From Acidobacteria bacterium RIFCSPLOWO2_12_FULL_54_10 (GTDB lineage Bacteria > Acidobacteriota > Terriglobia > 2-12-FULL-54-10): a stretch of 54,608 nt of DNA. This document shows, piece after piece, positions 1-54,608 of this stretch. The DNA lies in NCBI GenBank assembly GCA_001767075.1, contig MEKX01000019.1, positions 3,335-57,942 of the forward strand. Direction: 5' to 3'. The stretch's first letter is position 1. Each line of letters starts with the position of its first letter. Below the pieces are notes generated by a model that had not been told where the DNA came from, did not search any database, and was given only the letters and a program-made list of their open reading frames with translations. Made by a program: the position numbers and the translations under genes.

Positions 1-1005
1 GATGCCTTTCATGCCCGTCTCGTTGCCGGAAACCAAGCCGAGCAAAAGATAACCGGCGTGAGAAATGGCTGAGTAGGCCAGCAGCCGTTTCACGTTGGAC
101 TGGCTGATGGCAGCGAGATTTCCCAACGTCATGGTGGCAATGGAAACGCCGACCAACAGCGGCAGCCATTCCTCGCGGGCGCTGCCCAGCGGGACCAAAA
201 ACATCCGCAACAAGAATGCGAAAGAGGCGGCCTTGGGGCCCACCGACATGAATGCCGTAACCGAAGTTGGCGCGCCTTCATAAGCGTCGGGAAGCCATTG
301 GTGGAAGGGCACGGCGCCCACTTTGAAGAAAAGTCCGGCGGCAATGGCCGTAATAGCGATCAGAACCAGCGGATCACCCGCAGGCCGGGCGGCGAGGGAG
401 TCGGCGATGACATTGAGGTTGGTGGAACCGCTCATGCCATACAACAGCGACATGCCATAGGCCAGAATGCCGGAAGAAAAAGCTCCCAGCAGCAGATACT
501 TCAAAGCAGCTTCATTGGAGCGGCGGTCGCGGCGGAGAAAACCAGTCAGAATATAAACGGACAGCACCATCAGCTCGAGGGCAATGAACAGAGTCACCAA
601 ATCCATTCCCATAACCAGAACCATCATGCCCACCGCGGCAAACAGCATAATCGCGTAATGCTCGCCGTGGTGCTCCTGCTCAATTTCGAGATAGCGGATG
701 GCGATGAGAATGGCAATGGCGGATGAAATCAGGAAAATCCAGGAAAAATAAATGGCAAAGCGGTCGAGAACGACGGCGCCGCGAAAGGCTTCAATCTGAG
801 CAACGCCCTGAGCCGCCATTTCGGACTGAATCAGCCAGAGCTGCACGGCGGCGAACGCCAACCCGACCAACGCAGTGACGGCATTCATGTATTTATGCTG
901 CTGGTCGAGAAAAAGGTCTGTCAGCATCACACCGATGCCGAACAGGGTGAGCAGGATCACCGGCTTCAGGACTAGGAAGTCAATGGGTGAAAAGTATTCG
1001 TTCAT
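1..1005 (-). CDS. nuoN: NADH-quinone oxidoreductase subunit N (partial, runs off the left edge)
   Basis: Not in the ORF track; translated by hand from ATG at 1005: MNEYFSPIDFLVLKPVILLTLFGIG..., then EAALKYLLLGAFSSG, FKVGAVPFHQWLPDAYEGAP and NVKRLLAYSAISHAGY. Follows nuoM. Confidence 0.93.
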   Translation of the reverse strand, partial: MNEYFSPIDFLVLKPVILLTLFGIGVMLTDLFLDQQHKYMNAVTALVGLAFAAVQLWLIQSEMAAQGVAQIEAFRGAVVLDRFAIYFSWIFLISSAIAILIAIRYLEIEQEHHGEHYAIMLFAAVGMMVLVMGMDLVTLFIALELMVLSVYILTGFLRRDRRSNEAALKYLLLGAFSSGILAYGMSLLYGMSGSTNLNVIADSLAARPAGDPLVLIAITAIAAGLFFKVGAVPFHQWLPDAYEGAPTSVTAFMSVGPKAASFAFLLRMFLVPLGSAREEWLPLLVGVSIATMTLGNLAAISQSNVKRLLAYSAISHAGYLLLGLVSGNETGMKGI

Positions 1006-1036
1006 AAGAGTCGGCGTATCATCCTATCCTTGCCGC

Positions 1037-2617
1037 CTATTGGGCGGCCGGAGCGGCTTGCTCAGCACCCTCTGTATTCGCTTCCGCAATCGGCTCGGGC
1101 GGCACATATTCTTTGGCTGCGTAGTAATCCGGGCGCACGCGCTGGACAATCTTTTGTACCGGTTTTTCCAGGATCGTGAAATAAGGCTTCGGATAAAGGC
1201 CGATCCAGAAGGCCCAAATAATCAGCGGGACCAGGGTCATGACCTCGCGGAAATTCAGGTCTTTGAGCACTTTATTTTCAGGATTATCGAGCGTGCCGAA
1301 CATCGTGCGCTGGTAGAGCCAGAGCAGGTAGGCGGCGCCGAGGACAATGCCGGAGACACCGAAAGCCGCCCAGACCCAGTTTTCTTCGTAAGCGCCTTGC
1401 AGGATAACAAACTCACCGATGAAGCCATTCAGAGTGGGCAGTCCTAGAGACGACATTGCAATGATCAAAAACAGGGTGGCGTAAACCGGCATGACGGTGG
1501 AAAGGCCGCCGAATTCTGAAATTTCCTTAGTATGGCGGCGCTCGTAGATGATGCCGACGATCAAGAAGAGCGCGCCCGTGGAGATGCCGTGGTTGATCTG
1601 CTGAATCAAGCTACCGGTAAGACCGTTGGGATTCAGAGCAAAAATACCCAAAGTGCAAAAGCCCAGGTGGCTGACCGAAGAGTAAGCGACCAGCTTCTTC
1701 CAGTCCTTCTGCATCAGCGAAACCAGCGCTCCGTAAATAATGCCGATGATGGAGAGCGTGACCATCGCCGTCACGATGCGATCATCGCGCGACGCATCGG
1801 GGAGCATGGGCAGGGAGAATCTCACGAACCCATAAGTTCCCATCTTCAGCAAAACGCCCGCCAGGATCACGGAACCTGCGGTGGGAGCCTGCACGTGGGC
1901 GTCGGGAAGCCAGGTGTGGAAGGGGAACATGGGAACCTTGATCGCAAATCCTACAAAAAAAGCCAGGAACAGCCACAACTGCAAATTGAGCGGCATATTC
2001 AGGTTCTGCAAGGTGACGACATCGAAGGAATAAACGCCGGTCTGCGAATGGTTCCAGAAATAAATGGTCAGGATGCCGAGCAGCATGAGCACGGAACCGA
2101 CCAACGTATATAGGAAGAACTTAATCGCGGCGTACAGCTTCTGCGGTCCGCCCCAGATGCCGATGAGGAAGTACATGGGAACGAGCATCACTTCCCAGAA
2201 AACGTAAAAGAGGAAGAAGTCGAGCGACATGAAAACGCCCAGCATCCCGGCCTGGAGGATGAGTATGTAAACGTAGAATTCCTTGACGCGCTCCGCGATG
2301 GACGACCAGGAGCAGAGGATGGCGATGAACCCGAGGACGGTGGTCAGCATGATGAGCAGAAAACTGATGCCGTCGATGCCGAGAGAGAAGCTGGCGCCGA
2401 TGGAGGGAATCCAATCCACTTTTTCCGTAAATTGGAAATCGCCAATCGAACTGTCAAACCAGAAAACCAGCGGGAGCGAGATCAGGAAGCCGGCAAACCC
2501 AATGATATTTGCCGTCCAGCGGATCAGGTTGGTATTCCCGCCCGGAAGCAACATCAGCAAGATGGCCCCCGCAAGGGGGAAGAAAAGAATGATGCTTAAT
2601 ATATGCTCGTGAAACAT
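1037..2617 (-). CDS. nuoM: NADH-quinone oxidoreductase subunit M
   Basis: FYVFWEVMLVPMY, IKVPMFPFHTWLPDAHVQAP and KKLVAYSSVSH motifs; lies between nuoL and nuoN. Confidence 0.96.
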   Translation of the reverse strand: MFHEHILSIILFFPLAGAILLMLLPGGNTNLIRWTANIIGFAGFLISLPLVFWFDSSIGDFQFTEKVDWIPSIGASFSLGIDGISFLLIMLTTVLGFIAILCSWSSIAERVKEFYVYILILQAGMLGVFMSLDFFLFYVFWEVMLVPMYFLIGIWGGPQKLYAAIKFFLYTLVGSVLMLLGILTIYFWNHSQTGVYSFDVVTLQNLNMPLNLQLWLFLAFFVGFAIKVPMFPFHTWLPDAHVQAPTAGSVILAGVLLKMGTYGFVRFSLPMLPDASRDDRIVTAMVTLSIIGIIYGALVSLMQKDWKKLVAYSSVSHLGFCTLGIFALNPNGLTGSLIQQINHGISTGALFLIVGIIYERRHTKEISEFGGLSTVMPVYATLFLIIAMSSLGLPTLNGFIGEFVILQGAYEENWVWAAFGVSGIVLGAAYLLWLYQRTMFGTLDNPENKVLKDLNFREVMTLVPLIIWAFWIGLYPKPYFTILEKPVQKIVQRVRPDYYAAKEYVPPEPIAEANTEGAEQAAPAAQ

Positions 2618-2671
2618 CCTCGTTCAGTCCTTTTCTCTCTCCAGGAGAGCCAGATTTATCATGCGCAAACG

Positions 2672-4726
2672 TCAGCCCAGCAGGAAATAACTCATAAAGA
2701 TCAGAATACCAAACAGAATGAACAGCGCAGATCCCTGCACCAAACCGGTTTGCAGCAGCCGCACCGGATAAGAAAGCACCCGGACCGCAAAAGCGCTGGC
2801 GCGCACAAAACCATCGATGACCCAGGTATCCCACCAGATGGAAGCGCGGGAGAATAGGCGAGTGAGCCAGGCCGAGCCATTTACGCCACCGTCAATGACG
2901 CTCGAGTCAAAGCGCCACAAGGCATTGCCGCCGCCTTTGCAAAAGCCTTCCACTAAATATTTATTGTAAAACTCATCCACATAATATTTGTTCTGGAGCA
3001 CGCGGTGGATTCCGCTGAAATTCGTAGCCAGACTTTCTGATGCAGCGGGATTCTTCAAGAAGAAGTAATAGGCCAGAAAAACGCCGAAACAGGCTACGGC
3101 GACCGACAGACCCATGAACATATACTCCTGCGCATGGCTGGCTGCAAGCTCCGCCGCATGCCCCCCGGCTGCCAGAATGTGATGCGACGGCTCAAACACC
3201 GGCTCCAGCCAATGTTCCAGGCGATTGCTTCCGCCCAATGCAGCAGGCCAGCCGATCCAGCCACCGATGGCGGATAGCACGGCGAGCACTATCAGCGGGA
3301 TGGTCATCGACTTGGGTGATTCGTGAATATGGTGCTCAACATGGTGGTCGACGCGTGACTTGCCAAAAAATGCAAGAAACACAAGACGCCAGATGTAGCA
3401 AGCCGTTAAACCAGCGGTAATAAAACCAATCATCCACAATAGCCAGCTAATTCCCACGCTGCTATTCCAGGTTAGCCAGAGAATCTCATCCTTGCTGAAA
3501 AAGCCAGCGAAGGGAGGCAATCCGATGATGGCTAGCGAGGCGACCATGAACGTTCCGTAGGTGACCGGGATTTTGTTTTTCAGCGCACCCATTTTGTACA
3601 AATCCTGTTCACCGGAGAGAGCGTGGATGACGCTGCCAGCGCCCAAGAAGAGCAGGGCTTTGAAAAAAGCGTGGGTCATCAAGTGGAAGATGCCTGCGCC
3701 GAAAGCGCCGACACCGCAGGCCAGAACCATGTAGCCCAACTGGCTGACAGTGGAATAAGCGAGAACCTTTTTGATGTCGTTTTGCGCAATGCCGATGGTG
3801 GCGGCAAACAAGGCGGTAAAGGCTCCGACGCTCGCTACCACAGCCATGGCATCCGGCGACAGGGTATAGAGAACGTTGGAGCGGGCAATCATGTAAACAC
3901 CGGCGGTCACCATGGTGGCGGCGTGGATCAAGGCGCTGACGGGCGTGGGGCCTTCCATGGCATCAGGCAACCAGACGTAAAGAGGGAATTGCGCGGACTT
4001 ACCCATAGCGCCAACGAACAGGCCAAGCGCGATGAGGGTGAACACGGGATCGCCAATAGAGAAGTGGCCGCTCGCTGCTTGCTCCGTGACACTGGTAAAA
4101 CGAAGCGTGCCGAATGTGGCCAAAATGAGAAACATCCCCAGAACGAAGCCGCCGTCACCGATCCGATTGACGACGAAAGCCTTCTTGCCAGCGTCACCCG
4201 CAGATTTCTTGTGGAAGTAGAAACCGATCAATAGGTAGGAGCACAACCCTACACCTTCCCAGCCGACGAACAAAAGGAGGTAATTATTCCCCAGCACCAG
4301 CGTCAGCATGGAGAACATGAAGAGATTCAGATAACCGAAGAAACGATAATAGCCGCCTTCATGCCCCATGTAGCCGACCGAGTAAACGTGGATGAGGAAG
4401 CCGACCCCCGTTACCACGAGCACCATGACAGAGGACAAGGGATCAAGCAGGAAGCCCCAGTCGGCGCCGATGCGCGACATGTCGCCATTGGCCATATGGA
4501 AACCAGCGCTGGGCAGCCAAGTGTAAAGAATCTTTTCGTAGCGGCGCTCAGCGAGGCCGGAAAGTTGCATCACCGCGCCCAACGCGAAAATAAAAGAGAT
4601 CAGCACAGAACCAGGGCAGATGATGCTCACGATTTTGTTCGGGAGCTTCTTGCCGAACAACAGCATAATCAGCGCCCCGGCAGCGGGGAACAGCGGGATG
4701 AGCCAGATGGATTCCAGAAAGTTCAT
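2672..4726 (-). CDS. nuoL: NADH-quinone oxidoreductase subunit L
   Basis: GWEGVGLCSYLLIGF, GKSAQFPLYVWLPDAMEGPTPVSALIHAATMV and THAFFKALLF motifs. Start is ATG 4726 (alternative TTG 4729). Confidence 0.96.
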   Translation of the reverse strand: MNFLESIWLIPLFPAAGALIMLLFGKKLPNKIVSIICPGSVLISFIFALGAVMQLSGLAERRYEKILYTWLPSAGFHMANGDMSRIGADWGFLLDPLSSVMVLVVTGVGFLIHVYSVGYMGHEGGYYRFFGYLNLFMFSMLTLVLGNNYLLLFVGWEGVGLCSYLLIGFYFHKKSAGDAGKKAFVVNRIGDGGFVLGMFLILATFGTLRFTSVTEQAASGHFSIGDPVFTLIALGLFVGAMGKSAQFPLYVWLPDAMEGPTPVSALIHAATMVTAGVYMIARSNVLYTLSPDAMAVVASVGAFTALFAATIGIAQNDIKKVLAYSTVSQLGYMVLACGVGAFGAGIFHLMTHAFFKALLFLGAGSVIHALSGEQDLYKMGALKNKIPVTYGTFMVASLAIIGLPPFAGFFSKDEILWLTWNSSVGISWLLWMIGFITAGLTACYIWRLVFLAFFGKSRVDHHVEHHIHESPKSMTIPLIVLAVLSAIGGWIGWPAALGGSNRLEHWLEPVFEPSHHILAAGGHAAELAASHAQEYMFMGLSVAVACFGVFLAYYFFLKNPAASESLATNFSGIHRVLQNKYYVDEFYNKYLVEGFCKGGGNALWRFDSSVIDGGVNGSAWLTRLFSRASIWWDTWVIDGFVRASAFAVRVLSYPVRLLQTGLVQGSALFILFGILIFMSYFLLG

Positions 4727-4730
4727 CAAT

Positions 4731-5039
4731 CTACCATTTCATCAGATCAATTTCGTCCGCGTTCACGGTTTCTTTATTACGGAACAGGGCAATAATAATG
4801 CCGAGACCGACAGCCGCCTCCGCCGCGGCATCCACGATTACAAAAACGGCAAATGCCTGGCCAGACATATTCATCAATTGATTCGAGAAAGCCACCAGAT
4901 TGATGTTGACAGCATTCAAGATCAGCTCAATGGACATCAAGATAATGACGACATTGCGGCGCGTGAGAACCCCGATGGTTCCGATGGAAAACAGCGCCGC
5001 GCTGAGCATTACGTAATGTGCTGTTGTGATCTCGGGCAT
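4731..5039 (-). CDS. nuoK: NADH-quinone oxidoreductase subunit K
   Basis: 102 aa with 3 hydrophobic segments; [17 protein letters not shown] and AAAEAAVGL. Confidence 0.96.
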
Positions 5040-5078
5040 GTCTGAATCTCTAGGTTGGAAAGAATCCCGAACCCTTAT

Positions 5079-5594
5079 CTATATCTCCTTCTTGGCCATA
5101 AGCACAGCGCCCAAAATTGCCACAAGCAAAAGCAGAGAAGCGATTTCAAATGGAAGCAGGTAATCCTGAAATAACGCTACCGCCATTAACTCCGTATTGG
5201 GTTTGAGAGCACCCTGGCCCGGCTCAGCAAAAGCGAAGGAGCCAGCACCCCGCATGAGGAAGAATCCGAATTCGACCAGAACAACCAGGGTGCAGATTAA
5301 AGCGAGGCTCCACTGCCGGTTGAACTGCCGCTGCTTGGCGGCTTCGTCGAGATTGACCAGCATGATGACGAACAGGAACAGAACCATGATGCCGCCGATA
5401 TAGACAAGAATCTGGACTGCGGCGAGGAACTCCGCGTTCAGATGCAGGTATAAGCCAGCCACGCCCATGAGCGTAACGACCAGCCAAATGGCGCTGTGCA
5501 CGGCGTTTCGGCGCGTGATGGTCATGATGGCGCCGCCAAGAATGACGACCGCCAGCACATAGAAAAACAAACCGTTTAATATCGACTCAGGCAT
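5079..5594 (-). CDS. nuoJ: NADH-quinone oxidoreductase subunit J
   Basis: NAVHSA, AEFLAAVQILVYIGGIMVLFLFVIML and YLLPFEIAS motifs. Confidence 0.96.
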   Translation of the reverse strand: MPESILNGLFFYVLAVVILGGAIMTITRRNAVHSAIWLVVTLMGVAGLYLHLNAEFLAAVQILVYIGGIMVLFLFVIMLVNLDEAAKQRQFNRQWSLALICTLVVLVEFGFFLMRGAGSFAFAEPGQGALKPNTELMAVALFQDYLLPFEIASLLLLVAILGAVLMAKKEI

Positions 5595-5615
5595 CCAACG
5601 CTCTCAAAAATTGCC

Positions 5616-6791
5616 TCAAAATAAAATCATGACGATAGCGGTCACAATCACATTCGCCATCGCCAACGGAATCAGCCAGCGCCAGCCGATGCGCATCAAT
5701 TGGTCGTACCGGTAACGCGGCACCGTGAAACGAATCCAGATGAAAGTGTACAAGACCAGGAATACTTTCAGCACAAACCAGAATAGACCCTGCACCCAGT
5801 CCAATACCGCAGGAACGAGAAACAGCAAGCCGATCAGAGCGCAAACGGCTCCCAGCCCCGCCAAGCCCATTTTGTCGATCGGACGGCGCTCCCTGGATGC
5901 GCCAAGAAAGACGAAAAAAGCAAGCACGAACATGGCGAGGATGGGAGCATAGTTCAGGAAATCCAGAAGGCGGACATTCGGGAACGGCCGCAGCCATCCG
6001 CCCAGGAAAAGCGTGACGGCAATCGAAGAAACCACCACCATGTTGGCGTACTCCGCGAGGAAATAGAGGGCAAAGCGGAATCCGCTGTATTCGGTGTGGT
6101 AACCGGCGACGATTTCCGATTCCGCCTCTGGCATATCGAAGGGAGTGCGGTTGGTTTCAGCCAGCGCGGCGATGAAGTAGATCACAAAGGCAACCGGCTG
6201 GTAAAAGATAAACCACATTTGCTGTTCAAGCTGAGCGTGCACCATTTGTTGCATGCTGAGAGTGCCAGCGACCATCAATCCGCCGATGAGAGCGAAGCCT
6301 AATGCCACTTCGTAGCTCACCAATTGAGCCGTGGAGCGCAGCGCGCCCAACAGCGGGTAATGGCTGTTGGAACTCCAGCCGCCCAGGATGATGCCTAGGA
6401 TACCGACCGAGGTGATCGACAATAGGAATAAAAGACCTACGTTGGTGTCGGCGACGAAGAAATATTTGCTAAAGGGGACCAGCGAGAGAGCTACCAGGGC
6501 CGTCACAACGGAAATGACGGGCGCCAGCCAAAAGACCATGCGGTCCGCTTTGGCGGGGATGATGTCTTCTTTGATCAGCAGCTTTACCGCGTCCGCTATG
6601 GGCTGTAGCAACCCATGCGGGCCAACGCGCATGGGACCCAAGCGAACCTGGATATCCGCCATCACCTTGCGCTCCAGCAAAACGATGTAGCCGGCAATGA
6701 GCGGGAAAACGGCGACTAAGATAACGATGTAAAGCGCTGGCAGAACAAATGGTTCGATGGAAGGAGGGAATGAAAATGGCAACTCAGTCAT
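5616..6791 (-). CDS. nuoH: NADH-quinone oxidoreductase subunit H
   Basis: ERKVMADIQVRLGP, GLLQPIADAVKL, AETNRTPFDMPEAESE and PRYRYDQLM motifs. Confidence 0.96.
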   Translation of the reverse strand: MTELPFSFPPSIEPFVLPALYIVILVAVFPLIAGYIVLLERKVMADIQVRLGPMRVGPHGLLQPIADAVKLLIKEDIIPAKADRMVFWLAPVISVVTALVALSLVPFSKYFFVADTNVGLLFLLSITSVGILGIILGGWSSNSHYPLLGALRSTAQLVSYEVALGFALIGGLMVAGTLSMQQMVHAQLEQQMWFIFYQPVAFVIYFIAALAETNRTPFDMPEAESEIVAGYHTEYSGFRFALYFLAEYANMVVVSSIAVTLFLGGWLRPFPNVRLLDFLNYAPILAMFVLAFFVFLGASRERRPIDKMGLAGLGAVCALIGLLFLVPAVLDWVQGLFWFVLKVFLVLYTFIWIRFTVPRYRYDQLMRIGWRWLIPLAMANVIVTAIVMILF

Positions 6792-6821
6792 CCTCCCGCT
6801 TTAAGGAAATACTCCAGAATG

Positions 6822-7946
6822 TCACCGGTCCACTTCTCCTAATACGATATCGATCGTTCCGATGACTGCGACCACATCGGCAATCAAGAGGCCGCGGACC
6901 ATGCGATCCAAAGCCTGAAGGTTGACAAAGCTGGGCGGACGAACTCGCACCCGATAGGGCTGCGTACTGCCATCACTGACAATGTAATAACCCAGTTCAC
7001 CCTTGGGAGCTTCGATGGAGTGATATACCTCACCGACGGGAGGCTTTATGACCTTGGGAACTTTCCCGATGATCGGGCCGGCGGGCAGACGGTCAACGCC
7101 CTGGCGGGCGATGCGCAAAGACTGGCGCATCTCCTCCATGCGGACCAAATACCGATCATAGGTATCGCCGTTCTCGCCGGTGGGTATGTCAAAGTCCATT
7201 TCCTCGTAGGCAGCATAAGGCATGGCTTTGCGGATGTCCCATTTAACTCCACTGGCGCGCAGGACGGGGCCGGTTACGCCAAAATCGATGGCTTCGTCCG
7301 CCTTCAAGATGCCCACGCTTTTGGTCCGTTCCAGCCAAATGCGGTTGTTCGTCAAAAGCATTTCGTATTCATCCAGCCTGCCCGGAAACGTATCGCAAAC
7401 CGCTCTGACTTGCTCCTCGAAGCCATTGTAGGTTTCGTATTGCAACCCGCCGATACGGAAAGCATGGGTCGTCAGGCGAGCGCCGCAATAATTCTCGAAT
7501 ATTTTAAGAATTTCTTCGCGCTCACGAAAACAATAAAACAGCGGAGTGATGGCGCCGATGTCCAGCGCATGGGTTCCCAGCCAAAGCAAATGGCTGGTAA
7601 TGCGATTCAACTCGGTGAGGACGGTTCGAACATACTTGGCGCGCGGCGGAACCTCAATGGCCATCAGTTTTTCCACTGCTTCGCAATAGCCGAGGCCGTT
7701 GGAAACAGCCGCGACGTAATCCATGCGGTCCACATAGGGAGCAAACTGCATGTACGTGCGGTTTTCCGCGATCTTCTCCACACCGCGGTGCAGGTAGCCG
7801 ATGACGCATTCGGTACCCAAAATCTTTTCGCCATCCAGCTTGAGGATGACGCGCAGAACCCCGTGCGTGGAGGGATGCTGCGGCCCCATGTTGATGACCA
7901 GCTCGTTGGCATCCAGAAATGTCGAAGTTGGGGAAGTCTCGATCAT
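6822..7946 (-). CDS. nuoD: NADH-quinone oxidoreductase subunit D
   Basis: [23 protein letters not shown] and C-terminal DIVLGEVDR. No CxxC NiFe ligands, so not a hydrogenase large subunit. Confidence 0.96.
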
Positions 7947-8010
7947 GCGATCATCGTCTCAAATCGTCTAAAAGTTGGAGCAATCCCGTCAACAACAGAA
8001 AAAAAACGGC

Positions 8011-8604
8011 TTACTGGCCGCTTTGAATATGCAAATTTTCCTGCACCCACTTCACATCCTGCTGCAAGATGCCGTAATCCTTCCGCAAGGGAAATCCCTG
8101 CCATTCATCCGGCAGCAAAATCCGCTTGAGGTTGGGGTGATGATCGAAGTGGATGCCGAACATGTCGTAAACTTCGCGCTCCATCCAATCGGCCGTGATC
8201 CAAACCGGCACAACGCTTTCGAGCGACTCCGTCTCGCCCACAGGGACTTTCAGGCGAACCCGCTCATTGCGCTTGAAGGAGTAAAGCTGATAAACCACTT
8301 CAAAACGTTTTTCTTTCTGAGGATAATCCGCAGCCGTCAAGTCCGACAGAAAGTCAAATTTAAGTTCTGATTTAAAGAAATGCGCTACCGGCAGAATGCT
8401 TTCTCGCGGAACTATGATGAGGTTTTGCCCGCGAAAACTGAAAGCTTCCAAGTCGACGCCGGGGAATGATTTCCTGAGTGACTGAACAACCTCACTATCC
8501 CACGGCTCCATTGCAGGAGCTGCGGGAGCGGCTGGGTTTGCGTGACCGCCAGCAGGAGCCGCAGGCGCGCCAGCCCCTTCTTCCTTTTTTTGTTCGTCTG
8601 CCAT
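8011..8604 (-). CDS. nuoC: NADH-quinone oxidoreductase subunit C
   Basis: WMEREVYDMFGI and W-GFPLRKDY motifs. The likely start is ATG 8604 (MADEQ...), not the track's 8670. Confidence 0.93.
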   Translation of the reverse strand: MADEQKKEEGAGAPAAPAGGHANPAAPAAPAMEPWDSEVVQSLRKSFPGVDLEAFSFRGQNLIIVPRESILPVAHFFKSELKFDFLSDLTAADYPQKEKRFEVVYQLYSFKRNERVRLKVPVGETESLESVVPVWITADWMEREVYDMFGIHFDHHPNLKRILLPDEWQGFPLRKDYGILQQDVKWVQENLHIQSGQ

Positions 8605-8660
8605 TACGATCTGAAACCGGCCCGCACTGTCTGGACTATAGAAAAACCTAGAACCTATGA

Positions 8661-8690
8661 TTTTTAACACAGCGAAGAAATCAGTGTCAA
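8661..8690 (-). promoter_or_regulatory. Possible sigma70 promoter of the nuoC-N operon
   Basis: Perfect TTGACA at 8690-8685, but only a weak -10 (TTAAAA/TAAAAA) 17-18 nt downstream. Confidence 0.35.
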
Positions 8691-8821
8691 CGTAGAAAAG
8701 TCATCGCAGAATAGGGATTTCTATTTATTTCAACCCGATGTTGCTGCCAAAAATCGAGAAAGCCTCTGAAAATGGCACAATGCAAGAGACAAAAATATTG
8801 ATGAAAAGCATCCTTGCGTAA

Positions 8822-9235
8822 TCAAACTCTTTGCCGCACATGACTGCGGATGAACTCAACAATGGTTTGCAGGGGAGTTCCAGGCTGAAAGATGCCTGCG
8901 ACTCCAACCGCCTTCATCTGCGCAATGTCGGAGTCGGGAACAATCCCGCCGAGCACGACAAGAACATCGTCCATCTTGTTTTCTTTCAGCAGAGCCACGA
9001 CACGCGGAACAATGGTCGTATGCGCTCCGGATAAAATGGAAAGACCGATCACATCTGCGTCTTCCTGCAAAGCAGCGGTCACGATCTGATCGGGAGTCTG
9101 GCGCAGGCCGGTGTAAATAACCTCCATGCCAGCATCCCGCAGCGCGCGGGCGATGATCTTTGCTCCTCGATCATGGCCATCCAAACCCGGCTTGGCCACA
9201 ATCACCCGGATTCTTTTTTCTTCGCTAGTAGGCAT
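8822..9235 (-). CDS. Stand-alone cobalamin-binding subunit of the methylmalonyl-CoA mutase family
   Basis: [11 protein letters not shown] (DxHxxG), GLSILSGAH and LGGIVP motifs; 137 aa. Confidence 0.93.
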
Positions 9236-9271
9236 ATTTGATGTTGCTGCTTGTCTTAGATATGAATTTTC

Positions 9272-9300
9272 ATCATAGGTAAGCTATATGGCCATGTCAA
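9272..9300 (-). promoter_or_regulatory. sigma70 promoter of the B12-binding subunit gene
   Basis: TTGACA-N17-TATGAT on the minus strand, ending 37 nt upstream of the ATG at 9235. Confidence 0.7.
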
Positions 9301-9435
9301 CAAATGCTGTCTGTTTGCGGAGCAACAGATCAGCATGGCGGAGGCATCTGATCTGGTAGACTCTAAAGAGTTCGTAATGTTAGCTGAGAAACGCTTGTGC
9401 GTTTCAAAATAAAATAAGCAACACCAGGGCTCAAA

Positions 9436-11370
9436 ATGAAACATTGGATTCGCAATCGCTGCCTTCTTCTGATCCTGCCGATATTTTTTTTGCTTTTGAC
9501 TTCACAATTTAGCCAGGGACAAAACGACGCTCAAATGAAACTGGAAATGCTGAATGCATATCCAGAAATCATTTTGGTCAATGGCAAAATTTACACGATG
9601 GATGGGCAACTCAGGCAAGCTCAGGCACTGGCCGTGAAAAATCGCCGCATTATCGCGCTCGGCACAAATGACGAAATCCGGCGGCTCGCCGGGCCAAAGA
9701 CGGAAATTGTGGACGCCAAGGGCAGAACCGTGCTTCCAGGCTTGATCGACAGCCACACGCATCCTCCGCTGTGGGCCGTTGAGCACTGGCTGGGAGCGAA
9801 TGGCGATTTCGCGGCGAAGCGTTACAACGATCCTCAGTTGCAGATTTTTTACGCCAAAGGCAATGACCAAGTTACGCTGCTGCGCGAATTGGAGCGGATC
9901 GTGCGGGAGAGGCAGCAAGTTCTTAGCCCAGACAAGTGGATTTGGGTGAATCTGTTCGGAGGCAAGAGCTTGGTGGAATCGCGCAAGATCGTCTATCCGC
10001 TGATGCCCCGGCCGGGCGCGAGCGTCGGAACCGGCGTGGTGATCACGCGACAGTTTTTGGACACGCTGGCGCCGAATCATCCGCTGATCCTCATGACCGG
10101 CGAGGTCACAGGGCCGTCGTTCTCCAACACGCGAGCTAAAACAGAGATGGAAAAGTACTTGGTCAGCGGAGACATGCTGCAAATTCAAGCGCGGGCAGCC
10201 ATCGTCTTCGACATTTTTTTTCGCAACCGAACAGCCGATGCCGCCGATTTCCTAAAGCGCGAATTGCTGGAGTGCCTGGCGGCGCAGGGGATCACCAGCT
10301 TTGCGAATGATTACTCCGGTTCATATTCCACGCTGAAGATTCACAAATACTTGGAAGCTCACGATGATCTGCCGGTGCGCTGGGCGTGGTGGTTCGGAGG
10401 CGCGCCCGCGCTGCCCGGCAGCAATCAGGACCCCGATCCATTCGCTTACTACTACACGCTGGGGGATTTTCAGTCCGTGGGCAGCGACTACATATGGAAC
10501 GTTGGCGTGGCGAACCAGACCTGGGAATGGGGACCGCAAGGCAAAGGGGGTATCGGCACCTGTACCGAGGCCACTCCGCTGCCAACTGCGAATCCGGCGG
10601 AATTATATATGCCCTGCGAAAAGATGATGCCTAATTTGCAGCAATACGGAGGGTATAAGAATATCCAAGCGGCATTGCGCCTGGGTTTGCGGGTGGGGTA
10701 TCTGCACCACTATAGCGACGGGACGCTGGACGCGCTGGTGAAAATGCTGGATGACGAAATCGCCGCGGGCCGCACGACATTGGAGCAGGCGCGGGCACTG
10801 CGCATCGGCACCGAACACAACCCCATGATCCGGCCCGATCAGATCGCCAAGATCGCCAAATATGACATACGGCCTGGACTCAACGGCTACCAGATTCAGG
10901 GCGACATCAAAGGCGGAGCTTTCTTGAAAAATTACGGCGACCGTTATATGTCCTGGATGGTGCCGATGAAAAGCCTAGTGGATGCGGGCGTCCATCCAGT
11001 GCTCAACACCGACATTCATTTGCACAAAGTGCCACCGGAGTCCAAGGACAACGATTACCCTTCAGAATGGGACGGCAATTTCTGGGCGTTCTTTGAGTTC
11101 TTTGTTACACGCAGGCTAACCAGCAACGGTCCAGCCTTTAATCCTAAAGAAGCGATGGACCGCGTGAATTTGATGAAAGCGGCAACTGTTTGGGGTGCAG
11201 AGCAAGTGCTGAACGAAAAAAATATAGGTTCGCTGGAAGTGGGGAAGCTCGCCGACTTCATCGTGATCGACAAAGATTACTTCACGATCCCGGAAAATCA
11301 GATTCACAGCATCAGGACGCTATTAACTGCGGTGGGTGGGAGAGTGGTGTTTCGGGATAATGGTTATTGA
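9436..11370 (+). CDS. Secreted amidohydrolase family 3 (YtcJ-like) protein
   Basis: N-terminal signal peptide; ILVNGKIYT, GRTVLPGLIDSHTH and GSLEVGKLADFIVID motifs. Confidence 0.85.
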   Translation: MKHWIRNRCLLLILPIFFLLLTSQFSQGQNDAQMKLEMLNAYPEIILVNGKIYTMDGQLRQAQALAVKNRRIIALGTNDEIRRLAGPKTEIVDAKGRTVLPGLIDSHTHPPLWAVEHWLGANGDFAAKRYNDPQLQIFYAKGNDQVTLLRELERIVRERQQVLSPDKWIWVNLFGGKSLVESRKIVYPLMPRPGASVGTGVVITRQFLDTLAPNHPLILMTGEVTGPSFSNTRAKTEMEKYLVSGDMLQIQARAAIVFDIFFRNRTADAADFLKRELLECLAAQGITSFANDYSGSYSTLKIHKYLEAHDDLPVRWAWWFGGAPALPGSNQDPDPFAYYYTLGDFQSVGSDYIWNVGVANQTWEWGPQGKGGIGTCTEATPLPTANPAELYMPCEKMMPNLQQYGGYKNIQAALRLGLRVGYLHHYSDGTLDALVKMLDDEIAAGRTTLEQARALRIGTEHNPMIRPDQIAKIAKYDIRPGLNGYQIQGDIKGGAFLKNYGDRYMSWMVPMKSLVDAGVHPVLNTDIHLHKVPPESKDNDYPSEWDGNFWAFFEFFVTRRLTSNGPAFNPKEAMDRVNLMKAATVWGAEQVLNEKNIGSLEVGKLADFIVIDKDYFTIPENQIHSIRTLLTAVGGRVVFRDNGY

Positions 11371-11385
11371 TTTATTTCTCGCAGT

Positions 11386-11661
11386 TTAACCCCCCGCCTC
11401 GATAAATGCGTCGATGACGCGAGGCTGCTCAAGGTAGTGCGCGACAGCGTATTCCGCCAGCAGATGGGTTTCGACTTCGATGAGCGCCGCGCACCACTCG
11501 CCTTCTAAATGCGGGGAAGCTGCGGAATGATCGCAGGGGCCGCTTGAGCCGAGATCGGGACCGAACTCTCCGCCGAGAACATCAGAGAAGTGCTGCAATT
11601 CTTCCCACGCCTGGTTGCCGTAGGTTCCACTGAGATTTATGCGCAAACGGACGCGATGCAC
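11386..11661 (-). CDS. Hypothetical protein (91 aa, Cys/His-containing)
   Basis: Fills the gap downstream of ilvD on the same strand; GTG start; protein-like composition. Confidence 0.6.
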   Translation of the reverse strand: MHRVRLRINLSGTYGNQAWEELQHFSDVLGGEFGPDLGSSGPCDHSAASPHLEGEWCAALIEVETHLLAEYAVAHYLEQPRVIDAFIEAGG

Positions 11662-11729
11662 GGAATCCCCAACAACGGCGATTTTTCTCGCCGAAAATAA
11701 AAGCAGGATTAATTACATTAGAAAATGCG

Positions 11730-13409
11730 TTATCGGCAAATTGCGCCTTCCGATGCCGAAGAGACCAATTTGGCGTACTTGGCCAAAGCGCCGGTTGTAT
11801 ACTTCGGGCTAGGCTGCTTCCACTTGGCCAGGCGTTTCTTGATTTCGCTGTCGCTCAAAGCCACGGATAGTTCGCCATTCACGGCATCGAAAGTAATGCG
11901 GTCGCCTTCCTTGAGAGCCGCAATCGGCCCACCGACAAAGGCCTCTGGCGCAACGTGACCAGCCATCAAACCGTGCGTAGCGCCGGAGAAACGGCCATCG
12001 GTCATTAAGGCAACCTTATCGCCTAATCCCTCGCCGATGATGGCGCCCGTTACGGCCAGCATTTCGCGCATTCCGGGACCACCCTTTGGGCCTTCATAGC
12101 GAATGACCACGATATCCCCTGCCTTGACTTTGCCATTGAGAATCGCCTTCATGGTGGCTTCTTCGCCATCGAAGACGCGGGCGGGACCTTCCAGTCTCAA
12201 GTTCTTTACGCCTGCGGTTTTCACGACAGCGCCTTCGGGCGCGAGGTTGCCTTTTAGGACTACCAGCGTTCCGGTGGGCGAAATGGGTTTAGAGACAGAA
12301 TGAATTACGTTCAATGTATTGGTAACCTTGATGCCTTTCAGATTTTCCTTCAGAGTTTTCCCAGTAGCGGTGATGCAGTCGCCATGGAGCAGATTGGCAT
12401 CCAGGAGAATCTTCATCAGCACCTGCACGCCGCCAGCCTTGTAAAAGTCAGCCATAACGTACTGACCGCCGGGACGCATGTCGGCGATGTGCGGTGTGCG
12501 GCGGGTGATTTTATTAAAGTCGTCAATGTTCAGCGGAACTCCCGCTTCACGCGCGATCGCCAGCAAGTGGAGAACGGCGTTGGTGGAACCGCCCGTGGAA
12601 ACAACAACCGTGATAGCGTTTTCAAATGCTTTGCGCGTCAGGATGTCGCGCGGGCGAATCTCCTTTTCCAACAGGTTCAGCACGGCTTCGCCAGCGCGGA
12701 AACTGGCCTCCTGCCGGCGTTCATCGACCGCGGGAATCGCAGCCGAACCGGGCAATGCGAGACCCAATGCTTCAATAGCCTCCGCCATGGTGTTTGCCGT
12801 GTAAAGACCGGCGCAAGAACCAGCGCCAGGACAGGCCACGTGCTCAAGAGCATTCAATTCATCCGATGTCATCTTGCCCCGTGCATGAGCGCCGACGGCC
12901 TCAAAAACATCCTGGATGGTGACGTCCTTGCCGCAATAGGTTCCGGGCAGAATACTGCCGCCGTAAAGGAAGACTCCGGGAATATTCAATCGCGCCAGAG
13001 CCATGACCATGCCGGGCAGACTTTTGTCGCAACCCGCGATGGTCACCAGGCCATCGAAGCGTTCCGCTAAAGCCATCAACTCCACGGAGTCGGCGATGAC
13101 TTCGCGGCTGACCAGCGAGGCTTTCATGCCTTCATGGCCCATGGCAATAGCATCGCTGACCGCGATGGTGCCGAACTCAAACGGCGTGCCGCCCGCTGCC
13201 GTGACTCCTTCCTTTGCTTTCTTGGCCAAGTGACCCAGGTGGAAATTGCACGGCGTAATCTCATTCCAACTGGAAGCTACACCGATGTGCGGGCGCGCGA
13301 TCTGTTCATCCGTGAAACCCATGGCGTGGAACATGGCGCGATGCGGCGCGCGTTCGGGGCCTTCCGCGACTTGCCAGCTTCGATGCTTCATCTTGCGGTT
13401 AGTTTTCAT
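11730..13409 (-). CDS. ilvD: Dihydroxy-acid dehydratase
   Basis: [45 protein letters not shown] and TDGRFSG motifs. Confidence 0.95.
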
Positions 13410-13562
13410 CTATCACCTCGAATGGGCCGGAGAAGAAACACCTGGATTTGCAATTTCCGAGGTTCTCTCATTGGCGGATTATGATTCGGTTTCAATCACT
13501 TTGAAAAAGATCAGTATAGCGCAAAATAGCGCAAACAGGGGGCGCGATGGATTTCAGGCACA

Positions 13563-15674
13563 TCAGTGATCCCCGGTCAGTTGTCGGCTTAAATCCAGCG
13601 GGTCGGTGACGGGCTGCTGGCATGCATAGTTGCGGCAGACATAGGCGGCAGGTTTGCTGCTGATCATCTGCTTCCCAGCAAGCAATGGGACACGCGAAAT
13701 AATGGTATCTGCAGATGAATTCGACGGGTCGAGCAACACGACCAGCCTATTTGGCAAATGCTGCCTGTAAACTACTTGCCGCAATTCCTGCGTGCGGGGA
13801 TCATCCAGCGGACCGACAATCGCAATTTCCTTATAACCCTCGTGCCATGTTTCCAACCCGCTCAAAAAACGCTCATGCCCGAACGGCGATTGTGTGGCGT
13901 TGCCGCTGAACAAGCTCAGGATGGCCCCGGCTTTATCTCGATAGTCGTGTTTCCCGAGCAACTGCGCCATACGCAGCAGGTTTCCGATCATGACGGAATT
14001 GCCGGATGGGATCGCACTGTCTCCCGCCAATTTGCTCCGCAGAATCAATTTCTCATGATCCGATGCGGTGAAGAAAAATCCTCCGTCCTGATCATCCCAA
14101 TAGAAACGAATGGCGATTTCGAGGAGCCGCTCCGATTCGTTCAACCAGGAAATGTCGCCGCTTACTTCAAATAAAGTGATCAGACCGTCGATCATAAAGG
14201 CGTAATCGTCCACATAGGCCGTCAAATGGGCCTTGCCGCTTCGGTAGGAGCGAAGCAAGCGCCCGTCGTTCATCATGCGGTTGAGAAGAAAACGTGCTGC
14301 TTGTGACGCGGCATCGAAGTATTTCCGCTCATTCAGAACCGCAGAACCAGCAGCTAAGCTGGAAATCATGAGGCCGTTCCACGCGGCGAGTATCTTGTCG
14401 TCGAGGGCTGGTTTGACGCGCGCTTCCCTGACCATGAACATCTTGGCGCGGGCGGCCTGCAACCGCTGTTGAAGCTCCTCCGAGGCGATCTCTAATTGCT
14501 GCGCTGTCTCATTGAGTGGCCGCAGGACGCGCAGAATATTTTTTGGACCAGCGGGTACGTGAGCATCTCCCGGGTGGTCCCAATTGCCCGCTGATGAAAT
14601 ATCGAAATGGGCAGCAAACAACCTTGCTTCATCTTCTCCAAGCGATTGTTGAATCTCATCGAGCGTCCAAAGATAAAACTTCCCTTCCATCCCTTCGCTA
14701 TCGGCGTCCTCGGCAGAGAAGAAACCGTCCTCTTCGCTCCTCAGGCACCTAAGAACATAGTCATAAATTCCTTTGGCTGCTTCCGCAAAATCTTCTCGGC
14801 CTGTTATCTGAAAACCTTCGAGGTAAATCGAGCTAACCAAAGCCTGGTCGTAAAGCATTTTCTCGAAATGAGGAACGTGCCATAAAGGGTCGGTGCTGTA
14901 ACGGTGAATGCCGCCGCCCAATTGATCGTGGATTCCTCCCTGCCCCATTTTTGTAAGGGTTAATTCCACGGGGGCCAGGAACTCGTGATTGCGGGTCTTC
15001 CGATATTCCCGCAGAAGCAAGCTCATGGACATGGACGGAGGGAACTTATTGGAACCGCTAGAAACGCCTCCGTGCTTAGGATCGTATACGCGCGTCATCT
15101 GCCAAGCCGCCATCGATACAGAATCGCGTGTGGCGATACCACTCTGCATGGGGGAATGCATTTGCTGCAAAGCATCAGTCACCCGGCTTGCGTCCATGGC
15201 TATTTCCTGGCTGCGCTCTTTCCACAAACCGGCTACGCGCAACAGTACGTTTTTGAAACCTGGCCGCCCGTAATAGTCATCGGGGGGGAAGTAAGTCCCT
15301 GCGAAGAATGGCCGTCCGTCGGGCGTCAGCCAAACACTCATTGGCCAGCCGCCTTGTCCACGAGTGAATAAAATCGTCGCGTTCATGTAGATTTCGTCGA
15401 GGTCCGGGCGCTCCTCGCGGTCCACTTTCACTGGAACAAACAGATCATTCAACACTTGCGCCACTTCTTCGTTTTCAAAACTCTCGTGCTCCATCACATG
15501 GCACCAATGGCAGGCCGAATATCCAATACTCAAGAAAATCGGCTTGTTGTTTGCGCGAGCTTCTGCGATAGCTTCGGGTCCCCACGGAAACCAATTCACG
15601 GGATTATGCGCATGCTGAAGTAGATAAGGGCTAGTTTCGTGGATGAGACGGTTGGTGTGCTTTGGATGATTCAT
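13563..15674 (-). CDS. YyaL/DUF255-type protein (thioredoxin domain plus six-hairpin glycosidase-like domain)
   Basis: [37 protein letters not shown] and [11 protein letters not shown] motifs. Confidence 0.92.
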
Positions 15675-15947
15675 AAAATATTTAGCCTTTGCTATCAGCC
15701 TGACATCGGGTTGGCGATCTTCGCAAACAAGTGAAGTACGAAAAGCGGACAGCAGAATAAATTGCTATGTGAGGATTTTTTGTTCTGCAGAGAAGCTGGC
15801 CTATTATGTTGTAACCAGACCGCTTCCGTTCGATTATTTATTTCGGAGAACGGGCTTGAAGATCAAATGCGGTGCGTGCAAATGAGAAGCAATTGGCTCG
15901 TAAATGGCAATCCATCCATTGTTTCCTGAACTTAAACCATAGGCCAA

Positions 15948-15980
15948 ACTGGCGGTCAGCAAGACGATGCCACCGCCAGT
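15948..15980 (-). terminator. Stem-loop downstream of the FxLYD-like gene
   Basis: ACTGGCGGT (15948-15956) and ACCGCCAGT (15972-15980) form a perfect 9-bp inverted repeat 13 nt past the stop. The U-tail is short. Confidence 0.45.
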
Positions 15981-15993
15981 CAGCCCAAATGCT

Positions 15994-16392
15994 TTATTTC
16001 CGACTGTCCTTCATTGCCAGCCGTCCACCAAAAAGCGTGGAAAATACCACGTTGAATCGCTTGATGGATGCATCATAAGGCGTGCTCACTTTGAAATCTG
16101 ATACTCCATCGGCAGGAAGGGGATCCTTCGCGAGTTTACCCTTAACAACTTGAACACTTTTGCCGCTAGCATCCTGGAAATCGATGGCTACATCCACGCC
16201 TTCTACAGGGCGACCGGAAATGTTCTTGACTTGCCCAACCAATTCGAGGCTGGTTTGGGTCGCGGAAACCTTAGCCGATAGCAATTCAACCTGGGTTCGC
16301 TGCTGAGTTACGCCGTCCCGAGAAAACAACAAAATTGTTGTCAGCAATACAATCAGAAATGCCCAGTTCGGAACGACTGTTTTATTTGCCAT
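15994..16392 (-). CDS. Secreted FxLYD-domain-like protein
   Basis: Hydrophobic N-terminus; VGQVKNISGRPVEGVDVAIDFQDASGK fits the FxLYD beta-sandwich pattern; GGAGG RBS. Confidence 0.7.
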   Translation of the reverse strand: MANKTVVPNWAFLIVLLTTILLFSRDGVTQQRTQVELLSAKVSATQTSLELVGQVKNISGRPVEGVDVAIDFQDASGKSVQVVKGKLAKDPLPADGVSDFKVSTPYDASIKRFNVVFSTLFGGRLAMKDSRK

Positions 16393-16462
16393 CTTTCCTC
16401 CTTCTCAGAATATGACACTCTTGCTACCTGGTATCAGAATACCAAAACCTTATGATACTTTT

Positions 16463-16522
16463 ACATCTCAATTTCCAGGGTCAGCGTAACATCTCAATTT
16501 CATAATCTCAACTTAGAGTTGA
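16463..16522. repeat. Direct repeats in a divergent promoter region
   Basis: ACATCTCAATTTC at 16463-16475 and 16489-16501; a third ATCTCAA at 16505-16511 overlaps the palindrome TCAACT-tag-AGTTGA. Confidence 0.7.
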
Positions 16523-16586
16523 ATTATATCAGGTCTTTGTACTGTTTATTGTAGCTTGATACTGGTTAAAAGATAATGGAAGCACC

Positions 16587-16850
16587 ATGGCAACTGCTCC
16601 CCTGCTTAAACAAAGTACCACAGGGAGTCTAGAGCGTTCCATCGGGTTTTTCACGGCCACCTGCGTGGTTATTGCCAATGTGATCGGAGTAGGAATCTTT
16701 ACTACGCCGGGATTCTTAGCACGCGATTTAGGAAGCCCGTTTGCTGTGCTGTCGATCTGGGTTTTGGGGGGTGTTCTTGCAATCGCAGGCGCATTATCCT
16801 ATAGCGAACTTGGCGCAGAGGATCTCGCTCAAATAGTTAAGACGGGTTGA
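16587..16850 (+). pseudogene. Truncated APC-family amino acid permease (N-terminal fragment)
   Basis: LERSIGFF..IANVIGVGIFTTPG..GALSYSELGA matches APC TM1-2, then similarity stops near 16820. It is 87 aa against roughly 450 expected, and no continuation was seen downstream. Confidence 0.8.
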
Positions 16851-17057
16851 AATTGTCTATTGTACCTGCCAGGATACTTCAAGACTAAAGAATTTAGCCG
16901 CAACTTTGTTGCTCTTTCCGTGTTGCTGATTGTATGGCTGTTTAATGTAATCCATATGATTTGCGCAAGTCCTGAAACCATTTTTATCAGCTACCAGTCC
17001 AATTAACTAAGCAGCCACTCTCGAAAGGAAATCATAGTAAGAACGAGTAAAGCCAGA

Positions 17058-19745
17058 ATGAAAAATAAAATTTTGATGGGTTCCCTGGGTATTGTATTTG
17101 CTATTTATCTCTTGCTTGTGCCAGACGCGGCCTGGAGCCAGATTGCATTCCGCGGTCGAGTTCTGGATGGGAGCGGAGCTTCGATCCCGGCTGCTACAGT
17201 TTCCATTTACTCAGGAGATGCAGTCGCAGGACAAGCGGTGACGGCAACCAATGGAGAGTTTTCCCTTTCAGTTGCGGTGGGAGAATACCGAATCGAAATT
17301 GCAGCAACGAATTTCCAAAGCTACTCCGAGACCATTCGAGTCAGCAGCGGCATGAAACCGCTGAATGTCACGCTCCGCCTGGCGACGATGCAACAATCGG
17401 TGGACGTGCAAGAGGAGCCGCTGTCGATTGCGCTGGAATCGGACCGCAACATAGGCGTACTAGTGCTCGACCAGGAAACAATAAAGGACCTGCCGGACGA
17501 TGAGCAGGAACTTGCCGATATTCTGCGGGAGCTGGCTGGGCCTGGTGCCGGGGGAGAAGCCGAGATAGTGGTGGATGGTTTCACCGGCCAAAACGCCCCT
17601 CCGAAAGACCAGATTCAGGAAATTCGCATCAACAGCAGCCCCTTCAGCGCCGAATACAGCCGACCGGGCCGGAACCGCATAGAAATCGTCACCCGCCCTG
17701 GAACAGGCTTGCTGCGGGGGAATTTGGCGTTTAACCTGCGAGACGAATCCCTAGATGCCCGCCGGGCCATGGCGAATTTCAAGCCTCCCTACCAGCAGAG
17801 GAATTTCCGGAGCAATTTCAGCGGGCCGCTGCTGAAAGACAAGCTCTCGTTTTCCCTTTTCCTGATGCGGTCCGACCAGGAAAACAGCGATACAATTCAA
17901 GCCCTGACACCAGAGGGGGAAGCGCTTTCCCAAAGCGTGGTGATCCCTGCCGACCGCCGCATGTACAATGTCCGGCTACAGTACATGATATCGGACAGGC
18001 ATACGCTGGATCTCAGCTCGGAATTCGGATCGAACGTCCGCAAGAACCAGGGTGTGGGGGGATTCACGCTGCCGGAAAGGGCGTCGGAGTCAAGCTCGCG
18101 GGATGGGGAATATCGCATCCGCGAGACCACGGTTCTATCTTCAGGAACGCTGCATGAAACCCGCTTCCAATACAGCCGCGATTCGTCTTCATCGAATCCA
18201 TTGACCGATGCGCGGGCGATCAATGTGCTGGATGCCTTTCGCAGCGGGGGAGCGCAGAATCGCGCCAACCAGACCACCAACAGCTACCAGTTCGGAAACC
18301 TCTTAACGAACTCCAGGGAGAAACTTACACTGAGGGCAGGATTCCAGGGCAACTACCAGCAACGAAGCACACGGTCAGAAGAAAATTTCCTGGGCACTTT
18401 CGTCTTTTCGGATCTGGCATCCTACCTGGCGGGCAAACCGACGACGTTTACGATCAACAGCGGCAATCCGGTTTTGGATTTCAACCAATTTGAGATGGGT
18501 TTGTTCGTCCAAAACGATTGGCGGGTGACGCAAAAGTGGATGCTTTCCTTCGGGCTGCGGTATGAAGCGCAGACCAATAGCGGCGACAAGAATAATCTGG
18601 ACCCACGAGTTAGTTTCGCTTACAGCTTGGGCAACGGAACCGTCCTGCGAGGCGGCGCGGGAATGTTCCATCAGCGGCTGGAGGGAGGAACGGTGGAGTC
18701 ATTGATGCGCCTGGACGGCACTCGGCAACTGCAAACTGTAATCAGCTCTCCGTCGTATCCTGATCCTTTCGCAGGGACCGGTGGCCAGAGCACGATTCCG
18801 TCGTCGCTTCGGGTCCGTGCGGATGATCTGGCGCAGCCCTATACCGTAAATTCGTCGCTATCTCTGGAAAGCCGTCTATCTGCCGCGACGACCATTTCCG
18901 CAACCTATGAGTTGATTCGCGGTATTCACCTGCTCCGCAGCCGCAACTTGAATGCCCCTCTGCCGGGCCAGACCGTCCGGCCAGACCCCTTGCGAGGCAA
19001 TATCGAATTGCTGGAATCGACAGCGACTTCCACGTCGCACGCGCTCCATTTACGCTTGAACCAGCGTTTCGGGCCAATGTCCTTTTTTGGCAATTATTCG
19101 CTTTCCTCGAATCACAACAACACCGACGGACCCTTCAGCCTCCCTGCCAGCAACTACGACCTGCGCAGCGAATGGGGACGGTCGCCGAATGACCAGCGGC
19201 ACCGTTTTTCGATGGGCCTGACCTCAAGGCTACCGTGGAATATCAGTTCCAACCTCCGGGCGCAGGCAAACTCCGGAGGGCCGTTCAACATCACCACGGG
19301 ATTCGACGACAACGGCGACACGCTGACGAATGACCGTCCTGCGGGATTTTCCCGGAACTCCGGCCAGGGGCCTGGATTTTTTGATATGGATTTGAGCTTT
19401 ACGAAAACGATTCCGCTGCGACGCACTCAGGAATCGAGCGCCGGACGCGGAGGCTCACAGAATCCGCAAGCGGGGGGATTCGGTGGAGGACAGAGTTTCC
19501 AAGGAGGACCGGGATTTCAGGGTGGAGGAGGGTTCCCAGGCGGTGGACCGGGATTTCCGGGCGGCGGAGGCGGGGGCGGACGTTCCAGCGGGCCGACGGT
19601 GGCGATTACCGCCAATATCAACAATCTTCTGAACCACACGAACTTCACGCGCTTCAACGGGGTTTTGACTTCGTCCTTTTTTGGACGGGCGAATTCGGTC
19701 CGCAATCCGCGCGAGATTGAAGTTGGGTTGCGGTTCAATTTCTAG
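17058..19745 (+). CDS. TonB-dependent receptor-like (Oar-type) outer-membrane protein with an N-terminal carboxypeptidase-regulatory-like domain
   Basis: Signal peptide; FRGRVLDGSGASIPAATV, FVQNDWRV..LSFGLRYE and NNLDPRVSFAY motifs; C-terminal PREIEVGLRFNF. Confidence 0.88.
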   Translation: MKNKILMGSLGIVFAIYLLLVPDAAWSQIAFRGRVLDGSGASIPAATVSIYSGDAVAGQAVTATNGEFSLSVAVGEYRIEIAATNFQSYSETIRVSSGMKPLNVTLRLATMQQSVDVQEEPLSIALESDRNIGVLVLDQETIKDLPDDEQELADILRELAGPGAGGEAEIVVDGFTGQNAPPKDQIQEIRINSSPFSAEYSRPGRNRIEIVTRPGTGLLRGNLAFNLRDESLDARRAMANFKPPYQQRNFRSNFSGPLLKDKLSFSLFLMRSDQENSDTIQALTPEGEALSQSVVIPADRRMYNVRLQYMISDRHTLDLSSEFGSNVRKNQGVGGFTLPERASESSSRDGEYRIRETTVLSSGTLHETRFQYSRDSSSSNPLTDARAINVLDAFRSGGAQNRANQTTNSYQFGNLLTNSREKLTLRAGFQGNYQQRSTRSEENFLGTFVFSDLASYLAGKPTTFTINSGNPVLDFNQFEMGLFVQNDWRVTQKWMLSFGLRYEAQTNSGDKNNLDPRVSFAYSLGNGTVLRGGAGMFHQRLEGGTVESLMRLDGTRQLQTVISSPSYPDPFAGTGGQSTIPSSLRVRADDLAQPYTVNSSLSLESRLSAATTISATYELIRGIHLLRSRNLNAPLPGQTVRPDPLRGNIELLESTATSTSHALHLRLNQRFGPMSFFGNYSLSSNHNNTDGPFSLPASNYDLRSEWGRSPNDQRHRFSMGLTSRLPWNISSNLRAQANSGGPFNITTGFDDNGDTLTNDRPAGFSRNSGQGPGFFDMDLSFTKTIPLRRTQESSAGRGGSQNPQAGGFGGGQSFQGGPGFQGGGGFPGGGPGFPGGGGGGGRSSGPTVAITANINNLLNHTNFTRFNGVLTSSFFGRANSVRNPREIEVGLRFNF

Positions 19746-19793
19746 GCCGTTTTTACAGTTGCTATGTAGTGGGCGTGAGAGGGTGATTTCTGT

Positions 19794-19918
19794 CGCCCTT
19801 CCGGGGCTTGCGGGTTTAATTGCTCTTGTTCCCACGGCTCCCCCCCCCAGCACATCGGAATGTGCCAGGGACCCCGGTATTGAGCCGTGGGCTAGACTCT
19901 TGCGCCCCATCCGGGGCT
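19794..19918. repeat. REP-like composite palindromic element
   Basis: Direct repeats CGCCCTTCCGGGGCT (19794-19808) and CGCCCCATCCGGGGCT (19903-19918) flank the inverted repeat CCCACGGCTC (19831-19840) / GAGCCGTGGG (19882-19891), which encloses the hairpin GCACAT-cgga-ATGTGC. Confidence 0.7.
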
Positions 19919-20052
19919 AAACTTGAATAGTTATACATCAACGGTGGGTGGTCGCTCCCTAAACGAGATCTATATGTCGTTTAGTATCGCGGCTCGGATT
20001 CGGAATCTTGCGAGTCTACACAATTTGGGAAAATGGTATAGAGAGGCAATCC

Positions 20053-20829
20053 ATGCGAAGAAAATGGCTTCGGGTTCTGATAGTTCTGGCGTTTGTGATT
20101 CCGGCGGTGGCGCAGGAGGGGGATTTTGAAGGGGACGGGGACGACCCGGCTGACATCTTTGGAGGCTACGGGGACAGCTCGGGCCAGCAGGGCCAGAGGG
20201 GGAATAATCCCCAGGGCAACCCGCTGGCGCAGTTCGACGAAGTGCTCGGCCAGGCAGGAATACCTCTCAGCGAGGAGCAGCGAACATTGCTCACCGCCAA
20301 GATGGAAGAACAGCGGAAAAGTATGAGGGAAGCAATTCCGGGAGGGGGACCGGCGGAAGGCCAGCGCGGAGGGCCAGGGAGCGGCCAGCCGGGAAGAGCT
20401 GGTGCAGGTCCAGGCGGGCGGCGGGGCAGTGGAATGCCGACGCAAATGGCGAACCGCATGGAAGCCTTCCAGGAAAGCCTGCTTTCCATTCTGACACCCG
20501 ATCAACAAAAAGTCTGGAAGGAATACCAGACGGCAGAAATCCGGAGGCGGGGAGGGTATCCGGCACTGCGATTAATGCTGGAAGAAGCAGGAAGCCCGCT
20601 CAGCGAAGAACAGGCATTAGCCGTGCAATCCGAATATCGTGATTATTTCGATCAGCGACGCGCGCTGCGCCCGGCAGTTAGCAGTCAGGCGGATGCAGCC
20701 CAACCGGATGCAGCAAAGTTGAAGGAGATGGAAGATCAGCACCTTTCGCGATTAATAAAACTGCTGAACGCCGAGCAACGCAAAGCGCTGATTGAGTCGC
20801 GAAGGAAGGAAACCAAAGGATCAAATTAA
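20053..20829 (+). CDS. Secreted Spy/CpxP-like (LTXXQ-motif) protein with an internal duplication
   Basis: Signal peptide from ATG 20053 (GAGAGG RBS); PLSEEQ occurs twice, plus ILTPDQQK and LLNAEQRK; Gly-rich linker. Confidence 0.65.
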   Translation: MRRKWLRVLIVLAFVIPAVAQEGDFEGDGDDPADIFGGYGDSSGQQGQRGNNPQGNPLAQFDEVLGQAGIPLSEEQRTLLTAKMEEQRKSMREAIPGGGPAEGQRGGPGSGQPGRAGAGPGGRRGSGMPTQMANRMEAFQESLLSILTPDQQKVWKEYQTAEIRRRGGYPALRLMLEEAGSPLSEEQALAVQSEYRDYFDQRRALRPAVSSQADAAQPDAAKLKEMEDQHLSRLIKLLNAEQRKALIESRRKETKGSN

Positions 20830-21129
20830 AGACGAGCTATCCGTGCCCGTTTCAGGACTTGAAAGGCTAATCCGAAGAGATTTCAAGAATTGGGAATCGG
20901 AGGGCGTAAAATCCGTGCTGATGTTCTGCTCTACGATATCCTCCTGGTCCTGAGTCAAATCCTCGCGGCGGTTGAAACCGATGGTGGCTTCGAGAATAAG
21001 AAAGACATCGTAACCGGCACTCTTAATATTGGCGATGGCCTCAGAAATCGGCTCGGAATCGGTCAGGGAATCATTAATCGCTGCGCCAAGATCTTTCATC
21101 AGATGCTTCAGATTGTCATCCAATTCCAT
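20821..21129 (-). CDS. Conserved hypothetical protein
   Basis: MELDDNLKHLMKDLGAAINDSL...GYDVFLILEATIGFN...FLKSLRI resembles a small Acidobacteria-conserved family (from memory). ATG at 21129; 9-nt convergent overlap with the Spy-like gene. Confidence 0.75.
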   Translation of the reverse strand: MELDDNLKHLMKDLGAAINDSLTDSEPISEAIANIKSAGYDVFLILEATIGFNRREDLTQDQEDIVEQNISTDFTPSDSQFLKSLRISLSSPETGTDSSSLI

Positions 21130-21401
21130 AGCGCCCCTTCCGATGCGGTAGCATCCTGACACTGCCCGATATCTCGTAATGCCCTGAAATCCATTGTAGT
21201 GGATTTTGAGGAAATGTGCATAGATATAGAAAACCGCCAGCAAGGAGAATCATTTTCTCCGATATGGAATTTTTTTGTAAATGTAAAGGACGGCTTGATG
21301 ATGAGCCGCCAACCTGTCGGCTAATTGGTCAGCGGGACGCTGGAGCTACTTGCGGGGGATACTATCACCTATTCTGAAACCGGCGGCCTATAACCGAACG
21401 A

Positions 21402-23501
21402 TTATGGCGCGACAGCAATGGTTACTGTATTGCTGGTTTGCCCCTCGAATGTGGTGAGTTGCAAGGAGACCGTGTTTCCTGTGGGTAGGCCGGCAGGCAA
21501 CTGAATGTTGAGCTGATACAGGCCTACGAAAAATGGAGCCAGGCCAGCAAACAGGACATTGGCCGCGGGGATTGCAGTTCCACCAATACGGACAGCAGGC
21601 TTGTTGACCATTTGCGGGACTGGAGCGCCATTCATTACAGGAGCGATACCGCTGGGGAAGGTGGGAGTAACCGATCCAAGTCCAGAGCAGTAAACAACAA
21701 TAACATCACCTGCATTAGCAGGGCGCACTACACGGCCCGCAACACTGCCCGCCGGAGCGGCAATGATATCGTCATTGCCAATCAAAACAGCGCCTTGATC
21801 GGGATTGGTGGAAGGAACTTCGAAAATTCCCGGAGCCGTGGGGCTGAGAGTCACATTAATGGTGTTGCCAGCAGCACCGGGACCTGTGAAGACGGTGATG
21901 TCGGCGGAGGAACCAGTGATTTCATAAGGGATCACCGCGTTGATCTGCCCTGGGCTTACAAACATGAGCGGCGCGAAACGGTTTCCGACTTTAACGCTGA
22001 CCCCACCAAGCCAAGTGGGCAATGGACGTGCCACAGCCTCTTCCAAACCATTGCTGCCTTTTCCGAATGCCAAATCCGAACCGCCGATAGAAAAAATAGT
22101 ACCGGGAGCGAGAGTGGTTCCAAAACCTGCGCCTTCACGGACCGGCAAACCGACGGTGGGATTTACCGTGGCGATGACGCCGCCGGGAGCAGCGGAGGTA
22201 GAGGTAGCATTGCTGAGGGTCAAATTTGACGGGCCTAAAGCAGCAGAAGCGCTGAGCGTGAGATTCGCTTCTCGGAATGGCTGGCCGTTCTGCAATGTGC
22301 CGCCGGAAGTAGCGCCCGCGGAGAGTCCTGTACCTGCAAAAGAAAAGTTGGAATCACTGGTCAAGTTCGTGCCGGTTACCAAAACGCGGTGGGTTTTGTT
22401 GCGAGGCAGATGAAGTGGGGAACCGGAAGCCGTTATAGAGTTCCCGATGATCAGGCCGAGCAATTCGATATTTAACTGGCTGGCGGCGTTAGCGGGGAGG
22501 ACGACATTCGCCGTGGCTCCTTGTCCGGCAGCCAAAGCAATCGAGGTGGGATTGGCCTGGCCACCTAAAAACGTTGTAGCAAAATTGTTATTGCCATCAA
22601 CATAGTAGCTGTTTGGCCCCGGCCAGCCGTTGGAGAGAGAAATTGGTCCATCGAGCGGTTCAACCAAAACGCGGTACGTGCCCGGCGGCAAGCCGCCCAG
22701 AACATAGTCTCCTGTTGCGGTGGTTAGCTGTGAAGCAACAGGAACGCCTCCGGTCTGGCTGACCGCGACGACGTGAGCAGACTTAACATTGGTTCCGGTA
22801 GAGGTTGTCACCTTGCCGGAAATCGTGCTCGTGCTGGGCGCAAAAGTCTGCACAGGGTAGACTGTGGCGATGGTAATCATGTCATCGGACTGAAGGTCTC
22901 TGCTGGCGATGCCGGTACCCGACTCCCCAAACGGATTCATCATTGAACTGAGAATGCCACTATGATCGAGGCCGAGCAGATGGCCGATTTCGTGAATGGC
23001 GACAGCGACGAGGTCAGTGGCATTGTTCGCCCCGACGGGCGTAAAGTTTCCAGCCGTACGGCTGAAAACAATATCCACATCGACAATTCTGGTGCCGCTG
23101 GCGGCGGTAATGGCGGCAGCCAATACTCCCGTGGGAAGAGCCCCAGAAGAATCTTGAAACGTAACTAAGTTTACGCCATCGTTTGGATTGGCGTTGACCA
23201 GTTGTTTATTGAGAGAGCATTCTGATTCAAGAGGACCAAAAACAATTGCCGCTCCGGAAGCTTGAGTCCAGGTGCGGAAGGCGTCATTGATAGCGCCCAA
23301 CACAACGAGCTGCTGGAGTTCTCCCGTAAAACCAGATACTCCGCCCGGATTGACGGCGCAGGAAATTGGCATGCCTTGCCATCGGACTGGCTGTCCTTGT
23401 GAATTAACAATAAAGGAACCAGCGTTAGCAAGATTAGGAAAGAACGAGAAGGCGAGAAGAGATGAGACGAGAACCAAAGCGCGGGAGTCTGTGATTTTCA
23501 T
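21402..23501 (-). CDS. Secreted matrixin (M10-like) metalloprotease with a carboxypeptidase-regulatory-like domain and a TIGR03437-type C-terminal domain
   Basis: Signal peptide; HEIGHLLGLDH (22994-22962) and Met-turn SSMMNP; ISGKVT..AHVVA; C-terminal LAPGTIFSIGG, APLMFVSPGQINAVIP and FAGLAPFFVGLYQLNIQLP. Confidence 0.88.
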   Translation of the reverse strand: MKITDSRALVLVSSLLAFSFFPNLANAGSFIVNSQGQPVRWQGMPISCAVNPGGVSGFTGELQQLVVLGAINDAFRTWTQASGAAIVFGPLESECSLNKQLVNANPNDGVNLVTFQDSSGALPTGVLAAAITAASGTRIVDVDIVFSRTAGNFTPVGANNATDLVAVAIHEIGHLLGLDHSGILSSMMNPFGESGTGIASRDLQSDDMITIATVYPVQTFAPSTSTISGKVTTSTGTNVKSAHVVAVSQTGGVPVASQLTTATGDYVLGGLPPGTYRVLVEPLDGPISLSNGWPGPNSYYVDGNNNFATTFLGGQANPTSIALAAGQGATANVVLPANAASQLNIELLGLIIGNSITASGSPLHLPRNKTHRVLVTGTNLTSDSNFSFAGTGLSAGATSGGTLQNGQPFREANLTLSASAALGPSNLTLSNATSTSAAPGGVIATVNPTVGLPVREGAGFGTTLAPGTIFSIGGSDLAFGKGSNGLEEAVARPLPTWLGGVSVKVGNRFAPLMFVSPGQINAVIPYEITGSSADITVFTGPGAAGNTINVTLSPTAPGIFEVPSTNPDQGAVLIGNDDIIAAPAGSVAGRVVRPANAGDVIVVYCSGLGSVTPTFPSGIAPVMNGAPVPQMVNKPAVRIGGTAIPAANVLFAGLAPFFVGLYQLNIQLPAGLPTGNTVSLQLTTFEGQTSNTVTIAVAP

Positions 23502-23513
23502 TGATGATGACCC

Positions 23514-24080
23514 TTACTGATTCGCCGTGGGCTGGTTTTGCCTGACAGCCGATCTTCTTATTTGGCGGAGTAACTGCGGCAACTGACGACTGGTGACTGG
23601 AGCTTGCAGGCCCAAGAAAAGCGGGGTTCTAGCAGAGCCGAGTGGGATGCTGCGACTTACGCTTTTCAAGCCGGTAACTGGATCGGTTATGACGGGGAGG
23701 TTGCCTTGCTCGAATCCAGTAACCTGCCGCAAACCTTGGGGCGAGGTCCAGACAAAGAAGACAGCTTCCTGGCCTGCTGTGAACTGAGGTACGCCGGAGA
23801 CGATCATCGCCATTCCTTCCAGTTCGCCGCCAGGCTCGTGAAGTTGAAAAACCGGACCGAGATTGCCTTTTAGATACTCCAGAGCCTGGACGTCATAAAC
23901 CGTGTAAATCATGGTTCGCGCCGAGTTCCATTCCACATGGCTGGCAAGGACATTGCCATAAACAACCGTTTGTGACTCTTCGGTCAAATCATCCAAGGCA
24001 AGTAATTCATAAACAGTTGCCCTAGCAGAGAAGGTGAGCGCAAAAGCTATCAACAGAAAACCAACCCGATGTCGCAACAT
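23514..24080 (-). CDS. Secreted hypothetical protein, possible NTR/TIMP-like OB-fold
   Basis: Signal peptide ending ARA|T; SQTVVYGNV..YDVQALEYLKG..PGG..FTAGQEAVFFV; strong GGGAGG RBS; ends 12 nt upstream of the matrixin start. Confidence 0.75.
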   Translation of the reverse strand: MLRHRVGFLLIAFALTFSARATVYELLALDDLTEESQTVVYGNVLASHVEWNSARTMIYTVYDVQALEYLKGNLGPVFQLHEPGGELEGMAMIVSGVPQFTAGQEAVFFVWTSPQGLRQVTGFEQGNLPVITDPVTGLKSVSRSIPLGSARTPLFLGLQAPVTSRQLPQLLRQIRRSAVRQNQPTANQ

Positions 24081-24132
24081 TACTTCCCTCCCTCAGTCAT
24101 ATCGGAAACTCGCATCGAAGCCATGAGCCATT

Positions 24133-24239
24133 AAAAGACAAAAGAAAGCCTGGCATTTAATCCTTTCCGATGCTCAAGGAGAGACATTGGGTTAGAACAA
24201 AGCCAGGCTCGTAATCCAGGCATCCCTGCACGAGGATGC
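24133..24239 (-). terminator. Terminator / structured 3' UTR of skp
   Basis: Hairpin GCATCC/GGATGC (24220-24239), then an 8-bp stem AGCCTGGC/GCCAGGCT (24147-24209) followed by TTCTTTTGTCTTTT on the minus strand. Confidence 0.55.
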
Positions 24240-24241
24240 AA

Positions 24242-24871
24242 TTAAGGCGTAGTGGCCGGAGTTGTCGCAGCGGGAGCTGGCTGCGGGGCCGGCGTGGTTG
24301 CTGTAGTCGCACCCGATGGCGCAGTCGCTGCGGGTGCTGCGCCGATTTGCGCCGAGGTCTGATCGTAAAGCTCCATTATTTTCTCGGTAATGTCGATGGC
24401 TGCATCGGCATAGAGAATGGGGCTTTGAGAGACATCAAGAACTAATTGATAACTGTTCTTTTTCGCATAGTCGGTGACAACGCCCATCATCTTGCGTCCG
24501 ATCTCGTTGACGGCATCCTGTTCGGCCTGCTGGAACTCCGAGGTGGCATCCTCATTGGTCCGATTGAAGGCCTTTGTTTTATCGTCAATGGAACGAAGCA
24601 GACGAGTTTTGGCATCTTCGCTCAGCATATTATCTTGCGTGCGCAATTGGTTTTGCAGATCAATAATTTCCTTCTGCTGTTTTTCCAATTCCGCCCGCTT
24701 TGGTGCGAATTTGTTCTGGAGCTCTTTCGCCGCCGACTGTCCTTCGGTGCTTTGGGCGATAGCCGCCTGGATATTCATGATCGCCAATTTGGGCGCCGCG
24801 TTCTGAGCGAAAGCGCTGATGCCCAAGGTCAAGCCGAGAACGAGCCCGATTGCTGGAATTGCTGTTTTCAC
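24242..24871 (-). CDS. skp: OmpH/Skp periplasmic chaperone
   Basis: KLAIMNIQAAI..EG, coiled coil, YAKKNSYQLVLD and ILYA..IDIT motifs. GTG 24871 has a GGAGG RBS and a signal peptide (track start is 24943). Confidence 0.9.
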   Translation of the reverse strand: MKTAIPAIGLVLGLTLGISAFAQNAAPKLAIMNIQAAIAQSTEGQSAAKELQNKFAPKRAELEKQQKEIIDLQNQLRTQDNMLSEDAKTRLLRSIDDKTKAFNRTNEDATSEFQQAEQDAVNEIGRKMMGVVTDYAKKNSYQLVLDVSQSPILYADAAIDITEKIMELYDQTSAQIGAAPAATAPSGATTATTPAPQPAPAATTPATTP

Positions 24872-24997
24872 CGAACCTCCTAAGACGGATATTTTCCCCG
24901 CCATACTTTCACACAGACTAGTCATCATATTTTTATTCAGCATATTTTTTACCGTCTCTGATTCATTTTGCTCAAAATCATAAAACTCATTCGGATA

Positions 24998-25849
24998 CTA
25001 CTTCTTCAGTTCCAAGGACTTCATCTGCCGGTCCTGAATATCGAGCTTGGATTTCAAGAATTTCGGATCATTGGCGTTCAACATAATGGCTTTGTCGATG
25101 TTCTTGAGTGCCTCTGAGTAATTCTCCTTACGTGCATGAGCTACTGCAATGCTGTAGAAAGTTTCGGCATCGTTGGGATTGATCTTGAGCATGGCTTCGT
25201 AAGTCTTGAGCGCCGTATCCAAATCGCCTTTATCCGCCGCCTGGATGGCCTGCCGGTCCAAAGCCATGATGTGCACTTGAGGCACCAGCTTTTCAAATTT
25301 TGCAGCATCCAGCTTTGCAGCCATGCTAATCGATTTGAGAGCTTCGTCAGCGTTCCCTAAGCCTGCATATCCCGCAGCCAAAATGTAATAAGAATCTCCG
25401 ATGCCAGGCAGCACCTCAACGGCGCGCTTACCCTTCTCAACGGTTTCGGGAAACTTATTTTGCTGAAGCATGCCCATGCCATCTTGTAAAAGGGATTGAG
25501 CATACGCGGGGGTGGGAACGATATGCGCGCAGGTTTGCTCCGCATTTCCAGAGAGACTAATGTGCGCTGATTTGCTGGGTATTCTCCCCTCAACGACAGC
25601 GTAAACCTGATAGGCCCCGTCATCCATGCCTTTGAACAAAACCACGCCCTGCTCGTCCGTCTTCTCTTTCTTTTCTTTGCTATTTTCCACGCTAACGAGA
25701 ACGGCCTGCGCCTTTTCGAGGGGCTTTCCAGTTTCATCCGTAAGCGTGCAGCGCAAGTTGCTTTTTGCTGACGCTGGTACCGCCAGAATGGCGGCTATTG
25801 CTATGGCGGCAAAACCGCCGATTATTTTTTGAAACCTTTCCTGAGTCAA
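24998..25849 (-). CDS. Secreted protein with a carboxypeptidase-regulatory-like domain and TPR repeats
   Basis: Signal peptide; TLTDETGKPLEKAQAVL; TPR-like helices such as YEAMLKINPNDAETFYSIA. Confidence 0.8.
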   Translation of the reverse strand: MTQERFQKIIGGFAAIAIAAILAVPASAKSNLRCTLTDETGKPLEKAQAVLVSVENSKEKKEKTDEQGVVLFKGMDDGAYQVYAVVEGRIPSKSAHISLSGNAEQTCAHIVPTPAYAQSLLQDGMGMLQQNKFPETVEKGKRAVEVLPGIGDSYYILAAGYAGLGNADEALKSISMAAKLDAAKFEKLVPQVHIMALDRQAIQAADKGDLDTALKTYEAMLKINPNDAETFYSIAVAHARKENYSEALKNIDKAIMLNANDPKFLKSKLDIQDRQMKSLELKK

Positions 25850-25929
25850 TTCCCTTTCCTCCTACTGAGTTATTTCAGAATCCGGTCTTTAGCTAATTTC
25901 TTGTCCTTTGCCACAAACTTACGAACCGC

Positions 25930-27474
25930 TCATGGAAGAAGTTGTGGCATCTCCGTTATGGCTTCCCGAGCAATTATAACCTGAGGGTCTGCTTCCACTT
26001 CAGCGCGATTCCCCCTCTCCATACCATATACCAGATTAAATATTTCCATCTCAATGCGCATTTTCAAATAACCCTGGTTGCTCTTCCAATCCAGCGGCGG
26101 AACGCGCACGTCTGCTTCCGTTAAATATTGCAGAAAATCGGACATGATCCGATCATCCGCGGCAAAATCCTGCGCAACTTTGCCAATGCGCTCCAGGCAC
26201 TTCTGGGCAAAGTTGATATAAGCAGTACTTTGATCCAGCCAAACAGCCCAGTCGGATAATTGCCATGAGGAAGCGATCTGATCGGGGTGAACGCCTCCAG
26301 ATGAACTAAGAGATCGTCCCCGTTCACTTAATACCCCATGCACTTCATTTTTAAGGATACCAGCCAAAGCCGTGTCCGGCAAGGGGCGTTGTACAGAACG
26401 TCCCTTGGGGGTAAAATGGCGAGCCGTTGTTAAAACCAGCGCGGTTCCCTCACTTAAAGGCAAAACCGACTCAGCCACCCCTTTTCCAAAACTGGGCTGC
26501 CCTAAAATCCAGGCCCGGTCAAACTCCTGCAAAGCAGCAGCTAGGATTTCGGAGGCGCTAGCAGAGCGCTCATTGATGACGACAACAATCGGGACGACAG
26601 GAAATGCCGGGTCGGAAGAAACTCGATACTCCTGGCCGGGAATCGACCGACCCCGCAGGCTTACAACCAAACTACCTTTCGGGAGAAATAATCCAGCGAT
26701 GTCGACAGCAGCGTCCAGCGAGCCTCCCGGATTGTCCCGCAGGTCAAGAATAATCCCGGTGAGTTTCTTGTTCGCCTGCCAAGATTCTAAAGCAGAACGA
26801 ATTTCCTGCGAAGTGGCTTGTTCCATTCCGCTAATATGCAGATAACCGATGCCCGGTTCCAACAGAAACACGCGATCCACAGCCGAGCTTTCCAACTCGG
26901 CGGGGTTCAACTCGAAATCCTCTGCGACTACCTTGCCACTGCGCAGTACAGATAATGACGCCTTCCCTTTTTTTGCGTCCTGCAATACCTGAAGCAATTC
27001 CTGCAAGTTCAGATTAGCGATCCGTTGTCCATTGATGCGAAGTATACGGTCTCCTGGACCTAAACCAGCTCGCGAAAAGGGAGTTTCCGGCAGAGCTTGC
27101 AAAACCAGAACTTGTCCTGACTGAATACTGAGAACCGCTCCAAAACCTTGCTGCACCCCGCGCTGCTGGTCTTTAAGACCCCCAAACTGATCCGCATCAA
27201 GGAATACGGAAAATGGATCGAGGCTTGCTAATGCGCCACGGATAGCACCTTGATAAATCGTGGTCTGAGGATCGATGGGGTCGGCAAACTGGGTAGCGAG
27301 GAGGTGATAGACCTTTGTAATCATTTCCAAACTTTTTTGGATTTCTACATTTGTTGTCTGCGTATTCGCCGATTTGGGAATTTGGGCTGCAATGGGCGTG
27401 GAATGCACCAGTAGTATAATTGCTGTCGCTGTCCATATCAGGCGCTGTATTCTTTGTACTGCCGACCTTTGCAT
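25930..27474 (-). CDS. S41 carboxyl-terminal processing protease with a PDZ domain
   Basis: LDPFS, PDZ loop GFGAVL, ILDLRDNPGG, catalytic Ser in SASASEI and catalytic Lys in SFGKG. Confidence 0.92.
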   Translation of the reverse strand: MQRSAVQRIQRLIWTATAIILLVHSTPIAAQIPKSANTQTTNVEIQKSLEMITKVYHLLATQFADPIDPQTTIYQGAIRGALASLDPFSVFLDADQFGGLKDQQRGVQQGFGAVLSIQSGQVLVLQALPETPFSRAGLGPGDRILRINGQRIANLNLQELLQVLQDAKKGKASLSVLRSGKVVAEDFELNPAELESSAVDRVFLLEPGIGYLHISGMEQATSQEIRSALESWQANKKLTGIILDLRDNPGGSLDAAVDIAGLFLPKGSLVVSLRGRSIPGQEYRVSSDPAFPVVPIVVVINERSASASEILAAALQEFDRAWILGQPSFGKGVAESVLPLSEGTALVLTTARHFTPKGRSVQRPLPDTALAGILKNEVHGVLSERGRSLSSSGGVHPDQIASSWQLSDWAVWLDQSTAYINFAQKCLERIGKVAQDFAADDRIMSDFLQYLTEADVRVPPLDWKSNQGYLKMRIEMEIFNLVYGMERGNRAEVEADPQVIIAREAITEMPQLLP

Positions 27475-27652
27475 GAATTACAGCCTCTCCAGCGCACTTC
27501 GTAAGGTTCACCTTGCATACCATTTGAAGTAAAACAATGAGGAATGGTTGCCAAACGGACAGCAAGTTATTTACTACCGTGCATTTGCCAAATTTGACGC
27601 GTAATAGATAGAATCGTCAAGCAAGATAAAATTGCGCCCTATTTAGAAGCTA

Positions 27653-28822
27653 ATGGAAACAAACATCCCTTTCATCCATTTGAAATCGCAATACGCATCG
27701 ATCCGCGAAGAAGTCGAAGCCGGCATTCACAAAGTCCTGGAGCGGCAATCGTTCATCCTGGGTGATGAAGTAAAAGAAATGGAAGAACTCATTGCACGGC
27801 TGCATAACTGCGCCCACGGCGTGGGCTGCGCTTCCGGATCGGACGCTTTATTGCTTTCACTGCTGGCCTTGGGAATAGGGCCGGGAGACAAAGTGATTGT
27901 TCCTTCCTTCACTTTTTTCGCCACAGCCGGTTCGGTGGTACGAGCCGGAGCGACTCCGGTATTTGTGGATATAGACCCGCGCACGATGAATATTAGTCCC
28001 AGCACGGTTGAGCAAGCTTTGGCAGACCATGACCAGAAGGACATAATCAAGGCGATCATTCCTGTACATCTTTATGGACAATGCGCTGACATGGATCGTT
28101 TGTTAAGTCTGGCTAAGCAGCACTCGCTGCCTGTGGTCGAAGATGCTGCGCAATCGATTCTGGCGCGGTACGGCGGGCGTCCGGCGGGGTCCATGGGCAA
28201 CTGCGGCTGTCTGAGCTTTTTCCCTACAAAAAATTTGGGTGGGGCGGGCGACGGCGGCATGATTCTCACGAATGACTCGAAATTGGCGGAACTATTGCAC
28301 CTGCTGCGGGACCACGGCGCTAGGGAAAGAAATTTTCATATTTTGGCGGGAATCAATAGCCGATTGGACACGCTGCAAGCAGCCGTACTACTGACGAAGG
28401 CCAAACATCTTCCCGGATGGACTGAGCAGCGACAGCAAAAGGCCGCATTCTATCAGAAACTGTTTCTGGGCGCAGGGATTTGCGATCCCGATGCAGTTTA
28501 TCCAACGGCTAAATTTCCTGTCGTGCTGCCTTACACGCAACCGGGGAATTACCATGTGTTTAACCAATACACTTTGCGTGTTGCGCGAAGGAAGGAGATG
28601 GCAGATTATCTGGCGTCGCATGGCATTGGAACAGCCATATATTACCCGCTGCCGCTGCATCGGCAACCTGTATTCTCCTGCCTGAACTACGCAAACGATG
28701 CCTGTCCAGAAAGCGAGCGGGCGGCGAGCGAAGTGCTATCCATACCGATCTACCCGGAACTTTCTGATGAACAACAGGCCCAAGTAACAGGCTGTATCAA
28801 TAAATTCTACTCGTCACGCTAG
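27653..28822 (+). CDS. DegT/DnrJ/EryC1/StrS-family PLP aminotransferase
   Basis: PVHLYGQ, VEDAAQ, SFFPTKNLG (PLP lysine) and NSRLDTLQA motifs. Confidence 0.93.
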   Translation: METNIPFIHLKSQYASIREEVEAGIHKVLERQSFILGDEVKEMEELIARLHNCAHGVGCASGSDALLLSLLALGIGPGDKVIVPSFTFFATAGSVVRAGATPVFVDIDPRTMNISPSTVEQALADHDQKDIIKAIIPVHLYGQCADMDRLLSLAKQHSLPVVEDAAQSILARYGGRPAGSMGNCGCLSFFPTKNLGGAGDGGMILTNDSKLAELLHLLRDHGARERNFHILAGINSRLDTLQAAVLLTKAKHLPGWTEQRQQKAAFYQKLFLGAGICDPDAVYPTAKFPVVLPYTQPGNYHVFNQYTLRVARRKEMADYLASHGIGTAIYYPLPLHRQPVFSCLNYANDACPESERAASEVLSIPIYPELSDEQQAQVTGCINKFYSSR

Positions 28823-28907
28823 GGAGAGAACGAGCTTCTAAGGTGTGTTGGCGGGATGTATGATGAGATGGAGTGCGATCGGTATCCGATAGCAGACTGC
28901 ATCGATT

Positions 28908-29888
28908 ATGAATTTGCGAGACAAAATCCTGAATCCCGCCTGCCCGCTTGTCTTCTATGAATTGATCCCGCCTAAACTGGGAGACAGCGCGGAACTGGAG
29001 CGATTGATAGAAACTTGCCGGGCCCTTTCTGGAAAAGTGGATGCGATCAATATACCGGAAATCGTGGAAGAGACCCGCTGGGGAGCCGGCGGGAAGAAAA
29101 CGCCAGAGCGTTTGGAGCCGCGGAGATTTGGAAGCGAGATTCAATCCGCCACAGGCTTAGAAACGATCATCAACAGGATCACGGTTAGAGAATCCGAAGC
29201 ATCACAGCGCAAATGGCTGCAGGAATGTTATCAGGACTACGCAATTCGCAATCTAATTCTGGTGGGAGGGGAGTCCAGTGATATTCCCTATCCTGGTCCA
29301 AGCGTTGAGGCCATGGCGAAATGCGCGCGGGAAGAGAAACTGGATTTTCTGCTGGGCGGGATTACCATTCCAAGCCGCTCCAGAGAAGGCACGCGCATCA
29401 GGGATAAACACCAGCAAGGGGTTGCATTCTTCACGACCCAGGTGCTGCTGGATTCCAATGACATCGTCGACCTGATCCAGGATTTGAATGGAATTGACGT
29501 GCGCATCATGCTCAGCCTGGCGCCTGTCAGCAATGTGCGTGATCTTCAGTTTCTGAAACACCTGGGGGTGGACGTGCCCAATAACGTGATGTGGGCTATT
29601 GAACAAGCTGGGGGAACTGAAAAAGCGTTAGAGAAATCCATTGCACTGGCCACCGGCATTCTGACCGACGTTTTTAATAATCTGCCCGAGCACCCGCCCG
29701 CATTGGGGATCAACATCGAGCAGATCACGCGACGGAATTTCCATGCCGCTCTTCAATTGCTGGAACAGATTGCGCCATTTTACAGGAGACATGTGCAGGC
29801 GCGTTTTCCGGCAGAAGGCAGCAGATGGCAATCCGAACATCTATTCGGACCTGCAAGAAGAGATCGGTCATCGCAATCGGCAGAATAG
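28908..29888 (+). CDS. Methylenetetrahydrofolate reductase, mycobacterial (Mfr) type
   Basis: YELIPP, INIPEIVEE, ILVGG, ITIPSR..EGTRI..K, FFTTQVL and LGINIE parallel the Rv2172c/MSMEG_6596-type MTHFR (compared from memory). Confidence 0.75.
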   Translation: MNLRDKILNPACPLVFYELIPPKLGDSAELERLIETCRALSGKVDAINIPEIVEETRWGAGGKKTPERLEPRRFGSEIQSATGLETIINRITVRESEASQRKWLQECYQDYAIRNLILVGGESSDIPYPGPSVEAMAKCAREEKLDFLLGGITIPSRSREGTRIRDKHQQGVAFFTTQVLLDSNDIVDLIQDLNGIDVRIMLSLAPVSNVRDLQFLKHLGVDVPNNVMWAIEQAGGTEKALEKSIALATGILTDVFNNLPEHPPALGINIEQITRRNFHAALQLLEQIAPFYRRHVQARFPAEGSRWQSEHLFGPARRDRSSQSAE

Positions 29889-29977
29889 TGGAAAATCGTA
29901 AGGGATAAAGGAATGCCTTTGTCCGCTATCGCTGAATTAATGGAAAAGATTCAATAACGCAGTGCTGGCAGCAGAAG

Positions 29978-30124
29978 TTATTGTTTCTGTTTAGACATTT
30001 CCCGGCGGTCAATTTCACTGCGTCGGCTCTCGGAACATCGCCGATCGGTTCCAATGTATTTCCTGGAAGACCTTCGGCGGTCCGATCCTCTGCGGTCCTG
30101 CTTGGTACGGTTATCGTTGATCAT
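29978..30124 (-). CDS. Small Arg-rich protein (48 aa) with DRR repeats; candidate c-di-GMP binder
   Basis: Translated by hand (below the track cut-off): MINDNRTKQDRRGSDRRRSSRKYIGTDRRCSESRRSEIDRREMSKQKQ. AGGA lies 8 nt upstream of the ATG, and there is a promoter upstream. Confidence 0.65.
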   Translation of the reverse strand: MINDNRTKQDRRGSDRRRSSRKYIGTDRRCSESRRSEIDRREMSKQKQ

Positions 30125-30203
30125 GGCCTGTTTCCTATTCTGATATGGTATGGAACCGCCACCATAAATGAAGCTGGCAAATTCCGCATGGAATAAAACC
30201 CGG

Positions 30204-30233
30204 ATTATATACGATTACGGCAGGAAAAGTCAG
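30204..30233 (-). promoter_or_regulatory. sigma70 promoter of the small Arg-rich ORF
   Basis: CTGACT (30233-30228)-N18-TATAAT (30209-30204) on the minus strand. Confidence 0.55.
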
Positions 30234-30272
30234 GGGGGCAAATGCAGCAGGTGGTTCCGTTAGCAGACTAAA

Positions 30273-30770
30273 CTACCAAGAACTGTAGGGTTCGCCAGAC
30301 AGGCTATTCAGAGATGAGCCACTATGCACATCCACGAGGCCCGGCGATAATTGATCGGGACTCATCAGAACGGTATCTTCAAAAACAGGTTCCCATGTTG
30401 TATTGGAGCCGGTAAAAGGGTCATTCGGGAGCTGGCGAATATATCCCTCGCTAACCAAATTCTCAAGGTCCTGCGGCGCCTCTTGTTTATCGAGCGTGTA
30501 CTGATCAATCAACGAACGCATGGTGAAAAGATTATCCCTGAGAACGGCTTCTTTAGAGCTAATAATGGAATTGCGGTAGATCGGAGCGGCAATGGAAATC
30601 AGGATCAAGATGATCGATATTACAACCACCAATTCGATGAGCGTGAATCCGCGCTGAGAGCGTGATTCCTGTATAAGCTTCCGTCTGGCACGCGCAAGAA
30701 AACCACTTGGGAATAGGCGAATGCAAGACCGACAAGTCTTTTTAGCAGATGCTGTCTGAAATTTCACCAT
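30273..30770 (-). CDS. Type II secretion pseudopilin (GspG-like)
   Basis: Prepilin cleavage site QRG|FTLIELVVVI; LRDNLFTMRSLIDQY and LPNDPFT. The start overlaps the upstream stop codon. Confidence 0.88.
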   Translation of the reverse strand: MVKFQTASAKKTCRSCIRLFPSGFLARARRKLIQESRSQRGFTLIELVVVISIILILISIAAPIYRNSIISSKEAVLRDNLFTMRSLIDQYTLDKQEAPQDLENLVSEGYIRQLPNDPFTGSNTTWEPVFEDTVLMSPDQLSPGLVDVHSGSSLNSLSGEPYSSW

Positions 30771-31234
30771 TCGGAATACCTGCTGTCATCAAGCGCTTCG
30801 CCCTGACTTCTGGAATAAACATCGTATACATTCTGGCCGCCCCAGCCCGTAGAATCGGGACGATCCTGGTAAGACCTTAAACCCCATTCCGTGGAATTGG
30901 TCATGGGATCGCGGGGAATTCGGCGCAGAAACTTGAGAACCTTGCCGTCCGGTGAATTCGCCATCGGAATCCCTTCCACCAGCGCTTCAAGGTCAGGCGG
31001 GTAGCCTTCCGTCATCAACTCCACTTGAATCAAACCGCGATCAGCAGAATCTTTGTACCGGTCAATCGCTTCGCGAATCTCCCGCAGAGCATAACGAAGC
31101 TCCTTCTCGCGCTCCCGCTTGACTTGTACTCGTGCCAATGGCAACGCAGCTACGGAGAGAATAGACAAAATGGCCGCAGCAACAATCAGCTCGATGAGCG
31201 TTAATCCATTTTCTTGTGATTTCTTCCGAATCAA
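30764..31234 (-). CDS. Type II secretion pseudopilin (GspG-like)
   Basis: ENG|LTLIELIV; ELRYALREIREAIDRYK and FLRRIPRDPMT. Confidence 0.88.
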   Translation of the reverse strand: MIRKKSQENGLTLIELIVAAAILSILSVAALPLARVQVKREREKELRYALREIREAIDRYKDSADRGLIQVELMTEGYPPDLEALVEGIPMANSPDGKVLKFLRRIPRDPMTNSTEWGLRSYQDRPDSTGWGGQNVYDVYSRSQGEALDDSRYSEW

Positions 31235-31253
31235 CCGCTATGCCCTCAATGCA

Positions 31254-33509
31254 TTATTGGACAGTGACTGTTGCCTGTGTCCCAGGGACGGGAATTTTCG
31301 AACTGGATGAACTGCCAACCAACGATGAAGTGATCTGCAATGGCGAAACGCCAGACTGCGCAGCTTGGAAGATCAGGACAGCGAGCGTGCCTTGCCCGGA
31401 TACTGGTTCGCTCTTTGGCGGACGAGATAACGTTACCTGCAACTTCCCAGAATTTTCTTCTGCTCTCTCAACGATGGTTACCGGCTGGTTCCCTTGGCCA
31501 AGGAAACCGCCGCTGGATACGCGCAACAATTGTAATATCGCCGGGTCGTATTGAACTTCTAGAGAAACAGTGGAAACGTCATTCGCATTTTCGACCATCA
31601 GAGGCAACTCGACCGTCTCACCAGGCTTTGGGTTCGCGACTGGATTATTCAACAGGAGTTTCGCGCCGGGACCGGGTACTTGCGCAGGCGTATCTACCGG
31701 GGAAGCTGGTGTTTCCACCGGAACATTTTCCCCGACCGCTAGCGGAGGCTGTGTGAGCCGTAATCTTACCGACCCTTCGGTTCCGGTATCCAGCGCCATC
31801 CGGTTGAGATCGGAAATTTCCATGCGGCGGACCACATAAGGACGGAGGACGATGAGAATTTCATTTTCAGCAATCGTGTCACTCACATTGGAAAACAGAT
31901 ACCGGAGCAATGGAATAGAAGACAGTCCGGGAATGCCGCTAACGGATTCCACGGTTTGCCTCTGGAAAATTCCGCCCAGGATATTGATTTCGCCTTCTTT
32001 CAAGCGGATGTCATGTTCAATGACGCGCTGCCCGATGACCGGCTGCGTAATGCCGCCGATGTTCTTCTCATTGGTGACGGCTGAAATTTCCACTCGAACC
32101 TTCAAGGTGATTTCACGCTCGGCGTGAACCTTGGGCGTGATGTCGAGATTCACGCCGACATCGGTGTATTGAAATTGCGTTTGCACAAGCGAGCTTACGA
32201 CGGCTCCGCCGACACCGGGCTGATAACTGCCCGTAGCAATTGGGATGCGGTCGCCGATGCGCAAAGTAGCCTTTTGACCATCAGAGGCTCGAATTTCCGG
32301 TCGCTGGAGAACCTTACTGTTGGCATCGCTCATCAGAGCGTTTAGCTGAGCCCCGGGGAGGATGATGGAAAAATCCGCTGCACTGAGTGAACCCAGGCGG
32401 TTCAGAGGTAAGTTAGGGCTCGTGGTCTGACTAGTTCCGGTTCCGGTTGTGCTGCCGCGAGGCGTCGGGTTAATCGACGTTGAGATGCCTGCCCCGCCGG
32501 AAGAAGTAGGGAAGAATCCTAATCTTTGCGCTTCATCACGGCGGATTTCCATGACCGCGACATCCACAACGACCTCAGGCTTTGCCTTATCAATATCACG
32601 AATGATTTTTTCAGCCAGCGCGACTTTGTCGGGGGTATCGCGCACTAAAATAGCATTCATGGAATTGATCTGCTGAATGCGGCGGGTTTCCAGCAAAGTG
32701 CGAATCGCTGTAACCACTTCCGTCAATTCCTGGGGCGTGATGGTATTCGACAAATAAAATGTCTTCAGAACCTGCTGCTCCTGCTCACGGCGCTTGACCG
32801 CGGTGTCTGGTATGACCAGAATGGTATTGCGAGTCAGCGTCTTCCAGAATGATTTCGAAAGCAGTGAGAGCTGGTCCAGGGCCTCTTCCAAGGTCACATT
32901 TTCCAGTTCTACAGTCACCCGCTGGGCGGTAAAGTCCGGGTCAAAAAGAACATTTATGCCGGCAAGACGACCGATGGTTGTATAAACGATTTTACTGTCG
33001 TTAGTTACCCTTAAGTTAATTGGCTCCCTTGATAAAGGAATCAGCAAGGGAGGCCCCTGAGCGTCCTCAACTGAAGGCATCCCCTCATCAATTGCAGGAG
33101 GATTACTCTGCGCTTCGATCAATTCCCTGGTGCGGTCCATTTCCTGCTGAGCAGCCGGATTGGTGGTGTCGATTTTGGCGGCTGTTTCAAATTCAGCCAG
33201 AGCTTCCTGCAAGCTTCCTTGCAAGCGCAGATCAAATCCGCGCTCCATATGCAATTGCCCAGCAATAAATCGAGCGCGGCGATAAGCGATATCGAACTGC
33301 GGGTTGCTAGGGTCAACTTGAAGTGCTTTTTCATACTGGGCAAAAGCTTCATCAAAATCCTGCCTAGCCTCGGCTTCGCGCCCTCTATTGAATTCCTCAT
33401 CACCTTGTGCGGCAAAGGCCAGAGACGAGAATCCGCATGTCAGTAACAAGGCAAGACAGACTACGTTAAATATTTTGAATCTATCTCGCTGAAACCATTG
33501 CATCGGCAT
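31254..33509 (-). CDS. Secretin (GspD/PilQ family) with N-terminal TPRs and a C-terminal cohesin-like domain
   Basis: Signal peptide, TPR helices, KTFYLSN N-domain, KATLRIGDRIP..FQYTDVGVNLDITPKVH, IPGLSSIPLLRYLF, and C-terminal QYDPAIL..VSGQGTLA. The start is uncertain (33503, 33509 or 33605). Confidence 0.9.
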   Translation of the reverse strand: MPMQWFQRDRFKIFNVVCLALLLTCGFSSLAFAAQGDEEFNRGREAEARQDFDEAFAQYEKALQVDPSNPQFDIAYRRARFIAGQLHMERGFDLRLQGSLQEALAEFETAAKIDTTNPAAQQEMDRTRELIEAQSNPPAIDEGMPSVEDAQGPPLLIPLSREPINLRVTNDSKIVYTTIGRLAGINVLFDPDFTAQRVTVELENVTLEEALDQLSLLSKSFWKTLTRNTILVIPDTAVKRREQEQQVLKTFYLSNTITPQELTEVVTAIRTLLETRRIQQINSMNAILVRDTPDKVALAEKIIRDIDKAKPEVVVDVAVMEIRRDEAQRLGFFPTSSGGAGISTSINPTPRGSTTGTGTSQTTSPNLPLNRLGSLSAADFSIILPGAQLNALMSDANSKVLQRPEIRASDGQKATLRIGDRIPIATGSYQPGVGGAVVSSLVQTQFQYTDVGVNLDITPKVHAEREITLKVRVEISAVTNEKNIGGITQPVIGQRVIEHDIRLKEGEINILGGIFQRQTVESVSGIPGLSSIPLLRYLFSNVSDTIAENEILIVLRPYVVRRMEISDLNRMALDTGTEGSVRLRLTQPPLAVGENVPVETPASPVDTPAQVPGPGAKLLLNNPVANPKPGETVELPLMVENANDVSTVSLEVQYDPAILQLLRVSSGGFLGQGNQPVTIVERAEENSGKLQVTLSRPPKSEPVSGQGTLAVLIFQAAQSGVSPLQITSSLVGSSSSSKIPVPGTQATVTVQ

Positions 33510-33676
33510 ATGGCGAAACCTCGCTCTAAAGGCCCGGACAATATCTTTTCCGGCAGGGGGTGTGGACTTACCTTCTCGGAATTTTACCATAGTTATCGAG
33601 CACACCCCTTATGTATTATCGGCATAGCGAGCCTGTCAACCCGTTTCCGAGAAAAGCACATAGAAACTAAAAGATA

Positions 33677-34708
33677 TCATAGAGATGCAGTTGGGAGATG
33701 GGCAGAAGCTGGACGAGGTGATCGATTCGGCTCATCCAACAAGTGGCAGGAGACCCATCTTTCTGAGCCATAAGCTTTCAAAGCAGGATGCTCAATTCTA
33801 CATCGATCAAAAACATAGGGGCAGCGCGGGTGAAATGGACAACCTGGAGGCTTGCTCAAAGGGCTTGGCACATCGCCTCGGAGAACAATTCTAGTCTTCA
33901 AACGTTCTTTTTCCGGATCGGGAATGGGGATCGCGGAAATCAATGCTTCGGAATAAGGATGCCAAGGATTTGAAAATATTGCGGTCGCGGGACCCGTTTC
34001 GACGATTTCTCCAAGGTACATTACGGCAACACGGTGGCTGAGCAGAGAAACCAAACTCAAGTCATGTGAGATAAACAAGAAACTCAACCGGAGCGTCGCT
34101 TGCAGTTCTTTCAACAAGGTGACGATTTGCGCCTGGACAGAAACATCCAATGCGGAAGCAGGCTCATCAGCGACGACCACAGCAGGGTTTAGCGCCAAAG
34201 CGCGGGCGATGCCAATACGCTGGCGCTGCCCGCCACTGAACTCGTGTGGATATCGGTTCATGGCGGAGGCATCCAGCCCAACCGTTCCCAGCAATTCCCT
34301 CACACGGACTACTAACCCCTCCGTGCGGCCGAAGTTGCGCAGCGGTTCGGCCACGATGTCCCTGACCGTCATGCGAGGATTCAGCGAGGAATAAGGGTCT
34401 TGAAAGACCATCTGCAATTCGCTGCGAACTTGTCGCAAAGGTTCACCTTCCATAACCGCCAAATCACGACCGCGAAAAAGAATTTCCCCTGAATGCGGGC
34501 GGAAGAGGCGGACGATAGCGCGAGCCAGCGTGGATTTGCCGCAGCCGCTTTCCCCCACCAAACCTAAAGTTTCGCCTTGCTGTAGAGAGAAACTTAAGTT
34601 GTCGACAGCCCGGACCTCTCGCTGACTGCCAGCAGATTTTTTGCCATGGTAAGGGAAATAGACCCTTAGATTATTTACTTCAAGTAATGGAGAGGTTGAA
34701 TGCATCAT
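33677..34708 (-). CDS. oppF: Oligopeptide ABC transporter ATP-binding protein
   Basis: GESGCGKS, YPHEFSGGQRQR and C-terminal GCPFHPRC. Confidence 0.9.
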   Translation of the reverse strand: MMHSTSPLLEVNNLRVYFPYHGKKSAGSQREVRAVDNLSFSLQQGETLGLVGESGCGKSTLARAIVRLFRPHSGEILFRGRDLAVMEGEPLRQVRSELQMVFQDPYSSLNPRMTVRDIVAEPLRNFGRTEGLVVRVRELLGTVGLDASAMNRYPHEFSGGQRQRIGIARALALNPAVVVADEPASALDVSVQAQIVTLLKELQATLRLSFLFISHDLSLVSLLSHRVAVMYLGEIVETGPATAIFSNPWHPYSEALISAIPIPDPEKERLKTRIVLRGDVPSPLSKPPGCPFHPRCPYVFDRCRIEHPALKAYGSERWVSCHLLDEPNRSPRPASAHLPTASL

Positions 34709-34717
34709 TGATCACAA

Positions 34718-35713
34718 TTACTCGGATACTGGATTCTGTCCCTTCTCTATATCGACCCAGCAACTGGCCTGATGCCCTGGTCCGAAGGATATAAGAGGAG
34801 GAGATTCCTCAAGGCAACGATCCATGCGGAATGCACAACGATCAAAAAATGAGCAGCCACGGGGGAGACAAGTGAGATCAGGGGGCATTCCCGGAATAGG
34901 CTGAACCGATGGTTGCATATCGCCGGGCCTGGGGAGTGTTTTCAGCAACGCAAGCGTATAGGGATGACGCGGATGAGCGAACAAATCGGTTGTTTTTGCA
35001 TACTCAACGACTCGACCGGAATACATGACTGCTGCGTGATCCGCCATGCCTGCGACGATTCCCAGATTGTGTGTGATGAGCACAATCGCAGTGCTGAATT
35101 CACTTTTGATGTGCGTGAATAAATCGAGCACCTGCGCCTGGATGGTTACGTCCAGTGCGGTGGTTGGCTCGTCTGCAATCAGGAGACTAGGATTAGCGAT
35201 TAACGCAGATGCGATCATAACGCGCTGCCTCATGCCTCCGCTGAAACGATGAGGATAATCTTCCAACCGGCTGGCGGCGTCGGAAATTCCCACCTTTTCC
35301 AAAATACCGACGGCCCGATCCAAGGCTTTATTGCGGCTAATCTTTTCATGAACCAGCAACGTCTCGGCGACTTGATCGCCAATCCGCAAGAAAGGGTTTA
35401 AGGAAGTCATGGGGTCTTGAAAAACTATGCCAATGCGCTTGCCGCGGATATTGCGCAACTTTTGCAATGGCATCTGCAACAAATCCTGGCCTTCGAATAT
35501 AATTTCGCCAGAAACGGTTTTGCCAGGAGGCGGAACCAAGCGCAGCACCGAGAGGAAAGTGACACTCTTGCCGCTGCCGCTTTCGCCGACGATGCCCAGG
35601 GTCTCTCCGGGGCGGACTTCCAGGCTAACATCGTCTACGGCGCGGGCAATTCCCGAACGCGTAAAGAAATATGTTTTCAGACCCTGAATGGAGAGCACTG
35701 CATCGACTGACAA
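34718..35713 (-). CDS. oppD: Oligopeptide ABC transporter ATP-binding protein
   Basis: [26 protein letters not shown] and [14 protein letters not shown]. Confidence 0.9.
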
Positions 35714-35722
35714 AACAACTCC

Positions 35723-36649
35723 TTAGTCATGGCGTTGGCGCGGGTCCAAGGCGTCACGCAAACCATCGCCCAAAAAATTGAGCGCGAATAAAACAACTGC
35801 CAAAGCTATCGCAGGGAAGAACACCAGCCAGGGAAATAATCCCATCACGCCTGCGCCGTCGCTGATGAGCGTACCCCAGCTTGAGCGAGGCGGCTGCACA
35901 CCCAATCCGAGGAAACTCAGGAATGCTTCTTGTAGAATCACCGACGGAACCGTCAATGTGGCATAAACCACAATCGGACCCGCCATGTTGGGCAGCAAAT
36001 GCCGGAAGAGAATGCCGATATCGTTTGTTCCAGAGACCCGCGCAGCTTGGATGAATTCAGCGTTTTTGAGAGAAAGAACTTGTCCGCGCACGATGCGAGC
36101 CATGGTCAGCCATTGCACCAAACCCAGGGCGACAAATAGCATCAATATGCTGCTCGAGAAAAACACGAGCAAAATAATTACCAGGAACAGGTAAGGCAGC
36201 GAGTAAAGAAGGTCCACAAAGCGCATCATTAACTCGTCAGTCCGACCGCCACGGTAACCTGAAATCGAGCCGTACAAAACACCGATTACAAGGCTGACCA
36301 ATGTGCCGACCACACCAACGGCGATGGAAATTTGCCCGCCATAAAAACAACGGCTTAGCAAATCCCGGCCCAATGTATCGGTGCCCATCCAGTGATTCCA
36401 GCTTGGCGCGGAAGCGCCCAGGCGCAGTTCGATTTGATCGTATGGGTAAGGGGCAATCCACGGCGCAAGAATCGTTGATAAAAGAACGGCTCCCAAAGCA
36501 ATCGCGCATGTCATCATCCACGGATCGCGGCTCAGGCGTGACCAGACCACGGCGCGGGGGCTGAGGCTAGAGATGACAGGGTCCGGCGCTAGTTGTGGAA
36601 TCGAGGCCACTCTGATTTTCATCCTCCGCAAGAAATCCGACTTGCTCAA
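35723..36649 (-). CDS. oppC: Oligopeptide ABC transporter permease
   Basis: HWMGTDTLGRD, ARIVRGQVLS and NFLGDGLRDALDPR. The likely start is TTG 36649, overlapping the oppB stop. Confidence 0.9.
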   Translation of the reverse strand: MSKSDFLRRMKIRVASIPQLAPDPVISSLSPRAVVWSRLSRDPWMMTCAIALGAVLLSTILAPWIAPYPYDQIELRLGASAPSWNHWMGTDTLGRDLLSRCFYGGQISIAVGVVGTLVSLVIGVLYGSISGYRGGRTDELMMRFVDLLYSLPYLFLVIILLVFFSSSILMLFVALGLVQWLTMARIVRGQVLSLKNAEFIQAARVSGTNDIGILFRHLLPNMAGPIVVYATLTVPSVILQEAFLSFLGLGVQPPRSSWGTLISDGAGVMGLFPWLVFFPAIALAVVLFALNFLGDGLRDALDPRQRHD

Positions 36650-37563
36650 CGATATTCGATGCGCGGGTCCAACACGCGGTAAAGAATGTCCACGACCAAG
36701 TTCGCGCCGATCAGCAAAACGGAATAGAAGAGCACCGTGCCCATCACGGTTGTGTAATCCCTGCTGAAAGCGCTCTCGACAAAAAACCGGCCAAGGCCGG
36801 GAATGGCGAATATCTTCTCGATGACAATCGAGCCAGTAGTCAGGTCGGCGACGGCAGGCCCTAAAAAAGAAACAACCGGCAGCAGACCGCCATTCAAGGC
36901 GTGCCTCCACAAAACGCGGAACTCTCCCGCGCCTTTTGCTCGCGCCGTGCGAATGTAATCCTGATCAAGAATCTCCAGCATTTCCGTTCGGGTCAGGCGC
37001 GCGATGTATACGGAATATGGCAATGCCAAAGTGATCGCCGGCAGCACAAGCTGAGAAGGCTCCCCCCACAGGGCAGGCGGGAACCAATAAAGCGTCAGCG
37101 AAAAAACGAAGATGAGCATAGGTCCGACGACGAAAGTTGGCAGAGAAATGCCTAACATAACGACAGACATCGTCAAGCGGTCAAGAACTGCCCTGTGCTT
37201 AACGGCTGCGAAGACCCCGGCCGGAATGCCCAGCAGCAAAGCAATGACCAGTGCTGCCAGACCTAACTGGAGACTCACCGGGAAGCCCTCGCGGATGATG
37301 TCATTTACGGTTCGTTCGGGATACTTGTAGGAAGGCCCTAAATCCAGTCGAAGCAGGCTACTCAGGTATCGGCCATATTGAACCAATAGTGGCTGGTCGA
37401 GGCCATATTTGGCTTGAAGGTTTGCTTGAATCTCCGGAGGTATAGCTCGTTCTGAAAGGAACGGGCCTCCAGGGGCGAGGCGGAGAATGAAAAAAGTGGT
37501 GGTGGCAACAAGAAAAATCACCGGAATAGAGATAACGATTCGCCGCAAAATAAACTTCGTCAA
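36646..37563 (-). CDS. oppB: Oligopeptide ABC transporter permease
   Basis: LAPGGPF, DYIRTARAKG and VDILYRVLDPRI. TTG 37563 has a GGAGGAG RBS and overlaps the oppA stop. Confidence 0.92.
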   Translation of the reverse strand: MTKFILRRIVISIPVIFLVATTTFFILRLAPGGPFLSERAIPPEIQANLQAKYGLDQPLLVQYGRYLSSLLRLDLGPSYKYPERTVNDIIREGFPVSLQLGLAALVIALLLGIPAGVFAAVKHRAVLDRLTMSVVMLGISLPTFVVGPMLIFVFSLTLYWFPPALWGEPSQLVLPAITLALPYSVYIARLTRTEMLEILDQDYIRTARAKGAGEFRVLWRHALNGGLLPVVSFLGPAVADLTTGSIVIEKIFAIPGLGRFFVESAFSRDYTTVMGTVLFYSVLLIGANLVVDILYRVLDPRIEYR

Positions 37564-39251
37564 CGAACTTCTCCTCCGGACGGCTGATCCCTGGACCATT
37601 GCTGGTCGATCCAAACTTCATTGAGAGGATAGTGATCCAAGGAGTTCGGGAAAAAGCCCCGGATGTAGGGTTTAAGCAGCGAGTTGCTGGCGGATGTATA
37701 GATCGGCATTACAGGAGCTTGATACATCAGGATCGCCTCGCTGCGTTGCAGAATTTCCATGCGCTTGCCCGCGTCTGTCTCCTGGCGGGCCAACATAGTC
37801 AACCGATCGTATTCGGAGTTTTTCCAACCAGTGTGGTTATTGCCGTTGGTGCTCTCCATCAAATCCAAAAATGTTGTGGGATCAGGGTAATCCCCGATCC
37901 ATCCCGAGCGCGCTATTTGGTACTCCAAATTGGTGAGTGATTTGAGATAGGAAGCCCACTCTTCATTGCGCAACGTGACATGAATATTGAGATTTTCTAT
38001 CCACATTTGCTGGATAGATTCCGCAATTTTTTTATGGCTTTCCAGCGTATTGAATAGAATTTCGATTTCTGGAAATCCCTGCCCGCCGGGATATCCCGCT
38101 TCGGCAAGCAACCGCACAGCCTCTTGTGGGTTGTACTCTTCGGCAGGCGGGGATTGATAATTTGGAAAGCCGAGTGGAACGAAGTGCGCTCCTGGTATTT
38201 GCCCTCCACGCAGCAGGTCATCGGTAATTGCCCGGCGGTTTACCGCCAGCGACAAAGCCCGTCGCACCAGAGGGTTGTCGAGCGGCGGCTTGTTGACGTT
38301 AAAAGAATAATAGTAATTAGCCAGGTATGGGGTGGATGCGAAATCACGGAATGATTTGAGATGAGGAACATACTCGGCGGGGAAATAGCTTGGGAGCCAG
38401 TCGACCATGCCCGATTCATACATATTCGCGGAAGTGTAATTGTCATCCACTGAGTAAGCAATGATTCTATCCAGCCGGACTTTATCGCGGTTCCAGTAGC
38501 GTGGATTCGGAACAAATTCAAAGCGCGCATGACTTTGATGCTCCGACAATAAAAAAGGGCCGTTGCCGACGATATTTTCCGGCGCAGTCCAGCGCACGCC
38601 ATGTTTTTCAACGATGTGCGACGGAACAGGAAATAATGTAACGAAAGAGGTCAGGAAAAGAAAATAGGGCGTGGGCTGACGCAGGCGAACTTCCAGGGTG
38701 TAATCGTCCAGCGCGCGAATGCCAAGCAATGACGGGTCTGAGATGCGGCCTTGATTGAATTCCTCACCGTTCACCAGGTGATAGAGATGACTTGCGTAAC
38801 GGGAAACAGTAAGTGGAGCCAGAACACGCGTCCAGGAATACACAAAATCCTTTGCCGTCAGCGGGCGGCCGTCGGACCATTTTGCGTTCGTGCGAAGGTA
38901 AAACTTATAATTCAGGCCATCGGGAGAAATATCCCACCGTTCAGCAACGCCAGGGATCTGCGCGAGTGTTTTAGGGTCGGTATTCGTCAACCCCTCAAAT
39001 AGCAAACTAGCAATGCGACCGTCGAGTTGCCCGACAATCAACGCAGGGTCCACATACTCCGGCTCCGCGCCATTATTGAACCGAAAAACATTTCCTGAAG
39101 ACGGTTCCGTCTTGCCATAATATTCGCCCTGCTGACGGCAACCGCTGCTGGCTGCAAGAGATGCCGCCAGCAACAGCACTAGGAAAGAATCCACGTTGGG
39201 TGATAGTCGGCTCAATTTTCCTCTGAGAAATGAAATCCGCCTACTGCGCAT
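37560..39251 (-). CDS. oppA: Oligopeptide ABC transporter substrate-binding lipoprotein
   Basis: Lipobox-like LAASSGC; LFEGLT, WSDGRPLTAKDFVYSW and GWIGDYPDP. The likely start is ATG 39251. Confidence 0.9.
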   Translation of the reverse strand: MRSRRISFLRGKLSRLSPNVDSFLVLLLAASLAASSGCRQQGEYYGKTEPSSGNVFRFNNGAEPEYVDPALIVGQLDGRIASLLFEGLTNTDPKTLAQIPGVAERWDISPDGLNYKFYLRTNAKWSDGRPLTAKDFVYSWTRVLAPLTVSRYASHLYHLVNGEEFNQGRISDPSLLGIRALDDYTLEVRLRQPTPYFLFLTSFVTLFPVPSHIVEKHGVRWTAPENIVGNGPFLLSEHQSHARFEFVPNPRYWNRDKVRLDRIIAYSVDDNYTSANMYESGMVDWLPSYFPAEYVPHLKSFRDFASTPYLANYYYSFNVNKPPLDNPLVRRALSLAVNRRAITDDLLRGGQIPGAHFVPLGFPNYQSPPAEEYNPQEAVRLLAEAGYPGGQGFPEIEILFNTLESHKKIAESIQQMWIENLNIHVTLRNEEWASYLKSLTNLEYQIARSGWIGDYPDPTTFLDLMESTNGNNHTGWKNSEYDRLTMLARQETDAGKRMEILQRSEAILMYQAPVMPIYTSASNSLLKPYIRGFFPNSLDHYPLNEVWIDQQWSRDQPSGGEVR

Positions 39252-39444
39252 TAGAAATAAACTTGCATAGTTTAGAATGTTTGCCAAGCTGGTTCCAATG
39301 TACCTCGCCATGCTCCGATTGCCAAGCAGAATACTTCTGCCACAAGGCCTGATATTGGCTGCATATGCTATGATCGCAATGAGTATCGATAATGAGATAT
39401 TGTTCTGCACAGCAGTAAATCAGCAGACTCGCCGGGCCAATTCA

Positions 39445-39903
39445 ATGGAAGAAAAAGACCTATCAGTCAATCGACCAGCGGGGCATCTATATCACCTGCT
39501 GGAGCGGTTCGAGGCTGGATTGGAACTCGCCGGAACCGAAGTGAAGTCTATCCGTAAAGGCGGAGCGAACTTAAAAGATAGTTACGCAACAATCCGTGAA
39601 GGAGAGGCCTGGCTGATGAATTGCCACATCAGCCCTTATGCATATGGCAATCGGGAAAACTCCGACCCGTTGCGCAAACGCAAGCTGCTGTTGCACCGCG
39701 AAGAAATCCGGCGATTAACCGGTAAAGTTGAACAGCGCGGTCTGACGCTAATACCGACTCGGCTGTACTTGAAAAACGGACGGGTTAAATGTGAATTTGC
39801 GTTGGCCAAAGGCAAAAAACTCCACGATAAACGAGAGACGGAACGCCGCAAAACCGCTGACCGCGAGGCTCGCCAAGCGATCAAGTACCGCAATCGTGGA
39901 TGA
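39445..39903 (+). CDS. smpB: SsrA-binding protein
   Basis: FEAGLELAGTEVKSIR, RKRKLLLHREEI and LAKGKKLHDKR; start at ATG 39445. Confidence 0.96.
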   Translation: MEEKDLSVNRPAGHLYHLLERFEAGLELAGTEVKSIRKGGANLKDSYATIREGEAWLMNCHISPYAYGNRENSDPLRKRKLLLHREEIRRLTGKVEQRGLTLIPTRLYLKNGRVKCEFALAKGKKLHDKRETERRKTADREARQAIKYRNRG

Positions 39904-39945
39904 GTTGTGACCGCAATAGAATTGCGAAAGGAATAAATACATAAC

Positions 39946-41109
39946 ATGAAGATCATTATCGTCGGCTATGGACGTGTTGGGAAACAGATTGTGCGCCTGT
40001 TGGCTGGGAAAAATCACTCCATCGTGGTCATTGATAAAGACCGGCGGTCGATGGAGAAGGAACCACTGCAGCCTGGTCTGCGCATGATGGCAGGCGACGC
40101 CGTGGATCCAGACTTGCTCCGCCAAGCGGAAGCAGAAAACGCAGACGTTCTGCTGGCGCTGACCCGTGAGGAGAACACGAATCTGATGGTGGCTCAAACA
40201 GCACGACTTGCCTTTAAGATACCTAAAGTAATTGCCATGGTTTATGATCCGCAGCGGGAAAGCAGCTTTCACACAGCAGGGATTGACACGTTGCAAATTA
40301 CCGTATCAGGCGCGGAGCTGCTTAGAGCACAAATTGAAGGAAACGGACCGTTGACTGCCCAAGACCTCTTAAGCGCAATGGCCAAGGATTCGGCCGCAGT
40401 GGACAATACGGTCTATCCCGTGCCACCGAGGAAGTTTTCAAGCTCTGGTCCCTACTACGTCATCATCATGGGTGGCGGAAAAGTTGGGTATTTTCTCGGG
40501 CGGACGCTGTTGGAAGAAGGCCACGAAATATCCATCATCGAAGCCAATCAGGAAATCTACGGACTTGTTTCGCATCAATTGGATTGTCCGGTAATTCTAG
40601 GAGATGGCACATCGCATAAAACATTGGAAAAGGCCGGAGCCAGCCGTTGCGATCTGTTCGTGGGCGTCACGAATCATGACCAGGATAATTTAATAGGATG
40701 CCAGGTCGCCCGAAGGGAATTTGGCGTTCCAAAAACGATAGCGCGGGTAAAGAATCCGAAGAACGAAAGGATCATGCGCGAACTGGGCGTAGACGTAACG
40801 GTTAGCTCCACAGCAATCATTAGCTCTCTGATAGAAAGCGAGCTGCCGCTGCATAAGATTCGGACTCTGCTAGACCTGAGAATTGGCAATTTGGAAATCA
40901 TGGAATATGCGCTGGATGGAACATCCCCGGTTGTTGGGCAGCAAATCCGCAATCTGACCATGCCCCCACATTGCAACCTCGTGACGATCCTCCGAGGGGG
41001 GGATGCGATCGTTCCTCGCGGTGACACTTTGTTTCAGGCAAGTGATGTGATACTTGCTTTAGCTGACCGCGCGGACGAAGGCGCATTAAGGAAATTACTG
41101 CTCGGTTGA
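39946..41109 (+). CDS. trkA: TrkA-family RCK regulatory protein (TrkA-N + TrkA-N + TrkA-C)
   Basis: Two Rossmann motifs (IVGYGRVG and IMGGGKVG) and one C-terminal TrkA-C domain (SPVVGQQI..VPRGDT). Confidence 0.8.
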   Translation: MKIIIVGYGRVGKQIVRLLAGKNHSIVVIDKDRRSMEKEPLQPGLRMMAGDAVDPDLLRQAEAENADVLLALTREENTNLMVAQTARLAFKIPKVIAMVYDPQRESSFHTAGIDTLQITVSGAELLRAQIEGNGPLTAQDLLSAMAKDSAAVDNTVYPVPPRKFSSSGPYYVIIMGGGKVGYFLGRTLLEEGHEISIIEANQEIYGLVSHQLDCPVILGDGTSHKTLEKAGASRCDLFVGVTNHDQDNLIGCQVARREFGVPKTIARVKNPKNERIMRELGVDVTVSSTAIISSLIESELPLHKIRTLLDLRIGNLEIMEYALDGTSPVVGQQIRNLTMPPHCNLVTILRGGDAIVPRGDTLFQASDVILALADRADEGALRKLLLG

Positions 41110-41147
41110 TGTGGAGAATAAAATACTTTCAAATTTCCAGGAATTCT

Positions 41148-42152
41148 TTAGAGGGGAACTTCGATAGTTTCCAGTATATTTTTAAGGATCGATTCGGCTT
41201 GCTCAGACTTTTTGAGTGTGGAAGAATAACGCGAATTGACTACCATGCGATGCGCGAAAACGGGCAGCACCAGACGCTTAAAATCGTCCACGATACAATA
41301 GTTTCTGCTTTCAAGAAAAGCCAATGCCTGCGCAGCGCGGTGGAGAGATTGAGAACCTCGCGGGCTGACACCGAGAGAAAGATTTTCGTGCGAGCGAGTT
41401 TTGGCAACGATGGTTAGCATGTAATCCACGAGCGAAGACTCCACGCTAACGGTCGAAACGGCTTTTTGCCATTGGTGGATTTGCTGGCTTGTGGCTGCCG
41501 GTTCCAACGATTCAAGACCATTCCAGTGGAGATCCGATTTTAGGATTTCTCTTTCGGCTTCCTTGTCCGGATAACCCATCCGGATGCGCATTAAGAAGCG
41601 GTCCAACTGCGACTCAGGCAATGGATAAGTGCCGTGATGCTCAATTGGGTTCTGCGTAGCAACCACCATGAATGGCTCCGGCAACTTGTGAGTCGTGTTA
41701 TCCACGGTGACTTGCCGCTCATTCATCGCTTCGAGCAGAGCACTCTGCGTTTTCGGAGTGGTGCGATTGATTTCGTCCGCTAGCAGTATGTTCGTAAAAA
41801 TAGGGCCTGGTTTGAATTCAAAAGCTTCCGTGTGCTGGTTATAGACGGAAACGCCGACAACATCGCTAGGAAGCAGATCGCTGGTAAATTGAACTCGCTG
41901 AAACTGACAATTCACCGAACGAGCCAGCGTATGGGCGAGCGTGGTTTTTCCAACCCCTGGGACGTCCTCGATCAGCAGATGCCCACGAGCCAGAAGAGCC
42001 ACCAATGTAAGCTGAACGGCTTCGCCATTGCCGCGTATAACACCGCGCAGAGCCAGTTCCAGATTTTTCAACGGACCGGTAAACTCCGTTACCGAAGTTG
42101 ATGTTTGGCGGATTGAATGATCAATCAAAGAAACTTTCTCCATGCCAGCCAT
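41148..42152 (-). CDS. moxR: MoxR-family AAA+ ATPase
   Basis: EDVPGVGKT, LADEINR and ATQNPIEHHGTYPLPESQLDRF motifs. Confidence 0.92.
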   Translation of the reverse strand: MAGMEKVSLIDHSIRQTSTSVTEFTGPLKNLELALRGVIRGNGEAVQLTLVALLARGHLLIEDVPGVGKTTLAHTLARSVNCQFQRVQFTSDLLPSDVVGVSVYNQHTEAFEFKPGPIFTNILLADEINRTTPKTQSALLEAMNERQVTVDNTTHKLPEPFMVVATQNPIEHHGTYPLPESQLDRFLMRIRMGYPDKEAEREILKSDLHWNGLESLEPAATSQQIHQWQKAVSTVSVESSLVDYMLTIVAKTRSHENLSLGVSPRGSQSLHRAAQALAFLESRNYCIVDDFKRLVLPVFAHRMVVNSRYSSTLKKSEQAESILKNILETIEVPL

Positions 42153-42182
42153 AGTGGAATCCGCCCCTGGTGCAGAAAATCA

Positions 42183-42258
42183 TGGTGGGCGATACAGGAC
42201 TCGAACCTGTGACTTCCACCGTGTGAGGATGGCACTCTACCGACTGAGTTAATCGCCC
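42183..42258 (-). tRNA. tRNA-Val (anticodon CAC)
   Basis: The reverse complement GGGCGATTAACTCAGTCGGTAGAGTGCCATCCT-CAC-ACGGTGGAAGTCACAGGTTCGAGTCCTGTATCGCCCACCA is 76 nt, folds as a cloverleaf and has an encoded CCA. Confidence 0.96.
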
Positions 42259-42353
42259 GTCTAATGCAACCATTTCATTCTATCCAATGGAAGAGCTTCA
42301 GCAAAGAGGTTCCAGAGCAATTCATGGAATTTGAAGCCTAATATTTTATTTTT

Positions 42354-44918
42354 TTACGGTTTTGACTGATCCGACTCTCCCCTGAATACTCCGAAAATGC
42401 GTCCGAAAAAACCTTTTTTCTTGGGTTGAGAAGTCTCTATTGCCGGTTCTTTTGCGGGCGCACTGGAAACGACTGGAGACGGTTCTTCCGGAGGAGGAGC
42501 TGACGCAACAACTGGTTCGATAACCGTGATGGGCGGCAAACTTGCAATGGAAGGAAGCGGAGTCGCTCGCGGCGCCGGGGGTATGTAATGCCGAGGGCAA
42601 AAAATTTTGGGTTCAGTGCCAGCGATAAAGTATTCCGTAGAGCGATTCTTGCATTCCGGAGTGGCTAGCGCATTGGTGTCAGGATCGATCTCCACGGCAA
42701 CAATTCCGGGCGGGGGAATCGCCGGGCGCACATCGCTATACTGCGGAAGAGCGACCGCGCGTTTCATGAATTCCGTCCAAATGGGTAACGCTGAAGAAGC
42801 TCCGCTTAATGGTAATTCTTCATTCGAGTCGTATCCGACCCAAACGATACAGATCAGGTTTGACGTGTAACCGGCAAACCAGCCATCGTGCGAAGTTCCA
42901 GTTTTGCCAGCTACGGGAGCGGTAAATCCACGAGAACGAACGCCTGCCCCGGTTCCCCGGTTCACAACATCCTCCATGAGATTCGTTACAAGAAATGAAA
43001 TTCGCGGGTCCAGCACTCTGGTTGCTTTTGGCGTCGCTTGCGAAAGCATCGTCCCATTTCGGTCTCGCACTTGGGAAATCCAGAAAGGATCTAAGTGGAC
43101 ACCGCCGTTGGCAAAGACCGTATAGGAGCCTGCAATTTCAAGCGGCTGAACTTCATAAGCGCCGAGAGCCACCGCGGGGGTCGGCTGTATTTTCAAGTTC
43201 ATGCCGGACCTTTGTGCGAGGTCAACGATGTTTTCGTAGCCCACCATTTGAGCCAGTTTTACGGTGCTCACGTTAAGAGAGCGCCGGAGTGCGTATCGCA
43301 GAGTAACATTGCCGTAAAACTCATCACCATAATTACCCGGTGTGTACGTTCGCCCATCGTAAACAAAAGTAGTAGGTTCATCCTTTATTTGAGAAATTGA
43401 AGTCCAGGGTGGACCGACAGAACCAGAAATCCCGGTCCCCAAAGCAGCGGCGTATACAAAAGGCTTGAATGCAGAACCCGGCTGCCGTAGCGCCAAAGCA
43501 CGGTTCAACTGGCTTAACCCATAATCCCGGCCGCCAATCAAAGCCTTAAGAGCACCGGTTCGAGGATCTAATGCAATCAGAACTGCTTCGACCTGAGGTT
43601 CCTGCTGATTTGACCCATCCTTATTAGCTGCTGATTGTCTGCCTCTACGCGGGCGCCGGAACCCTGCCAGCCGTTCATCTACCTCAGCTAATCCAACTCT
43701 GAAAGCTTCCACCGCAGCACGCTGCAAATCCAAATCAATGGTTGTATGGATGCGGAAGCTCTGCGAGGCTAAGTCTTCTTCGGTATAGCTTCCCAGCAGT
43801 TGGTCACGAACCATGTCAACAAAGTGGGGGGCTTCACTGGCAATGGCCTGACGAGGAGTAGCGCCGAGCGGTGCGTTCTTAGCTTCATCCCGTTCAGCAG
43901 GCGTAATAGCGCCCGTGTCTGCCATGAAATTCAATACCTGGTTTCTGCGGCTGATTGCACGTTCGGGATTGCGATAGGGCGAGTAAAGGTTGGGTCCCTG
44001 AATGATGCCTGCAAGGAATGATGATTCTGGAAGCGTTAAATCCCGTATATCTTTATTAAAGTAAGCCTGGGCGGCTTCGCCTACTCCGCTAATGGTGAAA
44101 CTGCCCCTTTGCCCCATGTAGATCTTGTTGCAATAGTATTCGAATATATCCTGCTTGCTCAATCTCCTTTCCAATTGGAAAGAGACCAAGGTTTCTGCTA
44201 ATTTCCGTTTCCACGTTCGTTCGGAGGAAAGAAAAAGGCTGCGGGAAAGCTGCATGGTGATCGTGCTTGCGCCTTGCCGGACACTGCCAGCGCGAATGTC
44301 AACATAAGCGGCCTTCAATATGCGCAGATAATCGACTCCAGAGTGCTCAAAAAACCTGCGATCCTCAATTGCAAGAATGGCGCTAACTAAATGGCGCGGG
44401 ATGTCATTAAAAACGACCAGCCGCCGTTTTTCCCGGCTCCTGTCGAAAAGATTGGTGATGAGCAAAGGATCAAGACTATATTCGCCTCTCGCAAAGTGGT
44501 CATTTACAGAGACTATGCTGGATATCCGGTTTTCAGAAAAACCAATTTCTGCAGCTTCAGGGGAAAAGTAGGAGCTAGGGCCGGGCATAATCTGGATTGC
44601 ACGGGGAATCACCTTGTACGATCCAGTTGGATTGCTAGCGGCATCGCTAAACCCCGCCTGACGCAAATAGGAAATCAAATCTTCGCGGGAGATACCCTGA
44701 CCCAATCGGAGCTTTTTAGGAGCGGCATAAATATGGGCTGCCGGCAGAAATACCGGACCCTGCAAACGCAAGTCGATGAGACGCGAATAGCGGACGTAAT
44801 AATATGTAAAAACCGAAGTACCGGCGATGGCCCCCGTTAAAATAAGAACCAGCAATATCAGCCAGAGGGGCCTGAAAGGAGAGGCTAACCACCATGTGCG
44901 CTTGATTTTTACCCGCAT
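42354..44918 (-). CDS. Class A penicillin-binding protein (PBP1b-like, with a UB2H-like region)
   Basis: Transglycosylase motifs AIEDRRFFEH and GASTITMQL; transpeptidase motifs SAFK, SLN and KTG; N-terminal membrane anchor. Confidence 0.93.
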   Translation of the reverse strand: MRVKIKRTWWLASPFRPLWLILLVLILTGAIAGTSVFTYYYVRYSRLIDLRLQGPVFLPAAHIYAAPKKLRLGQGISREDLISYLRQAGFSDAASNPTGSYKVIPRAIQIMPGPSSYFSPEAAEIGFSENRISSIVSVNDHFARGEYSLDPLLITNLFDRSREKRRLVVFNDIPRHLVSAILAIEDRRFFEHSGVDYLRILKAAYVDIRAGSVRQGASTITMQLSRSLFLSSERTWKRKLAETLVSFQLERRLSKQDIFEYYCNKIYMGQRGSFTISGVGEAAQAYFNKDIRDLTLPESSFLAGIIQGPNLYSPYRNPERAISRRNQVLNFMADTGAITPAERDEAKNAPLGATPRQAIASEAPHFVDMVRDQLLGSYTEEDLASQSFRIHTTIDLDLQRAAVEAFRVGLAEVDERLAGFRRPRRGRQSAANKDGSNQQEPQVEAVLIALDPRTGALKALIGGRDYGLSQLNRALALRQPGSAFKPFVYAAALGTGISGSVGPPWTSISQIKDEPTTFVYDGRTYTPGNYGDEFYGNVTLRYALRRSLNVSTVKLAQMVGYENIVDLAQRSGMNLKIQPTPAVALGAYEVQPLEIAGSYTVFANGGVHLDPFWISQVRDRNGTMLSQATPKATRVLDPRISFLVTNLMEDVVNRGTGAGVRSRGFTAPVAGKTGTSHDGWFAGYTSNLICIVWVGYDSNEELPLSGASSALPIWTEFMKRAVALPQYSDVRPAIPPPGIVAVEIDPDTNALATPECKNRSTEYFIAGTEPKIFCPRHYIPPAPRATPLPSIASLPPITVIEPVVASAPPPEEPSPVVSSAPAKEPAIETSQPKKKGFFGRIFGVFRGESDQSKP

Positions 44919-44939
44919 GAAAGAATTTTCAGCAACGGG

Positions 44940-45317
44940 TTACTTCTTTGTAATTAGCTGATTACCCGCAGCTGGATCGAATTCCAAAACTACTTCCCGA
45001 ACCAGTAGATCAACGGGAATTTCATATTGGACTGCGATATTGACAGTGCCACTGCCTCTGCTCACGGTAACTTGGCTGGGATCAAGTTCAATGCCTATTT
45101 CGGAGGCTTGACTGATGACAGCACTGCGGATGTCATTCTCGCTTATTTTGTTGTAAGTCACCGTGCGCGCCAAGTCATCAAGGGCATTTTGGAATTGAAA
45201 ATTATTAATGTAAGGCGGTAAGAGACGTAACGCTGCAAAAATGATGACAACGACAAATAGTAGGCTGATGATTGCAGAGACTGTTAGAGCCCCACGCTCT
45301 GGCAAATTTCCACGCAT
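44940..45317 (-). CDS. DUF4845-like protein with a prepilin-like N-terminus
   Basis: ERG|ALTVSAIISLLFVVVIIF..PPYINN..; likely start ATG 45317. Confidence 0.65.
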   Translation of the reverse strand: MRGNLPERGALTVSAIISLLFVVVIIFAALRLLPPYINNFQFQNALDDLARTVTYNKISENDIRSAVISQASEIGIELDPSQVTVSRGSGTVNIAVQYEIPVDLLVREVVLEFDPAAGNQLITKK

Positions 45318-45600
45318 TGGTCTAATTTGAGAGTATTGTATCCCGTGACCAGAATATCCGACTATTCGCCGGAGTCGATCACTTAGCAACGCAGCTTGCA
45401 CCTTTGTCATACATTTATCACACAAATTCTACAACTTATATTATGTTATCACCCGGCAAACCACTTGTCGAGATATGCCTATTCCCTCGAAATTGAGGTT
45501 CCTTTTAAGTAACAGTCGCAAAGCAGCTTGAAGAAATTCGACGGGACCTGGCTAACCTCGATGGTTGCCCGTCTTTCCGGCTCAGGTTAGTATAACAGTC

Positions 45601-47082
45601 ATGAATAATACGAAGACAAAAAGCTCTCCTAATCAAAAAATCACTCCCAGATCACAAGACTTTGCCCGCTGGTATCAGGATGTAATCCTGCAAGCGGATC
45701 TGGCGGAACCAGCGGAAGTGGTGAAGGGCTGCATGGTCATTAAACCCCATGGCTATGCCATTTGGGAAGCCTTGCACGCTGAATTAGACGCGAGGTTCAA
45801 ACAAACCGGTCACAAGAATGCTTATTTTCCTCTGCTGATTCCTGAAAGCTTCTTGAAGCGCGAAGCGGAACATGTGGAAGGGTTCGCGCCGGAGTTGGCT
45901 GTGGTCACAATCGCGGGCGGCGAAAACTTGGAGGAACGGTACGTCATTCGGCCGACATCCGAAACGATCATCGGGCATTTCTTCGCCCGTTGGATCAAGA
46001 GCTGGCGGGATCTGCCCCTGTTGATAAATCAATGGGCCAATGTAGTACGCTGGGAGTTACGAACCAGAATGTTTCTTCGAACCACGGAATTTCTCTGGCA
46101 GGAAGGTCACACCGCACACGCTACGGAGCAAGAAGCGCACGAAGAAACCTTGCGGATGCTAAACGTGTATGCCGATGTTGCCGAGAACGTAATGGCCATG
46201 CCGGTTATCCGTGGCGTAAAGACAAAGGCTGAAAAATTTGCGGGAGCTGCTAAATCCTATTGTATTGAAGCAATGATGCAAAACGGGCTGGCACTCCAAG
46301 CGGGAACCAGTCATGAGCTAGGACAAAATTTCGCCAAGGTTTTTGAAATCCGTTTCCAAAGTCAGTCTGGAAATCTGGAATACGTTTGGCAAACAAGCTG
46401 GGGCGTGAGCACCCGACTGATCGGCGCTCTGGTGATGAGCCACTCCGACGATCGAGGCCTTGTGTTGCCTCCGAAACTTGCTCCGATTCACGTGGTTGTG
46501 ATCCCTATCTATCGAAAAGATGAAGAACGTGCGCTTGTGCTAGATAGAGCAAATCGAATTGCCGATGAGTTGAAGCAGGATGGGCATAAGGTGCAAGTAG
46601 ATGATCGTGACGGTTACACGCCCGGCTCCAAATTCTTTCATTGGGAACAAAGAGGAATTCCGCTTCTTTTGGAGATCGGTCCTCGCGAGGTGCAGAGCGA
46701 CAGCGTAGTGATGCGCCGTAGAGACGAGGATAACAAGCAGTCTCAGCCGGTTTCCGGTTTGCGCCAGAGCGTCCGGGATGTGATGAACCAGATGCAGGCG
46801 GATTTACTGCTAAAAGCGCGGAAGAGGTTGGATGACAATACCGTGCAAGCTGACAGCTTTGATCAGGTGAAATCGATCCTGGAAGGAGTCACCTCGGAAA
46901 AAGGCGGCGGCAAGTTCATCGCAGCTCACGTGAAGGATGATCCGCAATGCGATGCCAAACTGAAGGAAATTAAGGCGAGTGTTCGTTGCATTCCATTGCA
47001 TGATGCTTATGACGGCCCTGGGACTTGTATTATCACCGGTGAGCCAACACCGCAGAGGGTGATCGTCGCCAAAGCCTATTGA
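45601..47082 (+). CDS. proS: Proline--tRNA ligase (archaeal/eukaryote-like type)
   Basis: [37 protein letters not shown] and C-terminal AKAY; no INS editing domain. Confidence 0.96.
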
Positions 47083-47507
47083 GTAAAAGTTCCATGGAAG
47101 TTAAATTCTCAACACAGGGCTTCAATGAGGTTGTAGACATCACATCTGCGGTCCAAAAAGCGATTCTGGAAAGTGACACCAAGGATGGTGTGGCTCATCT
47201 TTTTGTCATCGGTTCGACGGCAGCGATAACCACCATCGAATACGAACCAGGCGCTGTAGCTGACCTCAAGCGCGCGCTCGATCAAATAGCTCCTATGGAC
47301 GCCGTCTATGCCCACAACGAAGCTTGGGGCGACGGCAATGGGTATGCGCATCTGCGTGCGGCGCTGCTCAAACCAGACCTTTGCGTACCTGTTCGAGATG
47401 GCAAACTGTTGCTGGGCACCTGGCAGCAGATTATTCTGATCGATTTCGACAACCGGCCACGGCAGAGAACCGTTTTCATCACAATGACCGAAGCAATTCG
47501 TCGATGA
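47079..47507 (+). CDS. yjbQ: YjbQ/UPF0047 family protein
   Basis: [12 protein letters not shown] and [13 protein letters not shown] motifs; overlaps the proS stop. Confidence 0.88.
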
Positions 47508-47535
47508 ATAAATACTATTTTATCCATCAAGAGAA

Positions 47536-48423
47536 ATGAGAGCCAGCGCGATGACAGACTGGCTGCCAACACTCGACCCTTATTGGGAAGCGCGCCAAGC
47601 GGCTCTTGAAGCCATTAATAAAGATCGCCGGAACGCAAATTTGCCGCTTGTAGAGTGGGACCAGTTAGCTGCGCAGGTGGCAGACTACCACTGCCAAGAA
47701 ATGGCTGGGCATGGATACATTGCCCATTGGAATCTACGCGGCCTGTTGCCCCACCATCGTTATCATTTCGCCGGAGGTGGCGATCATATCGCGGAAAACA
47801 GTTCCCGTCTGACGGTGATTTCGTCCAATCCATTCCCAATTTCCGCAGAGCCCAAGCAGATTCGCAATTATCTTATTCAAGCGCATGAAGGCTTTATGGC
47901 GGAAAAGCCGCCGATTGATCTTCATCGCATAAATGTTTTAGATCCCAGTCATACACATGTCGGAATTGGATTTGCTGTTTCCGGTCGCGAATTGCGAATG
48001 TCTCAATTATTCGTTAACCGCTACGTAAAACTTGCAGCGCTTCCCAAGGAACTCCCCATAGGCGCAGTCCGCGTGGAAGGTGAAATGCTGCGAAAGGATT
48101 TCGGTCCCTACTACTGCATGTTATTTTCGGAAGGGAATCCCGTAGCGCGAACTCCACAGGAACTGAATCTAACCTATTCATACAGCGATACGGAGGGCGA
48201 GGAAGCAGGCAAGGTGCCGCCTTGGGACATGGAGTTCAGTCCACAATCTGGTCGTTTCCGTTTCTCCATTCGGATCAGGAATCGTCAACCTGGGTACTAT
48301 CATTTATTGATTTGGGTACGAAATAAGGTCCGCGAGATTCCCTACCGCTTGTATCCTGGCGTGAAAGCTGCTGCCGATACGAAAGATGCAATCCCCTGTG
48401 CTGGGTGGGTCTTCCAAGCGTGA
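47536..48423 (+). CDS. CAP (SCP) domain protein
   Basis: INKDRR..L..V.WD, HCQEMA..GYIAHW, AEN and HRINVLDPSHTHVGIG motifs. Confidence 0.8.
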   Translation: MRASAMTDWLPTLDPYWEARQAALEAINKDRRNANLPLVEWDQLAAQVADYHCQEMAGHGYIAHWNLRGLLPHHRYHFAGGGDHIAENSSRLTVISSNPFPISAEPKQIRNYLIQAHEGFMAEKPPIDLHRINVLDPSHTHVGIGFAVSGRELRMSQLFVNRYVKLAALPKELPIGAVRVEGEMLRKDFGPYYCMLFSEGNPVARTPQELNLTYSYSDTEGEEAGKVPPWDMEFSPQSGRFRFSIRIRNRQPGYYHLLIWVRNKVREIPYRLYPGVKAAADTKDAIPCAGWVFQA

Positions 48424-48463
48424 AGCCGGTAATCTAAAATTGCAGCAGCCTCTGCAACTTGCT

Positions 48464-49417
48464 TCAATTCGCTGCGTGCCGGCCAAGATTCTCTTTGTAC
48501 CACTGAACCGTACGCCGCAAGCCTTCTTCAAATGCGATTTGCGGTTCGTATGCCAGGCTTTTGCGCGCTAACTCAATGTCCGCTAACGAGTCGCGGATGT
48601 CGCCGGCTCTAGGATCTGCGTAAATCGGCTTTACTTTAGTTCCGAGAATATTCTGCAAAAAGTCCAGGACTTGATTCAGCGTGTGGCTCGCTCCCATGGC
48701 AATGTTAAAAACTTTGCCGGAAACATTCGGCGCTTCGCTTGCTAGCATACAAGCATGAACAGCATTATCGACATAAGTGAAATCCCGCGACTGCTCACCG
48801 TTGCCATAGATTGTTGGTGGCTGGCTGCGAAGTAATGACGTTATGAATCGTGATAGCACGCCCGAATACGGAGAATTTGGATCTTGGCGGGGACCAAAGA
48901 TATTGAAGTAGCGCAGGCTCACAGTTTCCAAGCCATAGACTTTGGCAAATACGCTGGCATAAAACTCTCCGGTAAGTTTATTCACCGCATAAGGCGACAA
49001 AGGATTCGGCGGCATAGATTCTAGTTTCGGCAATGTGGGCGTATCCCCGTAAGCCGATGAGGAAGCTGCGTAGATCACCCGCTTAACCTTGGCGTCACGC
49101 GAAGCAAGCAAAACATTCAGCGTTCCATCAATGTTCACCGCGTTGCTTGTTTCCGGGTCCTCCACGGAGCGAGGCACGGAGGGTATCGCGGCATGATGGA
49201 ATACATAATCTACCCCGTGGAAAATAGGTTGCAGGCGTTTCAGGTCTCGGATGTCTGCTTCGAATAGTTCAATGTTAGAAACGTCGGGCGGCAAATTATC
49301 TCTGCAACCTGTAAGGAAATTATCCACGATGCGAACGCTGTGGCCCCGCAAAACAAGTTCTCGCACCAGCGCCGAACCGATGAAACCAGCGCCTCCAGTG
49401 ACTAAGCAGATCGCCAT
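48464..49417 (-). CDS. NAD-dependent epimerase/dehydratase (WbpP/TviC-like UDP-sugar 4-epimerase)
   Basis: TGGAGFIG, SVPRS, YAVNK (YxxxK) and LRYFNIFGPRQ motifs. Confidence 0.92.
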   Translation of the reverse strand: MAICLVTGGAGFIGSALVRELVLRGHSVRIVDNFLTGCRDNLPPDVSNIELFEADIRDLKRLQPIFHGVDYVFHHAAIPSVPRSVEDPETSNAVNIDGTLNVLLASRDAKVKRVIYAASSSAYGDTPTLPKLESMPPNPLSPYAVNKLTGEFYASVFAKVYGLETVSLRYFNIFGPRQDPNSPYSGVLSRFITSLLRSQPPTIYGNGEQSRDFTYVDNAVHACMLASEAPNVSGKVFNIAMGASHTLNQVLDFLQNILGTKVKPIYADPRAGDIRDSLADIELARKSLAYEPQIAFEEGLRRTVQWYKENLGRHAAN

Positions 49418-49540
49418 GACTATTTGTTTTCACCTTTGTGATTTGCTAAATAATCCCATCAATTAGTTTGTAATAATGTATTCTAGTTCGGAAAAAGCCT
49501 GTTTTTTGCGCGATAAAAATGTTTCTGCTATCATCCAGCC

Positions 49541-52500
49541 ATGCCTGGAAATCAGTTCGTTCATTTGCATTTGCACACCGACTACAGCTTGCTCGACGGC
49601 GCTTGCCAAATCCCGGCCTTGGTCGAACAAACTATAGCCTATGGAATGCCGGCGGTTGCCGTCACAGATCACGGGAACCTTTTTGCTGCGGCGGAATTTT
49701 ACAAAACCGCCAAAGCGCGCGACATTAAACCGATCATCGGCTGCGAGGTTTATGTTTCCCAAAAAGGCCGCCACACGCGCAGCGAATCGGATCATTATAA
49801 CCATTTAATTCTCCTGTGCGCGAATGCCGAAGGATACAGCAATCTCGTCAAATTGGTTACGGCAGGATACTTGGAGGGTTTTTACTACAAGCCGCGCATC
49901 GACAAGGAACTTTTGGCCCAACATGCCAAAGGACTGATCGCCCTGTCCGCTTGCCTACGGGGGGAAGTAGCGGAAGCGCTTCTTGCCGACAACGGACACG
50001 AAGCCTTGCGCGTAGCTGGGCAGATGCAAGACATTCTCGGAAAAGAGAATTTCTATCTGGAAGTTCAGGACCAAGGGCTGGAACAGGAAAAACGCATCAA
50101 TCCGAATCTGGTCTCCCTATCGCGTCAGTCGGGCATTCCTCTTGTTGCCACCAACGATTGCCATTATTTACGCCAGGATGACGCCAAAGCGCACGATACT
50201 TTGTTGTGCATTCAGACGGGCCGCACCATAAGCGATGAAAAACGTATGAGGTTTTCTACGAACCAGTTCTATATGAAATCCTGCGAAGAAATGATGCAAG
50301 TATTTTCCGAAATCCCGGAAGCCGTGATCAGAACAATGGAAGTCGCCGATCGGTGCAATTTGAAGCTAGAAAAAATGACTGATCCCTTCCCCGCTTTTGG
50401 AGTGCCCGCTGGTGAGACGATCGACAGTTATTTTGAAAAAATCTGCCGCCAGGGATTCGCAGGACGCCGCCATAAACTCGCAGAGTTGGAGAGAACCGGG
50501 CGACTCCGCCGAAACCTCGGCGAATACGAAGAGCGGCTGGACCTGGAAATTCGCATGATCCAGCAGATGAAATTCCCTGGTTATTTTTTAATTGTCTGGG
50601 ATTTCGTGCGTTTCGCCAAGGAGGAGCGTATCCCCGTAGGACCGGGGCGTGGGTCTGCTGCGGGAAGCCTGGTTTCCTACTCGCTGGGAATTACGGATAT
50701 TGACCCTTTGCAACACAATTTACTTTTTGAGCGATTCCTAAATCCTGAACGTATTTCACTGCCTGATATCGATATAGATTTTTGCATGAACCGTCGCCAG
50801 GAAGTGATCGATTACGTCACAAGAAAGTACGGCAGGGAGAACGTAGCGCAGATTATTACTTTTGGAACTATGGCCGCGAAAGCTGCAATCAAGGATGTAG
50901 CCAGGGCCATGGAAGTTCCCTACGGCGAAGCAGACCGAATCGCTAAATTAGTTCCGAACCAGTTGAATATCACCCTGGAACAAGCATTACAACAATCTCC
51001 GCAGCTCGCAACTCTAATTGAGCAAGATGCTAAAGTGAAGGAGCTGATGGAAGTCGCACAACGACTGGAAGGCATGGTCCGTCATGCTTCGACCCATGCA
51101 GCAGGAGTTGTGATCTCTCCGAAGCCGCTCTCCGAAATCGTTCCGCTTTATAAGACGAACAAAGATGAAATCGTCACGCAATACGACATGAACGGTTTGG
51201 AAGCCGTGGGCTTGCTGAAGATGGATTTCCTCGGTTTAACCACCCTAACCGTAATTGACGATGCGGTGAAGTTGATCGAAGCCTCACGAGGAGTACACCT
51301 GGACCTGGATGAGATACCTTACGACGACCCGGCTACGTACGGAATATTTTCCAAAGGATTGACGAGTGGAGTATTCCAGTTCGAATCCAGCGGCATGCGC
51401 GATATCCTGCGTCGTTACCAACCGACGCAGCTCGAAGATCTGACGGCACTGAACGCGCTTTACAGGCCAGGGCCGTTGCAAGGCGGAATGATCGACGACT
51501 TTATAGCGCGCAAACATGGGCAAAAACCAATTGTTTACGATTTACCAGAGCTTGAAGAGATACTCTCTGAAACCTACGGCGTAATCGTTTACCAAGAACA
51601 GGTCATGCAGATCGCAAACCGCCTTGCTGGATTCTCGTTAGGCCAGGCGGACCTGCTTCGAAGAGCGATGGGAAAGAAGAAGCCGCAGGAGATGGCTGCT
51701 CAAAGAGAGAAATTCATCGAGGGTGCCGACACGCGCGGCTATCCCAAGAAGAAGATCGTCCGCATATTCGACTTGATGGAGCAATTTGCCGGTTACGGTT
51801 TTAATAAATCTCATTCGGCAGCATATGCCGTTCTTGCTTATATTACGGCATACTTGAAAGCCCACTACCCTGTTGAGTTCATGGCATCCTTGCTAACCAA
51901 CGAAATGGGCAATACGGATAAAGTTGTGCAGTACATCAACGAATGCAGGGAAATGGGAATCCAGTTGCTGCCTCCGGATATACAGACCGGCTTCTGGTAT
52001 TTTACGCCGGCCGAAAATGCAATCCGTTTCGGACTCGGCGCAATTAAAAATGTGGGCCGCAACACAGTGGAAGGCATCATTGCAGCCCGCGCAAGTTCTG
52101 GAAGATTTACTTCGTTATATGATTTCTGCGAGCGCGTTGACCCACGGCTCATCAACAAAAGAGTCATGGAAAGCTTGATCCAAGGCGGCGCGATGGATTG
52201 CTGGGGTTTCAACCGCGCCCAATTGTTTGCAGCGATCGACCGGGCGATGGAATCCGGACAAACGCAACAACGTTCGCGAGATTCCGGCCAGCACGCATTA
52301 TTCGGTGTTTCATCGCAAGATTCATCCGCACCAGAACTGCCTGCTGCTGCGGATTGGGACGAACATCACTTGCTAGCCGCTGAAAAAGAGGTGCTGGGAT
52401 TTTATATCAGTGGTCATCCGTTGCGGAAGTACGAGTCGAAACTTCGGGATTTGGGAATCACCGAAACCATTAAGCTCCAAGAGATGATTTCCCAAACGGA

Positions 52501-52990
52501 AGTCACCGCTGCCGGAATCCTGGTCGGCATTAAGACAGCCCGTAGCAAGAGAGGGGAACTTTGGGCAACCGCCGTGCTCGAAGACCTGAAGGGATTGGTT
52601 GAACTGCTGGTCTTCCCGGAATCCTATCGGCGGCTGAATGATCTGCTGCAACTGGACAAGATAGTCTTTGTCCGCGGGCGTCTGCAGGCCGAAGAGAATG
52701 CTCCCGTCCGTATCGTGGTTTCCGACCTGCAATTGCTGGACAAGGTGGAGCCTTCCCTTCCCTCCGCGGTAGTGATCCGTGTCCGGTTAGGTGGGAAGAA
52801 TGGCCGAATCGCTGAGCGGTTACTGGAGCTTTTCAACGAAAAACCGGGCGACGCGATGGTGCGGTTGGAATTGATTCATCCGGAAAAATTCGAAGCGTTG
52901 CTGGAGCCTGACCACAGAATCCGGGCAGATGCGGAATTCGTATCCCGAGCAAGAGATATTTGCGGTAGAGACTCCGTGCGGCTAATCTAG
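49541..52990 (+). CDS. dnaE: DNA polymerase III subunit alpha
   Basis: PHP domain HLHTDYSLLDG; GRGSAAGS, PDIDIDF, LLKMDFLG and YGFNKSH; OB fold; no intein. Confidence 0.97.
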   Translation: MPGNQFVHLHLHTDYSLLDGACQIPALVEQTIAYGMPAVAVTDHGNLFAAAEFYKTAKARDIKPIIGCEVYVSQKGRHTRSESDHYNHLILLCANAEGYSNLVKLVTAGYLEGFYYKPRIDKELLAQHAKGLIALSACLRGEVAEALLADNGHEALRVAGQMQDILGKENFYLEVQDQGLEQEKRINPNLVSLSRQSGIPLVATNDCHYLRQDDAKAHDTLLCIQTGRTISDEKRMRFSTNQFYMKSCEEMMQVFSEIPEAVIRTMEVADRCNLKLEKMTDPFPAFGVPAGETIDSYFEKICRQGFAGRRHKLAELERTGRLRRNLGEYEERLDLEIRMIQQMKFPGYFLIVWDFVRFAKEERIPVGPGRGSAAGSLVSYSLGITDIDPLQHNLLFERFLNPERISLPDIDIDFCMNRRQEVIDYVTRKYGRENVAQIITFGTMAAKAAIKDVARAMEVPYGEADRIAKLVPNQLNITLEQALQQSPQLATLIEQDAKVKELMEVAQRLEGMVRHASTHAAGVVISPKPLSEIVPLYKTNKDEIVTQYDMNGLEAVGLLKMDFLGLTTLTVIDDAVKLIEASRGVHLDLDEIPYDDPATYGIFSKGLTSGVFQFESSGMRDILRRYQPTQLEDLTALNALYRPGPLQGGMIDDFIARKHGQKPIVYDLPELEEILSETYGVIVYQEQVMQIANRLAGFSLGQADLLRRAMGKKKPQEMAAQREKFIEGADTRGYPKKKIVRIFDLMEQFAGYGFNKSHSAAYAVLAYITAYLKAHYPVEFMASLLTNEMGNTDKVVQYINECREMGIQLLPPDIQTGFWYFTPAENAIRFGLGAIKNVGRNTVEGIIAARASSGRFTSLYDFCERVDPRLINKRVMESLIQGGAMDCWGFNRAQLFAAIDRAMESGQTQQRSRDSGQHALFGVSSQDSSAPELPAAADWDEHHLLAAEKEVLGFYISGHPLRKYESKLRDLGITETIKLQEMISQTEVTAAGILVGIKTARSKRGELWATAVLEDLKGLVELLVFPESYRRLNDLLQLDKIVFVRGRLQAEENAPVRIVVSDLQLLDKVEPSLPSAVVIRVRLGGKNGRIAERLLELFNEKPGDAMVRLELIHPEKFEALLEPDHRIRADAEFVSRARDICGRDSVRLI

Positions 52991-53059
52991 TATGGTTGGA
53001 TTATATGAATAGCGTGCTGTTAATCATTAGCAATACACGATAGTACTTGGATAATAACC

Positions 53060-54025
53060 ATGGCATTTAATGCAGATAAAGCGCGCCGCGAATTAGAAAA
53101 AATATTGCGTGAGATCGATGCCCTCGGTAAATCTCATCCTGGCTCGGCAACAGAAAAACAGATTGGAAAATTGTCCGGGCAGATTCATCAACTCAAGTCT
53201 GAACTCACTGCGCACGTCACTCCATGGCAGCGAGTGCAATTGGCCCGGCATCCCCAGCGCCCCCACACCTTAGACTACGTGCAAATCCTGTTTCAGGACT
53301 TCACGGAAATCCATGGCGACCGCTCGTTTGGAGATGATCCAGCCATGATCGCGGGCATGGCTTGGTTCCAGGGGCAGCCTGTAACGGTGATTGGTCACCA
53401 GAAAGGTCACATCACGCAGCAAAAACTAGAACGCAATTTCGGAATGCCCAAGCCGGAAGGCTATCGGAAAGCGTTGCGTGTTATGCAAATGGGAGCCAAG
53501 TTCCATCGACCCGTAATCAGCTTCGTGGATACACCCGGCGCTTATCCTGGCATTGACTCCGAAGAACGGGGACAGGCGGAAGCAATTGCTCGCAATCTGC
53601 GTGAAATGGCGCGCCTTCCCGTACCTATCGTGGTGGTTGTCACCGGAGAGGGTGGTAGCGGAGGAGCATTGGCTATCGCAGTCGGCGATAGGATACTGAT
53701 GCTGGAAAACTCTGTTTATAGCGTTATTTCGCCAGAAGGCTGCGCTTCAATCACATGGCGGGATAGCACCAAAGCGGAACTTGCGGCAGACGCCTTAAAA
53801 ATGACGGCAGAAGATCTGAAATCGGCGGGGATTATTGACGAAGTAATTCCAGAACCACCTGGCGGCGCACACGGTGACCATGCAGCAATGGCTCACTTGT
53901 TGGAAGTTAGCCTTAAAACTGCCCTGCAAGAATTACAGCAGCTCCCTGCCGAAGAGATGCTGGAGATGCGCTACCAAAAATTCCGCCGTATGGGACAGTT
54001 CATTCAGGAAAATCCCTCTGCTTAG
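53060..54025 (+). CDS. accA: Acetyl-CoA carboxylase carboxyltransferase subunit alpha
   Basis: ARHPQRP, DTPGAYPG, GEGGSGGAL and VISPEGCA motifs; follows dnaE as is common. Confidence 0.96.
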   Translation: MAFNADKARRELEKILREIDALGKSHPGSATEKQIGKLSGQIHQLKSELTAHVTPWQRVQLARHPQRPHTLDYVQILFQDFTEIHGDRSFGDDPAMIAGMAWFQGQPVTVIGHQKGHITQQKLERNFGMPKPEGYRKALRVMQMGAKFHRPVISFVDTPGAYPGIDSEERGQAEAIARNLREMARLPVPIVVVVTGEGGSGGALAIAVGDRILMLENSVYSVISPEGCASITWRDSTKAELAADALKMTAEDLKSAGIIDEVIPEPPGGAHGDHAAMAHLLEVSLKTALQELQQLPAEEMLEMRYQKFRRMGQFIQENPSA

Positions 54026-54127
54026 TTTCGGCAGGATTGTGCGCGCGATGGGATGATCCAGCACTTTGTTCGCGGGCGATCAACTCGCCGTTTTTTCACC
54101 CATCCTGCGAGGAGATTTTTCCTGACA

Positions 54128-54608
54128 GTGATCTCCATCATCATCCCTACCCTTAATGAAGAGACTTCGATTCGAAAAACGCTTGAGTCTCTGATGCGCA
54201 CGGACGGAAGATTTGAAATTCTTGTAACAGACGGCAAGAGCGATGATTCGACAAAAGCGATAGCATCCAAGTTTTGCCGCGTTGTTACTTCTCCGCGAGG
54301 GCGTGGTTTGCAAATGAACTGCGGGGCCTCTGTAGCCCGAGGTGATGTCCTTCTTTTCCTGCACGCTGACACGGTGTTTCCACCGAATGGCATCCGTGCA
54401 ATTGAACGGATCATGGAGAATCCACTAATCATTGGGGGCAACTTTGACATCCACTATGAGGGCGGCAAGTTCTCAAGCCACGTCTTTACTTTGATCAATC
54501 GCTGGCGGCGGCGCTTCGGAATTTTCTATGGCGATTCAGGAATCTTTGTGCGCCGGGAGGTTTTTGATCGTCTCGGCGGATTCCAACCATTGCCGCTGAT
54601 GGAGGATT
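54128..54608 (+). CDS. Family 2 glycosyltransferase, TIGR04283-like (partial, runs off the right edge)
   Basis: Translated by hand from GTG 54128: ISIIIPTLNEE..DGKSDDST..RGRGLQMNCGA..LLFLHADT..YGDSGIFV..GGFQPLPLMED. Confidence 0.88.
   Translation, partial: MISIIIPTLNEETSIRKTLESLMRTDGRFEILVTDGKSDDSTKAIASKFCRVVTSPRGRGLQMNCGASVARGDVLLFLHADTVFPPNGIRAIERIMENPLIIGGNFDIHYEGGKFSSHVFTLINRWRRRFGIFYGDSGIFVRREVFDRLGGFQPLPLMED

Follow-up and report, generated by a model that had tools for sequence, protein, structure and literature searches.

Does a 48-codon, arginine-rich reading frame lying just downstream of secretin and pseudopilin genes in an acidobacterial genome encode a protein, and could that protein bind c-di-GMP? 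The window, i.e. the whole stretch of DNA analysed here, comprises 54,608 nucleotides of Acidobacteria bacterium RIFCSPLOWO2_12_FULL_54_10. Receptors for c-di-GMP are notoriously hard to predict, and the arginine-rich region (ARR) known from proteins such as Caulobacter CleD has so far been viewed as an oddity of alphaproteobacterial CheY-like proteins and as an engineered peptide tool. A first-pass annotation had proposed that the reading frame encodes a free-standing peptide with a Cle-type motif that might sequester c-di-GMP and tune the adjacent machine. The features that bear on this proposal are the following.

29978..30124 (-): 48-aa microprotein gene from the ORF listing; start ATG at 30124..30122, stop TAA at 29978..29980
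30029..30082 (-): core D15-R-R-R-SSRK-Y23-I-G25-T-D-R28-R29-C-S-E32, mapped through the profile-CleD alignment and the published motif and alanine scan (PMC7382256)
30133..30136 (-): AGGA ribosome-binding site, 8 nt before the ATG
30181..30194 (-): 5-bp hairpin ATTCC-N4-GGAAT, putative leader
30204..30233 (-): putative sigma-70-like promoter match CTGACT-N18-TATAAT, consensus scan, 10/12 matches
30273..30770 (-): pseudopilin gene directly upstream of the small gene, Pfam N_methyl
30764..31234 (-): pseudopilin gene, Pfam N_methyl (E 6e-9 and 3e-7 for the pair)
31254..33605 (-): secretin gene, TPR repeats at the N-terminal end and a cohesin domain at the C-terminal end (Pfam Secretin 2.8e-38, Cohesin 3.7e-12, TPR)

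The minus-strand ORF translates exactly to the peptide given in the first-pass annotation, and the motif inventory reported there was found in full: 13 Arg, four DRR triplets (residues 10-12, 15-17, 27-29 and 39-41), one SRR (33-35), two RxxxR (R12-R16 and R17-R21) and one Cle-like unit, Y23-I-G-T-D-R-R. Together with 4 Lys, 5 Asp and 3 Glu this composition gives a net charge of about +9. The AGGA, the promoter-like sequence and the position behind two same-strand N_methyl genes and a secretin gene had likewise been described correctly. Over the 1 kb scanned, three promoter-like sites were found, where shuffles gave 0.9 +/- 0.9. The claim of a leader hairpin held only for the letters: the inverted repeat is present, and the 91-nt leader folds no better than its shuffles (z -0.56; 52 of 200 as good), so that the hairpin is probably no real feature. 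The 3' region of the small gene (29890..29985) has a folding z of -1.6. Because our scan found no terminator-like site around the small ORF, the gene may be co-transcribed with the pseudopilin genes.

Comparison with three relatives from the window's taxonomic family (G002, G003 and G005; G000 is the window's own genome) indicates that the 48-aa ORF is a real gene under protein-level selection. Its reading frame, start and residues are kept in all three, and in a three-genome DNA alignment the AGGA and the start codon are conserved amid diverging flanks. In pairwise codon alignments 18-23 of 41-48 residues are identical, and different codons encode 8-17 of those identical residues, with synonymous sites saturated (pS 0.50-0.87 vs pN 0.30-0.46). 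Lack of conservation, which the first-pass annotation had named as grounds for giving up the proposal, was thus not what we found. Profile A3, which was built without the window ORF and its near kin, scored the ORF at 21.7 bits; this score was reached by none of 5000 residue shuffles (maximum 10.7) and by none of 5000 shuffles that left the [DES]RR triplets intact (maximum 20.8). Contigs from four other metagenome DNA runs carry the ORF unchanged, with a single T>C at 29963, outside the ORF; the four runs are identical over the ORF and are therefore uninformative on selection.

That there is no gene here, and that a chance intergenic ORF or a conserved DNA or RNA element has been misread, is a reading that draws on the very short length and biased composition of the ORF, on the absence of an identical peptide from a collection of 15 billion proteins and on the fact that no RNA runs containing the stretch are listed. 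Against it stand the identities kept through differing codons, the conserved frame, start and ribosome-binding site, the profile score above all 10,000 shuffles and the hundreds of homologous small ORFs across phyla; Rfam gave 0 matches at E<=1 over 29500..30700. We regard the absence of a gene as exceedingly improbable and, as far as comparative sequence analysis reaches, already refuted. Two further readings of the locus were rejected, the antisense ORF 29981..30196 (+) because the codon pattern suits the minus-strand frame, and a leader peptide or attenuator because the next downstream gene (MTHFR-like, 28908..29888, +) is convergent.

Annotation resources say little about the product. Pfam found no domain in the 48-aa peptide, NCBIfam and Pfam together yielded zero models for it and seven other family members (eight tested), and its own genome holds no paralogue besides the ORF itself. 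The peptide is contained letter for letter in the ESM Atlas, where its relatives fall in 'hypothetical protein' clusters only, at scores of 0.90-0.91, a range that shuffled proteins sometimes attain.

Profile searches place the window protein in a large, unnamed and mostly unannotated family, of which, judged by the alignments, it is a divergent member. The alignments used include A2 (15 sequences), A5 (62 sequences) and A3, a narrower one used for the locus search. Profile A2 retrieved 634 clusters (50% identity) at E<=1e-3 among 1.84 billion representatives, 19 of them at <=1e-10. Family members are mostly 40-100 aa long (<=100 aa in 123 of the best 150 representatives), have no other domain and carry repeated [DE]RR around one Y-x-G-[P]-[DE]-R-R, with the core DRR[KR]-x5-Y-x-G-P-E-R-R. 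The window ORF has these properties, as seen in the alignments, the profile score against shuffles and the blank Pfam and NCBIfam results, and its relatives carry the canonical Y-x-G-P-E-R-R. Positions invariant across alignments A1, A2 and A5 are, in window numbering, R11, R12, R17, Y23, G25, R28, R29, R35, R40 and R41. Stand-alone genes occupy 63 of the 80 genome loci kept. The record titles of these loci name Atribacterota, WOR-3, Nitrospirota, Deltaproteobacteria/Syntrophaceae, Acidobacteriota, Ignavibacteria, Bacteroidia, Cloacimonadota, and Beta- and Alphaproteobacteria. The full texts searched contained no description of such a family. A phage family was rejected because viral contigs yielded just one marginal locus.

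The family profiles lead to a single protein of known structure. Against 177,635 PDB sequences at E<=10, the sole match of either profile, A2 or A5, was 6sft_A, 'Two-component receiver protein CleD' (E 0.0012), a CleD peptide solved with c-di-GMP. The window peptide alone gave no match at the same threshold; its detectable sequence kinship to the proven ARR comes through the family profiles. The alignment sets geDRRkfndpnYkGPERRsg over GPDRRRFNSADYKGPRKRKA. The E-value of this profile-CleD match is modest.

Both the family and the Cle ARR are short, linear and Arg/Asp-rich, with the shared core DRR[RK]-x5-Y-x-G-P-x-R-R; the family consensus reads DRRKFNDPNYKGPERR where CleD has DRRRFNSADYKGPRKR. 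The spacing [DE]RR-x11-[RK]R of CleD occurs in 101 of 150 representatives, and the published motif DRR-x11-(R/K)RxxD (Hee 2020, PMC7382256) in full in 12 of 150. Of 122 cores, 91 have the six-residue spacer between DRR and Tyr that CleD has, and 15 have the five-residue spacer of the window. In the family the second unit follows the canonical form (P in 114 of 137 cores, E/D in 134 of 137), and the first is x-G-x-D-R-R, as in the window. At the position of CleD R167 the family has Glu or Asp, which differs from CleD and fits the wider ARR consensus, a tandem [Y/F]xGP[D/E][R/K]R (Nesper 2017, PMC5677366). The family also departs from CleD in being free-standing, where the CleD ARR is a C-terminal extension of a receiver domain, and in having one Y-x-G-P unit in place of the CleD-type tandem, its other units being x-G-x-[DE]-R-R without the aromatic residue. 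The core has one to three further [DE]RR units around it, and the acidic residue after RR lies mostly at +4 (98 of 137 cores) rather than +3 (27 of 137). The published survey found 302 ARR proteins, 294 of them alphaproteobacterial, 91% CheY homologues and 5% without a known domain (PMC5677366), whereas the present family is spread over many phyla.

The window copy is itself an imperfect example. Aligned with CleD D154..D172, its core lacks one linker residue and reads DRR-x10-RRxxE instead of the strict motif, with Glu for Asp. In place of the tandem repeat it has the single unit Y23-I-G-T-D-R-R, with Thr for Pro; the first unit, R-R-G13-S-D-R-R, keeps the Gly and the DRR and is without an aromatic residue or Pro. 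It is not an extension of a CheY-like receiver, the ORF having its own ribosome-binding site and stop. The first-pass interpretation as a whole is supported in part, and its central proposal, a free-standing, unfolded peptide with a Cle-type motif, far better than the letters alone had allowed: canonical relatives, the CleD-only PDB match of the family profiles and the fusions described below favour it. Published variants of CSP4, a CleD-derived 19-mer with a Kd of 177 nM for c-di-GMP, help to judge the deviations (PMC7382256). The replacement P166A raised the Kd to 346 nM, and single deletions of S160, A161 or D162 in the loop raised it to 338-439 nM (2-2.5-fold), compared with about 6-7-fold for deletions of R157, F158 or N159 and 10-fold for D172A (PMC7382256). 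By analogy with these reported values the Pro-to-Thr change and the shorter loop appear mild; the first-pass caveat about Thr was correct, yet minor. The information content of each family position rises with the alanine-scan Kd of CSP4 (Spearman 0.69, p 0.001, n=19; Kd from PMC7382256), and 22 slid registers gave rho <=0.32. This correlation is partly circular because the register came from an alignment that rewards shared conserved residues. As judged from the alignments, the core of the family is the linear motif, DRR-x11-[R/K]R with Tyr and Gly in its loop, that the ARR of CleD wraps around an intercalated c-di-GMP dimer.

Larger proteins that carry the module provide a second line of evidence. 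Searching with the family's pattern brought up two Cle-type proteins with near-identical tails (L097 and L109); they consist of Response_reg followed by a C-terminal tandem YFGPDRRR-x5-YKGPERR, which is the Cle architecture. The module also occurs in a HisKA-HATPase-module-Rec-HD_5 protein (an HD-GYP hybrid, L021), in a Rec-PilZ-module protein from the window's own taxonomic family (L117), in a Flp-pilus CpaB/RcpC protein (L086) and on MshEN+T2SSE ATPases (P0275 and P0281). Pfam domains were found in 18 of the 120 longer proteins listed. Nine of these are PAS-GGDEF (3), Rec-PilZ (2), CheA (2) and MshEN+T2SSE (2) proteins; fusions without a c-di-GMP connection are HNH (3), Cro+Mitofilin-like (4), ParA/MinD (1) and aldo-keto reductase (1), and a zinc ribbon is also among the fusion partners. 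Approximately 90 of the 120 listed belong to a family of 340/385/391 aa without a Pfam domain. The Cle-type, HD-GYP, PilZ, GGDEF, CheA and MshEN fusions point to c-di-GMP and motility signalling.

Gene neighbourhoods give a similar picture in one phylum. The nearest gene is c-di-GMP-related at 12 of the 63 stand-alone loci, encoding PilZ (6), HD_5/HD-GYP-type (4) or GGDEF (3) domains. The six PilZ neighbours lie on the same strand, either with a 4-nt overlap or at most 75 nt downstream, and five of the genomes with c-di-GMP-gene neighbours have just 13-25 PilZ matches in 3.1-5.2 Mb. The records behind all 12 neighbourhoods have Nitrospirota or Nitrospiraceae in their titles (approximately 21 such stand-alone loci, by titles), against none at the approximately 42 other stand-alone loci. 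The 12 are from related genomes and represent roughly three independent arrangements. The window's genome has 11 GGDEF and 17 PilZ matches. GGDEF genes are present in all five family-bearing genomes tested, which does not discriminate, since control genomes have them too (8 of 14).

On the sequence evidence as a whole we lean, with modest confidence, towards the window peptide and its family binding c-di-GMP as small receptors. The ARR remains active when isolated as a peptide and has no fold in the absence of ligand (PMC7382256, PMC5677366), and the 48-residue microprotein is probably unfolded as well. Binding, its stoichiometry and its physiological role are what we infer: the disordered apo peptide would fold around an intercalated c-di-GMP dimer, with the Arg of the DRR and RR pairs reading the guanine Hoogsteen edges, Asp/Glu reading guanine N1/N2, Tyr23 stacking on an outer guanine and Gly25 making the turn. 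The peptide could work by buffering, keeping free c-di-GMP low, or as an adaptor that needs its ligand to engage partners such as the PilZ, HD-GYP and GGDEF neighbours in Nitrospirota; in the window, the secretin/pseudopilin genes are possible partners. CSP4 expressed alone in P. aeruginosa was reported as undetectable (PMC7382256), and free short peptides may therefore be unstable.

The peptide might instead be a genuine conserved microprotein with another ligand, i.e. a binder of polyanions or guanine (RNA, DNA, the ribosome, polyphosphate, (p)ppGpp, pGpG or another cyclic nucleotide), its likeness to CleD being a convergent use of Asp/Arg pairs. The high net charge without a predicted domain would suit such a role, as would the nucleic-acid-related contexts of the fusions to HNH nuclease, Cro-like HTH, ParA/MinD and zinc ribbon, and the acidic residue that mostly sits one position off the RRxxD of CleD. 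Yet Asp or Glu precedes Arg almost always, halving the charge, a pattern unlike that of classical Arg-rich RNA-binding motifs, and the Tyr-x-Gly, which is invariant and keeps a fixed spacing to DRR, is specific. The only PDB match is a c-di-GMP-bound peptide, the fusions include GGDEF, PilZ, HD-GYP and MshEN proteins and Cle-type receivers, and CSP4 is reported to bind c-di-GMP only, among GMP, GTP, pGpG, c-di-AMP and two cGAMPs (PMC7382256). We give a different ligand some weight while thinking it unlikely. More doubtful still is that the peptide is a dedicated accessory of the secretin/pseudopilin genes, e.g. a cytoplasmic assembly regulator whose Arg repeats touch other proteins, whether or not c-di-GMP is involved. 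In G000, G002 and G003 alike, a secretin gene, two pseudopilin genes and the small gene follow in this order, even though the genes downstream differ in G003, and the CpaB/RcpC and MshEN+T2SSE fusions would also fit. This synteny may be inherited, however, because the three genomes share one taxonomic family; in G005 the small gene adjoins an outer-membrane beta-barrel gene, and a secretin or pilin is the nearest neighbour at 0 of 63 stand-alone loci elsewhere. Moreover, the small gene has its own promoter-like site, and the window's cluster is without a secretion/pilus ATPase, having Opp ABC transporter genes beside it. The first-pass suggestion that the peptide tunes the adjacent machine thus retains the synteny within one taxonomic family and finds no counterpart at the loci elsewhere.

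Other c-di-GMP and nucleotide-binding systems resemble the proposed receptor in part. PilZ domains carry RxxxR and [D/N]xSxxG on a six-stranded beta-barrel. PilZ receptors also use Arg-rich stretches for an intercalated c-di-GMP dimer, and PilZ genes adjoin the module or are fused to it. The first-pass analogy with the PilZ RxxxR nevertheless failed, and a PilZ-like reading was rejected: Pfam gave no PilZ match at E<=0.1, the peptide is too short for a beta-barrel and is without [D/N]xSxxG, and its RxxxR is a by-product of the DRR repeats. The R169-x-x-D172 turn of CleD binds the c-di-GMP dimer like the RxxD of the PleD I-site (PMC7382256). R29-C-S-E32 of the window stands at the same place, with differences from the GGDEF inhibitory site in the Glu for Asp, in the acidic residue lying mostly one further in the family and in having no GGDEF fold. 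The phage sponges Tad1, Tad2, Acb2 and Acb4 share the idea of a small protein sequestering a signalling nucleotide; as described in the sources, they are folded, oligomeric phage proteins directed against defence signals, whereas the present family is chromosomal, probably unfolded and nearly absent from viral contigs.

Beyond the window, free-standing ARR microproteins could be widespread, largely unannotated natural c-di-GMP receptors or buffers in at least 10 bacterial phyla, with the same 30-40-residue module acting as a transferable c-di-GMP sensor when attached to CheA kinases, MshEN/PilB-type ATPases, diguanylate cyclases, Rec-PilZ proteins, HNH nucleases and the 340-391-aa family; from sequence comparison we consider this wider picture evenly poised. 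If it is true, nature made a c-di-GMP-sequestering peptide long before it was engineered. Should the family bind c-di-GMP, hundreds of tiny, mostly uncalled genes would form a new effector or buffer class in many phyla, a short motif would make it possible to search for c-di-GMP control in CheA, pilus/secretion ATPases, nucleases and unknown proteins, and the natural variants would be a ready library for better sequestering peptides. Cultured carriers include Sphingopyxis granuli NBRC 100800 (L090), Sphingopyxis sp. PET50, S. solisilvae R366 and Stakelama marina LXI357.

The minus-strand ORF encodes all 48 residues of the Arg-rich peptide quoted in the first-pass annotation, with the composition given there (13 Arg, four DRR, one SRR, two RxxxR and one YIGTDRR). 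The ORF and the features around it are as follows.

25930..27474 (-), S41 (Ctp-type) peptidase gene, ~2.5 kb from the small gene
29978..30124 (-), ORF of the window peptide
30136..30133, AGGA ribosome-binding site, 8 nt ahead of the ATG
30194..30181, ATTCC-N4-GGAAT of the leader hairpin
30233..30204, promoter-like CTGACT-N18-TATAAT
31254..33605 (-), secretin with N-terminal TPR repeats and a C-terminal cohesin domain; counterpart in G002 and G003, two genomes of the same taxonomic family

The ribosome-binding site and promoter were located as claimed, the latter by a consensus scan; the 1-kb region holds 3 promoter-like sites, against 0.9 +/- 0.9 in shuffles. The repeats of the claimed hairpin are present, but the leader shows no excess folding stability over shuffles (z -0.56). 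No terminator-like site was found in a scan around the ORF, and an Rfam search of the ORF region matched no family. The described position downstream of secretin-pseudopilin genes was borne out: two N_methyl pseudopilins and the TPR-secretin-cohesin gene lie upstream on the same strand, Opp ABC-transporter genes precede the secretin gene, and no secretion or pilus ATPase is nearby. A leader-peptide role was ruled out, since the MTHFR-like gene downstream runs towards the ORF. Over 29800..30350, contigs of four other metagenome runs differ only by T>C at 29963 (2 runs), 15 nt past the stop codon.

When 41 related genomes were searched in all six frames, only weak matches appeared; the best were small ORFs sharing the ORF's layout, in G002, G003 and a third genome of the taxonomic family, G005. 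An orthologous secretin and two pseudopilins precede the small ORF in G002 and G003. Conservation, on which the original proposal depended, is seen in the three-genome DNA alignment, where the frame, start and AGGA are kept while the flanks diverge. In pairwise codon comparisons with G002, G003 and G005, 18-23 of 41-48 residues are identical, 8-17 of these through different codons, with synonymous sites saturated (pS 0.50-0.87, pN 0.30-0.46). Profile A3 was made from 18 representatives, with the window peptide and its near kin left out; against it the peptide scored 21.7 bits, a value reached by 0 of 5000 residue shuffles (maximum 10.7) and 0 of 5000 shuffles that kept [DES]RR triplets intact (maximum 20.8). 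The exact peptide is present in the ESM Atlas and absent from a 15-billion-protein collection. Judged from sequence, the ORF is a conserved, translated-looking microprotein gene, and that it is not a gene at all is scarcely credible. The gene is accessory: at E<=1e-3, matches occur in 6 of 14 genomes of the taxonomic family (its own included), with none in five nearly complete ones, and in 15 of 401 genomes sampled across the phylum.

The peptide belongs to a much wider family. A four-sequence profile yielded 26 unnamed small proteins, and profile A2 (15 sequences) matched 634 of 1.84 billion cluster representatives at E<=1e-3 (19 at <=1e-10); among the best 150 of these, 123 are of <=100 aa. 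A pattern scan that took a single genome for each species matched 207 stretches and confirmed 131 relatives, 80 of which were kept (63 free-standing ORFs <110 aa, 17 fused). The records are titled Atribacterota, WOR-3, Nitrospirota, Deltaproteobacteria/Syntrophaceae/Desulfobacteraceae, Acidobacteriota, Ignavibacteria, Bacteroidia, Cloacimonadota, Stahlbacteria, and Beta- and Alphaproteobacteria, and carriers include cultured Sphingopyxis and Stakelama strains. Pfam and NCBIfam models matched none of 8 members, and the ESM Atlas gives only 'hypothetical protein' clusters. The consensus, M..ERRSGKDRRSGxDRRKFNDPNYKGPERRSGxDRRSGKDRRK, is built of hexads x-G-x-[DE]-R-R, one of them preceded by Tyr. 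A second, tightly conserved type of 56-71 aa (P0011-P0013, P0016-P0026) has YRGPERR first, then DRR units, an 'EEIRFE' stretch, DRRSGKDRRK and a C-terminal G-W, and is apparently a sister family of different layout. One typical stand-alone member (L069) is on a contig titled 'archaeon isolate', which also holds a member of the BLAST cluster that includes the HD-GYP-type proteins of L054, L056, L059 and L070; mis-binning seems likelier than archaeal origin.

Two papers describe the closest known system, the arginine-rich region (ARR) of Caulobacter Cle proteins. The ARR consists of [Y/F]xGP[D/E][R/K]R in tandem, and even as an isolated peptide it binds c-di-GMP; its 302 homologues are alphaproteobacterial in 294 cases, 91% CheY-like and 5% without a known domain (Nesper et al. 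2017, PMC5677366). A 36-aa CleD peptide, unfolded when free, wraps an intercalated c-di-GMP dimer via DRR-x11-(R/K)RxxD, and the derived 19-mer CSP4 binds at 177 nM, with c-di-GMP the only ligand bound (Hee et al. 2020, PMC7382256). Key residues in its alanine scan are D154, R155, R156, Y163, G165, R167, R168, R169 and D172; P166A costs 2-fold and single deletions of S160, A161 or D162 2-2.5-fold (PMC7382256).

Searched against 177,635 PDB sequences at E<=10, A2 and the 62-sequence family profile A5 each gave one match, CleD (6sft_A, E 0.0012), aligning geDRRkfndpnYkGPERRsg over GPDRRRFNSADYKGPRKRKA. Among the 150 best representatives, [DE]RR-x11-[RK]R occurs in 101 and the full DRR-x11-(R/K)RxxD in 12. 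Between DRR and Tyr, 91 of 122 cores have the 6-residue spacer of CleD and 15 the 5-residue spacer of the window peptide; of 137 cores, 114 have Pro after the Gly, 6 have Ser and 5 have Thr. Per-position information across the 150 correlated with CSP4 alanine-scan Kd (Spearman 0.69, p 0.001, n=19; rho <=0.32 in 22 slid registers), a correlation that is partly circular because the register-fixing alignment rewards shared conserved residues. The family's own pattern also recovered true Cle-type proteins, L097 (source name 'response regulator [Kaistiaceae bacterium]') and L109, whose receiver domains end in YFGPDRRR-x5-YKGPERR. The family's motif and spacing are shown to be equivalent to those of a structurally defined c-di-GMP-binding peptide. 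The window peptide reads D15-R-R-R / SSRK / Y23-I-G25-T-D-R28-R29-C-S-E32, or DRR-x10-RRxxE; its preceding unit, R-G13-S-D-R-R, has Gly where CleD has V-G-P-D-R-R. CleD lacks the family's extra flanking [DE]RR units.

The Arg-rich core of the family (the module) also occurs fused to other domains.

Fusions of the module
Rec + module (Cle type): L097, L109
Module + two Rec domains: L099
HisKA-HATPase-module-Rec-HD_5: L021, same phylum as the window
Rec-PilZ-module: L117 in G002, the window's own taxonomic family (profile E 3.9e-9)
Rec-module(x2)-PilZ: P0185; the related P0246 has one module core
PAS-GGDEF-module: P0191, P0196, P0221
Hpt-module-CheA core: P0179, P0250
Module-MshEN-T2SSE ATPase: P0281
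GAF-module-MshEN-T2SSE ATPase: P0275
Module-SAF-RcpC/CpaB: L086
Others: HNH (3), Cro+Mitofilin-like (4), ParA/MinD, PurS, zinc ribbon, aldo-keto reductase

Of 8000 candidates scored, 251 longer proteins passed E<=1e-3. Among the 120 of these that are listed, 18 carry Pfam domains, 9 of the 18 being GGDEF, Rec-PilZ, CheA or MshEN-ATPase, and ~90 form a 340/385/391-aa family without any. The latter (e.g. P0180, P0217, L072, L078, L100) has the module at its C-terminal end and comes mostly from Nitrospirota and related metagenome records. The module is shown to associate modularly with c-di-GMP, chemotaxis and pilus/secretion proteins.

For the 63 stand-alone loci, the closest ORF on either side was scanned (120 proteins), together with 10 more distant cluster representatives. 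PilZ, HD_5/HD or GGDEF is the nearest neighbour in 12 of the 63: PilZ on the same strand, either overlapping the small gene by 4 nt or lying at most 75 nt downstream (L048, L050, L053, L059, L060, L061); HD_5/HD (L054, L056, L059, L070); and GGDEF (L084, L087, L104). These 12 are not independent, since all are in records titled Nitrospirota, and they represent about three distinct arrangements; five of these genomes have only 13-25 PilZ matches in 3.1-5.2 Mb. The remaining loci have lineage-specific neighbours, such as MgtC and S41 peptidase (WOR-3) or ABC transporters (Atribacterota), and none has a secretin or pilin as nearest neighbour. In the window's own genome there are 11 GGDEF and 17 PilZ matches; five other carriers have 4-16 GGDEF matches, a range that does not discriminate. 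In both the window and G002 (L011 8275-9954) an S41 peptidase gene lies ~2.5 kb from the small gene, and in three WOR-3 loci (L041, L042, L052) such a gene is directly upstream of it; this recurrent proximity may be chance.

By analogy with CleD, the free peptide would be disordered and would fold on wrapping a c-di-GMP dimer. Hoogsteen edges of guanine would be read by Arg16 and Arg17 of DRR and by Arg28 and Arg29 of RR, and the Watson-Crick side by Asp15 and Glu32; Tyr23 would stack on a guanine, and Gly25 would form the turn. The bound peptide could then buffer free c-di-GMP or recruit a partner, and the flanking [DE]RR units might bind further ligand or partner. Peptide stability may itself be ligand-dependent, as is hinted because free CSP4 was undetectable in vivo (PMC7382256). 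We favour c-di-GMP binding by the family as a reasonable expectation; for the window's divergent member the chances appear even, and the pure 'sponge' role first proposed is doubtful.

Another polyanion or guanine compound is an unlikely but serious candidate ligand. We consider it improbable that the small protein is a dedicated accessory of the secretin/pseudopilin genes, the sole support being synteny in three related genomes and the CpaB and MshEN-ATPase fusions elsewhere. The ARR motif itself is already documented, as are free peptides engineered from it. The literature searched, mostly abstracts, describes neither a natural family of free-standing ARR-like microproteins of such phylogenetic breadth nor the wider fusion repertoire, and the available part of PMC12943098 does not treat a free-standing family.

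G002 has two paralogous Rec-PilZ genes: L117 (C171, 796-1641) has the module in frame at its C-terminus, and L014/L113 (C125, 2297-3300), directly preceded by PilZ and GGDEF genes, has it in another reading frame that overlaps the 3' end, through either a frameshift or an assembly error. In L084 and L104 (Nitrospirota; match region ~4900-5220), single ORFs combine two copies of a helix-like stretch (..ELTERIRGLLRELRSGKDRR..) with the module, and lie between a 1018-aa spermine-synthase-domain gene and the GGDEF gene.
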